A DNA stretch of 64,000 nt from Rhizodiscina lignyota. Its lineage: Eukaryota. The position numbers were made by a program, and so were the translations under genes. This document shows, piece by piece, positions 1 to 64,000 of the stretch; positions within the stretch are counted from its first letter, which is position 1, and every line of letters begins with the position of its first letter. The stretch spans positions 310,001 to 374,000 of the forward strand of contig ML978137.1 of assembly GCA_010015805.1 (NCBI GenBank), in the 5' to 3' direction. A model generated the notes under the pieces. The model was given only the letters and a program-made list of their open reading frames with translations. It had not been told where the DNA came from and made no database searches.

Positions 1-817
1 GGCATCCAGACCCTTTGAAAAACGTATTTGGAATTTTATAGTTACTGCTGTGAGGCCAGCTCGGCGGCATGCCCACTTGATGGTGAAGTATCGAACACTA
101 GCATAAGAAGCTCAACGTTAGCACGCTACACGTCGAAACATACATCTCTGAGGAGAGAGAACAGTAGTTGTGAAAGTACGAAGGGTTTGTATTCAGGTGA
201 GCGAGAGATCGCGGTAAAACTCCGGTGTAGCGCACGCTCGCTGAAGTGGACATTCGTCTCTTATTTTTCCATCGTACCTCTCAAGCTGGGCAACAGAATT
301 GATCTTCGGAACCAATGATCAGTAAAGACATTTGAAGATGTGGGGGGCAACGGAAAGTCGAGAAACTGTGAATATACCCGCCTTACTTCAAATTTCCTTG
401 TCTGAAGTGTAATAAGTATCATTCAGTTCGAGCGTTGTCGAATTCAAAGAGCGAAAGAGCACGTGAGGTTTCTTTTGATGCCAAGGTTTCGCCTTCTCCA
501 AGACGATCAAACGTTGGCGGGATCTACACGGCAAAGGAAAGGGGTGATCCATGTTCAGCCGATGAGTTGGCAGAAGCCTTGAACGGGGGTTGCAGCGTGA
601 CAAGCCAATCACACTGCATACAGACGATGTAGGGTTCGGATCGAGGCAAACCGCCCGACAGCCTCAGTCCAATGTAAAGACAGAAATAGCCTCCGAGCAA
701 AACCTCACCTGCACCTGCCTGACTCTGAATCTGACAACGAAGAAGGGTCCAAGTGTGGAAGAACTTGTGTGGAAGCACGATAAAGGAGGAGGTGGGGTCT
801 GTCGGTGTGATAGGCAT
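1..817 (-). other. Probable spliced 5' leader / start of a minus-strand gene running off the left edge
   Basis: Minus-strand intron 143-98 (GTATGT...GCTAAC...TAG) and further donor-like sites (GTGAGG ~706, GTAAGG ~386). An ATG at 70 opens MPPSWPHSSNYKIPNTFFKGSGC to the window edge. No recognisable protein. Confidence 0.3.
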
Positions 818-1943
818 GTATTGTATAGGGGACGCTGCAGTAGGACGACTGTGAGACTTCCAATGATCTTTTGATTTTCGAGAACGGCAGAAGAAGACAA
901 TGGTATGGCAAAAGCGTTACGCAACGTGCGCTTGCCAGCATTGCAAACGGCCAATGTGCATGGGTTGGGGCAGTTGGTGCATCGTGGGCGTGATATTGTC
1001 GAGTCTGGCCACGAGGGGTGGCTCGGTGGAGACGAGAGAGCGATTGCCACAGCGTAGTCGAAGTGAAGAAGAAACTGTTCTGAAACAGACTGTGTACATG
1101 TATGTAAAAGCGGTGAAGAGAGACGAACTGGCGCACGGCGGGATCGTGACATGGGCGGCGGGTAGCCCAGTGCAACCGGCCGCGGCGCGAATCAAAGGTG
1201 AAATTGGCTCCATTGCCTCCATTGCACAGCTTCGCGCTCGCGGGACTGAGGCTCAGAAGCGACGGGTGTGTTCGACGAGCGGCCAGTCAGACGGGCGCAA
1301 AGAGGGCAGAGCGAAATCCAGGTTGCCGCTCCTGTGAGAAAGGTGGTTTGCGCAGGCTGGGGTGCCAAGCCAAGACGTGTGCCAGCATTCACAAAGTTCA
1401 ACATCAGCTCCACCAAGTATCGAGCTCGCCACTCCAAACTTCCCATCTCGCAACAACGTCGCCGTGGGCTCATTGCGCGCCCGTCATTTTCACTGCAACC
1501 ACTTGTCCTCTGGCAATTGGCAAATGACGACAGCGCACGGCGGCCGCTTTGCGTGAGGTGGCTGGTCCGATCACCCAACCTCTCTTCCACAACTCAGCCC
1601 GCAAGCAACGAGCCCGGGCCACAGATCTCTTCCAACATCTCTTCTCTCATCCCGGAGAGGATCACACCTTCTACCTCCTCATCGGATAGCGTGGGTGAGC
1701 AGCGTCGGTACCCGCCAACTCTCCACTTTCGTCGACGAACTGCTAACGCTGCCTGATTCTTGCAGCACGCTTGCAGCTCGACTGCTGTGTAACTCGAGCC
1801 TGCCCTCACGCCTGTTTACTTCTGAAAAGTCGCATCACCCTGGTTCGACCGTCAAAGCGTCGAGCTCTTCTCGCAAACAACAGACGCTCGTCTAAGCTGC
1901 CTCTCATGTCTCGAGTGGCACAGCGAGCGTAGAGAGCTTCACG

Positions 1944-4900
1944 ATGGGGGTGGGTGACCGACGACCTCCTCCTCTACCAGCCCCAACGGAAACATCATCC
2001 GATAATTTCGGCAACGCAACGAGTGACGACCTCGCAACGGACATTTCGCGACGCACCGATCGCACGTCGTACTCGATTCCTGAAGACGGCAGCCCGGTGG
2101 TCATATCGACGAAGAAGAAGAGTCGAGATCTGGACACTGGAAGGAGCAACCCATCTCAGACGTCGCTCTTAATCGAATATTTCGAGGCGGGAAAGTCGGG
2201 CGACAAGGTGAAATCGCGGCCGAGTGTTAGAGTTCGGGTAACACCTTCAAGGAAGAAGGACAGGGAAGGAAGCGATCATATCCAGATTACAGAGACTGGA
2301 AAGACTCGCAAACCATCTTACACTAGGCGGATATCACTTGGAAGCAAGAGAGAGGAAAGCGTGCCATTGCCTGCAGGCACAGACATATCAGGATATTCCG
2401 GCGACTCGAACTTCAGTCATCCGCCTGTAGAAATCGAAGTCCAACCGAACACAAGCGACCTTTCACAAGTTTCTCACATATCCGACTACGAGGCCGTGGG
2501 CCCGTACCCAGCGTACGAGCAGTCTGACGTCTCGTTGATGCCCCCGGATTCTATGCTCGAAGGAGTCCCTCGAATTCATACGCCACCCCCGCAACCCCGA
2601 AGTCCGCTGATCGAAGAACCTACGACTACGAGTACATTGAGGGCGCCGGAAAGAGATAGAAGTCTAAGCAGGGAGCGCGAAATCACTCATCGCGTCATGG
2701 AAAGAATTGCACAGCGAGAAGCCAGTGGAAAGGCCTCGCCTACCACAAGACGAAGTGGCAGCAGAGAGTATGTCGTTGATGATCGGCCAACGTCTCGAAA
2801 GCGAACATCCAGCGACAGTCGTCGTACGGAAGATGCTCTTTCTGTCGAGTCTGTATCCAACTTGAACCCTTCGGATATCAGTCGTCGCTCTGAGCGCTCT
2901 GCCCGTTCTGGAACATCAAACGTTTCAATCAACAACCCCAAACTGCTGGCTACGGTCGAAGATGCAATCAAACGACTGATCTTGCCGGAACTAAATGCAG
3001 TCAAGGAAGAGCAGAGGATACAACGGAACAGGAGCAAATTCGAACACGAAAGACCGGAATCTCTCAGCTCTGTAAGGTCTGATGGCATTGAGAGACGAAT
3101 GTCAAAGTCGTCAAGTGCACCAGATGTGAAGGGTTCAAAGCCGCAGGTCGTGGTCAGCGAAGACGTGGATGAACTGAGTCCTTCAAAGCTCAGAAAGGAG
3201 CGCCGCTCCAGCAAAGGTTCCGAGCGGAGCCGGAGTCGCCAGGCTTCCTCCGAGACTGTGGTTAAAGATGGTGATCGCGTTCACAGGAAGAAAAGTAGAG
3301 ATTATACCCGATCTACAAGTGCGGCAAAGGAAGCAGCTCTTGCTCTTGGGGCCGGAGCGCTCACCGCTGCCGCTCTGAAACATCATGATTCAATGTCAAG
3401 CGTTGATTCGAGGGAGAGGCGGAGAAAGAGGCGGAGTAAGAGCAGAAGTCGGACTGCGAGCTTGTCAGAGAGCATAGAGGAGCGACCCCAGAAGAAGGAG
3501 AGCATCCCTCCATTACCGATGCAGAGCGAGATACAATCAGATTTGACTCGCGACTCCATTCTCTCTGCAGAGACTGAACGACCGGTGTCAACATCTTCGC
3601 GCGGTATCTCAACTCCACCAAGAGAACATGAAGTACGCCAAGTCTCTCGCGGGTCGCCTCTACACGTCTCACAAGTCTCACTTGAAGAGTCCCCCACGAC
3701 ACCAACGCGCACACCGACTCGCACTCCAACGTCCTTGAGGCAGCAGCTGGGCACTCATCACGCAAACATCTCAGCCGCCGATATCAGTGCTCCTCCTGCG
3801 AGCGCCGATAGAGGCTTCAGTGAGAACATTTCTCCCGCAGCAGCTGGCGCTGCTGCTGGACTTGGTGGAGCTGCAGTCCTTTCTCGACTGCACGATGTTT
3901 CTGGATTGCACGAATCGATGTCCGCAAACACGCTCGAACATTACACTCCTCAGAGACCACTCAGCCCGATCCAGAGTGTGTCAAGCTATCGCGATAGTAC
4001 TATTGAACCTGCTCCTCACAGCCGAGTACAATCTATCAGGAGTGAAGCATCCCTGACGTCTCCTAGGAAACATCATGTTCCCAGGCCCGACTCGGCTCGC
4101 TCTGCTGACTCGTACACTTCATCCCAGAGTGCGGATTTTGCTTATTCCAAAAATAGACCTGCTGGCTTCAGCCTAGAACATGGGTACGAGATCATGGGCG
4201 GAGAGTATGAACCGGAGACCCCAATAGCGGAGCACTTTGATGAAACCCCTCGTGCTGTGGAGGTTGACGATTGGTTCGACAAGGGCCATGAGGCCAATGA
4301 ACGTTACCGTCATGAGTACGACGACGAAGAAGAGGATGAGGACGAGGATGAGGAGAATCAGCACGCCTCGGGTGCGGAGTACAGCCGAGACTCTGCAGGC
4401 TACAATCGAGACTCTGCAAGCTACAATCGAGACTCTGCAGACTACAATCGAGACTCTGCGGATTATAATCGCGAGTCTGCATACACTGCGGATAGCTCAA
4501 ATGGGCCGTATGACAAGGTTACTGCCGGCCAGGGCCTAAGGAACGTTCACAACAATGCCGAGTATGTGCGAACGCCCATCGCTGTGGAATCGGCAGTAGC
4601 GTCACTTCACGACCCATCGTCAGTGAGCGTGCACTCTTCGCAGCAAAGTCTAGAGAAGATGATGCCATCTTCGCAAGTGGAGTCTGAGCTTTCTCAAGAT
4701 GCTCCGAAAGACGAAGACCGCGAATTAGGAACTCAGGACAACTCCAGCAGGGAACGATGGGGCGTCCTAAGGAACAAGGCTCAAGCACTACACGATCAAA
4801 CACAGCAGGCACAAGAGATCCGGAGATCATCAGATCAAATCCCGACTGTCCAAGGAGACCAGGCAGTGAAGACAACAGCGTCAGCACTACCTATTCCGGG

Positions 4901-7438
4901 AGACGACATGCCAGCTATCGGACATGGAATTGATGATGAAGAGTTAGATACCAATCCTTCAATCATCCGAGGTCCAATGGCAGGCTTCCACCCCGGCGAT
5001 CGGTCACACTGGCCGTACGATCCAACACCGCCAAGATCAACTCGAGAGCTTACCCGTGAACCAAGCGACGACGAAGACGTTGGCCACCACGCAGAATTGG
5101 GTACAGCTTTGGGTGCAGGCGCTGCAGGCGCTGCTATCGGTTTGGGTGTCGCAAACACCCAGGGTGCATCAAGGGACTTGGGTACTGGTGCAACGTATCA
5201 ACAACCCGCCGTCGAAGACGAATTTGATGCTGATGAGGAGCGTGATTTCGATGCCAATCAGGGTATGTTCGCGGCTCCTAATCTTCATTCTTCTACATCG
5301 CTGAAGGATGAAGGGTACATATCGTCCGCACAACAAGGCGGGTACACTCCTGAACCGTACCCGAATACCGAAGATCCGTTCCGTTCCAAACGTCAAGCGA
5401 AGCATTTCAGTGGCATGAGCCATGGCATGGAGAGCCCGCTGTATGATGCCGCGACCGGCAAAGGCATTGATCGGATTCAAAGCAAGGATGTGGTAGCGCT
5501 CATGGATCATCTTACAGTCAGAGATGCGCAGAGGAACGCAAGAGACACAGAGATATTGGTGACGTTGGTGAGGAGCGCGGCTGAGATGCGCAATTCCTTT
5601 GAGGAAATGAAAGAGTTCATCCGCATCGAGAGAGAGGCGATCATGGGCAACACTGACCGCAATGCCGAAGTGGTCGTCCAGAAAGTCCTTGGAGGACCAA
5701 GACCACAACCCGTCAGTTCACCTCGCACCATGCGCCGTGCAGGCTCCAGCGAGGAGGGCGATGACCCCCAGGGGCGCAGAAAGAGCATGTTCAAACGAGC
5801 TCTAAAGGGTCTCAGCATGAGGAGCACGAACGATTTGGCGAAAATCGAGGATATGCTCATGCAACTGCTGACTGAGGTTGAGGGATTGAAGGATACGCAG
5901 AACAACATGAGGGACACAACAAGAACAGGAAGTCTCAATTCGAACGAGTATCTCCGCCAACAGCAAGACCCAGGCTACGAACCTGACGGCCAAGCTGGAA
6001 CTTCTTCGAGCCCGAATCAGTCTGGATATTTCTCGAACCCATCAACACGACAATTGAATGGCGGAATGCTTCAGCCGATGCACTCTGGCTACGACGGCCG
6101 CAGAGGCTCGGGGCACAGAATCAGTACGGTAATCGAAGGCGACGAAGAAGAGTACGATCACGAGAATGTTGAATATCCCAACGAAGAGCGAATGACAACA
6201 CCAACGCAAGAGGTTCAACGCCAGAACTCGCTACCAATGAAGACCCCTCCACAGCAAAACACTTCGGCAGTACGAACCTCGCAAGGACCGGAGCACACTC
6301 CTAAGACTGTTGGGTCTTCAAAACACCGATCTCAGAACTCTTCTCTCTTAGGGAACTTTGCCAATAAGGTTTCCAGGTGGTCAAAGACCACGGCATCCAC
6401 AGATCCTCAAAGTGTTCGCATTAGCCAAGATCGTCAAATGCAACGACCATACTCAGAGGCTTCGCGCTCTGGCTCGAACGTGAACGTGGATCAGTACGAC
6501 GGTCAATACGCCCTCAATGAGGACGACCGCCTTCGTTCCAACGGTTCTCTCGCACGCGAGCAGTACAACCAAGCGGCAGTGGGCGCCGAGCAGCCACGCT
6601 CACCATCTCCTCTGATTCCTGATAGTGAGGTCGACGATCCGCGCTATCAAGCACATCGCAATTCGCTGAACCTTCAGCATCCTCAACCTCGACCTGGACC
6701 AACACACCGTCACCAATCACATCTCGAGTCCGAGGCGCAGAACTACTACGAGAGCCTACTTGACGATGGCCCAGAAGCTGACCAGTGGGGCTCCAATCCC
6801 TCGCTTGCGCTGAACAGGAATATCAATCGGATCAGCACTAGCACAGGTGGCGGTCTCAGTCCGGTCTACTCCGATGGTGCGAGCGTGCACTCTGCGAGCG
6901 AACAGGCAATGCAACCACAGGCGCAGTATCAGAATGCCCCTCCTCGACCACCAAAGATCAGAGATGACGGACCGCTTGTGCCAGAGGAGGCACAGGACCA
7001 ACATGTCGGATCCGGCGGACACTATCACAATACAAGCATGAGTTCTGGTCCACCATATCTCGCAACGCCCCTTGAGCCAATCCAAGAGGCGAGGTACAGT
7101 CTTGAGACTGAGCGCACGGGAAGACATCTTACTCCGAGCCCGAATCCTCCACCGACGGCAATGCAGAGCGTGCAGAGGAGAATCACTGGCCCGAGGCCTA
7201 TGAGCAGCAGGAGCCCAAGTGCGAGTGGAGGACAGGCACAGTCCCCAGGAGGAAGTCCGGCTGCCAGTCGGGAAGATATAGTTATCAGGAGGAAGCCTGT
7301 TAGTGTGAGGAGTACTGGTAAGTCTGACGTGCTCTCGAAGAACATCTACAGTGAATAGTTGCTAATTGTTACACAGCTTCGGATGGTACGCTTGAGAGCT
7401 ACAGAAGCAGTCTCGACGAGGACAACGAGATCTTTTGA
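1944..7438 (+). CDS. Large (~1810 aa) Ser/Arg/Pro-rich, mostly disordered protein with a central coiled-coil block; function unknown
   Basis: 1804-codon ORF from ATG 1944. Terminal intron 7318-7376 (GTAAGT...GCTAAT...CAG) joins a last exon ASDGTLESYRSSLDEDNEIF-TGA (7436-7438). Structured-looking blocks include QTSLLIEYFE, LLATVEDAIKRLILPEL and IQSKDVVALMDHLTVRDAQRNARDTEILVTLVRSAAEMRNSFEEMK. Confidence 0.9.
4380..4484 (+). repeat. Coding minisatellite, 5 x 21 nt (Y[SN]R[DE]SAx heptapeptide)
   Basis: tacagccgagactctgcaggc / tacaatcgagactctgcaagc / tacaatcgagactctgcagac / tacaatcgagactctgcggat / tataatcgcgagtctgcatac. Confidence 0.9.
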
Positions 7439-10400
7439 TCAGTCATTGGGATGCGCTTGAGCGCAACGTATAGCTCTTGGGGTGTTTCACACTCCAAGGG
7501 AAAGTTCTTTAATCTTCATTAAAATGGTGCATCCGCGTGTTCTTTGTAGAGAAGACACCACGCATGGCTTCACTTTGCGACGACGTTTACGATTTGCCGA
7601 CCGCAGGGCTGTGCTAGCTTAGACTATGCGAGCGTCTGCTGCATACATGTATCTAATACCTTACCCTTCTCCTTTTCGATATGCTAGGGACTGGGAAGGA
7701 AGCGAAAGGGTCCTCTTCTCAGGCACATAACACCGTGGAAGCTGCCAGGGGACTGGAGGGTGTTGCTACCTTGGATGGCTTCAATTGGAAATGCAATGCC
7801 AATTCAGCGGATTCGCTGACAAAAATTATCTGCTGAGTTGTTTTCGTTTCGTGAATTCTCTGTCTGATGCGCACCCCCTTTGAACCTGACGATGTCCGCG
7901 TTTCATTGGATTATCATGAACATCCCGTTCCAATCCCAATAATGGTCAATGTACGCACGTCGAAAATGGCATCTTCGCACCCTGCGAGCAAGGATTGAGC
8001 CACCACCATTCCAACCAAGACAAACGGCTTGATTCGCGGTCGCTTTCGTACCGCTAATGGCTGAGATGCGGATGCATCCAGAACCCTAGCCTCGAGCACC
8101 ACCACCGTCGAGGCCCTATCACAAGCTGTCCACGCCTCTGCCCGCAGGCGCCTGAAAAGCATACACCTGGCCGGCAAAGCCCGCCAAACACGTCCAAGGC
8201 CCATTGCAGCGAGGCGCAGATGTCGCCCGTCTACATTCGGCAGCGCGTGCAACCCTATCTTGCGTTAGCAATTCTGCGCGGGGCCTGCGATCTCGACGCC
8301 GCCCATGGCACACTGCGATACCCCGCGCACGCCTTCCGCTTCCAGTCGCGGCCAAGGGAAAAGGAGGACGGAAACGAAAAGGCGAGTTGAGGCTCAAGTG
8401 CCGTCACCGCCGATCTTGCCCTCGAATGGCGGTCGGGGAGCATGGGATCGCTCCCGATTAGAGGGCCTGTTTGCATGTTTGCTAGAGCGAGCCCGCCTTT
8501 CTTCACGCCGTGGCGGGGATGGAGGGCGGTAAAGTTTTGTGCCTTTTCGTGGCGCTTCACCGGCCCATACAATGGTCGAGGGGCACGCTTTGCTCTAGCT
8601 CGTGCGCGGAGAATTCCTCCAGGCGCGTTGAGATGGTGGTTAGTCAACGAGCGCAGTGGTGCGAGGGCTTGAGGCGAGAGTGGTGATTCGGTGCTGTGCG
8701 CGTTAGCGGTGGTGGCAGCAGAGAGCGCTGGCGGTCAGTTAGGATAGGCCAAGCCATTTTCTGTTTGCATTCGGCATCCCGACGCGCACAAGTGCGTCGT
8801 GCGTGATTCACCGGCGTCGCCGCGCTGTTTGGCGCTGTGGCAGACATCTCTCTCTCTCTCTCCTTTCTTGATTTCAAAAATTCTAAATTGGCTCGCTTGA
8901 GGTTCTTGCACATTGCACTTGGACTTGCGACCAGAAGCGCAAGCGAGGTGGGGCGTCGTGGTTGTTCGTCGCGGGCCAGAATCAGCGCCTCTCCTCTCGC
9001 TAGCACTCGGCGGAGCGGGACAGATACCAAGCATTGTTTCGCGAGCGAGAGTGGCTTGAGTGCTGCGGGAAGGAATTGGAGAACCTCGGGCACCACGGGA
9101 AGACCCCTTTGACGCAGTTTGCGGGGAACGGCACACAGCTGTCATGCTGAAGCTCGCTTTTGCAGGCGAGGCGGTTTGGAGGGGGTGGGCGAGAGAGAAT
9201 GTGGGACCGGGGTCGCGCTACTCGGACGGCACTGACAGGACTCGATATGCATGACTGATGGAGAGCATCATTACAGTACATACTCTCGAAGGCAGAAAAT
9301 TGGCGCTCGGCACGCCTCGCAGTCCGCTGCTTACCATGGTAGTCTGTAGGAAGGCCTGCGCCGTCGAGGAGCAGGAAAGTCTCTTTGTAGTAGTATCGCT
9401 GTCGACTCTGACATGTCAAGGGCGGCGGGAGACCCAGTCCGCGCGTTTATCCACGTCACGATGGTGGAGCATCTCTCCCCCGAGGCTCTCCAGTGCCAGT
9501 GCAAGCATGAAGCGAGGACGAATGGCCTCTTCTAGAATCGGGGAGCCGATGTCCGGAGAGGCCAGTCGAATTTGACTTCTGCCATTCGAGGAGAAACGGC
9601 GGTTCCAACCCCCACAACAGCGACAGACAAGACTCATCCATACGACGTACAGGCCCCAAGTGATTTCGCATCAGTCCGCGAAGAGCAAAAAGTGCCTCTA
9701 CAAATCTCGGCGAATTGTGCTATCGCTTACCGATTGCTTACTACGCGTCGACGTTACACATTATCAGAGGCCCACTCTCGGCAGCCTTGTAGGGCTGTAG
9801 TGCTTACGCTGTCCTTGCCTTTACGTGCCTCTGCATGCCTGTTCGACGGGGACTGTGATCCATCGGATGCGATCCCAGGGACGGGGAAGATTTTTGGAGG
9901 AGTGGAAACTTGATTGCCGGAAGACGATCACACCGGGGACATTTCACATGCCAGGGAATCTCTGTCTTGGAGGACTTGGATTAAAAGCTAACTCGAGATC
10001 TCTGGGATCTCTGGGACCGGCAAATGCTGTGAATAGCATCCCTCGGAGCGCGGTTGCTGATTGGAGTCAACGATACGGGAGGTCTCGCAGAATTTTTGGC
10101 CCCAAAATAGCAGGAAGGCAAGCCGTCGAAGGCATTCGCGCCGCTGTAGAGGTATGATGGTTGATCAAAGAGAGGGACTCTATTTAGCATCATGAGCTTG
10201 TTTCGTAATTGGTGGTCTTGTGAAAGCGGTTGAGGTCAGAAGGGTGCCAATACGATGACATAGTTTGGCATTTCAAACTGTTGAAGAAACAACCACGGAA
10301 CCGTTATGCTGCTTGACGCCATCGTAGGAGTAGCGTATGTTGCACTGCCATCGTGTATCTAAATTAGGAAGCTCCATTTGCCTGGGGTTCGTGGTGTTGG

Positions 10401-13269
10401 AGGACTGCAGCAACGTTAAATCTTCCAATGTTGCGGGACATAGCCACAACGTGCCACAAGTGCTGGGACTGGGGCTTGACAGGTCGCCGCCGGCGAGCAG
10501 CGCGAGCGTGATGCGATGAAGATGGAAATGACGTTCGTCCATGACAAACAGTGGACTCCTGCAGCGTGATCTAAGCATCGAGCATCCCATGACCGCCAGA
10601 GATGTTGTGACAACATGAACGGTTAGGGCCAGGGGCAGCGAGATGCGACGGCGCGCTCCCACCCAAAGGAGAGGGCAGAAGAGCCGCAGGAGACAGCGAC
10701 GAGAACGCTCCCCACGCAAAAGAAGCAGCTAAGGCCGGTAGCCGTTTCGCAGTGCAACAATAATCTCGGGCATTTGCAAGGGGAAGGCCTTTCGGGAGAT
10801 GCGCGCCATGTCCTATAGGAGCCAAGCGATTTCGCTGCAGCGTTGGGTTGGCTTTTCTGAACTCAGAATTGAATCAGGAGGCGACTTTCACAAGGGCAGC
10901 AGGCGTGACAGCAAGGCTGGGGCCAAAAGCAACGCGCCAGGCATTGGAGAGGCAGTCTTCGGTGCCAATCTAGCCGCTTACCTCATCAGCCAGCGTACAG
11001 TAGCGAAGTCGCTGGCTCGCTGTGATGGCCGGAAATCGAAGAGAAGCCAGAGCGGCCGAGAGGGGAGAGTGCTGGATGACAAAATGCTCTAGAGATAGGG
11101 CGACTGCGCGACGGGTCCAGAGACACAGGGCCAACTATCGTCAGTCCATCTGCATCGTCGCCCGCGGAAATGGGAGTCGCGGCCCCGCACGTGACCTCAA
11201 CCGATCGAGTGCACAACACTCTCGTCTTTCCGCCTCTCCGGCTGCCTTCACACTCCTGCTTAGGGGCCGGAAGCCACTTTGCATCGTCTGCATTATCACC
11301 GGCCCAGCAGGCCAGGCGTTAAGCTTCTTGTCGCTCTGTCACTCTCCATTTCTCGTAATATCTTGCTCTTCATATGCTTGGCGCGCGAAGGACCGCTTTG
11401 CTGTTCCTGTGTCCTGCGGGCATTCACTCCCTTTCCCCTCTGGGCCCCTGTCGCCGGCACGATGGATCACTCTTTGCTTGATTCGATTAACCTTCACCTT
11501 CGCTTGCCCTGGGGTCACGGTAAGGCTTTCGTTTATCGTCGCACAAACTCTGATTGACCGGCCTCGCCGCCCGCCATGGGCAGACGACCTCCCGAAACTC
11601 GAGGGGCCGCTTCCAACCCCTCGTTATTGGAATGGCGCCCTCTGCCAGTGAAAGGGATAGGGCCTGCCTTCCAATCCGCGAACGCTGGACGGAATTGCAT
11701 GCTGCGACATGTCGCGGCTGCAGGCAGTAGTTGCAGAGCATGAAATTGACCTTCTTTTCAAACGCTATCTCAGCCCTACTGTGATCCAGAGCGCGATTCG
11801 CTAGTCGAGGCTTGTCGGGCAGTGCGCCACGACAAAAGCACGGTGAAAGGCCTCACTCTCCTCCAAACGCCCTTTCGCGGAAGAGGCAGCCCATTCGAAG
11901 GGACCGAAATGGCTCTGGTCGCGGGATGCCGAAACGGCGGTTCCCCTTAACTTCCGATCGGGCAAGAAAACAGTCCAGATTGTCTGGGGCGTCGCCTCCG
12001 AACAATAAATCACAGCGCACTGGCTATCTGGGCCAATGGCCAAGTCGAAGCGAAAGCTTGGAGCGGTTGTGGTTCGATGGGACTGTCTTTTTTGAGCAGA
12101 AGCGTAATCTCCTATGCAGCAAACATCCTTTCATTTCGTCGCGTCTGCATCTTGCAATTCCATGACCGGTCAAGACGTTGGCCGATGCATCAACGGTGAA
12201 CAATGACGACTACTAATCGGTGTCACCATGCCTTCGTGGGGTGACTTGGTGGGATGGGTTGGAATGGGAAGCTCCGTCATTGAGCAGAATTCTCGCAGTC
12301 GGTGTCGATGGCACACGCCGCAGGCTTGAGCCTCAGAATACGGCGGGTTGGGCCAATCAGCGGCGTCCATATGGCCCTGCAGGGCCCTCTGCAGGTGACT
12401 AATGACCAAAAATGTGGCTAAGTCGACCGCCATCAGTCCTGGCGAATGCCTCTGCGCCACTACTTCACCGCGTGGGAAACCTTGCAAGCACTTGCCCAGC
12501 ATTCGCTCGAGCAGGCCCTTCGCTGGCGCTGCAGCGTCATGGCAAATCAGCGCGCGGCCGTGTCTCCAGCAGGGCGGTCGCTGGTCCCAGTGGGTGAGCC
12601 ATGCGGAATGTCCCTTCGCTCTCCCGTCCCGGCGACAAGGAGTGCAGGGGGTGGCAGGTGTGAGGGTGGGCAACGAAGAGCAGCATGAGCAGAAGGCTGC
12701 TTCTGGCCAACACGCCGCTTAACCTGGCCGAATGCGGTATGGAGAGTTCGACGAGGCTAGCGTTTTCGGTAAGAGAACCGGGGTGCAAATGGCGCTGCGG
12801 CCGGTGATGCCTGCAGCAGATGAAGTGTGGGTCGGCCAGTGGAGCGATGCATCTGCAACGACACCCTGGGAGGCATACGGACGCACTGCAGCCGGGGAGG
12901 CTTAGGAGCTCACAGGCCCCAAGCACTCGCACTCACACCGCATCGGGCAGGCTCAAGGTGCGCGATCGAGGCGGAGAAGTAGTGCAGTTCTGGCGGAGAG
13001 AGAAGCGACGCGCGATAGTTCGACTTCGCCAAACACCGCTCCCGATACCTGTCGACGAACGGGCCCAAACGCCAAAGCAGGGTTAGTCCGGGCTCACCGT
13101 CCACCCGCTTTTGGTGCCTGGGTGATGTCTCACTGCTCGTAGGGCAGAGTATGGGCCGGGGGTACTGTAGTGCTGCGCATCGTTTCTTGCTGTCTCCATT
13201 TTTGGGGGCCGGCAGCATTATACATAGCTCTAAGGCTTCGCCCCCTTCACCACTCACTATCATTCTGTC

Positions 13270-13874
13270 CAAATGCAGTCCTGATCAGCGTCCTCAAATC
13301 CTTCCGTTTTCCCTCAATCTTCTTGCTTGTCGCGTTGGAGCACACGCTGTTGCACCTGCGTTGTTGAGTTGCTTTGCGACTCTGCCCTTGCACCCGACGG
13401 ACGATCCTCCTACAGGGCCCGCTACCGATTCGCCGGCGCGTGGGATCTCATTGCGCACGACTCGCGCTTAAACAACACAGCTCTTCTCGACGTCAATCAG
13501 TCAAGCCAAATCAAATCACCCGCGGCAGCATACACACCCTCTATACATACCCGGCACTTGCTGCCTTCCGCAGGGCCCGCCTCCGTCACTCCCACCGCGC
13601 GATCTCAAGGAAAGGTACGTACGGAGTAATGCTGCTCCCTATGCCCCACAGCGACTACCCTGAGTACCCTCAAATCCCCTGTCCACCACTCGTTTCGTTC
13701 CGTTTATGTCAACTCCTTCTGGCCCCAACACCAATCCCCCAAGCTTAAATCTCAAGCTTCCCGATCCCAATATTTCCGTCCTACCCCAATGCTGACCCGC
13801 CTCCCAGAAGTACGCGTTGCTCGTCCAAGTTGGTGCGAGTAGACCCTCCGCGCCTACAGACAAAAGAGCAGAGC
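13270..13874 (+). promoter_or_regulatory. Long spliced 5' leader of the C2H2 gene with intron 13615-13807
   Basis: Donor AAG|GTACGT at 13615; branch GCTGAC ~13791; acceptor CAG ending 13807. Pyrimidine-rich tracts and a TATA-like TTATACATA near 13218. The transcription start is inferred. Confidence 0.55.
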
Positions 13875-15993
13875 ATGACTTCCTTCGCCGTCTTTCCTCC
13901 CACCATGCCTCCCCACGACTTCGACCTGTTCAGCACGTCGGGCGACAACTACCCTAACGACATGATGGCGACTACTCAAGCATTCGCCATGCCAAATTCT
14001 TTCTTCGAAAACCCATTCGCTGCCGCCATTTCTACTCTCGACTCATCCGCATCCATCTACGCGCCGCAAATGCCTCGCCCTGTCGACTTCATCCCCACCT
14101 CTCACGCAATGAAGCACAACTATACAAGGGACGTTACTCCTCCACCCGTATCACAATCCTACGAGAGCATACAACCACACCAGCAAGTCTCGACATCATC
14201 AGAGTCGAACAACTCAGTCCAGAGCTCATCATCCTCCACTCTTGCATCACCATCATTACGCGCCCAACAGCAGGTCCAGGCTCAGTATCAGCAGTCATGG
14301 GGACTGGGCCTTCCTCAGGGCGTTGTCCCACATGAGGGTTTCGTCAACTCGGCTTTCGAGCAGGATCTCGATAAGCAGCAGCCCGGTTGTGTGGGTGAGT
14401 CTTCATCAGTTTCTTCGTCACCGCAAAACACTCTTCTTTCTGCGCACTCTCCTCTCTCAGCAACGTCAGTCATTCAGCCTTTTGATCTCAATTTTGCCTG
14501 GGCTGGATCCTCGTACAACGCTGGAAGCGGGGAGAGCGGGTCTCAATTGAGTACTCCAAGGGCAATTCCAAGCCAGCCAGCCGCTGGCAGCCCTGCTTCT
14601 GGCGTTGAGGAGAGTGTCGCAAGATTCAAGAGTCCTAGCCCATCTTCATTCACATCGCCGTCGCAATCGCGAGTAGGCAATTTTTCTGCCGCTCGCCGCA
14701 ATTCCCTCTTGTCGAATCAAGTCTGGCCCACAACAACCACTCCGGAGTCACAGTCTCTCGTAACGTCACCAGAGTCATTCGTATCGTCATCTTTCTTCAA
14801 TCAAAGTAGTGGTCGTTTCATTCCTCCACTCGATTCTTATTGTTGGTTTCCATTTGCTACTACCAGTTCGGTTTTGGCTTTCGCATCATTGGTTGAAGAG
14901 CTTTCACTGACTTGATGATTGAGCAGACCCCTCTCTTATCAATCCCTTTGGTTCTCCTAGCCTCTACTCTTCCGCTACCTTCAACGCCCTTGGTGCAACA
15001 CACTCTCCTCGGCCTGTAGTTGATCATCCGCCATCACCCGCACCTTCTAATGCTTCGACCCGCAGCCATACCCAAAATTTCGCCGACTCGCGAAGATTCA
15101 AACATTCTGGAAGTCAATCGCCATATCTCCACAATTATGCCCACCAGCCGTATCCTCCTCAGCAGTACCCTGGACAGAGGAGGGCATCACAAGCCTCCAT
15201 CCATTCCCGACACTCAAACTCCAGCCCACGAAGCGGTAGTTTCGAGTTGGACGATGAGAGTGTCCAGCGTGGACTCTGCCCGATTCCGGACTGCGGCCGC
15301 GTCTTCAAGGACCTCAAAGCGCACATGCTGACCCACCAAAACGAGCGCCCTGAAAAGTGCCCAATCGTCACGTGCGAGTACCACGTGAAGGGCTTTGCCA
15401 GGAAGTACGACAAAAACCGACATACCCTTACGCATTACAAGGGTACGATGGTTTGTGGCTTCTGCCCCGGTAGCGGCTCTGCGGCCGAGAAGAGCTTCAA
15501 CCGCGCCGATGTGTTCAAGAGGCATCTCACCTCAGTCCATGGGGTCGAACAAACGCCGCCGAACAGCAGGAAGAAGTCACCGTCATCCTCCAAAAAGGGA
15601 TTCAGCGCAGTGGACAGCAAGCCAGGCACTTGCTCCACGTGCGGCGTCACCTTCACCAACGTGCAGGAGTTCTACGAGCACTTGGACGACTGCGTCATGC
15701 GCGTTGTCCAACAGACCGATCCGTGCGAGGCGATCAACCAGAAGAACCTGGGGTCTGTCCAGGACGACGCGCAGGTGCAGGAGACGCTCGACCGGCACAG
15801 TCTTCCGGCACAGGCCGACTACAGTGCAACGGACAACTACGAGGATGCCGACGAGGACGACGATTCAGAGGAGCAGGCCGACAACGACGACGCCAACGAC
15901 GAGACGTACGGCTCTCGCAACCCGCGTGCGGGTAAAGGCGCCATCAAGAGCCGCAAGACCGCGACGCAGGGTGCGAATGGCAATTCCAGTTGA
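13875..15993 (+). CDS. C2H2 zinc-finger transcription factor (three C2H2 plus one C2HC finger); form terminating at the first stop
   Basis: ATG 13875 (MTSFAVFPP). Exon to 14394, donor GTGAGT 14395, acceptor CAG ending 14926, giving GCVDPSLI across the junction. Fingers: CPIPDCGRVFKDLKAHMLTH, CPIVTCEYHVKGFARKYDKNRHTLTH, CGFC...FKRHLTSVH, CSTC...HLDDC. Acidic tail, then TGA 15991-15993. About 528 aa with the upstream donor. Confidence 0.92.
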
Positions 15994-16042
15994 CAATTAA
16001 CACATCCCCGGGGTGTCGGCGCTTCGCAGCACACCGGGGGTG
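15991..16042 (+). promoter_or_regulatory. Putative stop-codon readthrough signal: UGA-CAAUUA plus 3' stem-loop
   Basis: AGT TGA CAA TTA ACA, then a hairpin at 16003-16042: CATCCCC/GGGGGTG and GGTGT/ACACC stems capped by GC pairs. Confidence 0.75.
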
Positions 16043-16515
16043 GCATCACCAAATCTTCCTCGAGAGTGGCCTCGGGTGTGCGAGGCTCCTCCACAGCAGA
16101 CAACATCCGCCGCGGCCTGACGTACAGCAAGGGCGGCGTACCACTATCGCAGCCCATGTCTGGCCGCAAGAAGCGCAAGCACTATCCAGCCAGCTGGGGC
16201 TGCGCGACCGACAAGATGCGCATGAAGAAGCGCGTGCTCTGTGTCTACGACGGCCCGCGCCGTCTGTGGAAGGACGACATGATGCTCGACAGCGAGTTCG
16301 AGGTCCGCCTTCCCATGGTCAACCCGCATGACCCAACGGCCCGCAGCTACGTGACAGACCTTGACGTGCAGACACTTCGACGCGCGGAGGCCCTTCATGG
16401 CACCACGGAAGAGGACAGGGGAGAGTGGATCCCCGACAACATCTTGCCTGCTGACGGCGACTTTGTCGACGGCGGCATGCCCGCTGTCAGCGTCGCCCCA
16501 GCCGTGCTTGTTTGA
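15994..16515 (+). CDS. In-frame C-terminal extension (173 codons) of the C2H2 factor beyond the TGA
   Basis: Same frame as ORF 15247-15993 (15247 and 16066 are both 1 mod 3). No stop until TGA TGA at 16513-16518. Same GC3-rich codon usage as the finger exon. Encodes GLTYSKGGVPL...GRKKRKHYPASWGC...MRMKKRVLCVYDGPRRLWKDDMML...YVTDLDVQTLRRAE. Confidence 0.8.
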   Translation, partial: QLTHPRGVGASQHTGGGITKSSSRVASGVRGSSTADNIRRGLTYSKGGVPLSQPMSGRKKRKHYPASWGCATDKMRMKKRVLCVYDGPRRLWKDDMMLDSEFEVRLPMVNPHDPTARSYVTDLDVQTLRRAEALHGTTEEDRGEWIPDNILPADGDFVDGGMPAVSVAPAVLV

Positions 16516-17277
16516 TGAGACTGATTGTGCGAATGAGCCTGATGGCACTGTACTTTTAATTGTACCCTTCTTGTTTCTTCTTTTCAAAGCTTTGGCGGGA
16601 CCACTTTTGGCTTTTTCGAGCAGTTTTTGAGGACTGGGCCAGCCTCCTTTTTTTTTTTTCCTTCTTCTCTCTTTTATAATCTTCGATTCCAACGGAACAC
16701 TGCGATGAAAACCCTTCACAAAAAACTTTTCTTTTCTTTTTCTTCTATGGGAGGACGACAAATCATGAGTGGGATGACGGGACACTATTGAAAGGCTCTG
16801 ACGTCTAGCCTTCGATGCAGGCTTGCACAGCCTTGGGAATTACTAGCTGGAACGGCTATTGGAACTTTTGGGTCTCTTTGCTGAGCACTTTGAGCGAAAT
16901 GCCTTTGTACCCTAGCGAAAAGTCAAATGAATTTGATTTTTAATGCCTATTGTCCACGGTTACATTTTGTCGATGCATGTGAGAATCTAGCACAGCACAT
17001 TCCTGAGGGCTTCTGCTGTCTAAGACACGACACCCATTCCATCAACACGCAAAATGGTGTGGACGTGGAAGGGCGCCTGCTCGCAAGTTCGCTGTATCAC
17101 GTTCCTCGTCCACACTCAACCCAACGTGGAAGTTTCGAAGATACGAGAGTGCAATTGATCTAAACATATTATTCGCATTCGTATCTCGTCATAGTAACAC
17201 TTCAACTCCAGCGCTTGATGCCTCAGAGACAACTGCAGAACATATCGTTGAGAAAAAAAATGTCAAGTAACTTTTCT

Positions 17278-19181
17278 TCACCTCCGCTTGAATCTCTTCG
17301 CCTGGTGCGGTTGACTCCCATATGCTCGTCTGCCCTCGTGCTTCTTATCCCTCGCCATGCTGGCGCCGAGCGTGATATCCACCCTCGGGGGCGTCGGGAA
17401 GCCGAAAGACTTCGCTACCTTCACCAGATCAAGCTTATGCACGTCAAACACCGATCGGAGACTATGTGATGCATACGCCTGCAGATACGACCTGTATCCA
17501 TCTTTCGCCGACTGTGACCAATCAGTACGCTTCCTTAGATCAGGAGATGATGGGGAGCACAAACCTTGTTCAGATAGTAGTTCTGGCCAATCAACTTTTC
17601 CAGCTGGCTCTGGATGTTCAGGATCTTCTTGGCCGGTAGCTCAAACTCCACTAGTGGGACTCTTGCCTCTTTCAGGTGCTTCAGGAATCCGACCTCCGAG
17701 GGCTGGAGAAACATCAGGCTCCTCCCCTTGCCGCTGGCACCTCTAGCGGTACGACCAACACGGTGGATGTAGTCGCGAGGATCATCAGGAGGGTCAAATT
17801 GGACGATCCAGTCCACAGCTGGTATGTCCAAGCCTCGTGCCGCAACGTCGGTGCATATGAGGACGCCAGTTTTCGCGTTGCAAAACTCGAAGAATGTGTT
17901 TGTGCGCTTCTGCTGCTTCTGCTTGCCGTGGAGGTCGAGTACGGGAAGGTCGATGTAGTTCAGCAGCTCAGAGTAGTACTTGACGCAGTTGCAACTGCTG
18001 AAGAAGACAATGATCTTCTTCTTCGCATTGCGCTTGAGGAAAGAGAAGAGAAGGCGGAAGCGCATGTCCGATTCGCATACGACGTAGCCTTGCTCGAGCC
18101 CTTCCACCGTGCTGTGCTCCTTGCGGTAATCGACATTGATGTAGAGGGGACCTGGACGAAGCGAGATTCGAGCGAGATCCTCGACTTTGGTCGTTTGTGT
18201 TGCCGAGAAGAGCATTGTCTGCCGCTCGTCCTTTGGCAGGACCTTGATGATTTGGCGCATTTCGTCCTCGAACCCAACCTCGAGGATCCTATCTGCTTCA
18301 TCGATGACCAAAGCCCTTAGATTCTTGAAGACAAAGCCTTGGGTATTCTGCAGATGATCCAGCAGTCGTCCAGGCGTGGCAACGAGCAAATTCACGCCCT
18401 TTGCCAGCTTCTCCGCCTCGGCTCTCCTGTTTGCACCACCGATGACAATACCGAACGTCTGGCTGTGGTGTTCCATGAGCTCTCTCGCCACGCCAAAAAT
18501 CTGGAGGGCAAGTTCGCGAGTGGGAGACACGATGATCACGCCAGTGCCGTTTCTTGGTTTGAAGCGAAGCGCACTCAGCATCTCCACTGCTGGGATGAGG
18601 AAAGCCAGCGTCTTTCCTGAGCCAGTCTTCGCAGCTCCCAAGACGTCTCTGCCCGCCAAAAGAGGTGGGATGCCTCTGCGTTGGATTTCGGTCATGTTCT
18701 CGAAGCCCATTCCTTGTATTGCCTTCATCGTCTTCTCTGAGAGTTGGAGGTCGGTGAATTTCTCGGGCTCCGTGTCCGTAGCAGGCAACGAGACACCACT
18801 CATTGAAGGAAGGTCCGCTGCGGCCGTAGTCTCCCCATTTGCTTCTCCTGCTTCGTCTTCAGCATCACCATCTTGTTCTGCCTCGTCAACTGAGGCATCC
18901 TCCTCTGCGCCAGCTTTTGCGGCAATCTCCCGCAGTTGTTTATTTAGCTCCTCCTCCCCCGCGATGTCTTCCTCATGATCGCTCGCGGTTCCTTGTTCTG
19001 GTACCTCGACTTCGGGCTCTGGAGAGTGCTCTCTCTTCGACTTCTTCGATGCTTTCACCGTTACGCCATTGCCTGTCAAGGCAACAGTGGATTCGACAGT
19101 CTCGGCCTGTTTGGGTATATTTTCATGCACGCGGCCATGCTTTCGCTTTCGCTTCTTATTTTCACGCTCAATGCTCGTCAT
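17278..19181 (-). CDS. HAS1: ATP-dependent DEAD-box RNA helicase Has1 (ribosome biogenesis)
   Basis: ATG 19181. Q motif (GFENMTEIQ), [36 protein letters not shown]. Intron 17564-17512 joins YYLNK to [22 protein letters not shown], a C-terminus typical of Has1. Confidence 0.95.
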
Positions 19182-19616
19182 GGTGACAGGAAAGGTTGGT
19201 GCGTTTGAATTTTGAGCGCGGGAAACTTTTTTAGATGGGCAAAGTTGCGAAATCTTGGCGCTGCTCAACGGGCCGACTGGGAAAACTTCGGGGCTACCGT
19301 AAAAATCGGACCTACAAGTACTGCGCTGACAGCGGCCGCGAACTATGTAAGGGAATAAGTGGGCCAGTTTCCATAAGACCAATGAGAGAGAGCAAAAGTT
19401 TGTGTGCATCTACATATGTACCGCAGAATCCCAATTTGGAAAAGCGTACATTTCGCCCAGTACCTGCCGAAAAGGTCACAGGAGGGCATGACTAAAGCTC
19501 TCAAAACTCAACTGATTCACAAGTGCTTAGCCCAACATCTCCTAAAGGCTAAAGCAGAGTCGAAATCCCATGGTCCCGTTTCATCGTGATGATGTGAAAG
19601 ACCTCGTGGAGCTAGA

Positions 19617-21633
19617 ATGCTATGTTCGATCTGTAACTCACTGCAACAGCCATTGACTGAAAAGGGGGAGGAGCAAGCTGTGCGCCAGAAAGAGAATCTC
19701 GCCTGGGACGACCTTGAAAGGTCTTCCGAGACCTGCTACTGCTGCAAGGTCTTCCTCGAAGGATGCGCTCGATGCATGGAACAACATGACATACGTATTT
19801 CTGATGTTAAAGCCTTTGACATCAGCCTTGCCTTTAGCTACACGCCTTATCCGAAGAGCGAACTGGAGAAAGACCGTTGGAAAAATATTACCTTTGAATT
19901 AGAAAAATGACCGTTCGTTTTCTGTTGAAACATTTACATTGGAAGGTTAGTGCTTCACAATTAACAAACCTATTCTTGTGCGCTAATGAATTGCGGTTGC
20001 AGACGAGGACTGGCCACGTCCGGAGTCTTGGGTTGATTTTCCTACCGGTATTCGAACTTCTGCCGAGACAGGTTCTGCACAAGCTTTTGGAAAAGTATTG
20101 GAGTGGTTAACGGAATGCGAACAAGAGCACGAAGACTGCCGTCAGCGCTCTGAACTTAGACTGCCCACTCGAGTTCTCGATGTCGGTCTGGACGATGGGA
20201 TTATCAGACTACATGAGAGCAGCGATGAATCCGGAAAATATACTGCCTTAAGTCATTGTTGGGGGTCGATTCAAATCTTGACGACAACTAAAGAGACTCT
20301 CGATGACCGCAAGGAAGGCATTCCCTCAGAACACCTTTCGAAGACATTCTCCGAAGCTATTGAGATTACGCGAAGATTAGGGATCAAGTACATCTGGATC
20401 GACTCCCTCTGCATAATTCAGGACGACAAGGCGGACTGGCTTAATGAAGCATCGAAGATGGCTGATGTCTATCGAAATGCCTACCTCACGATTGCCGCGA
20501 CGCGGTCTGCGGGCGGCGATGGCGGCTTATTTACGTCCACCCCCGATCTCGAAGTATCAGGAAGCACGCCGACTGACGAGGGATACCGTATTATTTTCCG
20601 AGAACAAATTAAACACGTTCGCATGCACGAGAGCGATGACGACAGATGCCCGCTCTTCTGCCGCGGTTGGTGCTACCAAGAGCGACTTCTGTCTACCCGG
20701 GTTCTGCATTTCGGTCCGCAGGAATTGTTTTTCGAGTGCCTCACTGAGTCGCAATGTGAATGCGGAGGAATATACGGGCATGAAATTGCTCTGCCAAGAC
20801 AAAAACTCGCTTATGCCAAAGCCCTCTATTGCTCGAATATGTATTACGTGGCCAAGGTATGGCGGACAATGGTTTTGGAGTATTGCGATCTCAGCTTCAC
20901 TTTCAAGAATGACAAGCTACCTGCACTGGGAAGCGCTGCAAGACAAGTAGCCGATAAGCGCAAATCGAGATATCTTGCCGGTCTCTGGGAAGATTCAATT
21001 ATTAAGGATCTGTTTTGGGAAGGCTTTGGCTGGACAAAGAAGCGATATTCACCATGGAGAGCTCCAACTTGGTCCTGGGCTAGCATCGAAGGCTTAGTAT
21101 ACTACAAAGATGCTCCACTGACATGGTCTAGCACTGAATCTTCTGAAGGTAGGTCTGAGCACGACCTAATACCCAGTAGTCAGATGGTATCGTGCGAGAT
21201 CACGCCAGCTGGAGCGGACGAATTCGGCGAGCTCCAAAGCGCCGTTTTGACACTTTCTGGCGACTGTTTCGACGCTTTGTTGACCTATGATCCTAGAGCA
21301 GCAGCTGAGTCTTATTATTCTGCACCCGCCAAGAAGATCACATTTTGGCTCACCCGGGAGGACACAGCGCCGTTCGAAATGATGCCCGACTACAACCTTG
21401 CGAGCGACGATACACATTACGCCGTCTCCGCCACAGAGGTCGTGTGCATTCGCTTGAGCAGATCGAAAGGCGTATATGTTTCTCAGCAGAAACCAATAGT
21501 CCATCGCTATCTAGTGCTTCGTCTGAGCAAGTCGCAACAAGGACACTATGAGCGAATCGGATCCATTGAGATTGATAAGCAGCAAACTCTCGATGAAAAG
21601 TGTTTGACGCGCAGAAGCGTTTCAATTATCTAG
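19617..21633 (+). pseudogene. HET-domain (heterokaryon incompatibility family) gene with an apparent frameshift near 19903-19907
   Basis: HET motifs LPTRVLDVG, YTALSHCWG, LGIKYIWIDSLCIIQDD, MADVYRNAYLTIAAT, RGWCYQERLLS, YLAGLW, RAPTWSWAS. Intron 19946-20002. Exon 1 (MLCSIC...) stops at TGA 19908 unless one A is removed from the A5 run. May be an intact gene with a sequence error. Confidence 0.75.
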
Positions 21634-21734
21634 ATCAATGGAGAAGGGAAGTGTACGACAGATCGCGTATAGGAGAACTAAATGCCATTCATATGAATCG
21701 TGAACGCATCTTGTACAATGCGTCTGCCTTGCGC

Positions 21735-23648
21735 TCAAACCTTCTCTCCAGCCACCTCCTCCACACGCTCTACCCTCATAATGTTCGATTTCTCTTCAAT
21801 GACATCCAGATTGACGTCCGCCACCTCCGCTTTCTCACCGTCAAAGATTTTTGCAATTTCCTCCAGCGTCGGACCGCGTGTCTCCACGAACAGGAAGTAG
21901 ACAAACAGGCATTCAAACGCAAGCCATCCCTATCGCGGAGCGGGTTAGCGCCTCTATTTAGAAGCCATCGACCAATTGACTACTTACGCAATAAATCGAG
22001 TAGAACCTCCATCGAGGCTTCAAATTACTCAATCCAATGGGGTTGATGTATTGGTTGAACACAAGGGCGGCTTGTACGAAGAAGTTCATCAACATCAGAC
22101 CCTTTGCGCGGATCTTGTATGGCAAGATCTCGACTGTGTATGCGATGAGGAGACCGGACCATGCGATGTTGTAGAAGACGCCGTGTGCGAAGATGAAGAA
22201 GATGACTGCTTTTCCGGCGCCAAGATTGCCCTGAAGGTCGTAAACCGCAGAGCAAGCGGTCCACAAGATGAAGCAGACACACATCCCTGAAATGCTGTAT
22301 CAGTGAATTTGAATTGGTATCGGCAGCATGCATGCTAGGTATACGTACCGATGGTCGCTGTCAAAAACAATGGTCGTCTTCCGACTCTGTCAACAACGGA
22401 CGCTGCAATGAGACCGACGATCAACTAGAGTACGCTGTTAGTGCCGACCACGACTCCATTGCTTCAGCAGAATGCTCACAGAGAGAATTGTCTTGGATCC
22501 ATTAATCTCGAACTGTTCGTTTGTATTTGTGACACCGATACTGTCCATGACAAGAGCGAAGTAGTAGCTCGTGAGTCCATTTCCGCTCCATTGAGAAAAG
22601 AGGCCCAGTCCGATCAGGATAATCAGCCGATACCTGTTCCCCTTTGTTCGGAAGAAGTCCAAGAAGCTGCTTGATTTCTTTGCCTCATATTCAATGCGTA
22701 ATGTCTCCCGAATCTCGACGAACTCGAACTGTACGGTCGCATCGGTGATATCCCCATTAGCGTGGTACTTTGCGAGAGTTTTGAGAGCTTCGTCATCTCG
22801 ATCTTTGGCAAGCAGCCAACGTGGCGACTCGGGAATGATCCAGATGAACAAGAACAGCAAGAGCGAAGGCGCTGCCTGAACGATTGAAGGGATGCGCCAC
22901 GACCAGTCATTCTTGATGTTGAACGTGCCGAAGGTGAGCCAGGTGGCTACGATCGATCCGATGTCCCAAAGTTGGTTAAAGACGGTTGTGACACGACCAC
23001 GGTGTTGAGGATGACAGAGCTCAGTCAGAAGCAGTGGGGCGGAGTTCGAGGAGATGCTGTTGCCGAAACCGACGAAGAACCTCGCAGCGATGAACACTTG
23101 TAGCAAGTCAGTCTCAAACCCTGCTCCAGAAAATTGTGAAGGGCGTCATACTGGAGAAGTTTTGGGCAGCTCCTTGGACCGCGACGCCGACGAAGAGGAA
23201 CAAGCATCCAGTTATGATCGCCCATCGTCGGCCGAAGATGTCGGCGATGTACGGTCTGACATGTTGGTTAGCTACATAAGACTAAATGCATCAATGGACT
23301 GAAATCCTACGCGAATGGGAGACCAGCAAGACTACCAATGCTGTAAATTGAGCCAAACAGGCCAAGCAACGAGCCCTTTGGATGGTCGAAATAGTCTTGC
23401 CAAACTGGCAGGATTTGAAGGCCGTTAAGCATCGAGCTGTCGAACGTTAGATCCGGGAGAACCACAATGCAGAGAGTTCGGAAATGTTCATACCCATCGT
23501 AACCTGTAGTCGCCGATGCCAAACAAAGACACATAACCAGTGCATACAGCTTCCTCAATCCTGGGTCCTTATACCAAATGACATGACGAAGCTTAGGCGC
23601 CTCTGAGACGGCCACACTGCGCTCTGTCTGATGAAGTGCCCCGACCAT
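21735..23648 (-). CDS. MFS sugar porter, lactose-permease / cellodextrin-transporter-like
   Basis: Multi-exon. SATTGYDG-SMLNGLQ, ADIFGRRWAI, ARFFVGFG, ELCHPQHRG, WSWRIPSIVQ, IPESPRWL, FSQWSGNGL, YTVEILPYKIRAKG, ETRGPTLEEI. Stop at 21735. Confidence 0.92.
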
Positions 23649-24729
23649 CTTGAGGAACGCTTTGAGAACTGTTCACAAGTCCACAGAAATTTTGAGGACA
23701 GAAACAAACGCAGAAAGTCAGACCGGAGAATGATAAGAAGGAATTCCTAGGACCCATGACTTATAACTCGTACGACATTCTGCCTGCAAAGCGGTATACT
23801 TACCGGCGAGCGGCTGTCTTTGGCATTCAATTGCCGATCAGTTCAAGGTCCATGATGTGGAGTAAGTCGTTCGGGAGTGATCCTCCAGCGTGGCATCAAT
23901 CTGGGGAATATCTGGGGACCAATTGCGGGTTGCTGTGAGGCTGGACAGGAAGCTTCACGCGCCATCTCATGCATTTACATTAGCCTAAGCACGGAGAAAT
24001 AAGCCTCTATACAGATGAGCAGTGAGGGAGTGGAACAAGGAGGCAGGAAAGGTACGTCCGCGGGCTTGGCAACCGGATAAATTGGCATTTGGATGCCCGG
24101 GGAGATCTCCTGTGGCGTGATGCTTGAGTAGCGGCGGAAGTGTGGACCCTTGTGGCTGTGCGCTAATCGAACTTCATCATTCCTCTATCCTTCCACCTAT
24201 GATCGATAACAGCATGAAGCAGATCCTATCCTGACGGTGATGAAGGGAAAGCTGCATTTGGTGAAGGCCAAAAGTGTAGATATGGACACTTACTACGGTA
24301 GAGAACTCCCTACTCCGTACGATATCTAGAAGACACATGAGAGAGAACGCCAGAGAGAAGCTTGAGCGGAGCGCTGATTTACGACTACTGGTGTTCATTT
24401 TGATCGTGGACCTAGTGTATAAACATACGCATCCGAAACGTATGTACTTTTGCAAGACTTCAAAGCCACCGAAGGCATCTGCCAACGATGAGTCTTGATA
24501 CGCCTTCGGGCGTATACGAGAAGCATGAAAGGAAAAGAGTATGAGAAATTGAATCGATCACCGCATCATCCACTTCGAAATGCTCATCATCCACTGTGAA
24601 ATCTCCGCAACAAAAATCCAAAATCCAGAACAACCAGGTCGAATAGTGGTGAGCAACTTCGGAAGTTGCTTGTCGAAGTTTGAAGGCCTGCACAGAACGA
24701 GCACCTTATCAGGCGAAGCAAGGTGGTGT

Positions 24730-26545
24730 TTACCAGGCGCTGTTGGATGTCGTAGCCGGATTGTCCCAGCCGCTGCCGTTGCTAGCAGCCGGAGCATCGT
24801 CCCAGCCAGAGTTCGGTGCGATGGAGTCCTTGCGGTCCGTTGGCTTGTCCTCCCAGTTGCCAGAAGCACCAGCATCACCAAAGTTGTCTCCATCTTCTTT
24901 CGGAGCAGCCTTGCAACGGGCGACAGTATGGCCCATTTCGCCGCAGTTGTTGCACTTAACACGGCTGTAGTCTCTGGGCTTCGGGCACTCCTTCGCCATA
25001 TGGCCCGTCTCATCGCAATTGCGGCAGACAGTATTTGCCGGGTTACGCGGCTGATCACACTCCTTGGACATGTGACCTTCCTGACCACAGTTGTGGCAGG
25101 TCACGATGCGAGGGTTGGGGCAGTCCTTGGCAAAGTGGCCCTCTTCATTGCAGTTGCGGCAAGCACCACCTCCTCCACCGCCTTGGTTGTTTGGACAGTC
25201 GCGAGAGAAATGGCCAGCTAACACAGCAGTTAGTCATTTGTACTTGAATCGGCATGATGCTGGTTGAACTTACTCTCACCACACTTCCTACACTCAACAC
25301 CTTCGGCAGACTTGGGCTCCGTGCAGTCCGCAGCCTTGTGGCCAGACTTGCCACAGTTCTTGCAAGCAAACATGTCGACACGCTCCTTCGTGCACTGTCG
25401 AGTACGATGGCCAGTCTCGCCACACACGAGGCACTTGCGCTGCTCACGAACTTCACGAGGCTCCTCCTTGCAGTACTTTCGGGTATGACCAAGCGCCTCA
25501 CAGTTGTTGCACCTAGGGACACCACGGTCCATAAGAAGACCACAATCGTTCAGACGCTCGAGATTCTCGGCGGGATCCTCCGCAGCTACCTCGCGGAAGA
25601 TACCGCGACGCGGCTTCTGGGCGAACGTAATGTCGAGCACGTAGGTCTTGTCGGCATTGCCCATGAAGTCGACGGCGGTGAACTCGGGAGGAGCATCCAT
25701 CTGCTGCTTGGCCACGAGATGCGCATTCCAGTTCAGCTCACGGAAAGTTGTCTCGATCTCAGCGAGAGCGATGCCAGTAGCCTCAGGACCGACGCACAGC
25801 GCACGTGCATACACCATGAAGTTCTGTAACGATTGTTAGAATTGTATCAGGGTTGCTTGGGGAATCGGCACATACCTTGCGGAAAGCTTCCATGTCCTTC
25901 TCCTTGTCGGCTTCCTTCATGCTCTCCCAGGCCTTCTCGGCTTCCCCCTCATCAATGCCCTTGAACAGGTCTCGCTTCTCCTTGCAGTCAATAGCCTTGT
26001 GGCCCTTGTTTCCACACAGCTTGCAGATGCGATTAGGGCACTCCGAGACCGGATGGCCTTGCTCATGGCACTCATGGCACTCGCCAGTGAAGGGGCGCTG
26101 GACACGAGGATTTGGGCAGTCTGCCTTGTTGTGTCTGTGGTAGGACTTAGCAGGGGTCGTCAGTGGCAGTGGAAGGATATACTCACCCAACTTCACCGCA
26201 GTTGAAGCACTCGCCAGTCATCTTCTTTGGCTCGGGACATTCGCGCGAGAAGTGACCGTCCTGACCGCAACTGCAACATGTTAATGTTCACATCAGAAGA
26301 GACTGTCATGCAAAACATACTTGCGACAAGCGTTATCGCCTCCTCCAGTCTCGCCAGAGCCACCGCCGAAGCCATCACCACCGTCTCCGCCGCCGGTGTT
26401 GTCGGCGGCCCAGCTATCGTCGCCAGCAGGCGTGGAGTCGGTGGTGCCAGTGGCCCAGGGGTCAGGTCCGCCTGCGTTGTTGTTAGATCTTGGCTTCATG
26501 TGTTGGAGTGATAACACGTCACTTACTAGGCGCGTCCCAAGACAT
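24730..26545 (-). CDS. Multi zinc-knuckle (about 12 x CX2CX4HX4C) nucleic-acid-binding protein, CnjB-like
   Basis: ATG 26545 with a 19-nt first coding exon (MSWDAP|GTAAGT) and Gly-rich N-terminus. Four knuckles, a central helical domain, then eight knuckles (e.g. CRNCNEEGHFAKDC, CHNCGQEGHMSKEC). Trp-containing tail. A 5'-UTR donor lies near 26743. Confidence 0.9.
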
Positions 26546-27144
26546 GGTTGCAGGATAAGATCGTTGGCGAGATCTGATGCAGGTCAGTAACATGCGCGAG
26601 GCAGAGCAAATTTCGCGACATGAGCTGTGAAGAAACAAAGAGCTGTGGTGGCAAGAGGGGATGGTTGCACGGAGGAGAGATTGAAATTTGCTGTGTGTGA
26701 CACGCTTGGGTGAAGCGCGTTTGTTGTGAAGCGATTCACTTACCTTGAAATGAAGCGAAAAGTGAGAGTCGAGCGAGAGACAGAAGCTCTGCTCGCAGGG
26801 AATGAGGCGCACTTGCTTTACAGAGTGTTGAGGGAAAGCGCGGCCTGAAGAGAAAGCAAGTGGGCAGCAAGAGGGAGGTGTTGTGGTGAGAAAGGTGGAG
26901 GGTGTGGGCGAGGAAAATAAGAGAGGAAGGCGGCAGGCTTGGCAACACCAGGCGCGAGGAAATGGCCTCGAGGAAAGAGCGTGGTCGTGCTTTCCTTCCA
27001 CAGACGCGCTGCTCTTCGCTGCTCTTCTACGTCGCTCCAGCGGCTTGGGAGAGATTGAGTACCGGCTTCGGAGCAGATGTCAACATGACAACGGAAGAAT
27101 GGAAACCTCAAGAGAGTCCAGGCATCGGGGTTGATATCTCAAGT

Positions 27145-27905
27145 CTATGAACCCGGTCTCTTTCCCATAACGAGGAGGAAGGGGAATTCCATCGTCCCTC
27201 CGCCATAGCTTTCATCCAGCTTCTTTTGACACGAAAAAGCTCTTGCAACGTTGATGTCTGCATATCCAATCTCCTTCATCACCTTCTCCGCCTCCTCCTT
27301 CTTGACGCCATGTCGACACACATCATCCCACTTAAACTTGGCATGGAACTTGCTCGCCTCTGGCCCAAAGTCCTCGTAGTCCGTCAGCGCGATCATGCCG
27401 CCTGGCTTCAGCAAATCGCCCATGAGTGAAAAGATTCCTTCCAATTCCGGGATGTGGTGGAGCGTCAGATGGCACAGGATCACATCAAACCGCTTTGGCT
27501 GGCCACCTGCGTCCGCACTTTGCAGGATGGGGTCGTCCGGAGTCTCGAGTAACGTGCAGATAGGCGTGATGTTCTTGATCGTCTCATGCGCGGCCAGCTT
27601 CGCCCATAGTGCGTCTATCATGCCAGATGATGTATCGACGGCATAGATATTGCGGACGTAAGGCGCGATGAGGAACGAGAGAACGCCAGTACCGCATCCA
27701 ATCTCCAGCACGTCCACCGTTGCTGTGACTCCATAAGTATTCTATTCATGACTTTGGACAATGATTCTTCTATACTCTTCGCGTCATCTCTAGACAGCTG
27801 CGGGACATGTTTCAACAACGCCTCTTGCGCTTGCTTGGCACATGAATGGATAAAGGGGTTGCTATCCCACTTCGCCGCCTCTTTATCGAATCGTTCTATC
27901 GCCAT
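27145..27905 (-). CDS. Class I SAM-dependent methyltransferase
   Basis: MAIERFDKEAAKWDSNP; intron ~27774-27723; motif I VLEIGCGTG, AVDTSSGMI, FDVILCHLTLHHI, LLKPGGMIALTD. Confidence 0.9.
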
Positions 27906-28247
27906 CTTGGATCTTTCCTGATTAGAGCATCAGACATTGTTCTCATGGTTCCCGTGAGAAATTCATATGCTTTCTGTCATCCTCCCGAGGTCGGCGACGT
28001 CGGCCATCTCGCGGGGGCTGAGATTCCGCCCCTGTCCAAGCATCACGTGATAGATCTAGATGCATTTGACACGACGAAGGTTGTGGTGAAGTTGATAAAG
28101 GATTGAGGCATTCCTGTATCCCGCTTGAACGCTTTCCATTCGGAATATATAATACATAAGAAAATCGCCAAGCAAATAACGACGTACCACCAGGATTCTG
28201 CGCTCTCAGCCCCAAATTCCACATTTCGTGACGAACATCAACTCAAT

Positions 28248-29141
28248 TTAGAGCACAAGTCTTCCAGGCTCCATCTCCAGAATTGTCTTCATCCTCTCCA
28301 GAAACACGCTTACCCTCTTCTCCTCCCCCTTGCCAGCCGTCACACTGAACACATTCTGCGCAGCCGCGACTCCGGAAGCCCCTGGAATTGTGCCAATGGT
28401 TTTGAATTGCGGAGCTTTTGTGCTCTTCGGAGCAAGTATGTCAATGATATCTGGCTTTTTAGGTGGAAGCATTCTCAGGCCAGCGTCCGGTGCAGGAGGG
28501 AGCGCAACGATCTGTGGCACATAGCTACCCCTTGAAAATGCTTTCTGTGGGACGTCGTGGCCCAGGACAGCGTGGAAGAGTTCGTCAGCTGTAGGCTTTG
28601 CCTTCGCGCTCGGTAGGTCGTCGTTTGCCATCTCAATGGCGCGGGCGATGAAAGTAGAAAGCGGGAGGGAGATACCGAGGGTATCTTGGATGCGCTTCTG
28701 GCATGCGAGGGCTGCAGCTAGTGATATCGGCACTGCAACCTCTGTTTCTGCAGGTTCTTCTGGCAGTAACGTTGGAGGTGCAGCAGCGGCATCAGCAGGC
28801 TTCTTCGGCGCGGCCAGCTTGATGTTGCTCAGGTCGAGGTGACTGAGTTTATCAAGGCGCTTCGACTGTTCCAAGGGATAGGACTTGTCTATCTGCCCAA
28901 GATATGCTAGGACATCACCCTTCAGCAGACGGCCGTTGGGACCGCTTGCAGGAATTTTGTTCGCTTCATCTTCGGAGATGTTGTTCTCGTGGAGGAGATG
29001 CTGAACTGAGGGATAGAGAGGATAGCTTTGTGCTTCGGCGAAAGAAGGTGTAGATGTGAAGCTTCGGAAGCTGCCATTGTGTCGAATTGAGCGAGATGCG
29101 ATTCGAGCGCACTGCCGGCAGAGAGGGGATGATGATGCCAT
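28248..29141 (-). CDS. PDX1: Pyruvate dehydrogenase protein X (E3-binding protein)-like, lacking a lipoyl domain
   Basis: ATG 29141 and an Arg/Ser-rich mitochondrial presequence. Peripheral-subunit-binding domain LYPSVQHLLHEN...IPASGPNGRLLKGDVLAYL. C-terminal core-binding region (LSTFIARAIEMANDDLP...FLERMKTILEMEPGRLVL). Single exon. Confidence 0.8.
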   Translation of the reverse strand: MASSSPLCRQCARIASRSIRHNGSFRSFTSTPSFAEAQSYPLYPSVQHLLHENNISEDEANKIPASGPNGRLLKGDVLAYLGQIDKSYPLEQSKRLDKLSHLDLSNIKLAAPKKPADAAAAPPTLLPEEPAETEVAVPISLAAALACQKRIQDTLGISLPLSTFIARAIEMANDDLPSAKAKPTADELFHAVLGHDVPQKAFSRGSYVPQIVALPPAPDAGLRMLPPKKPDIIDILAPKSTKAPQFKTIGTIPGASGVAAAQNVFSVTAGKGEEKRVSVFLERMKTILEMEPGRLVL

Positions 29142-29455
29142 TAGGGACGAGATTGACGAGACCGACGGCTCCCAAAGGAGAATTCTAGACTCGGGAGAAG
29201 GGGACACCGACAGAAACACGGTATCAGGAAATCAATTGACGGTAGTAACTGTCTCGCAAGAAAATCGAGTGGGCTACAATAATATGGAGAGGGTGGAGGG
29301 TGCGGAAAAAAAGACGAAGATTGTTGAGCGTCGGAGTTCTCAAAGCTCGGCGTCGGAGGAGCTTGGGCCACATCGAAGCGCGACTTCGCGTGATAGATTT
29401 AGAATCGCGAAACTTTTGCGGATCTCGAGAGCAGCATGGCAACAATCGAGCTGCG

Positions 29456-30527
29456 ATGAGGCACTTTTGGCACGGTACAGTGCTTAACCTGGCTGTACAA
29501 TGCCGCCCGCTCCCCCCTACTTCTCGTTCGTACGTTAATGCATATCTGCGACAATGTCCGACATTACTTCCCCGACGAGGATTATCCCATATTCGCAATT
29601 TTTCGGCCAGCAGATGCCTCAGCCTCCCCAAAAACCTAGCAGCTAGCAGGAAAGGGCAAGAAAAAGCCAGGAGAGCTGTTGGAAAGCTTTCAAAGACACA
29701 GCCCGAGAGACCCATCCAACCTCCACGACCGCACATAAGTCATGCCACGTCGAATACCTCCGTTTACGCGAATCTCGCCAAACGCTTCGGTTCCAGAGCA
29801 CTGCTCTATGATGCTCCATCACATAGGGTGTTCTATACAATGGCATACGGCATCGTTGCACCCATGACCTTCGGCATGGCTGCAATATGCGTATTTCAAT
29901 GGTGGTTTCCTGCTGAAGGAATATCACACTGGGTCACAAGATTCAATGTTGTCATTGCAGTCTTCTTGGGCCTGTTGGGGGTGCGCGCTGTTATCGCCCC
30001 TAGGAATCTTATAAAGGAGATTTGGCTGTTGTTGCCGCCAAAGGCTGGGCAAAGGATGGTGCAGCCGGAGATCAGAATTGTAGGCAAAGGCTGGCCATTC
30101 CCGTTCATGAGAGGGAAAGAGGTCGTTGCACCGCTAAGCGATGTAACAATAACGAGGCATTACGGAGCTTTGGGCGACCTCGAAGGCCGACGTCTACATA
30201 ACCATGGCATCACGCAGGCAATGGTGCGGAAGACAGCATATGACAAAGCAGCTTGGGAAGAGGAAGTCCCTTGGTTTGCACGTCCTTTTGTCAATTTTGG
30301 CCGAAATTTCGGAAGAGCATTTAGAGACTTTCAGAACATATTCTTTTGGGGTCAGGCCCAGGCGCTCAACAACTCTTTCGTGGTAGTCAGGGGCAAGCAA
30401 TACTGGAAACTGGATGGGAGAGGTCTCATGTTAGACGAAGGAAACGGTAAGTCAATAATATGCTCAATATCGTTACTCACGAATCTAACTTTAGATAGCC
30501 ATGGACAGTCTCATCAAGCAGGATTGA
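29456..30527 (+). CDS. Probable mitochondrial inner-membrane protein with two TM helices (possibly TMEM223/Mrx15-like)
   Basis: Presequence-like N-terminus (RRGLSHIRNFSASRCL) and two hydrophobic segments. Terminal intron 30447-30498 leads to AMDSLIKQD-TGA. Divergent from the protein X gene. Start codon uncertain. Confidence 0.7.
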
Positions 30528-30970
30528 TGCATGTATGGCACTCCAAACTTCTTCGCTGTAGCCCTAATGGTCGCAAATATCCATCATCGATGCTACTCAA
30601 CTATAAGATTTTCTACTGCCCTGAACTACAGTGCGCTCTATGATCGGGCGACGATATCGAGTTGAATGACTACATGTTCGAAATAAGGCGCTCGCGAATG
30701 GCTGCAATCCTCCCGGACCGTTGAAAGATTCATGCAGGAGTGACCGAAGGGCCACAATGTGTTCACGTTAGGTTTGGTACAGTACGTCAGTTGGTTCAAC
30801 GTTGATTTTGTTCAAACTATAATTTCACTTCTCTATGAATTCTTCTATCCTCTTGCTTGAGTTTCGTTTTCGCGAAACAGCTCCCATCTTACCATACCAT
30901 TAAAGCAAGACATCACACATCAAAACTCCACATCAAATCCACGGCAGCTTATCGCAACTTCTACAACGCA

Positions 30971-31306
30971 ATGCCTCAGCAAGAAACAACGCCGGAAGAA
31001 GACGACTGCTATTTTCCAGATTACTCGGTGGGCCAGCTGACGACGAAGCCGAAATCTGAACCAAAGATAGAACCGATGAACAAGCCGGTGGAGAGGCCGA
31101 CACGCCCGCCGACACAAGAGCAATCCCCCACCCCTAAATCGACGCCATTCAGCAGCACAGCATCACTGGGTAGATACCATCCTCTCAATTACCAGAGCAA
31201 AGAGTCACTAGAGAAGGAGCGCAGCCAGCTGAAGAAAGTGTTCTTCATTGCGGCCGACGAAGATATCGAGGAGGATGGCGGACCAAGTTGGCGCCGTTCT
31301 GGTTGA
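30971..31306 (+). CDS. Small Pro/Thr-rich hypothetical protein (111 aa)
   Basis: ATG 30971 in GCAATG context; protein-like composition with an LGRYHPLNYQS segment; no family recognised. Confidence 0.4.
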   Translation: MPQQETTPEEDDCYFPDYSVGQLTTKPKSEPKIEPMNKPVERPTRPPTQEQSPTPKSTPFSSTASLGRYHPLNYQSKESLEKERSQLKKVFFIAADEDIEEDGGPSWRRSG

Positions 31307-31319
31307 ATATGGTGCATCG

Positions 31320-32120
31320 CGTAATATATTGAGTACCTTTATTCGTAGAGTTCATACTCTACGAATGGTTTCGCTAAATACCCTCTTCTTTCAAGGGATG
31401 CAGCGAACCCTAATAATGCGCAACTTCGTTGATCACGCTCCGAGGTATATTGCGTTCAACTTCCACAGATGCTCTGGCCGGCCTTGAAGGGCGACACCGG
31501 GTTCCTGCGAGGCCTTACAACCCTTCGCAACACCGGATACTTTGTCGCGCTCTATACCATCTAGTCGATGATCTCGGCCTTGACGGCCAAGAAGTAATTG
31601 ATGATCATTGTGACGGGGACTGCAAGCCGGCGCAGTCTCTATAATAAATATAATCAATGTTCATCGAATTCGTGGATTCTTCGTAAATAGTGTTTCCAGG
31701 CGATCCATATATCTTCAGAGATGCTATCGCTTGTGATAACATCTTACCTGTGGCGCTCCGTACACACTATACAAAGTCTCCTTACCTTACACCGCCTTAT
31801 CAACGCGTAGAATAAAAGCCAAACCTCTCGTTATAACTTACTATAAGTATTTCGTAGCCTAACCCTTATGCGTGAACCTAGGTTTTCCCCCTCTTTTAAG
31901 CAGTTTCAAAAATAAATGGTGGCGAGTTAAGACATGCGTATCTAGTTTTACCTACTCCGTAGTAAACCAAAGGTAGCGAGAGGCCAGGTACTGGGCGAAA
32001 TGTACGCCTTTCCAAATTGGGATTCTCTGGTACAGTACCGGGAGTGCTAGAACAGGTTTAGCGCTGCCTGGGAACGCCTGTGTACCTAGCAGTGATGAGC
32101 GCTAAGCCTATCTAAGCCAC
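31320..32120 (-). mobile_element. Possible degraded (RIP-like) transposon or gene relic
   Basis: Locally AT- and TpA-rich by eye. A stop-interrupted minus frame reads RLCIVCTERHR*DVITSDSISEDIWIAWKHYLRRIHEFDEH*... No terminal repeats identified. Confidence 0.3.
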
Positions 32121-32156
32121 TCTGCCAAATTTTCACTCTGGAAAAAGCCTTGACTC

Positions 32157-33185
32157 TCACCAAATCTTAAGAGCTTTCAACCAATCGCCAATTACTTGCA
32201 CTGTCTCCTCCGGGGCTTCTTCAGGAACGAAATGTCCAATTCCCTCGGCGGCACAGTGAACGCTTAGCGATTTCTCGTCCATGATCCACTCCCCCCATAC
32301 TTTCTTAACATCAAAAGTCTTCGCAATATACTGGGATCCGTGTAAGACCATGAAAGGGACTTCAATCTTCTTTCCAGCGGCCTGATCGGCATCCTGCATC
32401 TCTATATCGACGTTGCTAGCGGCTTCGTAATCTGCGCAGGACGCCTGAACCACGCTGGGATTGTCGAACGCGGCGCCATACACCTTCATAGCGTCTCCGG
32501 ATGCCAGATTGGTAGCAGACTTGGAGCCCTGGCCGGCTATTGAACGCAGACCCTGTTGAAAGATGTACTTGGAGCCACCAATTGTGTTGATTATTTCAGG
32601 AGCAAATGGCTTCGCGAGGAATGGCCAGTGCCAATAGATAACCGACGACCTGGGGTCTGCGAAGGCGGCCCATTGGACTTTGGTAGGCACAATGTCGATG
32701 ACACTTGTAGCAAGCAAGTCAAATCCGAGGTTGGAGACGTCAGATTTGGAAACGGCGAGTCTGTGGGAGACGCGGCCGCCGCGGTCATGACCAATGAGCA
32801 CAATCGGCGTCGTCGATGATGATTTTGTAAGTGTTTTGAGACCAGAGAGAATTGCGAGGCCAACAGTGAGCTTGTCATGCTTCTGTAGAGGCTCACTCTG
32901 GCCGTAGCCCGGGAGATCTGGGATAAAGAGCGGAGCACTAGGTGGAAGCAATGGAACCGTGAGACGCCACCTGCAAGTGCATCAGACTACCTGAGATTGA
33001 TGTATACGATCATAGAGTACCGAAGCTTACATATACGAAGTTTGGGGATAGCCTTGGATAAGGACAAGAATGGGATTATTTGCTGACGCTTGGTCGAGGT
33101 TGCGCGCGTAGCAGCATAACGACGGTGAGCCAACCGTATGCTTGGTTAATCCCAAGTCTGAAAACCCTTTGTCTTGGATGTCCAT
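32157..33185 (-). CDS. Alpha/beta hydrolase, haloacetate (fluoroacetate) dehalogenase / epoxide hydrolase family
   Basis: ATG 33185; LVLIQGYPQTSYM|WR across intron ~33030-32971; PDLPGYGQS, GHDRGGRV, YWHWPF, CADYEAA, GHFVPEEAP. Confidence 0.88.
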
Positions 33186-33772
33186 TGTTGAGAGTGTTGA
33201 GAGTGTTGAAATATAAGGTTAATGAAATACGAAGTAGTCTGGTTCAGGTTGCACACTTTATGACATTCAAGGGAAATTGTGAAAATGACTCAATCTTAGA
33301 CTTGGAATGCGAAGTTCAAGCAATGGCACTAATTGTTGATTACTTTGCAGACACGCCCTTCGGAGAGTTGGTAATGGGAGATCCCTCGGAATAGGATTTT
33401 CACGGTTGCATTCGCGGAAGAGGGGCAGCTGAGCTCTGATGTGTCTCGCGTCATCACGTATTTTCTTGGGGCTAAACGTTTTACCAGTGGCACGATGATG
33501 ATGCTGCAAACTCTTTTTCGTTGCAAGATTCCACAGTACACTAGCTACGAGTGAATTTGTTATGAGTTCCGTCTGTAGTCCTCCGGGATAGACTGTCCAA
33601 GAGTGTGCAAAATCCGTAACACGCAAAGCAGGGCTGATTTCTTCCACCGCAGTTCGAGTCGACTCATTTGCGGATCCTCGCACAAAATGCAGCCATTTGA
33701 GCGAAGGCAGAAGCAACAAAAGAAACAGGAACCCCTTCCACGTCTTTGCCCTTCGATAACGTCGATGTCACA

Positions 33773-35041
33773 TCATCGTGTTGAAGGTGCCGATGCCTTC
33801 TGCCAAATTTGTGTTTGCCATTCCTTGAACTTCGCCCATGCTCGCTTCACCAGCACACGGTCAATCGACGTGTCCTCTATTTCGAAGTGAATCTTGTCCG
33901 ACACCTCCGCGTTTCCTGTCCAGAAAGTACTAGTAAACCAGACAGCCAGGCGCTGTTGGAAGTCTTCAGGCTCTAGTATGGTCTTTCTATCGTAGATCTT
34001 GCGAACTCCGCGTGTGACGATGAGCTGCGAATCGGTATCTGACTCATCCTCTTCCTCTTCCTCGTCCTCGGACTCTGACTTTTCTCGCTCCCACGGGTAC
34101 GTAACCTGAGGATGTTTGGGCAACACAATCGTCAGTGTCTTCAGGTTGGGGAAGACTTGTAGCATCTGAGGAAAGCCTTCGGCGCAGAATTTCGGCCACG
34201 TATTGCGAGTGGTTCGCAAATCAGTCCATGTGAATTGAAACCGCAAGTTCTTGACCATTGGAGCATAAAGTCCTGATAGCGAGGCGATGGAAACACTTTG
34301 GAGGGGTTTGAAACAGCCGCTTGACTGAGAAAACTCAAAGACGTGGCCGTAAAAGATCTGGGCAGCTTCAAAGTGGACCTGGCGGCATACGGACAAGAGA
34401 TCGATGAACGAGTGATCAACGCCATGGCCTCGCAATTTTTGACGGGTGGTGTAGTCATTCGGCCCTCCAGAGCGGTCCCACATCTCCATATCTGATAACG
34501 TCGATAGCTCGTCACCATCATGTCCGCATCGAACGTTTCGCATTGATGGGGGTACGTAAGTCTCGAAGCGGAAATTCGGCAGCACCATTGGACCCAGGCC
34601 GATGATCGCATCCTGGTGTTGATCTCGAACACAGATGACGCCCGCAATCTGGAAGCAGTTCTCGTAAACCATGTCACGGAGCTCTTGAGGAAGGTCGAGG
34701 AACGACGTCGCATTTTTCCGCTGTTCACCTTTGTGGGACTCGAATGGCTCCAATGTAACAACATTTGGCAACGGTGAGTAAGGTATCTGGTGATCTGAGG
34801 CTGCCGATTCAACTGGTTGGGGCTTGATTGCGTCCGCGGGAGGGTAACTTTGATTCGGTAAGCCATTTCGAAATACATACGGCCCTGCCGCGTTCGTGAC
34901 CCGCAACACGGCAAAGTGCAGATCGGTCACAAACTTGACTGTATTCTCGAAAATGCCCATAGGCTTCAAGTCAAAGTCTGGTGGAAAGAAAAAGATTCTA
35001 CCATCAGTGCCCCAGTCGTTGCCTGGAGTGCACGCGGCCAT
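33773..35041 (-). CDS. Hypothetical protein with an F-box-like motif
   Basis: 422-codon ORF; SFLDLPQELRDMVYENCF and LLSVCRQVHFEAAQIFYG motifs typical of fungal F-box-like orphan families; acidic tract. Confidence 0.75.
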   Translation of the reverse strand: MAACTPGNDWGTDGRIFFFPPDFDLKPMGIFENTVKFVTDLHFAVLRVTNAAGPYVFRNGLPNQSYPPADAIKPQPVESAASDHQIPYSPLPNVVTLEPFESHKGEQRKNATSFLDLPQELRDMVYENCFQIAGVICVRDQHQDAIIGLGPMVLPNFRFETYVPPSMRNVRCGHDGDELSTLSDMEMWDRSGGPNDYTTRQKLRGHGVDHSFIDLLSVCRQVHFEAAQIFYGHVFEFSQSSGCFKPLQSVSIASLSGLYAPMVKNLRFQFTWTDLRTTRNTWPKFCAEGFPQMLQVFPNLKTLTIVLPKHPQVTYPWEREKSESEDEEEEEDESDTDSQLIVTRGVRKIYDRKTILEPEDFQQRLAVWFTSTFWTGNAEVSDKIHFEIEDTSIDRVLVKRAWAKFKEWQTQIWQKASAPSTR

Positions 35042-35371
35042 CTTGACGAGTTTAGACTTAAAGGCCGAAGGCCGACGAAAGGGAGGGAAAGAAAGTAAAG
35101 GGAAGAAAGTGAGGTTTGAATAGAGGAGAGAGAGTTTATAAGTGTGTTTCGCGTGTTGTTGAAGTTGAGGTTCGCGGCTTTCTCCGCGGTGGATCTAAAA
35201 CAGAAGGCACGATACAAGGCTGGTCCCGCACTGCACACCCGCTTAAGGCAGCAATGCAGTGGCATTCATAGAAACAAGGAGAAATACATGGTCGCTGCCG
35301 AAATTCAAAATGAACGCTATTATCTAGTCCAAGGGTATGAAGGCGCACGCACGCAAGTGCATATACAGGCC

Positions 35372-36538
35372 TTACTGCATCCGGAAAGTTATCGGAGACT
35401 CATGCATATTCCCGTCGTAGTCTGCCCAACTCAGCACGTGCCTCGAAGTCGGCGATCTTATTTCTCCTGATGTCATAGAGTGTCTCGTCGATATTGTCAG
35501 AGGGGACACTCTCGACTGCCGTTGTGAGGATAAGATCGAAGTATCTGGCAGCTCGGAGACGCGACCAACCGGTGAGACTGTGGACCCAACGAGCTCAGAC
35601 ATGGGCCGGATTGGTCTGCCGTCAAGCTGCGCGACTCTTTGAACAGGAGGTCTTTCAAAAGCGGGGAATTCTGGAACAGATGTTTGGGCAGCCGCTGGCA
35701 CGCTCTCTGGACCATTTATGGCTTGCGGAGGTGTGGTTGTCGCTTCAGGTAGGTCTATCGCTGGATCGTCAGGCTTGCGTTTGCGAGACCAGACAGATCT
35801 GAAGCCAGTGGAACTATACCCGTAGCCGAATCTGTTGAAGTGCTTGTTTGCCGTTGGTGAGTTAATCTCGTGTACACGTCGCTTTTTCTTCCACAGCCAC
35901 CAGACACAGAATGCCAGCCCCAGCAGGAGTACCAAACCCCCAAGTATTCCTCCGACAATGGCGCCAATGGGAGCTGATTTTGAGTGCGATTTTTCAATCG
36001 ATGGAAGTGTTGGTGTCGGTAGTGTCGAAGATCTTGAGGGTATCAAGGATGTTGAGGTTGATGTAGATGGAGCGGTCGTCGGCGAGCTCGCGGGAACAGT
36101 GCTGGGACTGGATGTCGGTAATGGAGAGGTTAACGAGGAGGGTGGGTTGTAGAACGTGACATGTCCTGTAGAAGCAGGAGATGTGGATTCTGTTCTGGTA
36201 GTCTTCTTCTTAGATGAGTATCTCTTCGTCGTCGATGAGCGCTTCGCCGAGGTTGTGGATGATCTCATTACCTGAATAGACGCTAAGATATGGGTAAGCG
36301 TAAGCACCTCTTAACTCTGATACAGGATCAAGGCGAAGATATATCCACAAGATTGTTGATACCGGTATAGCAGTAATAGGATGTTGCACGTACCTACTGA
36401 CTGGTTGCTATCCGGGCATCCTGATGAGTCTGGAGAACATGGATCGACCGAACAGCAACCCTTGAAACCGTTTGAACAGACATAGAACACTGTGTTGCCG
36501 CTGCAAGTACCGGAGTCGCGGATGGTCAGATTCTGCAT
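35372..36538 (-). CDS. Single-pass membrane protein with Cys-rich N-terminus and Ser/Thr-rich stalk (Mid2/Wsc-like architecture)
   Basis: CSGNTVFYVCSNGFKGCCSVDPC; intron ~36396-36271; S/T-rich region; TM GAIVGGILGGLVLLLGLAFCVWWLW followed by KKKRR; cytoplasmic ELxG-type motifs. Start uncertain. Confidence 0.75.
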
Positions 36539-37194
36539 TGCTTCTGGACGAGTCAAAGCAAGAACTTGAAGATACGAAATCCCGAAGATGTGGATAAAGG
36601 AAGAAATCTTCGCCCCTTAAAATATCCTACAAAGAGTTCTACGCAAGACAAAGACAAACGCCACATGATATGTCTGAGAATGATATACAAGACCTCTATA
36701 GTCCGTAATTACAGTCTTGGAACAGCCGAAAGTATGGGCATTCGAATTTCGAAATGTCTTGTTCGACAAGATCCAATTCTCTTGTCTCATATCATGAAGA
36801 GTAGGCATGCAAACTCTCCTGCCTCGTAGTCAGTGCAAAACATTCAGCGCCTTTCAAAGAGACAGCTCTGGACCACTGCCTCTTTGTTCTCGGCGCGGGA
36901 CCTCGCATTGACTCTGAGACACGAAAGTATGACAAAAGATCACACGAAGAAAATTCTAAATACGACAGTTAAGTCAGTGCTAAATCTATCAAGAGACAAA
37001 TGTTAGATCTTCTTGATACCCTCCCTGCAGAAAATATGTAAGTACTGAATGGATGAATGTCTGGATCAGCGGATTCTGCAGGGGGCCGGTCTAATCCAGT
37101 GCAGTGCCGTGTCTGAGAAACGCCCAAGACAATGAATATGTGAGACTCAGACACTACGATGCTTTTAAAGGGTCAATTGCAGGATTCTTCAGAA

Positions 37195-38257
37195 TTATAA
37201 TTTTGATTTGGGTTCTGTACCTGGGCCCAACCTGGCTAAAATCCATTTTGCAACGTCATCGGCATATTTCACTCTATCTTCAGGCAAATCTCTGTGTACT
37301 GCATATGATATTAGCACGCACCAAATTCTCTCAACAACAACATAGTGGTAGAAGGACTCACACATATGATACCAGCCGTCATACACCTTGAACTCTTTAT
37401 CCTCTATCGCTGGATCAAGGCTCTCGTACAAGTTTTTCGTCGCCTCGAAGCTGCACACCTTATCCTGTGTCCCATGCGATATCCATATTCTCGTCTTGCC
37501 TCCTTCTCCCGCGTCTTTGCCAACCTTCACTTTCCCCGATTCCAAGTCCGCGGCGCGATCCAGCATACCAGCCAGGCCCTCCAGTGTTCCGGTATCATGA
37601 CAGAGTGTGTCCTCTTTCACTGCTTGTTGTATTTCCTTGTCTCTGCTGATAACAGAGTAGTCTAGAGGATTGTACATGTGATAATGCGGCAACAGTTTCC
37701 CTGCCAGTCGGCCAACGACGACGGTCACAGGATTCGGTCTTGACTTTGGATGGAGGGCCACGAAAGGCGCCTCAAGAAGGTAGCCGCGGATTTGTTGGCG
37801 GATATGTGCGGGTCCGGTTGCAGCGTAGATGAGGGTTTCTTGACCACCCATAGAGTGTCCGTAGAGGAAGACAGGGGCGGCGGGCACAGGGCGATTGGGG
37901 ATGATGGTTGAGAGGAAGGAGGTCATGTCTGCCATTACAGTGGTCGTAGGGCCAGTGTGGCCTTTTTCAGAGGGTTTGGTGACCGAGCGTCCCCAGCCTC
38001 TAGAATGAGCTTGTCAGTTCTCGAAGGTAGAACTTGTTGATGATACTGTGAGCATACCGTTGGTCAAAAGCCCGGACTTCGATTCCTTGAGAAGCAAGTG
38101 TGGTAAACAGCTCAGGATACATGTCACTGTGATCGCTGAAGCCATGCATGACGACCATATAGGCTTGAACTGTCCCTGATGGTTTCCATGTTTTGGTATG
38201 GAGCTTCGCGCCATCATCAAGGACGTGTTGTCCCTCCGCAGTCGTGTGCGTGTCCAT
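37195..38257 (-). CDS. Monoacylglycerol lipase / lysophospholipase-like alpha/beta hydrolase (Yju3-like) with PTS1
   Basis: HGFSDH, FDQR|GWGRS, GHSMGG nucleophile motif, HGTQDKVC, YDGWYH; introns ~38058-38000 and 37361-37299; ends in -SKL. Confidence 0.9.
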
Positions 38258-38544
38258 AATTGTGGTATGAGAGAGTCACAGAAATGAAGCAGAAAGTCCA
38301 AACTGCTCGAGAGCAGCTAGTCAGGTAAATGACCTACATGATGTAGGAAGTGCTTTTATGTACATCACATGTCAGCGGAATTGGGTCATTTGCCAAGACT
38401 CAAGCTCCCAAAGCCGCGATCTGACTGCGATAGGTATGTACTGCTTTCGAACGGTCTCGCAGACTAGTTCAAAGATCACAAATACCTATCATTTTGTGCC
38501 ATTCAAGGCTTGTTACCCTGCACAGCCTCGTATCTGGAGGTGTT

Positions 38545-39737
38545 ATGCATCAAAGAGCATTATCACAACTGCGTAAAGGGGCATCTCACCTTCCGGTTTA
38601 CGCACGAGTCACAACATCCCAGTGTTTTCATCTCACCCACGTTAATAACCTCTCTATCTCTCGCTATACCTTCTCCAGAAACAAACTACATAGCAATTCT
38701 TGCGTCGCAGTGCGGAGCATGAGCTCGACTAAAGGCTATCTGCCGCACGAAGACCGAACATCTACGGAACCACGTGGAAGACAGCTTCACTCTGTTACTA
38801 TTGGGAACATTACAGAGGTCAATGATGAGACCCGGATATTCCGTCTGAATATAGACGATATGGCGAATGGCGTAGAGGTGGGTTTTGTCACGATTCTTGT
38901 ATAACCTGAAACAAATAAGTCGCAGTAGTTCCTACCCGGCCAATGGCTCGATGTGCATTTTCCAGCAATTGAAAAGGCCGGGGGATATACTATTATATCG
39001 GCGCCTGGCGAAGCAGCACCAGCAAATACCGAAAATCCTCAGAGCGGAACAGGGACGAGCCCGGGTCCATTTTTGGAGTTAGCAGTCCAACATGCTCCAA
39101 CAGATCAAGTCCAGAGGCTTTGGGGAAAGGATGGTTCAGTCCTGAATATGCCACTGAAAGTCCGTGTTGGAGGTAGCTTTGTATGGCCACCACCAGGAAT
39201 TGATGTCAGCTCAATCAAGAAGAGCATATTCATCGCCGGAGGTGTCGGTATCAAGTATGTCATGCCATGCGTTTCAACTTTGCTTTCGACTTCAATAATC
39301 GCTGATCGAGCCTCCTTATTCACAGCCCGTTAATATCAATAGTTTCTCATATGCACGACACGAACAGCATGCCTGAGAACGTCCACTTCTTTTATGCTAT
39401 GAGGGCGAAAGAAGAGTACAAACAATCTAACCTCCTATCTTTGCCGCGCCTGTTGGCGATTGCTGGTGCTCGTCCAGAGCAATTCTGTCTTCATGTTTTC
39501 CTTACGGGCCATCCAAGCTCGTCGCTTCTCACAAGCCTCCTGGACGAGCATCGTATTGTCCATACCAGGAGACTTCAGAGTGACGATCTCTTGGAAACTT
39601 TTTCCCAGGCCAATGCGACAGATGGTACGGTGTGCTACGTTTGTGGGCCTCCCGCTATGACGGACGAGTTTGTGGACTTTCTGAAGGGACTGCCGATGTT
39701 GCAGAAGGAGAGAGTACTTTGCGAGAAGTGGTGGTAG
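38545..39737 (+). CDS. FAD/NAD(P)-binding ferredoxin-reductase-type oxidoreductase (OXNAD1-like), probably mitochondrial
   Basis: FLPGQWLDV, AGGYTIIS, VRVGGSFVWPP, FIAGGVGI|NP, YVCGPPAMTD, terminal CEKWW; introns 38878-38928 and ~39255-39325. Confidence 0.88.
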
Positions 39738-40622
39738 GACATGACATGAGAGTAGAATGATATATCACACCACACACACGCTTTGTCTCACCAAGAAACA
39801 GTCGTCCTGAGGCAGCGCCCGGAGGCTCTGGGGCCAGGAACTTGCCCGTCTTACATACGAACTCAATTGCTAGCTGAAAGCAGGCAGCTGACTCGGGTTT
39901 GCTCGAGATGGTCACGTGACTTAAACACGCATGGGCCTCAACTGGGGAAGTCCGACGTTGGTCGTTTGGCTACGTACGGCAAGAACGATGAAGCGGGTTT
40001 ATCTATTGATGATCGGCTTGTGAGAAAAGCATCTCTGCTGTGAGTGCTGTCGAAGTAAAGGGCTTTCCCTAATGCAGATCAGGCCCGACCGTTTGAGCGA
40101 CGTGGGTTGGAGCGTGCATACCCGCCGAGACTCCGTGATGTGGCTTCCCATTGGCCTCCACCCTTGCCACTACGCCCCATCCTGACATTCGGCATGGCCA
40201 ATTGCGTGGGAGCAGCAGCTCCAAGTCAATCGAAGCGCTGCTCTTGCCGCCCACCACTGCATCCGCGATGTGCCCACAGGAGAGGAGCGTAAGCCGGCAA
40301 TGCTCAGTTTTAACTGCTTCTCGTCCATCCATTTCTCCTTCTCCAAGCATCTTTTTCTGCTGCTTCGCGGAGAGAGGCAAACGTCGTTTTCTAGAACTCG
40401 GCCGGCTTAGGATCGCGCAGAACGCTGCGCCTGTCATCCTGCTTACGGCTCGCAGTGAGCTTGGGCTGAAGCCAAGCATACGAAGCTGCTGACATCGCAC
40501 TCTACCTCCACCGGTTCCTGTAAAATCGGCCAGCGCGCCGGGCACGTCAGTTTCCTCCAGCTTCCGGCTCAGCTATCGCATACTCGAGCGGTGCTTGTCG
40601 CGCGAAGCACGTTCGCTTCACG

Positions 40623-41622
40623 ATGCAGTTCCTCAGCAAATACTGGCGAGTGCCAAACCTCGTGTGGGGCCTCTTCGTTTTCGAGTTCGCCATGACGGTT
40701 GGGGTCCTTGCGCTGTTCGGCATCGCAGACCCCAATACGTACAGAACCAAGCTGTGGCAGGAGGGCGCGAACCATGGGTGGAACAGCAATCCGAACGAGA
40801 TTCTGTACTCTTACGCGAATCACAACCCGATTAACACTCCGCTAGTATGGAGTCAATTGTTAGTTCCTTCAAACCTGGGATAAATTGTTCGGGAGCTGAT
40901 AGTTTGAACAGCATCACGAATTACAACGTTGTCATCTCCGTCTTCTCGATGTTCATCCTTCTGACCAAGACCGTCATGATGGTCATGCACGTGTGGTGGC
41001 CACCGTTCAGCGTTCTCGTCCACGCCCTACTTGTCGCACTCTACTCGTTCAGTATATTTGGACAAGCGGCGCCCGACAAGAGCGATGCGCTCCACAAACA
41101 GAATGGTGCGCCATGGTATATCACCAAGAGCTGCAGCGTTGCGAGCACGAACTCGGTCAAAGGCTATTGCGAACAAGCCAAAGCTGCCTTCTCGCTTACG
41201 ATAATCATGGAGTGAGTCTTCTAGTACATCACATGTCAATACTTCATTACTGACGATGGCACCATAGCGCTTTATTCCTCTTCCATGTCTGCTGGGCGCT
41301 ATACTCCAACTTTACAGCAAAGAAACCTGTACGTCCTGACGAGGAGGAATCGAGCCCGCGACAGCCCACGTACGAGGGCAAGCAATTCTCCCCAGAGTCG
41401 GACATGACGACAGAGCAGCAATGGGAGATGCAGAACTTCCAGTCGCCTGGGACAGTCGGCGGGATGAGGAGCGCGCAAGCGATGCCCTTTACCCCCCGTA
41501 CTCAGGCATTCCATACGCTTGGTGGGGGAGCAGACCTGCCACTTAGACAACCAAATCCACAAAATCCACAATACCAGCAATATCCGCAGTACCAACAATA
41601 TAAGGCAGTGGATGCTTCATGA
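40623..41622 (+). CDS. Four-TM fungal membrane protein (MARVEL-like), function unknown
   Basis: Three exons (introns ~40859-40911 and ~41212-41266); FGIADPNTYRTKLWQEG, PWYITKSC...YCEQAK, PFTPRTQAFHTLGG. Confidence 0.82.
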
Positions 41623-42043
41623 GATATATTTTGCAATATGCATTTAATGGAAAGGTGGAAGAAAGCCAATTTTCTAAGAGGTTCTTTAGTGTGGGAAGGT
41701 GTCGTAGGCGTCTTGAGTGGTGATGTTGTTGGACGTCCAGCGGGCTGTAACGAGTAATGATACCCTCCTTTGATCTTAGGGCATTTCTTGTATATATGTG
41801 ATTAGATCAAAGCAAAAGTTGTGGCCACTCTCATGGTCCGAAGTCAAAAAGTATCCCGATTTGATCTCTCTTGAAGTTCCTTCGTCTGATTGGCTGATTC
41901 CGTCACCTGGGCAACAACAACCGTCAACGACCGAGCTTCAACCCCTAGTGACCGACTTGAACACAGCTATGAGGAGACGTATTGCTTGCTTGTACATTGC
42001 CGCAAACGCTGTGCTGTGAAGGGTCAAGTGCGTGGTGGACGAG

Positions 42044-45000
42044 ATGAATATCTCCATTCGGTCGCAAAACGTAGATGCGGTTCGAGCTGCATGTTCGTCA
42101 ACAACATGCACCGCTGCGACAGTATCAACTTTACAGCAACTCTTACAGGGCCACCCGACCTCCAGAACGATCGCAACCTCGGATGACAAAGAGAATGGCA
42201 AAGTCAAAGGTCCGGGAATTACAGGGAAAGATAATGCTGTCGCTCGAAAGGCGCCGTCAACTGGAAAAGCGTCCGCCCGAACGAAGACGAAAGCCGCGAC
42301 GGTCACGGTAGCTGCAATTAAAGAGGAGGGCATCACTGATATTAATCTCTCACAACGCGAAAAATTTGCCTTAGCAACGGAAGTGTTCAATTCGACCCTC
42401 AAAACCATCAGCGACACGCTGAAAGCCCCACCAAAGCCGCCTCCACCGCAGCCTCGAGAGCACGAGCGCACATCTTCTCCCTCCCCAGACCATAGAAAGA
42501 GACGATCACCTCTCACACGAACTTCATCTACAACGCTGCATCAGCATGTGCTTCAAACGATAACCAATTCGCCGTCTCGACGCGGTGCGCCGCTCTCCCG
42601 TCGTTCGTCCTCCATTCTGTCGAAAGATGGCAAAGTTGGACCCTCTGCGAATATTGTTGCGGCTGCAGAATGTGCGAGACTCGCTTTGGTGTGCTTGCGT
42701 GGTTCAGAGCCGAGCGGGGGGAAACTTACTTCCCAGTTGCAGTTGGAACAAGGGGCGTTGGCATTGATTGGGAAGATGCTCGCACACGGATTGGACGACA
42801 TGGCAGCGAAAGAGATGAGAATCGTGAAGAGCAGGCTTCGGATGTGCGCGAATGGTAGTAGCAGTCAGACTCAAGACTCCCCCATCGGCCAGAAAGTGAG
42901 CAGAAAGGCGAATGCGCCAAAGGCTGGGGTGATGGACAGCAGGGAAGAGAAGGATAAATTTTCCCTCAGCTCGCTGTTGCAAGTTGGGCGTATTCAAACT
43001 GATAGCCCAGCGCTCTCACTCATTATCACGTACCTCTTCCATGTCCTCAAGCTACTATCGAATCAGCGCCGTCCTGCCTCCATCGAAGCCGCTCTTGAAC
43101 ATTTCGAATGCTCAGACTCGCAGTCTCTATCGCATCTTCTCATGGCGCAACTCAAGAAGACGAAGGATTCCGGAAAGACAGCAAAGCAGTTTGAGAACCT
43201 TGCTCGAACGCTGCTCTCACTTTGTCCGAGCGTCTCGTCGACAGCAGACGCAGCGGCTATTAATGCAAAGACTCATCCATCGCCAGAAACGATATGGAGA
43301 CTACAACTACAGGCGTTTGAAGCCCGCGTGAGTTGGTGGGGATTTACGAAGCATACTGCAGATGTGGAAAAGGAGCTCTGGGGTCCTCTGGCCAAGTGTG
43401 CCGCAGCTTTCGTCCGGAGATCCACATCGGAACCCGAGAAACAGTATCAGAGAATCTTCAGGGGTCTCGAAAACCTTAAACGGAACTTGAAAGACAATGG
43501 AGCAGTAAAAGACTCTGAATACAGCCCAGGAATACTCCGAGTTCTAAGCACTGCAGCCGACCACGCTGGCAATTTGCGAGACGCCAAAAGATGGACTCTT
43601 GAACTGCGTGCACATCTCATCAAAACGAAGATGAACAATGCGCATATTGCTGCATGTGATGTGAAGCTTACCGCTCTGGAGGTCGAGATGAACAATTCGA
43701 AAGCAGAAGCTGGAGACATGGAGTTGGCACTTTCGACCGCTGTCGAAAAACTCCATGGCAATCTCGAAGGAACGGCAGCCGACCAGGACTTACTTCTTTC
43801 TGAAACAATGAGCTTGAGGAAAGCATTAACTCGATGGCTTCTTAGACAGTCGAGTGAAAATACTACGAATCTGGAAGCGTTGAGAAGTCCCTTTGAAAGC
43901 TGCTGCAAAGCCATCGCAGCGCTGTGTCACTTCATTGCAAGATATACCGGGGCAGCTCCGAGAGAACAAGACGATGCAGTGTTGCTGCTTCGATTCGGAG
44001 AGAAGTGTGTACTGGCGAAGCGAGTGATTAAGTCGTTGTTAGACTCACTCTCGTTGTACGCCAAAGGATTGACCCATCAGTTGACAGTAAACTGGAGCAC
44101 GCTCGATCAAGCATTATGTGATTGTTCAAGAGTAATCAGGGAGCTGAATATGCACGACGATAATACCTTGGCTCTGCAACAACCTCACGATGATGGCCAG
44201 AGTCTAGTTGTTAAGGTCTCATCTATATACTGGAACTGGTATGTGCAGCAACGGCGGACCTCAGCAAAAGCAAGTGAAGACTCATTGCACGCTTTGAGAC
44301 GATCAATTGACATACTCCGCGATGGGAATGAAAGAGTAAGGAGCGCAGGAGGGTTTGTGACGAAGCTTGAGAGACTGGGAGGCGAGCTATCGAGCTTAGC
44401 AGACTACAAGAGAAGCGCACATGTCTATTACGAGGCAGCACAGGCGTTGATCAACAATAATGTGCTGAAATCTATTGCTGAGAGCTCTGAAGGAATGCCC
44501 ATCATGGATGCCTGGGAAGGGAGCCCGGATGGGGCTATGCTGGAGAGGATTCTCAAACTCTTACAGCATACAAGCACAAGAGCCGGAGATGAAAGTACTG
44601 GCTTGAGCAAATTGGTCGCTGCTGATGAGAGAGCTACTAAAGAGAAAGGAGTCCTCTTGGAGTGGGTGTTGCTCTCTATCGCAAATGGGAAGCTTCAATC
44701 AATTAATGCGTCGCACATACTTGGCCAACTAGCCGTGGACATCTTGGACGTATACAGACCAGACATTCACCCATTGCGACATCGACGAGTCGTGGCGCTG
44801 CTGTTGCATCTCTCAGTCTACCTAGGTAATGATGATTCGATCCGCGAAGTAGTTCATCGAGCACTTCCTTCTCTGGCGGAAGATATTCAGGACCTAGCAC
44901 AGGATGCCGGCCTTGCACAATACAAACAGCACTACCTCGCGACTTTGAGGGTCGCAAAAGCGTTCGTTTGCCCATCCCCCTCGATTCCAACTGTCAAAAC

Positions 45001-48000
45001 GTCGCTTCTCACCTGGCAAGCGATCCTGGATTCTTCTGAAGTCCACTCAAACGTCGACGATTTGACCGTCTTGATCCAACAGCTTCAGATGGTTGCGGAC
45101 TTCTTGGCTGCGAAAGGAGAGGAGTATTTGCGACTAGCTACCCTTCGATTACTTGAGGGTGCGTTCAGCCTTCAGCATCAGAAAATGCCATGCATGTTCC
45201 AGCTCATACAAGCCCAATGCTGCTTATCATTACAGTATGTCCATCTTGGCTACTCTGGAAAGGCGCATTCGGTGCTTGCTAAAGCACGCGACATGATAGA
45301 GGCTCTCGATGTTACTCTAGCATCCGTAGAATCGCGTCTTGGATACTATTTGGCGTACAGTCAATACCTCCATGCCATCGGGGATGTGGACGAATGCAAA
45401 GATGCGCTAGAGACAGCGCAATTACTTGCCGAGTCAAGCCAGGGACAAGAAGCATTTGCAGTATTATCGAAATCTTCGTCGGGACGCATCCGATGCAGCC
45501 GCCTCCTTGCAGATGCAGCGTATGCAACTGGTATTTGTGCTCTGGAAATTGGAGACGTCGAGGCTGCTCTCTTGCGTACAAAACGTGCGGTGAAGCTGAA
45601 CCGTTCGGTCTGGGCATCGTTGGAAAACAAGCCCAAGCAGCGACCATTTTCGACTAGCTCCGCAACCGAAACAGACACAGCCAATAACTCTGACGGTGGT
45701 ATGCTGGCAGAAGGCATCGCTAAGTTGTCCATTGCAGCCGAGAATCATGTACTCCCAGTGCAGAGCATGACTCACGAAGCTCTAAATGGGCCAGCGTTTT
45801 GGTCTCTCGTTCCGAGTCTATGCCGTGCTGAGATGCAGATGTCTCAAATATATGCATGGCTTGGTATATGGCAAGAAGCGGTGTATCATGGTGAACAGGC
45901 GGAGAGAGTAGCAGAGGCTGTTGGATCAAGATCGTTACTGTTGGAGACCCGGTCGCGGCTAGCTGAGTACTGGTCCAGAAGCGGAAGAGTAGAGAAAGCT
46001 GAAGAGATTTTGGAGTCGGCTTTGGCACCTAGCTATGATCGGAGAAACGAACTAACTGCAGTTCATCTCCTTTGTGAAAGAGCACGAATATCTGGTTTAC
46101 AATGCGAAACCGACCAACAGAACCAGCTCCACAGCACGGCAATGTCGATCTTGAAATGGCTCATGTCAGCGAGCTTCGCATCGAATGTCGACAGGATCAC
46201 TTCGGATGAGCAAGAGCTAGAGCGAGGACTCTCTGGGTTAAATATAGGCCAACCTCGACGAAAGAAGACTCCAAAAGCGGGCGAGCCGAAGTCTCGATCA
46301 GCAAAGTCAATCGCCCAGAAAATGTCGCACTCCACAAAGGTACTCGAGGAGGCTCTATCGTTGGCTGAGGTTGTTCCGCTGGCCGTCCTCAAGAACCGCA
46401 TGCTCAGGCTTAGAGTAACGTCAACATTCTCCTTGGAAGAATCGTCGCCCGCTGGAACTCTCATCGAAGAATGTGTTAGTGTCGCCGAAGGAAAAGAGGA
46501 TATCGCGCAGAAGCAGCTGATGGAGTATCAAATGCTACTGAGAAAGTCAATGGCGGAGATGGCTACTGATTTGACGTTCAATGTTCTCCCAGAATCGACA
46601 ATATCGTTCCCAGCGCTCACCAAGCCTCGGCGGAGGCTGTCGCTGTCTATTAGTCACGGCCCCGATTCATCGTCCTTGGCGGCTGCAAAGGGCAAAGCCA
46701 AATCCCATACCCCGAAGAAGAAGGCCACACGTGCAAAAGTGGTGGGAGAGAATTTCGTCTCCACGCTACAGAACGCAAGAGACTGCCTGCTCCCAGTCAG
46801 AAGTGCGAGTCTTCAAACTTACTCTAATGCCACCGGGCGCGGAATCTCTCGTGCACTCGGTGAGAGTAGTCTTGTTCTCTCTGCCGCATGTGCCACAAAC
46901 GTCGGTACGAGGGAAGATGACCGTTCATCTATAGCCTTCTTTCTGGACCTCTCAACCATCCACGGCCTCTATTGCGAATATTCTATGATCCATGCAGAGA
47001 ACGCTGTGCAGACGAAAGGCGAAATGCTAAAATGGCCGAGACTCTCAGCTCCAGAAGTAGAAGTTGGACATTTACCAAATTTATCCTCTTTTCAGCACGA
47101 TTTCGTCGATATCCTTCCGCCATCCTGGACTGCGATCTCACTGACCCTAAATGATACACACGACGAACTCTTCATCACCAAGTATGAGGCTTCACAATCA
47201 CCGTTTGTGCTTCGGCTCCCTATGGCACGCCACAAATCCCGAGACATGGACGAAGATATCTTTGCATATGAGGACGGGAAGGCTGAACTCCGCGATATCA
47301 TCGAGCTAAGCAATTTTTCCACCCACAGTGGGAAAGACATGTCAGTCAAGGGTGCCAAGAGCAAGTGGTGGGCTGAACGAGAAGCGCTTAATGCGCGCCT
47401 TGGAGACCTCTTGCAGAACATTGAGAACATTTGGCTTGGTGGATTCAAAGGCATATTTGCGCAACAGCGCAGAGACTCAGATCTGCTTGCACGACTGCAG
47501 AAGAGCCTGCAGAAGATCCTCGAGAGGCACCTGCCAAGTCGACAGGGGAAGAAGCGCCAGATCTCGTCGACCTTCGACAGTCGGATCTTAGAACTGTTTA
47601 CTGGCCTAGGAGACCCAACTTTGGACGACCAACCTGGTCGAGATCTTGACGAAGAACTCATGGATCTCTTCTACTTCCTAGTGGATATTCTACAATTCAA
47701 TGGGGAGAAGAATGCTTACGATGAGATCGACTTCGACTCGCTCATAGTGGAGACTGCGGATGCACTAAGTGCGTATCATCAAGTGGCAAGCCATTCGAAG
47801 TTCGAAGCTGCCCCACACACGATTCTGATACTGGACAAAACACTTCATGCTTTCCCATGGGAGTCATTGCCATGCCTCGCAGGGCTTTCAGTCTCACGTC
47901 TTCCATCCATGGAGGCCTTGCGAGAGAGACTAGCAGCGATGCATAGTCAAATGGAAAGACGCCAAGCAATTCTCAAAGACTCCATCGATGCACAGCAAGC

Positions 48001-48787
48001 GCCTCCGGGATACTATGTTTCGATGAGCAGTGGGACTAGCATTCTGAATCCGTCCGGCGATCTCTCTGGTACTCAAAGCACGCTTGCACCACAGGTTGAC
48101 CAGCTTCCGACATCATGGACCAAGTATGTCGGCCCAGCCGCTGGTGCTTCTGTTGATGAAAAGAGAATGTCGACGGCTTTGTGCAGTTCCGAAGTGCTGC
48201 TTTACTTTGGCCATGGCAGTACCGCTCAGTATATCCGACCACGCAGTGTCCGCAAATTGTGCTCTGCCGCTGGGGCAGAGGACGATATCCCTCCAGCTTG
48301 TGCAACTGCTCTTCTGATGGGTTGTTCTTCCGCAGCCATCACAGAGAATGGCGAGTTTAGTCCTCACGGCATGGTGCTGGCATACTTGGCTGCAGGCGCA
48401 CCAGCTGTTGTCGGCTGTCTTTGGGACGTTACGGATCGTGATTGCGATCGATTCAGCGTGGAATGTGGTCGGAGATGGGGCCTCTGGCACGCCGCGGACG
48501 ATGAGGATGCTCGTAAAGATACTAAAAAGAAAGGCTACAAGAAGAGGGCTAAAGATGATGTCGAGAATGCGAGAGATGCGTCGACGCTTAGCCGCTCTGT
48601 GGGAGCTAAAACGCGCTTGGACCTAAGCGATGCTCTCGATGTGCGAGGCGAGTCGGTATCCGCCCCCAAGAGTGACACGAACCTCGCAGAGGCTGTTGCA
48701 GCAAGCAGAGACGCCTGCTACCTGAAATATCTGAATGGTGCTGCCATGGTTGTGTACGGCATTCCTGTATATCTCGATTCGCATTGA
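42044..48787 (+). CDS. ESP1: Separase (peptidase C50; Esp1/Cut1/BimB)
   Basis: About 2250-codon single ORF with helical N-terminus; C-terminal protease motifs WWAEREALN, ILILDKTLHAFPWESLP, ILNPSGDL, LYFGHGS (His), LMGCSS (Cys), VGCLWDVTDRD, YLNGAAMVVYGIP. Confidence 0.97.
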   Translation: MNISIRSQNVDAVRAACSSTTCTAATVSTLQQLLQGHPTSRTIATSDDKENGKVKGPGITGKDNAVARKAPSTGKASARTKTKAATVTVAAIKEEGITDINLSQREKFALATEVFNSTLKTISDTLKAPPKPPPPQPREHERTSSPSPDHRKRRSPLTRTSSTTLHQHVLQTITNSPSRRGAPLSRRSSSILSKDGKVGPSANIVAAAECARLALVCLRGSEPSGGKLTSQLQLEQGALALIGKMLAHGLDDMAAKEMRIVKSRLRMCANGSSSQTQDSPIGQKVSRKANAPKAGVMDSREEKDKFSLSSLLQVGRIQTDSPALSLIITYLFHVLKLLSNQRRPASIEAALEHFECSDSQSLSHLLMAQLKKTKDSGKTAKQFENLARTLLSLCPSVSSTADAAAINAKTHPSPETIWRLQLQAFEARVSWWGFTKHTADVEKELWGPLAKCAAAFVRRSTSEPEKQYQRIFRGLENLKRNLKDNGAVKDSEYSPGILRVLSTAADHAGNLRDAKRWTLELRAHLIKTKMNNAHIAACDVKLTALEVEMNNSKAEAGDMELALSTAVEKLHGNLEGTAADQDLLLSETMSLRKALTRWLLRQSSENTTNLEALRSPFESCCKAIAALCHFIARYTGAAPREQDDAVLLLRFGEKCVLAKRVIKSLLDSLSLYAKGLTHQLTVNWSTLDQALCDCSRVIRELNMHDDNTLALQQPHDDGQSLVVKVSSIYWNWYVQQRRTSAKASEDSLHALRRSIDILRDGNERVRSAGGFVTKLERLGGELSSLADYKRSAHVYYEAAQALINNNVLKSIAESSEGMPIMDAWEGSPDGAMLERILKLLQHTSTRAGDESTGLSKLVAADERATKEKGVLLEWVLLSIANGKLQSINASHILGQLAVDILDVYRPDIHPLRHRRVVALLLHLSVYLGNDDSIREVVHRALPSLAEDIQDLAQDAGLAQYKQHYLATLRVAKAFVCPSPSIPTVKTSLLTWQAILDSSEVHSNVDDLTVLIQQLQMVADFLAAKGEEYLRLATLRLLEGAFSLQHQKMPCMFQLIQAQCCLSLQYVHLGYSGKAHSVLAKARDMIEALDVTLASVESRLGYYLAYSQYLHAIGDVDECKDALETAQLLAESSQGQEAFAVLSKSSSGRIRCSRLLADAAYATGICALEIGDVEAALLRTKRAVKLNRSVWASLENKPKQRPFSTSSATETDTANNSDGGMLAEGIAKLSIAAENHVLPVQSMTHEALNGPAFWSLVPSLCRAEMQMSQIYAWLGIWQEAVYHGEQAERVAEAVGSRSLLLETRSRLAEYWSRSGRVEKAEEILESALAPSYDRRNELTAVHLLCERARISGLQCETDQQNQLHSTAMSILKWLMSASFASNVDRITSDEQELERGLSGLNIGQPRRKKTPKAGEPKSRSAKSIAQKMSHSTKVLEEALSLAEVVPLAVLKNRMLRLRVTSTFSLEESSPAGTLIEECVSVAEGKEDIAQKQLMEYQMLLRKSMAEMATDLTFNVLPESTISFPALTKPRRRLSLSISHGPDSSSLAAAKGKAKSHTPKKKATRAKVVGENFVSTLQNARDCLLPVRSASLQTYSNATGRGISRALGESSLVLSAACATNVGTREDDRSSIAFFLDLSTIHGLYCEYSMIHAENAVQTKGEMLKWPRLSAPEVEVGHLPNLSSFQHDFVDILPPSWTAISLTLNDTHDELFITKYEASQSPFVLRLPMARHKSRDMDEDIFAYEDGKAELRDIIELSNFSTHSGKDMSVKGAKSKWWAEREALNARLGDLLQNIENIWLGGFKGIFAQQRRDSDLLARLQKSLQKILERHLPSRQGKKRQISSTFDSRILELFTGLGDPTLDDQPGRDLDEELMDLFYFLVDILQFNGEKNAYDEIDFDSLIVETADALSAYHQVASHSKFEAAPHTILILDKTLHAFPWESLPCLAGLSVSRLPSMEALRERLAAMHSQMERRQAILKDSIDAQQAPPGYYVSMSSGTSILNPSGDLSGTQSTLAPQVDQLPTSWTKYVGPAAGASVDEKRMSTALCSSEVLLYFGHGSTAQYIRPRSVRKLCSAAGAEDDIPPACATALLMGCSSAAITENGEFSPHGMVLAYLAAGAPAVVGCLWDVTDRDCDRFSVECGRRWGLWHAADDEDARKDTKKKGYKKRAKDDVENARDASTLSRSVGAKTRLDLSDALDVRGESVSAPKSDTNLAEAVAASRDACYLKYLNGAAMVVYGIPVYLDSH

Positions 48788-49761
48788 ATGGCTTTGGTAC
48801 GGCGTTGGAACGGCGTTGGAACGGGCGAGCTCAAGATACCCCAGAAGCTACGTATTGTTATCTGTGATTAGCATTGACGATACAATTTTTGACATATTCA
48901 ACACATGAGATTTATGACACTGCTACCATACATATCCAGATCTGGCCTCTGTTGCAATTTCTTGTATCGAAATCCAGCGCCAGGAGAAGGTAACTTTTGT
49001 TCGTAGCAATTTGGCATAGCAATTTGGTATTCACTACCCATTTACTCAAAGCGAGCCGATCCTGCGAACCACGCTTCCTTATTGGTGCTATGTAATTACC
49101 TCACTATTGTGCTATGTCGCTGCTTGCTCACTCGCTCAGCCTTCCCAAGCTTAGGTTAATTGGTTGGTTGGCGAGTACAGTGGAAGCTAGCCTAATATAG
49201 CTTAGCGTAGTTCCAATTTAAGCTTCGCACTAAACCTTCTCCAGACCACGATTTGATCCTGAGGGCTGAGACCAAGGATTCTTTCCACTACCACAGCTGT
49301 TTCAAGGCCTGCAACGATGCGGCACTGCCATGTACAACCAGTGCAAACCTACGGCACAGCAGCGAGCGCCTGCAGTGGGGTCGATGTGAGTGGCTCGGAA
49401 CGGCCTTAAACTCAGCGATATTTCACCGCTATGTACTGGGGGCCGCTGGGAGGCTGCATGTAAGTGAGGCTGTAGCCAATCAAAATGGTAGTCCTGCGGA
49501 CGTCCTTCTCATTTTCTTGCTTTCGACTCCTTCGAGGCTATGACTGTGATCGCCTTGCACTACACTCACCGGCGACGATGCTTGCGCCTTGCTGCCTCCC
49601 AATGATGGGTCCCCGCTGTGGAAGGAAGAAGGATATCTACCAGGCAGTCCTCCGTGGCACAGTTCATTCCCATCTCAACTCTTTCCCTCTGAAGTGTCTT
49701 GTTTTCATTGCACGCCTCCAACAAAAATACTCAATAAGATATTATCTCAAAGGTTGCCAAG

Positions 49762-50352
49762 ATGCAGATTGTCGCACCTATTCTCCGTTTCGTCCAGGTA
49801 AGAAGCCGAGCCCATTTGAATACCTGCTCTCTCTAATGCTGATATATACAGATTGTGTTTGCGGCCGTCGTTCTCGGTCTGTCTGTCTCTCTTGCCAAGG
49901 GGCAGGCACCAGGCTTCAGCGTCCCGGCCACAACTGCCTACAGCTCCTTCACAGGCGGATTCGGCATGGTCGTTGCACTTATCGGTCTTATATCAATTTT
50001 CGTCGAGTTCCTCCAGGGCATCGTCATGCTGGTCCTTGATGCGCTTGCCAGTCTGATTTTCCTTGCGGGTGGTATTGCGGTCGCTATCGGACTCCGAGGC
50101 GTGTCATGCGGCAATGTAGATGAAATGTTCAAGAACAGCCTTCTCAACGGCGGATGCACGAAGGCCCACGGCGAAACAGAATGCTACTACGGCCAAATCC
50201 CCGTCGACCGAACCGACCAGCTCACCGGCCGCTGCCGAAAGGACGAGGCAGACTCAGCTTTCATGTTCCTCGGCTTTATCATCTGCGCTGGCCTTGTTGC
50301 TCACACATTCTGGTTTGGAGGACGCATTGCGGGACGCAAGAGTATGGTTTAA
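49762..50352 (+). CDS. MARVEL-domain four-TM protein (Nce102-related family)
   Basis: MQIVAPILRFVQ|IVFAAVVLGLS with intron 49798-49851; four hydrophobic helices; CRKDEADSAFMF. Confidence 0.85.
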
Positions 50353-50930
50353 GCAAAGACCGATTGAGGAGAGTGACCAATGATACCCGTGATAGTGGAT
50401 GTTCACATTGTGGCTTAATTAACGAGCCTTGAGGCACCTAGCATGATTGTTACTGAGACTGTGTCTGAGCAAAAGCTATGTCGTACGCAGGCGCTGGTGA
50501 TATGACAAATGATTCTTCTGTACACGTAATATGATTGATGCCGAATTTCAATTGAACAATATCTTCCTTCTCCATTGCTGCCAGAGGTTGCATCCGACAA
50601 GCCACCCATTGAGCGTCGACCTTTTTTTTAGGGGGATATCACACGGCATGCAATGAAAAGGTATTCTGTGCTTTCCGTGAAATTACAGTCCGAAAAGACA
50701 CTTGTCCTAAATCAGCGAGCATTTCTCTGGACTCCACCAATGATAGAGTTGAAGTATATTTATCCGGCATATTAACCGGTCGAAAAAAAAGTGAAGCTTT
50801 TCATACGTCACGCCCCGCCCCGCCATATCCCGACCAAGCTATCAATTCGGCCAGCGTAAAATCATGTTGACAACTCCGGCTTCCCCCTGCGCTATAGTTG
50901 CTCCTGAGAAGCTGGTTCTTGCGATCGACA

Positions 50931-52772
50931 ATGGCTAATCCTCTTTATATGGGCTTTGACCTGAGCACGCAGCAATTGAAAGGTACACGGCTCCCCCTCC
51001 CTCCAGCAGCGACAAGCTAACAAATTTGATCAGGCATTGTAGTCGATTCGAAGCTTGTCCTAATCCACGAAGCAAAAGTTGATTTCGATGCGGATTTATC
51101 GCATTATGGCATTGAGAAAGGCGTCCTCACGAACCCGGCTGAAGGAGAGATTTTCGCTCCCATCGCGATGTGGCTAGAAGCGCTAGATCTCGTCCTTCAG
51201 CGATTGCAACAGCAAGGCTTGAAGTTCGAGGAGATACAAGGAGTGAGCGGCGCGGGTATGCAGCATGGCACAGTGTTTTGGAGTGGTGAGGCGGAGACAC
51301 TGATGGCGAAGCTGGACTCGGAGCGGCCGCTGAAGGAACAGCTTAAGAATGCCTTTAGCCATGAGTTCAGTCCGAATTGGCAGGATTCAAGTACGCAAAC
51401 ACAGTGCGAAGAGTTTGATGCCTTCCTCGGAAGTCCAGAGAAGCTTGCAGACATTACAGGCAGCAAAGCACATCACGTAAGTTGTGCCAGAAGTAGACAA
51501 TTTATTTACGAGGGAGAGAAGCTAATTGATATCAAGCGCTTCAGTGGTCCTCAGATTCTCCGTTTTCGAACTAAATACCCTGATGCTTATCAAAAGACAG
51601 CCCGCATCTCCCTCGTGTCGTCATTTCTAGCATCTGTATTTCTGGGGAAGATCGCACCATTCGACATTGGTGATGTCTGTGGCATGAACCTTTGGGACAT
51701 CCATGCTGGTACCTGGAACAAGGAGCTCGTCTCGCTTGCTGCTGGTGGCCTTGATGGTGTCGCCGCCCTTGAAGCAAAGCTGGGCACTGTGCCCGAGGAC
51801 GGAGGCGGCGCTGTCGGTCATGTCTCTCAGTATTTCGCCTCTCGATATGGATTTCCCTCATCTTGCTCCGTCATTCCATTTACTGGAGATAATCCTGCGA
51901 CAATCCTCGCGCTTCCTCTTCGCGCGTCAGATGCTATGGTCTCTCTCGGAACCTCAACCACCTTCTTAATGAGCACACCTCAGTACAAGCCGGATCCATC
52001 TTATCATTTTATGAATCACCCGGCAACAGCAGGTCTGTACATGTTCATGCTCTGCTACAAGAACGGTGGTCTGGCACGTGAACAGATCCGCGATGCCTTG
52101 AACGGTGATCAGAATGATCGCACGTGGGACAAGTTCAACGAGACAGCAATGTCGACACCTCCAATGGGAGTGGAGGGCTCAGAGAGCATGAAGATGGGAC
52201 TATATTTCCCACGGCCTGAGATTGTACCGAACGTCACTGCGGGCACGTGGCGATATACATACACGCCAGCTACGAACGCTCTTTCCGAGATCAGTAAGGA
52301 TTCTCCAGATTGGTCATATCCGTCTGCAGATGCTCGTGCTATTGTGGAGTCACAAATGTTATCCTTACGGCTGCGCAGTCAGAAGCTCGTATCACCTCAG
52401 AAGGGTCCCGATGGCAAAGATCTACCCCCACAACCCCGGAGAATCTACCTAGTTGGAGGCGGTAGTCTCAATCCCGCCATCGCTAAAATATGTGGCGAAG
52501 TCCTTGGCAGCGCGGATGGCGTCTACAGATTGGATATTGGCGGCAATGCGTGTGCTCTTGGCGCGGCATACAAGGCGGTTTGGGGGTGCGAGCGCGCCAA
52601 AGGCGAGACATTCGAGGAGCTGATAGGCAAGAGGTGGCACGAGGAGGGGTTTGTGCTGCGTGTGGCAGATGGATACAAGGAGGGTGTGTGGGAGAAGTAC
52701 GGTGAGGCGCTGAAGGGGTTCGATGAGATGGAGAAGAGTGTCTTGGCCATCGCAGGAGAGGGCAGGAAGTGA
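50931..52772 (+). CDS. XKS1: D-xylulose kinase (FGGY family)
   Basis: [51 protein letters not shown] (intron 51477-51536), [32 protein letters not shown]. Confidence 0.95.
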
Positions 52773-54937
52773 CGCTGCAGGAGAGCCCAACGAAGCGAGA
52801 CGTGGTTCTTTGCGATGAGCATTATTCCTGGCAAAGATGCCTGAAGTGTATTGGTGATACGCAGCTGCGTTTATCGCGGCACATCGCGCTAATTTAAACG
52901 TCCGCACAGCTTTGCGCATTTGTTGCTTTCAGACGAGACCATGTTCACCTTGCGAAACCCTTATTTCTGCGTAACCAATGGCTGCCCATATCGAGCCGCA
53001 GGTGCCGACGAGTCTTCCCGCGGCACAATGCGACTTTATCTTGCGGCCGACGCACGCCTGCCTCCCGCGATGAAAGTTGAGCCACTCGCCACCCGCCCTC
53101 CCTTCAATTGTGCTGCATTCAGCAAATGCCTCTCGAGCGAGATCTTCGTGGAGATGATCTGCATCCCATCTGGCATCTGCACTCCCTGGCGTGGTTCTGC
53201 AAATGGCTGCGGAGCCCATCCGGACACGCGGAAGCCCCATACGAATCATCAAGCAGGAGACCTGTCACATCTGCACGAACTGCAGCGGCAGCGCAGGTCA
53301 ACAGTCCAAAGAACTATCCAGTGAGCTTTTTCAGTGGTTTCATGCCTCCCACCTGCGCATGAAGCACGTTCTTCGCATGGGTCGTTGCTATCAATAGATT
53401 TCCGTCATGAACCTCCTGGAAAGTCATACGATATATCTTCTGAGAAGAGATGGACGACAGACAATGCTGTCAATTTAAAGTTTCGTGCTCCTTGAGCGGG
53501 AGATATCGATCTGGCGACACGGCATTCAAATGACCTGATTTCCGGGGTTGAGCAGCGTCTCCCCGAGACAAGCAGCAAACAACCACAAGCAGCTGCAGGA
53601 TGCCGTCTACAGCCGACCGACCTCCCACGATCTTGCGCACGTCTGTCACCCATCCGCAATATGCATTGCGCCCGAGCTGTCAACTCCCAAAGGAGAATTC
53701 CATTTCCAATGATCCGGTCGTCCACGTTTCCAAGGCGATCCATCCATGATCCCAGATTGCAACCCTGCGCCTGCCGTCTGTGCGGATCTTAAACCCTCAA
53801 TCAAATATACGCACAGTCGGAGTTCTCAAAGCTTCCCCCAGAGTGGATAGACTTTAAGCCTCACGGGGCACACTCAACAGACAGCCATTCACACACTCGG
53901 ATCCAGCCATCTCTTCCCTCATCAATCACAAAAGAAGGCCCCCCAGCCGTGACTGAACTTAATTGAGCGGGACTATTTCAGGGCAGTCTTCACAGTAGAT
54001 CTGCTATCAGACTAACGTTTGCCTCGCTTGACCACCATGAGAGATTCCAACGCTGTGTTAAGCCCGGGTGTCAAAGGTTCCAACAAAACAGGGGGGGATA
54101 TTTTGTCGGTAAAGGCCTCTTGCAAGACAGTGACTTCCCTGTCTGCGTAACAACGGGTTGTCGGGTTGACTTACGCGTTCCAATGCCTTGGGTGGCCTGA
54201 TGTCAGTCTTTACCAAAGTAATAGTGTCACTGCGCTGCTAGCCTGGAACTCTCCGAGTCTTCATGAGGCTCAAAATATTGGAAAAGGGTGCAAGAAATTC
54301 CTTTATTTGGCTGCTGGCTTCGCGAATGGGAACTCTTTCCACTTCCCCGTCCGAATGTTTTGACGTGGTTGTCTAATGGCCACAGCTTCTGATGACGGAG
54401 TCTTGCCGTGCATGTGTCGTTATGCAGGACCGAAATCTGTGCGATCCATCCAATCGGAACCAGAAATCGATTTGGGTTCTCGTACAGCTTTGGGGCCATC
54501 TATCGATCTCATAGTCGTTATTACCGGTACAGCGAACGATGCATTCAGTGGAGACTAAAGCACTCGTACAGCACTGGTTGCGTGTGGCTTATCGTCTAGC
54601 TGAGACCATCACTAGGATTTGCCCCTGTTCATAGCAAGGATCTCTTCAACACCATAAAGACGAAGTGGCAGACTTGTTGAGGCTCTCGTCCCTTCTCAAA
54701 ATCTGAGAATGCGAACGCAACAGGACCGAATTTACTTGAGCTTTGCTTTAGTTCAGTGCAATGGCATTGACGATATAGTAAGTAAAAGAAACCACTTTTA
54801 TCAGATAACAGACCCGCAGTGCTCGATTCCTTCCTCCTTTCGACATTTTACTATCTGCCTCTGCCGAAGCACTCAAGGAAATGAAACTCTGAAGGGAGCA
54901 GCTACCATTCTTGTAAACGAACAGAAGTCTACCTAAC

Positions 54938-56126
54938 TCACTGGTTACTACCATTCGCAATAACCACCGTAGGACCTTGAGCCTCTCCTCGGATAGTAGT
55001 TGCCTCACGATCGAACCTCACTTTCAGTCTCTTGCCTCCAACCTCGCGTCCATTCAAATGCCGAATAACTCTCCTCGCCTGTTCCACGTTGTCAAACGAT
55101 GCTGTGGCCGTCCCCTTTGGTCTTCCCGATCTATGGACCTGAAGTTCACACCTTTTCGGCTTTTCAATCTTTTTGATGATGCCTTTAAGTTCTCTTTCCG
55201 TCATGTTCCATGGCAACTCGGAAATGAAAACTCCAAGGGATTCTGTTAAGACCGTACCTGACGAAGTGTTTACTGGAAGATTGGTCGAAGAGGACATGCT
55301 ATAGCTCGGCTGTTGTGCAGCCGTAGCAAAAGCCAACTGGTGTTGGTAAGACTGGGAAACCTGAACGGGAACCACAGGAACCAAGGTCGGTTGTGTAGCT
55401 TGGGTCCAATCGTAGCTCGCCACCGGCACCGTTGCATAGGTGTAAGTAGTGATATTAGCGGTGTATGCTGGGATACTAGTCGGCTGCTGGATGTATGATG
55501 CCGCTGGTGCTGTCACTGTGGTCTGAGATGTGGGCATCTGGCTCGTTAGGCCAGCGTAAGTAGTGGCATAGTTGACCGCAACTTGTGGCGACACTGACGC
55601 ATAACTAGGATAGACAGTTTGCTCTCTGCCTGCGGCAGGTTGGCTGACATTGAATTGCCAATTGGCTTCGAGCAACCGCGCCTTCCCTCCCACCGAATGC
55701 GAAGTTTGTAGCAACGCTACTTGAAGAGGCTGTCCCCGCATGAGCGCCAGGCCGGTTTGCGTCAGACGCCCTATAAGTCAGATCAGCAAAGTCCTGGTCA
55801 GTTGCCACTACCGTGGTAATAGGTGATCCCAGTCATACTTACGGTACACCAACTCAGCGTCCTCTCTTGAACTGAACTCTGCGTTAGGGAAAGGCTTGGA
55901 GTCCCAGCTGTCCACTTTGAACTTCGGTTCAGGGCCTTTACTGGGAAAGAAGGTCCTAATCTCGTCCTTCAATTGCTGCCAGCCATAATTGGCAGAAAGC
56001 TATGAGTGTGACTATTAGATACCTGAACAACACCCTTCAACAGCAACTCACGTTCTGCATGGTAATTACAAACTTCCAATCATCTCCTGAATTGGATGAT
56101 CGCGATGACCTCGAATTGGATGGCAT
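54938..56126 (-). CDS. RRM-domain RNA-binding protein (degenerate N-terminal RRM, Q/T/Y-rich linker, C-terminal RRM)
   Basis: ATG 56126 and two introns; QN|LSANYGWQQLKD; C-terminal VFISELPWNMTERELK...KGTATASF...LNGREVGGKRLKVRFD. Confidence 0.82.
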
Positions 56127-57411
56127 GTTCAGTTCCGCAGAGTGTAACGACAGGAATGATGTTGAGATTGTTGGAGCTTAGCGCTGCAATGGAACGACGA
56201 ATGATATAATGCAGCTATCAGATGCTCGAATAAGTATGCTGAGACCAAACGGACGGATCCTGCTTGAATTGTCTGCAGTCCCACACTCTCCAGGCTACAG
56301 CTTCTAGATTTTCAAAGACATTCATTTGAATGGGAGCACAAGGAGCTTAATATGGCAGTCCCTACCACGTAACTTCTCATCTGAGCTCAATTTCAGGCCC
56401 TAAGCGAAGCCAGTTACTTTTTGAGAGGTGCAGAGAACGTTTGGCCCTTCCGGCTCCATGGTTCACATTATGCCAACCCAAATGCGGCCGTGCAGACTGC
56501 AAAGTGCTTCGGCAGAGCCAAAGTTGGACTGGGGTTCGATGCAAGATCTGTCTCTCCGCAGCGAATAATCTGGATCGAATCGATTATCGATCTACGCAGG
56601 CCCTCGAGGACGGGAGAGGTCCAAGCACGAGCCATAATGCTCCATTGCGGCTGTGAGTGAGGACAAAGAGAAATGTGATGGGAATGCTCTCCATGTTGCA
56701 GACTTTATGCGCACAGTGGACTATTGACGTACCTCTCCACCACTAGCAGCATATTTCAGCCACACTTGCAGCGGTGTGAAGCATCCCGGGAATCTTGAAA
56801 TTTGCATCTTCATTTTATTTTTTCCAATCTGACGTGCGGGGCTTTTACAGGCACTTGCAGGTGTCAACCTGGAAGGCCCGAAGCTGCATGTCTGAAGTGA
56901 AGCGCCACTAGACACTGCCCGTTAACCTGCTTCATAGTTAATACCTGCACCATGTTCCCCGGCGCGGGACGTCAGGCCTTGGTGCAGAGCCGAGCCTTTC
57001 TCGCCCCTTATACGCTGGAAGCTCTGCACATATGGTCCGACACCATCGTCGAATGGATTTCTCGTGTGCTTGAACAAACGTGTTGCTGCCTACGACGGCA
57101 ACTGTCATTTGTGTAACATAAATCCAGAAGGCCGTCGAATTATCTTTTGCGACATGGCTACCAATGACTAAATCCGTGCAACGTAGGTGTGCCTTCCATA
57201 GGACGACCAGAAGGCTATCGCAAATCTGCACTTATTCAGGAGAGGAAATGTTTCCTCCACACATGAAAAACCACTGATCTTGCGGAAGTTCCCAGACAAT
57301 CAAAGCCATGCTTTCCAAGCGAAGGCGGACATGTCGTCCACTCCCCGGAGCGAAGCTGAACTCAGGGAGCACGTGGCATGGATTCAAACTCGAGTCAGTA
57401 AGCCGTTTGCC

Positions 57412-58937
57412 TTACTCAACCTGCTTCCACACAATCAGACGCTGATCGAAGCCACCAGATACGAGCCATTCGTTTCCTCCCCCAGCTTGCTGACCGCTCA
57501 CCATTCCCGCCCACAAGCATCGGATCTTGGATCCTGATTCATGAGACTCAAGTTTGGTCACGATCTTGCCACTGGCTGAGTCAATGCCACGAATAACGCC
57601 ATCGTCGCCACTGACCCACACTCCACTGCCGTCTGGACGCCAAACAACAACAGGAGTGGAGTACTGAGTCTGTGGGGCCATCGCGTTACAACTTATGAGA
57701 ATCGCTGCCTCCTCCCTATTTTGTCGAGCAAGTTCCGCCCTTGCTCGGGAGGTCACATCCATTGTGGAGCTCTCTGTATTTTCTCCTACAGAAGAAACAG
57801 CCAAACTTGACTCTCCAGATGCCCAAGATTGAACGGCAGTTGCGGCGTCTTTTGTTGGAAATAACAGACGAACAATCAGCACTTTCATGTGCGGCATCGA
57901 GGATGTGGCGACAGCGATGAGACTAGGGTCAGCTGGACAAAGAGCCATATCGGCGGGAGTAAAGGAAACCCAGGATAATGCATGTGGCGCAAGATTCTGC
58001 CTCCCAAGCAGCTCCAAGTCGCACACCGCACCCGGGGAATTACCAATATCAGGAAGGCGGTAGTAGTGAATGAAGGTAGAGTCCCTGCGAGACACCAACA
58101 GCACTGGTCGCGTATTCTCCGCGGACAACACAAATAGAACTGCCTCCGGATTGGACAGAAGCGAGATTCTCCCCACAGGACTACCTAGAGATGGCGAAGC
58201 ATGATCCTGGCGTAGCCAATAGACAAAGACTGTTGCGTCCCAACCAGCGGTTGCAACCCACGCGCCATCGGAAGTTTCATAGGTCGCGACACGAACAACG
58301 TACTTGCGATGATCTTTTCGCTTGTCTAATACTGCTCTGCTCTGCGTTTCTGACAATACGATGTTTCCGGCCATGTCCCCATGGAGGAGATAACGGGAAG
58401 ACTGAGCGACGGAGAGGACCGGGGCCTCATTGTTACGAGAAGTGTCCAGAGTCTCTAGCGTCGCAGGGTCGGAAATGTTGACACTTCGATCCGCGGCACT
58501 AGACCAGAGAACGTCGTTGCGCGAGCCATCGGCATGTATCCGTGCGATTACTGCAGCATTGAGGATATTCGAGCTGGTTGGAAGCGAAACAGCTGTGGGC
58601 ACAGCAGGTGCTAATCCCTTGTTAGTGGCCGGTGAGCCGTGCCGACGAGAAACATACCAGGCTGCCGCCACCCTTTCGTATCGTTCGTGGCAAGCTTTTC
58701 GAAGTCGGCGGATATGTCGAAGGCCCTCTTTTCTTGCAGTAACTTCTCCAGAGTTAAACCATCCTTTGATGTTGTGCCGGCATCTGGCGGCAGTCCTGCT
58801 TCAGACAAGAATGACTTCAATGTCTGCAACCTCATTAGCGAACGGAATCTGCATGACGCATTTGGGATGAGTTGCACCTCAGCATAGTCGTTCGCCCTCA
58901 GGAATTGGGCGATAAGTATCTTCTCATCATCTGCCAT
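57412..58937 (-). CDS. LisH plus WD40-repeat protein
   Basis: LIAQFLRANDYAE|TLKSFLSEAG (LisH); WD repeats DHRKYVVRV, ATAGWD, VVWRPDGSGVWV, LVSGGFDQRLIVW; two introns. Confidence 0.88.
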
Positions 58938-59774
58938 GCTCGGAGAATAAGCCGGCTAGGTCTCCTCTGTATCTCGTGGCAAACAATGAAAGATAGAGCA
59001 GATTGATGAAGATATCCTGTCGGCTGTGGTTGATGTACCAGTTTATACTGTCGTCTCCGATGTTCCAAAAATATCTCACATTGCACGTGACCGATCCAAG
59101 CTCACGATGTTAAAGGCGCAGGTTCACGCGTTGAATTGGCTGCGAATGAGGATTGTACGGCCTGGAATTCAAGTTATAAGTATACCTAGATAAAGTCATT
59201 CTGGAATGGTTCTATTTGCACGGTTTATTATGAAATAAATGAAAACAGCATTGACCCACTGGACACTTTAACTACACCCCTGATACCAAACCCCAACACC
59301 AACATCAACTCATGGTCGGAATCAGAATGATATTTTATAAAAGATTTGCAAGTTACCATTCAATTCTGGTATCTGATGAGTAACATGACAACAGGCCACG
59401 TAACTAAAGATACTAGTTCCAGTCTTTTGATTAAGGTGACTCCTACTCTCAGTTCACCAGTAACTGAACAGTTCAAGGAGTCGTTGCTCTCGGTCGAGCA
59501 GTCGAGCACTTCGAGATTATGGGCCCAACTATCTTAGGGTTTTTCCGATGGAAAGTCTGCCCAAGATACGATGGAGTATTAGCTGGGCTGGTGTGACACT
59601 GTAACTACCCGACTCTGTCACACAACCCGTGTTCCACTGCAAGAGGCGGCCGCCGATTTGGAATGAGCGTATCGTGCCAATGATCAATCGGGATTCTTCG
59701 GGTTTCCATTTGCGTTGATGACGCTGGTAACCTCAAGGAAAGAAATAATTGTTGTGGTCTAACGTCAACATTCA

Positions 59775-60873
59775 ATGGTTTCTAAACAGAAAGTGGCACT
59801 GGTAACTGGCGGAGGTCTGAATCAATTATGATGTGTGCGTCACAAGGATTCTAATTTGAGTCTCACAGCGTCTGGGATGGGCCTTGGAGTTGTCGAACGC
59901 TTGATTCAACTCGGATGGAACGTCACGATCCTCGATTTCAATCCTAAGAATGGAAAGGAGGTTGAACAGAGATTCGCGCCCCAGCTCCAGTACGTCAAGG
60001 GCAATGTAGTCAACTACGAAGACCAGGCAAATTGCTTTGTTCAGTCATGGGAGAGATGGGGAAGGCTTGATCTAGGTTGGACACCACTGTCACAACAACC
60101 AGTTCTTCCACAAGGCTGACGATACATAGTTTTTGCAAGCGCGGTATCTCCATCTCGTTCCACGTACGTGGCCGACTTCTAATCCGAAGAGCCGATTATC
60201 ACAGGGTATCGGGGAGCGAAGCAACTTCTACGCTCCAGCAGAAGAGAATCCAGATGGCTCGCCCAAGAAGCCTGATACGCTCGTGATGGACGTTTGCCTA
60301 CAAGGCATTGTCTGGACCGCCTATCTAGCGCTGCATTACTTCCGTAAGAACGAGTCGAAGGCAGGGAAGCTGGTGTTCAACAGCAGCCTGTCGGGCTTAT
60401 ACCCGACTCCCGCGATGCCTCTGTACTCAGCGTCCAAGAGCGGAGTCAGTATCCCGATCCTGCGCCTTGCCTGTCTGTTAACGTGGCCCATGCAGGTCGT
60501 TGCCCTGGCAAGGTCACTTGGGATGAGGCTCAAAGAGCTCGGAGAACCGATCACCGTTAATGCCATCTGCCCAGGCTGTGTGCCAACGCCGCTGGTTCCG
60601 CAGGCACTGGTGGATGCACTCCCTGGCGAGCACTTGACGCCGATGCCGACCATAGTGAAAGCCGTGGAAGGATTTATTGATGACGAGTCTTTGAGAGGAC
60701 AGGTTGCTGAATGCAGTGCTCATGATGTCATCTTTCGTCAAATACTGCCGTATGGAAATGAGGCGTCTAAGTTTGTCACGGAAGGATGGTACACGATGCC
60801 GATGGACTATTCAGCTATAATGCAGTGGAGGGAGGTTAAAATTGCGGAACTGGAAGAACTGCTGCGGTCGTGA
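59775..60873 (+). CDS. Short-chain dehydrogenase/reductase (15-hydroxyprostaglandin-DH-like)
   Basis: VALVTGG|ASGMG; GRLDL|VFASA|GIGE via a 14-nt micro-exon 60130-60143; YSASK catalytic motif; VNAICPG; four introns. Confidence 0.92.
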
Positions 60874-61018
60874 TCTAGATGTGAACTCTTACTTTCCACC
60901 CTTGTTGCGTTAAAAAAATAAAATTGATTGCAATCCTTGTTGAGTGTGGAAATGCTCTATTCCTGAGCAAATTCCTAAGAAACTCCCAACTCCTACCGAT
61001 CCATGTCCTAGAGAGGCT

Positions 61019-62546
61019 TCATCTTCTCTTTACCGCGGTCCCGTTTCCGTTTGCTTTGCTTGAGCTGTCACCATGGTCATGGGCGTGGTTGTGCTCATGC
61101 TCTTCTTCCGGTTCTGGGCTCGATCGAGCACTAACGCTGGGAGAGATGAACTCATTCATGAACTCAGGCTCAGCATCGCCAGGTACAAACCGGATCCGTA
61201 CTCTTCTTGCACCGCGTACCTTCGCGCCGATTCTTTCGCGGACAGCTTGCTCGACTGGCTGCAACTCGGAAACCGTCCACTGGGCAGGAACCTTGAGCTC
61301 GATTTCCATTAAATATGTTTGTCCTGCCTTGACGCCCTGAATGCTGCCAACTTGGACATGGTGGTCCGCGCTTGCAGCAATCAAAGCTTTCGATGCGGCG
61401 CCATGGACCTTGGCTTTGACTTCGTCGTCCATTCCAGCATCTGCCAGTTCGTTCAGGGCTGCCCTAGTATTTCCCCATCCGGTTCGAACAACGAGCCATG
61501 TAATAAGCAGACCGCCTATTGAATCTGCACCGTGGAAAGCAGGGAAGATGTTTGAGATACCAATCGACACCATGGCGGCAATGCTGGTCATAGAATCAAC
61601 GCGGTGATGGACCGCATTGGACTCCAAGACGGACGACTTCCGTTCTTTTGCCACTTTGAGAGCTGCGTATGTCTCGTGAGCACGTCTATTTCTTCCAAAA
61701 CGCAAGGTGCTACTCACTCGCTCTATACAACCACTCTTTGATCAGTATTGAAGCCCCTGCGAGCCAAGCTGCGCCCATGCCCGGAATGTGGTGACTGTGT
61801 CCATGAGAGTGCCCAAAGATGCCTAGAGACTCCATTGCCTCAGCAGCCACAGGGAGGTATATGCGACAGAGATCCATTATGGCTGACCAGCCCATGAGTA
61901 CGCCTCCGAGCAGCAGAATGCTGCTGACTCCTAGCGATCCCAAACTTTCTACTTTGCCGTATCCGAATGGGAACTTCGGAGTGGGTGGTTTGAGCGCCCA
62001 TGAGATGGTGGCAAGCGTCATGAAGTCGCTGACGAGGTCTGTTAAGGAGTGTACTGCATCGGCTAGGAGTGCTGTGGTCGCGTGGTCAGTTATTGTTCCA
62101 ATGATGGCCATCAGGGGCTACCGCAGCGCACCTTGACTATGAAAGACATAACCGCCAACGCCTTTCCCAACGGCCATTCCAAGGTTAACATAAAGACCGA
62201 TGCGGGTGATTCGCACACCCGCATCGTTCTTGTTGGTGGATGTGAGATAGACATTGTCCTGGTGGCTGTGGTGCGAATGGTGGGAGTGGCTCGAGTGCGT
62301 CCGGGTGAGCGGAGGGCCTAAACTCGCGGGATCCATAGTGACAGGCAGATGCTGTTGCTTGTTGAAGATGAAAGGAGAGAAGTTATGGCGTGGAGGAGCG
62401 GTAGGGCGGGGGGATCGATCCCTGAGTTGAGACGGTGTCCATAGCACGCGTGTGGTCTTACAGGGCTGAACAACGCCTTTTAGGCCAATGCTATTGGTGA
62501 AGCCACGTAACAAAGAGGCCTGCCCATTGCATTGTCGCAAGAGCAT
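61019..62546 (-). CDS. Mitochondrial cation diffusion facilitator (Mmt1/Mmt2-like iron transporter)
   Basis: Presequence, His-rich HSSHSHHSHHSH, RITRIGLYVN, ADAVHSLTDLVSD, FPFGYGKVE, SNAVHHRVDS; two introns. Confidence 0.92.
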
Positions 62547-63892
62547 GAAGAGGTCGGATGCAGAGCACGACGTCACGAGCCAAATGCCGACGTGAGCATC
62601 AAGGGCGGCGCGTTCGAGGAAGAGCAGGCTTCCCAGAAATTTGGGAGAGTTCGCGCGTCACTCATCCATGAAGCCAGCTAGACCTCTCCCGCTCCTTCTC
62701 CACCCAATTGCATTTCGGCGCCGTTTGCAGCGCATGCAAAACTCTCCGCCAAATTCCACTCCAGAGATGCTACGAAGCACATCAATGGGCCTCGAAAACC
62801 TGGCCGCAGACCAATGGCTTTGCGCGTCCACGGTCTTTTTGAGAAGATTAAGGGCAATTTCTGCCCGAAGCAGCTGGATGGCGCGCCTGGCCGCATAGAT
62901 CTGACCATTCTGGGGGATCGCCACGCCCTTAATCTCTATTTCAACCGGGCTTCAAGCCACTATCGCCGTTTGCAGTCCATTTAGCGGTTGTTACAGTATC
63001 AAGCGAAAGAGCAGAGCAGCCACAGGCCCCTTAATAGACCTCAGAATGGGGAGGACCCATCAACTAAGCGCCGGCCTCCTGCGACCAACACCAGCCCTAC
63101 ATCTGCTAGACGCGAACAGCTCACCACTGGCCCACTCCACGACCACAAGCGATTACGCCCAGCACAACCAACCTCGAAAAAACGCCTCTCGTAGGCGCCT
63201 GGTAGTCTCCCATGCTGCCCTCGAATCCGCCTTGACTCGGCTAAAGCCACCCTCGAGCACCTGTTCTCTCCGGCTGGCCTATCCATTCGGCCCCCTCCAC
63301 AGTCTTCATTGTTGCCATGAGCAGACGCGCCTGCGCAGGCCTTCATTTCGTTTCAGGATCGGCGACTTTGAGCAGCCGTCGACTGTCACCATTGTCTTCT
63401 CCTCAGTAGCCGCGGCGTCTAGGGAAACTGGCATCTGTTTCATGCATCCGTACCACCACTGTGCATTGGACACTTGTACCTGACGGGCCGTGCCTCCCAC
63501 TCTGCTTGCCTTTAACGTCCTCTTAAAATGAGGCACAGCAGCAGAGTCTGATATATAGATGGTGTGGAGCGTTGTGGTATCCAGCCTGTCAGATTTTTGC
63601 TCACAGGCGCGTGAAACATCTCAAAACGCCTTTACTGCTCTTACCTCTCCTATATTGCTTCATATCCATTATCTCTTGTTTGAAGTTCGATCATTTGTCT
63701 ATTAGCGAGAGTGTCGCCTCTAATATCTCGATACACTAATCATAATTGACCACCCCCTTGGCCTCTCCTTTTCCCCGCATACGCCTTCCAGTCCTCCCCT
63801 TTCACTTGCATTCCTCACGATCTCAGCGACAACCACCAAAGCTGGATCTCAGCATCCTGCTTCTGTCGAGGCCTCATTCGTCCAGTTGGGAC

Positions 63893-64000
63893 ATGCCCAA
63901 GGAACTCAGGGCAGCCTCCTACATGCAGCGAGCAGCTCCAGTCGTTCTCCCGTCCGATTACACGCCGTCCTCCCGATCATCATCAGCATGGACGGCAGAG
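63893..64000 (+). CDS. Possible 5' end of a gene truncated by the window edge
   Basis: TATA-like and pyrimidine-rich promoter sequence at 63550-63820; ATG 63893 is open to the end, with an alternative ATG at 63988. Confidence 0.3.
   Translation, partial: MPKELRAASYMQRAAPVVLPSDYTPSSRSSSAWTAE

Follow-up and report, generated by a model that had tools for sequence, protein, structure and literature searches.

A probable programmed UGA readthrough site, with a tobacco mosaic virus-type context and a downstream hairpin, in a C2H2 zinc-finger gene of Rhizodiscina lignyota

The window analysed here, a stretch of 64,000 nucleotides of the Rhizodiscina lignyota contig ML978137.1 (assembly GCA_010015805.1, positions 310,001 to 374,000, forward strand), carries a C2H2 zinc-finger gene whose reading frame meets a UGA between the fingers and a second, long open stretch. 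The features of the gene, in positions of the window, are the following.

13875..13877, plus strand: inferred start codon (MTSFAVFPPTMPPHDFDLF...); the N-terminal sequence agrees with that of homologues, P0037 (MTSFAAYPHAMPPHDFDLF) among them
14395..14926, plus strand: intron 1, long form (GTGAGT ... CAG, 532 nt), placed by homology; joins GCV to DPSLINPF
14842..14926, plus strand: short alternative of intron 1 (GTTGGT ... CAG, 85 nt), which uses another 5' splice site and joins PPLDSY to YPSLINPF
15277..15720, plus strand: C2H2 zinc-finger block, the DNA-binding region, nearly invariant among homologues
15991..15993, plus strand: in-frame UGA, proposed leaky stop; TGA at the matching site in 65 of 80 related loci
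15994..15999, plus strand: CAATTA, a match to the CARYYA readthrough hexanucleotide, directly 3' of the TGA
15994..16512, plus strand: 173-codon readthrough extension, an open frame in phase with the fingers in 80 of 80 loci
16003..16042, plus strand: RNA hairpin, outer stem 16003-16011 (CAUCCCCGG) with 16034-16042 (CCGGGGGUG)
16108..16440, plus strand: conserved C-terminal domain, RRGLTYSKGG ... KKRVLCVYDGPRRLWKDDMMLD ... YVTDLDVQTLRRAEALHG, with 29 invariant columns in 61 sequences
16165..16179, plus strand: RKKRK basic cluster, candidate nuclear localisation signal, nearly invariant in the alignment
16513..16518, plus strand: TGA TGA, terminal stops of the long form

The letters at the site are AAT TCC AGT TGA (15982-15993) followed by CAA TTA ACA CAT, and the TGA lies in frame between the C2H2 fingers and the 173-codon open frame, a stretch (15994-16512) that contains five and three stops in its other two frames. 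The first-pass annotation of this DNA had described a TGA followed by CAATTA and by 173 codons up to TGA TGA, with the same GC3-rich codon bias continuing past the stop and the first in-frame ATG after it at 16156. All of this was confirmed: GC3 is 0.78 upstream of the TGA, 0.76 downstream of it and 0.37 past 16518, and the ATG at 16156 is Met55 of the extension. Since the downstream frame encodes a domain that about 2000 homologues have fused to the fingers, it is, by this comparison, far beyond chance.

The finger region is recognised by Pfam as zf-C2H2 (PF00096, E 9.5e-07, with 29.4 bits where the cut-off is 25.2; residues 119-138 in the 14923 frame), while the extension had no match in a local Pfam copy that does not include PF28332, the family to which the protein database assigns the homologues. 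The AlphaFold2 model of the C-terminal domain, built with 61 sequences, is of low confidence (mean pLDDT 54, pTM 0.29), and the ESM Atlas gave no usable match for this domain. The protein search returned 1976 homologues at E<=0.001, the best 120 of which are listed (P0001-P0120). In a 20-row alignment the C-terminal domain is joined to the fingers in 18 of 19 homologues, the exception being P0037, which ends at the stop site; the long form would thus be the normal protein of the family. Nuclear localisation signals follow the consensus K-K/R-X-K/R, by which the RKKRK cluster, encoded only in the long form downstream of the UGA, is a candidate for such a signal. Public gene models are either truncated at the stop or bridge the site with many differing junctions, which are probably invented; this fits the earlier expectation that gene predictors would hide the site.

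Upstream of the fingers the product sizes depend on intron 1. Removal of the long intron keeps the frame and gives a 528-aa short product and a 702-aa readthrough product, the sizes given in the first-pass annotation; removal of the short intron also keeps the frame, and the products are then 677 and 851 aa, so that the earlier figures hold for one of the two splice forms. The alternative 5' splice site is absent from that annotation. Both forms have counterparts among relatives: a 537-nt GTGAGT..TAG stretch of the genomic locus L012, matching the long intron, is absent from the transcript contigs L004 and L013, and a 110-nt GTCGGT..TAG stretch of the same locus, matching the short intron, is absent from L002 and L017. 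The long intron is common among related loci.

These four contigs are about 94% identical to genomic L012, and they keep the TGA with the introns removed. A further contig, L016, departs from genomic L014/L015, to which it is otherwise 99.8-100% identical, by two GT-AG gaps (108 and 294 nt), and its TGA lies inside one unbroken block of 2065 nt. The transcript origin of the contigs follows from the missing GT-AG introns; no poly(A) tails were found at the contig ends. By this reading relatives keep the stop in their spliced transcripts, with the scope that assembled contigs represent the major form only and come from relatives rather than from the species of the window. Record 2 of X12, a contig of about 90% identity whose status as RNA is a guess, runs unbroken from 15078 to 16304 across the site, and the runs X4 and X13 gave only short pieces from more distant relatives; run X1, in which all sampled words occur, gave no contig over the window. 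Two joints in this material, 16018>16162 in X4 (GC..CT) and 16328>16591 in X12 (TG..GC), are not splice-like; they were rejected as splices and read as the product of divergent relatives.

The comparison set consists of 80 related metagenome loci, which are not independent samples of species; the GTDB genomes yielded one locus, L081, which matches the fingers alone and was left out of the counts. Conservation of an in-frame stop and its context in orthologues had been fixed beforehand as the decisive test. Exactly one in-frame stop, always TGA, occurs at this site in 65 of the 80 loci, and in all 80 the fingers and the C-terminal domain share one frame, with a linker between them that varies in length. 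The string T-G-A-C-A-A-Y-Y-A is invariant in 53 of 53 distinct 93-nt contexts, the flanks of which vary. The YYA codon encodes Leu, Ser or Pro in these contexts; because its letters are fixed while the coded residue varies, the constraint on CAA-YYA is seen to act on bases and not on residues. The median dN/dS is 0.042 upstream, on the finger side, and 0.137 downstream, in the C-terminal domain; both values lie below 1, as the first-pass annotation had asked of the two flanks, and by this measure there is purifying selection on both sides of the stop. The long frame itself is terminated by UGA in 47 of 64 stop-bearing rows and none of 78 terminal stops is followed by CARYYA; UGA thus still serves as a terminator.

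The TGA-bearing loci group with named proteins of Pleosporales, Aulographales/Venturiales and Mycosphaerellales (Dothideomycetes) and of Lecanoromycetes. The remaining 15 loci have no stop, and the residue found at the site in stop-less relatives is Gly (L003, L007, P0094, P0072) or Leu (P0090). The tree implies at least four changes of state between stop and no stop, against 13.9 in shuffles (0 of 500 shuffles reach the observed value); on this tree the stop has given way to Gly or Leu codons on at least a few occasions. In the stop-less L003 the YYA is lost as well (CAA GTC) and the hairpin described below is absent.

A conserved downstream hairpin is a new observation, absent from the first-pass annotation. 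It is a GC-rich stem of 9 bp beginning 9 nt past the UGA, and its fold in the window has an MFE of -27 kcal/mol (z -3.3). Five other clade representatives have the same hairpin 8-9 nt past the UGA, and RNAalifold recovers 7 of the 9 stem pairs unaided. Across the stem 95.1% of cells are paired (86.2% in shuffles) and 37 cells are doubly changed (10.6 in shuffles), neither value being reached in 500 shuffles; slid controls are paired at 51-66%, a comparison biased in favour of the stem, as it was first spotted by eye in the same sequences. Across clades the stem carries compensatory base changes. The hairpin arms lie within coding sequence (HPRG, H-V/T-GGG), and part of the conservation could be on the peptide. 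Three loci (L020, L025 and L033) keep TGA-CAA-YYA with the canonical stem absent; L020 has a different hairpin at the same place, of an energy that is not unusual (z -0.6).

We consider it highly probable, on the strength of the comparative evidence, that the UGA is a programmed leaky stop between the finger-plus-acidic region and the conserved C-terminal domain of this C2H2 protein. Ribosomes most likely read through it, so that a short and a long protein would be made from one mRNA. At 15991-15993 the majority of ribosomes would terminate, yielding the short protein (528 or 677 aa, according to the 5' splice site used for intron 1), and a fraction would decode the UGA with a near-cognate tRNA and add 173 codons, giving 702 or 851 aa. 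The long form alone would carry the RKKRK cluster and the conserved C-terminal domain of the family. The signal would consist of two parts, the CAA-YYA hexanucleotide of the tobacco mosaic virus type ('type I') directly after the UGA and the GC-rich 9-bp hairpin 9 nt past the stop, a distance usual for structures that stimulate readthrough. Our best guess is that the basic cluster serves nuclear import and that readthrough sets the amount of the complete nuclear regulator. The earlier proposal of programmed UGA readthrough in a stop-CARYYA context is in this way strongly supported by the comparison with relatives.

The long protein might instead arise from a rare splice isoform in which a frame-preserving intron, for instance 15971-16096, removes the stop. 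The window does contain in-phase GT...AG pairs (15971 or 15989 to 16084 or 16096), introns bridge the site in public gene models, a minor isoform would escape the assembled contigs, and the TTAAC directly after the stop resembles a branch point. That branch-point consensus is nevertheless broken in 26 of the 53 contexts, in which the second Y is C (TCA or CCA), and the QH-GGG codons, which are in frame in relatives, would be lost with the intron. Introns need not keep a frame over a linker of variable length, as is observed in all 80 loci, and neither an invariant CAA-YYA nor a covarying hairpin 9 nt downstream has a role in splicing. A spliceosomal intron over the stop was rejected, as the 30 nt before the stop contain no invariant GT in the 53 contexts and the stop is kept in five to six contigs of relatives from which upstream introns are removed; an isoform of this kind is very unlikely. 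In the window letters the GTGCGA at 15971 to the CAG at 16029 spans 59 nt and shifts the frame, and an in-phase CAG ends at 16096, both as first annotated; the further statement that no convincing frame-preserving intron removes the stop is borne out in relatives, whose spliced contigs keep the TGA. A-to-I editing that corrects stops is known in some filamentous ascomycetes, and if it turned UGA into UGG in particular circumstances, sexual development for instance, the long form would likewise result. A nearby hairpin could serve the editing enzyme, and the transcript contigs may derive from vegetative material only. These contigs, though, read TGA, the stop lies outside the hairpin, and the invariant CAA-YYA has no explanation in editing; moreover, the base before the edited A is preferentially U in fungal A-to-I editing, and in UGA it is G. 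We give editing slightly less credence than splicing.

If the UGA were a true terminator, the downstream domain could be translated separately, by reinitiation, internal entry or from a separate transcript, and the ATG at 16156 offers a start for it in the window. Relatives have no Met at that place (e.g. GSGRKKRK, VGKGRRKRK), independent initiation does not require that the frame of the fingers be kept, as it is in 80 of 80 loci, and the fingers and the domain are made as one fused protein in stop-less relatives and in the wider family; separate translation appears even less plausible than editing. The idea that the stop is a nonsense allele or an assembly error of this strain (a pseudogene), or that the UGA encodes selenocysteine, has the stop itself in its favour and nothing else. 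The same TGA is found in 65 of 80 relatives, with a downstream dN/dS of 0.14; a search of 15800-17000 against Rfam, SECIS included, gave no match at E<=1, the residue at the site is Gly or Leu and not Cys in relatives without the stop, and Dikarya are not known to have selenocysteine machinery. The probability of this last explanation is close to negligible.

A programmed leaky UGA, our preferred reading, can be set beside known readthrough systems. Peroxisomal targeting tripeptides of the PTS1 type are SKL and its close variants. The present extension ends in AVLV, which is unlike this motif, and has a length of 173 aa and a CAA context, and cryptic PTS1 readthrough was rejected. The cryptic peroxisomal readthrough of Ustilago maydis Pgk1, Tpi1 and others resembles the proposed mechanism in that a UGA is read through in a fungal nuclear gene, giving two isoforms per mRNA (PMC4207609, PMC10688622); as described in the available text of these sources, the fungal peroxisomal cases are short extensions of metabolic enzymes that end in a PTS1 tripeptide and have a UGA-CU(A) context, whereas here 173 codons would be added to a DNA-binding protein, with CAA-YYA and a hairpin as context. 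The closest likeness in signal is the tobacco mosaic virus replicase, which has the same CAA-UUA after its stop (PMC3542737, available text); all six bases are constrained, and a large functional domain is added to a fraction of the product, as would happen here. Unlike this plant virus, the present case is a cellular fungal gene; its stop is UGA, and a conserved hairpin begins 9 nt further on. According to the accessible part of the same source, readthrough is stimulated by CARYYA at UGA and at UAG alike, natural viral cases have mostly UAG, 3' structures usually start some 8 nt past the stop, and a benyvirus UAG-CAA-UUA with a compact stem-loop, listed in its table, is the nearest viral parallel (PMC3542737). 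A similar motif, CARNBA, works in yeast, and UGA-CARYYA gave about 15% readthrough in a mammalian reporter (PMC4132726, in part). Type II viral readthrough, as partly available sources describe it for alphaviruses, tobraviruses and a coltivirus, combines UGA-CGG or UGA-CUA with a stem-loop about 8 nt downstream; the UGA and the nearly identical spacing of the 3' stem-loop (9 nt here) are shared, but the triplet is CAA in 53 of 53 contexts and not CGG or CUA. Among animal transcription factors, readthrough of Drosophila Traffic jam and of POU/Oct proteins adds a C-terminal part and tunes function, as it may here, in a different kingdom and different gene families (PMC8417969, 10.1101/2020.12.04.411694; both in part). 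Plant eRF1-1 is a cellular gene with a tobacco mosaic virus-like CARYYA readthrough context; in the portion of the source available, its readthrough is autoregulatory, being coupled to nonsense-mediated decay so as to sense the release-factor level (PMC5397192).

The literature search, which left most subscription journals and supplements outside its scope, found no report of readthrough in this gene family, in Dothideomycetes or in Lecanoromycetes. The case would be a new instance of programmed readthrough, a known mechanism; the earlier suggestion of a different kind of system was overstated, as both mechanism and signal are of known types. What sets it apart is that the published cases in filamentous or dimorphic fungi, as far as the accessible sources describe them, are short peroxisomal tags on metabolic enzymes, and here a conserved domain of 173 residues would be added to a DNA-binding protein. 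The tobacco mosaic virus hexanucleotide and a covarying hairpin occur together, conserved across two classes of Pezizomycotina, and this makes the gene an ancient natural test bed for the cooperation of a primary-sequence signal and a structure in fungal readthrough. It is also an annotation problem, with gene models in many genomes that are truncated or bridged by probably invented junctions.

More tentatively, and with considerable doubt, the UGA may be a regulated gate that predates the split of Dothideomycetes and Lecanoromycetes, in which the share of readthrough decides the amount of active nuclear regulator and the short form is cytoplasmic or competing. Both the conserved C-terminal domain and RKKRK, the one strong resemblance to a nuclear import signal, lie behind this stop. 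That share would be set by the CAA-YYA and the hairpin and modulated by termination-factor activity, stress or tRNA supply, and a transcription programme would then be coupled directly to the state of translation termination. Stop-less relatives exist, and the function of the stop is thereby open to codon swapping.

The zinc-finger ORF of the window ends in an in-frame TGA (15982-16005, AAT TCC AGT TGA CAA TTA ACA CAT), and our reading reproduced the claim of the first-pass annotation that the same frame continues beyond it for 173 codons. The other two frames of this stretch contain 5 and 3 stops. GC3 is 0.78 upstream of the TGA, 0.76 downstream and 0.37 past 16518, which bears out the like codon bias noted earlier on the two sides; the first in-frame ATG past the TGA is at 16156, as had been stated. 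Start codon and intron 1 were placed by homology:

13875, + strand: putative start codon
14395 (GTGAGT) or 14842 (GTTGGT), + strand: putative 5' sites of intron 1, with a single acceptor, CAG 14924-14926
14923-15990, + strand: zinc-finger ORF, frame up to the TGA
15991-15993, + strand: in-frame TGA that ends the zinc-finger ORF
up to 16513-16518 (TGA TGA), + strand: downstream open frame, 173 codons, same frame as the zinc-finger ORF

Depending on the intron 1 5' site, the gene is predicted to give a short product of 528 or 677 aa and a readthrough product of 702 or 851 aa, the ~528 and ~702 aa originally proposed being among them. The two intron 1 forms (14395-14926 and 14842-14926) have alternative 5' splice sites and a common acceptor, and the choice between them would decide whether the protein includes a Ser-rich middle region of 149 residues.

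A metagenome scan yielded 80 related loci (52-69% identity), in all of which the matches to the fingers and to the C-terminal domain share one frame; the length of the linker is variable, yet the frame is never lost. Exactly one in-frame stop lies between the two in 65/80 loci, and it is TGA in 65/65. The stop-bearing loci and the window provide 53 distinct 93-nt contexts, where T-G-A-C-A-A-Y-Y-A is invariant (53/53) and the flanks are variable, so that the conservation of stop plus CARYYA (the hexanucleotide directly 3' of the stop) envisaged by the first-pass annotation holds in these loci. The YYA codon is TTA, CTA, TCA or CCA; since the residue varies (Leu/Ser/Pro) while the third base is always A, the constraint is on the RNA rather than on the protein. 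The observed CAA-YYA matches exactly the CAR-YYA consensus given in PMC3542737. The other 15 loci are stop-less; in L003 and L007 the site reads GGT and is followed by CAA GTC, and database proteins have Gly (P0072, P0094) or Leu (P0090) there.

A quick, unrooted maximum-likelihood tree was built from 108 rows, namely 72 loci whose state is known and, as anchors, 36 named proteins; the class of each locus was assigned by its grouping with named proteins. In this tree TGA-bearing loci occupy four clades: one shared with proteins of Trematosphaeria, Neocucurbitaria and Pyrenophora; that of the window, which also contains Aulographum, Venturia and Tothia; a third that includes Hortaea, Meristemomyces and Teratosphaeria; and a fourth that includes proteins of Pleopsidium, Psora and Teloschistaceae. 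The tree requires no fewer than 4 state changes, vs 13.9 in shuffles (0/500). A single old origin of the stop with several losses would be the simplest reading, gain and loss being formally inseparable on an unrooted tree.

The long frame is terminated by TGA, TAA and TAG in 47, 13 and 4 of 64 stop-bearing rows, respectively, and CARYYA follows 0/78 terminal stops; as judged from sequence, UGA is not reassigned. Median dN/dS is 0.042 for the fingers (70 codons, 448 pairs; 1564 saturated pairs set aside) and 0.137 for the C-domain (50 codons, 700 pairs; 1125 set aside), below 1 on both sides of the stop as had been anticipated, and we infer that both sides are coding. No Rfam family matched 15800-17000.

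Splice signals and transcripts speak against an intron that removes the stop. In the window, GTGCGA 15971 to CAG 16029 is 59 nt and shifts the frame, the earlier splice arithmetic being correct, and the only in-phase acceptors for the two available donors end at 16084 or 16096. Across the 53 contexts the 30 nt before the stop contain no invariant GT, and TTAAC as a branch point is broken in half of them (TCA or CCA). Metagenome contig L016 is 99.8-100% identical to genomic contigs L014/L015 apart from two gaps, one of 108 nt (GTAAGC..TAG) and one of 294 nt (GTAAGT..CAG), past the second of which runs an unbroken 2065-nt block with fingers, TGA (L016:1791) and C-domain. Relative to genomic L012, L004 and L013 are missing 537 nt (GTGAGT..TAG), and L002 and L017 are missing 110 nt (GTCGGT..TAG) with the same acceptor; all four retain the TGA. 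Some short contigs are thus spliced transcripts, and the TGA they carry argues against an intron spanning the stop in the major transcript form of the relatives. Alternative splicing of intron 1 is conserved, because these transcript contigs show both forms (L004/L013 vs L002/L017). The relatives' gene also has a ~105-nt GT-AG intron in its 5' untranslated region (L014:1777-1884; L012:1505-1607), absent from transcript contigs.

Within the variable linker, the H-P-R-G codons 3' of the stop and a later H-V/T-G-G-G block are unusually well kept. Folding and covariation indicate a hairpin here:

16003-16011 (CAUCCCCGG) paired with 16034-16042 (CCGGGGGUG), + strand: hairpin stem

Folding of 70 nt from the window returns this hairpin, at -27 kcal/mol (z -3.3; 1/200 shuffles equally good). 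The covariation alignment comprised 43/49 distinct contexts, leaving out L020, L025 and L033 (arms absent) and L029, L059 and L069 (near-copies of kept rows); RNAalifold, unaided, predicted 7/9 pairs from it. Over the 9 pairs, the share of paired cells is 95.1% vs 86.2% in shuffles, and double-sided changes number 37 cells vs 10.6 (0/500 shuffles reach either value). These figures carry two caveats: the arms are coding sequence, and the stem was first spotted by eye in the same sequences. Compensatory changes occur in five pairs (e.g. C-G to U-A in 12 rows), and structures slid by 1-3 columns are just 51-66% paired. The same hairpin lies 8-9 nt after UGA in five representatives of other clades (L008, L043, L060, L057, L037); folding gave none at this place in stop-less L003. 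The best-supported reading of these comparisons is that the hairpin is a second signal beside the hexanucleotide. In a small clade, L020 (3712-3781), L025 and L033, TGA-CAA-YYA is kept and the HPRGV...HVGGG stretch replaced; L020 has a different 8-bp hairpin, GGUGGUGC/GCACCACC, at equal distance from the stop, of unremarkable energy (z -0.6).

We propose programmed readthrough, driven by UGA-CAA-UUA and the hairpin, as the best-supported mechanism. CARYYA is described as effective on UGA and UAG (PMC3542737), a similar motif as active in yeast, and UGA-CARYYA as giving about 15% in a mammalian reporter (PMC4132726). The fungal cases described in PMC4207609 and PMC10688622 add short PTS1 tags after UGA-CU, whereas the window gene has a 173-codon extension and a CAA-UUA context; transcription-factor readthrough isoforms are described in Drosophila (PMC8417969, 10.1101/2020.12.04.411694). 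In the literature searched in full text, which excludes most subscription journals, no report of this case came up; mechanism and signal types are already known, and the case itself appears to be new. The extension consists of a linker followed by RKKRK (16165-16179) and by the conserved domain; this basic cluster may serve as a nuclear import signal, in which case readthrough would set the amount of complete nuclear regulator.

A search with the readthrough translation as query, the stop being written X, gave 1976 homologues at E<=0.001, the best 120 labelled mostly as Dothideomycetes and lichen-forming fungi. Of 19 aligned with the window, 18 have fingers, a variable acidic/low-complexity linker, in which the TGA of the window falls, and a strongly conserved C-terminal domain (RKKRKxYPxSWG...KKRVLCVYDGxRRLWKDDMMLD...YVTDLDVQT..RAEALHG); by this alignment, the long form is the normal protein of the family. 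The protein database lists PF28332 (Pfam) for nearly all of the best 120. Structure modelling gave no usable prediction of the C-domain fold (pLDDT 54).

Both finger-end and C-domain motifs are matched by 99 of the best 120 (of 1976) proteins, and the Q-[LSP]... residues 3' of the stop are kept in only 1/99, P0090, with Leu at the site. In the rest, the junction between the two sides falls at many differing points, even within Hortaea werneckii, which has duplicated gene copies (junction at the slash):

KSRKAGAGNSR/QHVGGG
KSRKAG/QHVGGG
KSRKSGVSG/QHVGGG
TYGNR/QHVGGG

Read from the protein sequences alone, the varied junctions fit predicted introns placed to dodge the stop, consistent with the earlier suggestion that gene predictors conceal it by an invented intron.

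The single GTDB-genome match (L081:3001-3459) is on a 1.1-Mb contig titled Gammaproteobacteria MAG; the finger region alone matches (69%, residues 3-156), the C-domain not being found in the stretch examined, which ends at the match, and the locus may be a paralogue or else lie on a eukaryotic contig that was mis-binned. The closest among the matches listed, P0037 (80% identity, 19-homologue alignment) and P0051 (78%, homologue search), are ORFs called without introns; they end in ...SRKDNHSS and ...IRKPGS, at the same place as ...GNSS-stop in the window. The database label assigns P0037 to a bacterial MAG, Terriglobus roseus; its sequence is that of this fungal gene with intron 1 unspliced and ends at the proposed leaky stop, and its contig is probably of fungal origin and was binned with the bacterium.
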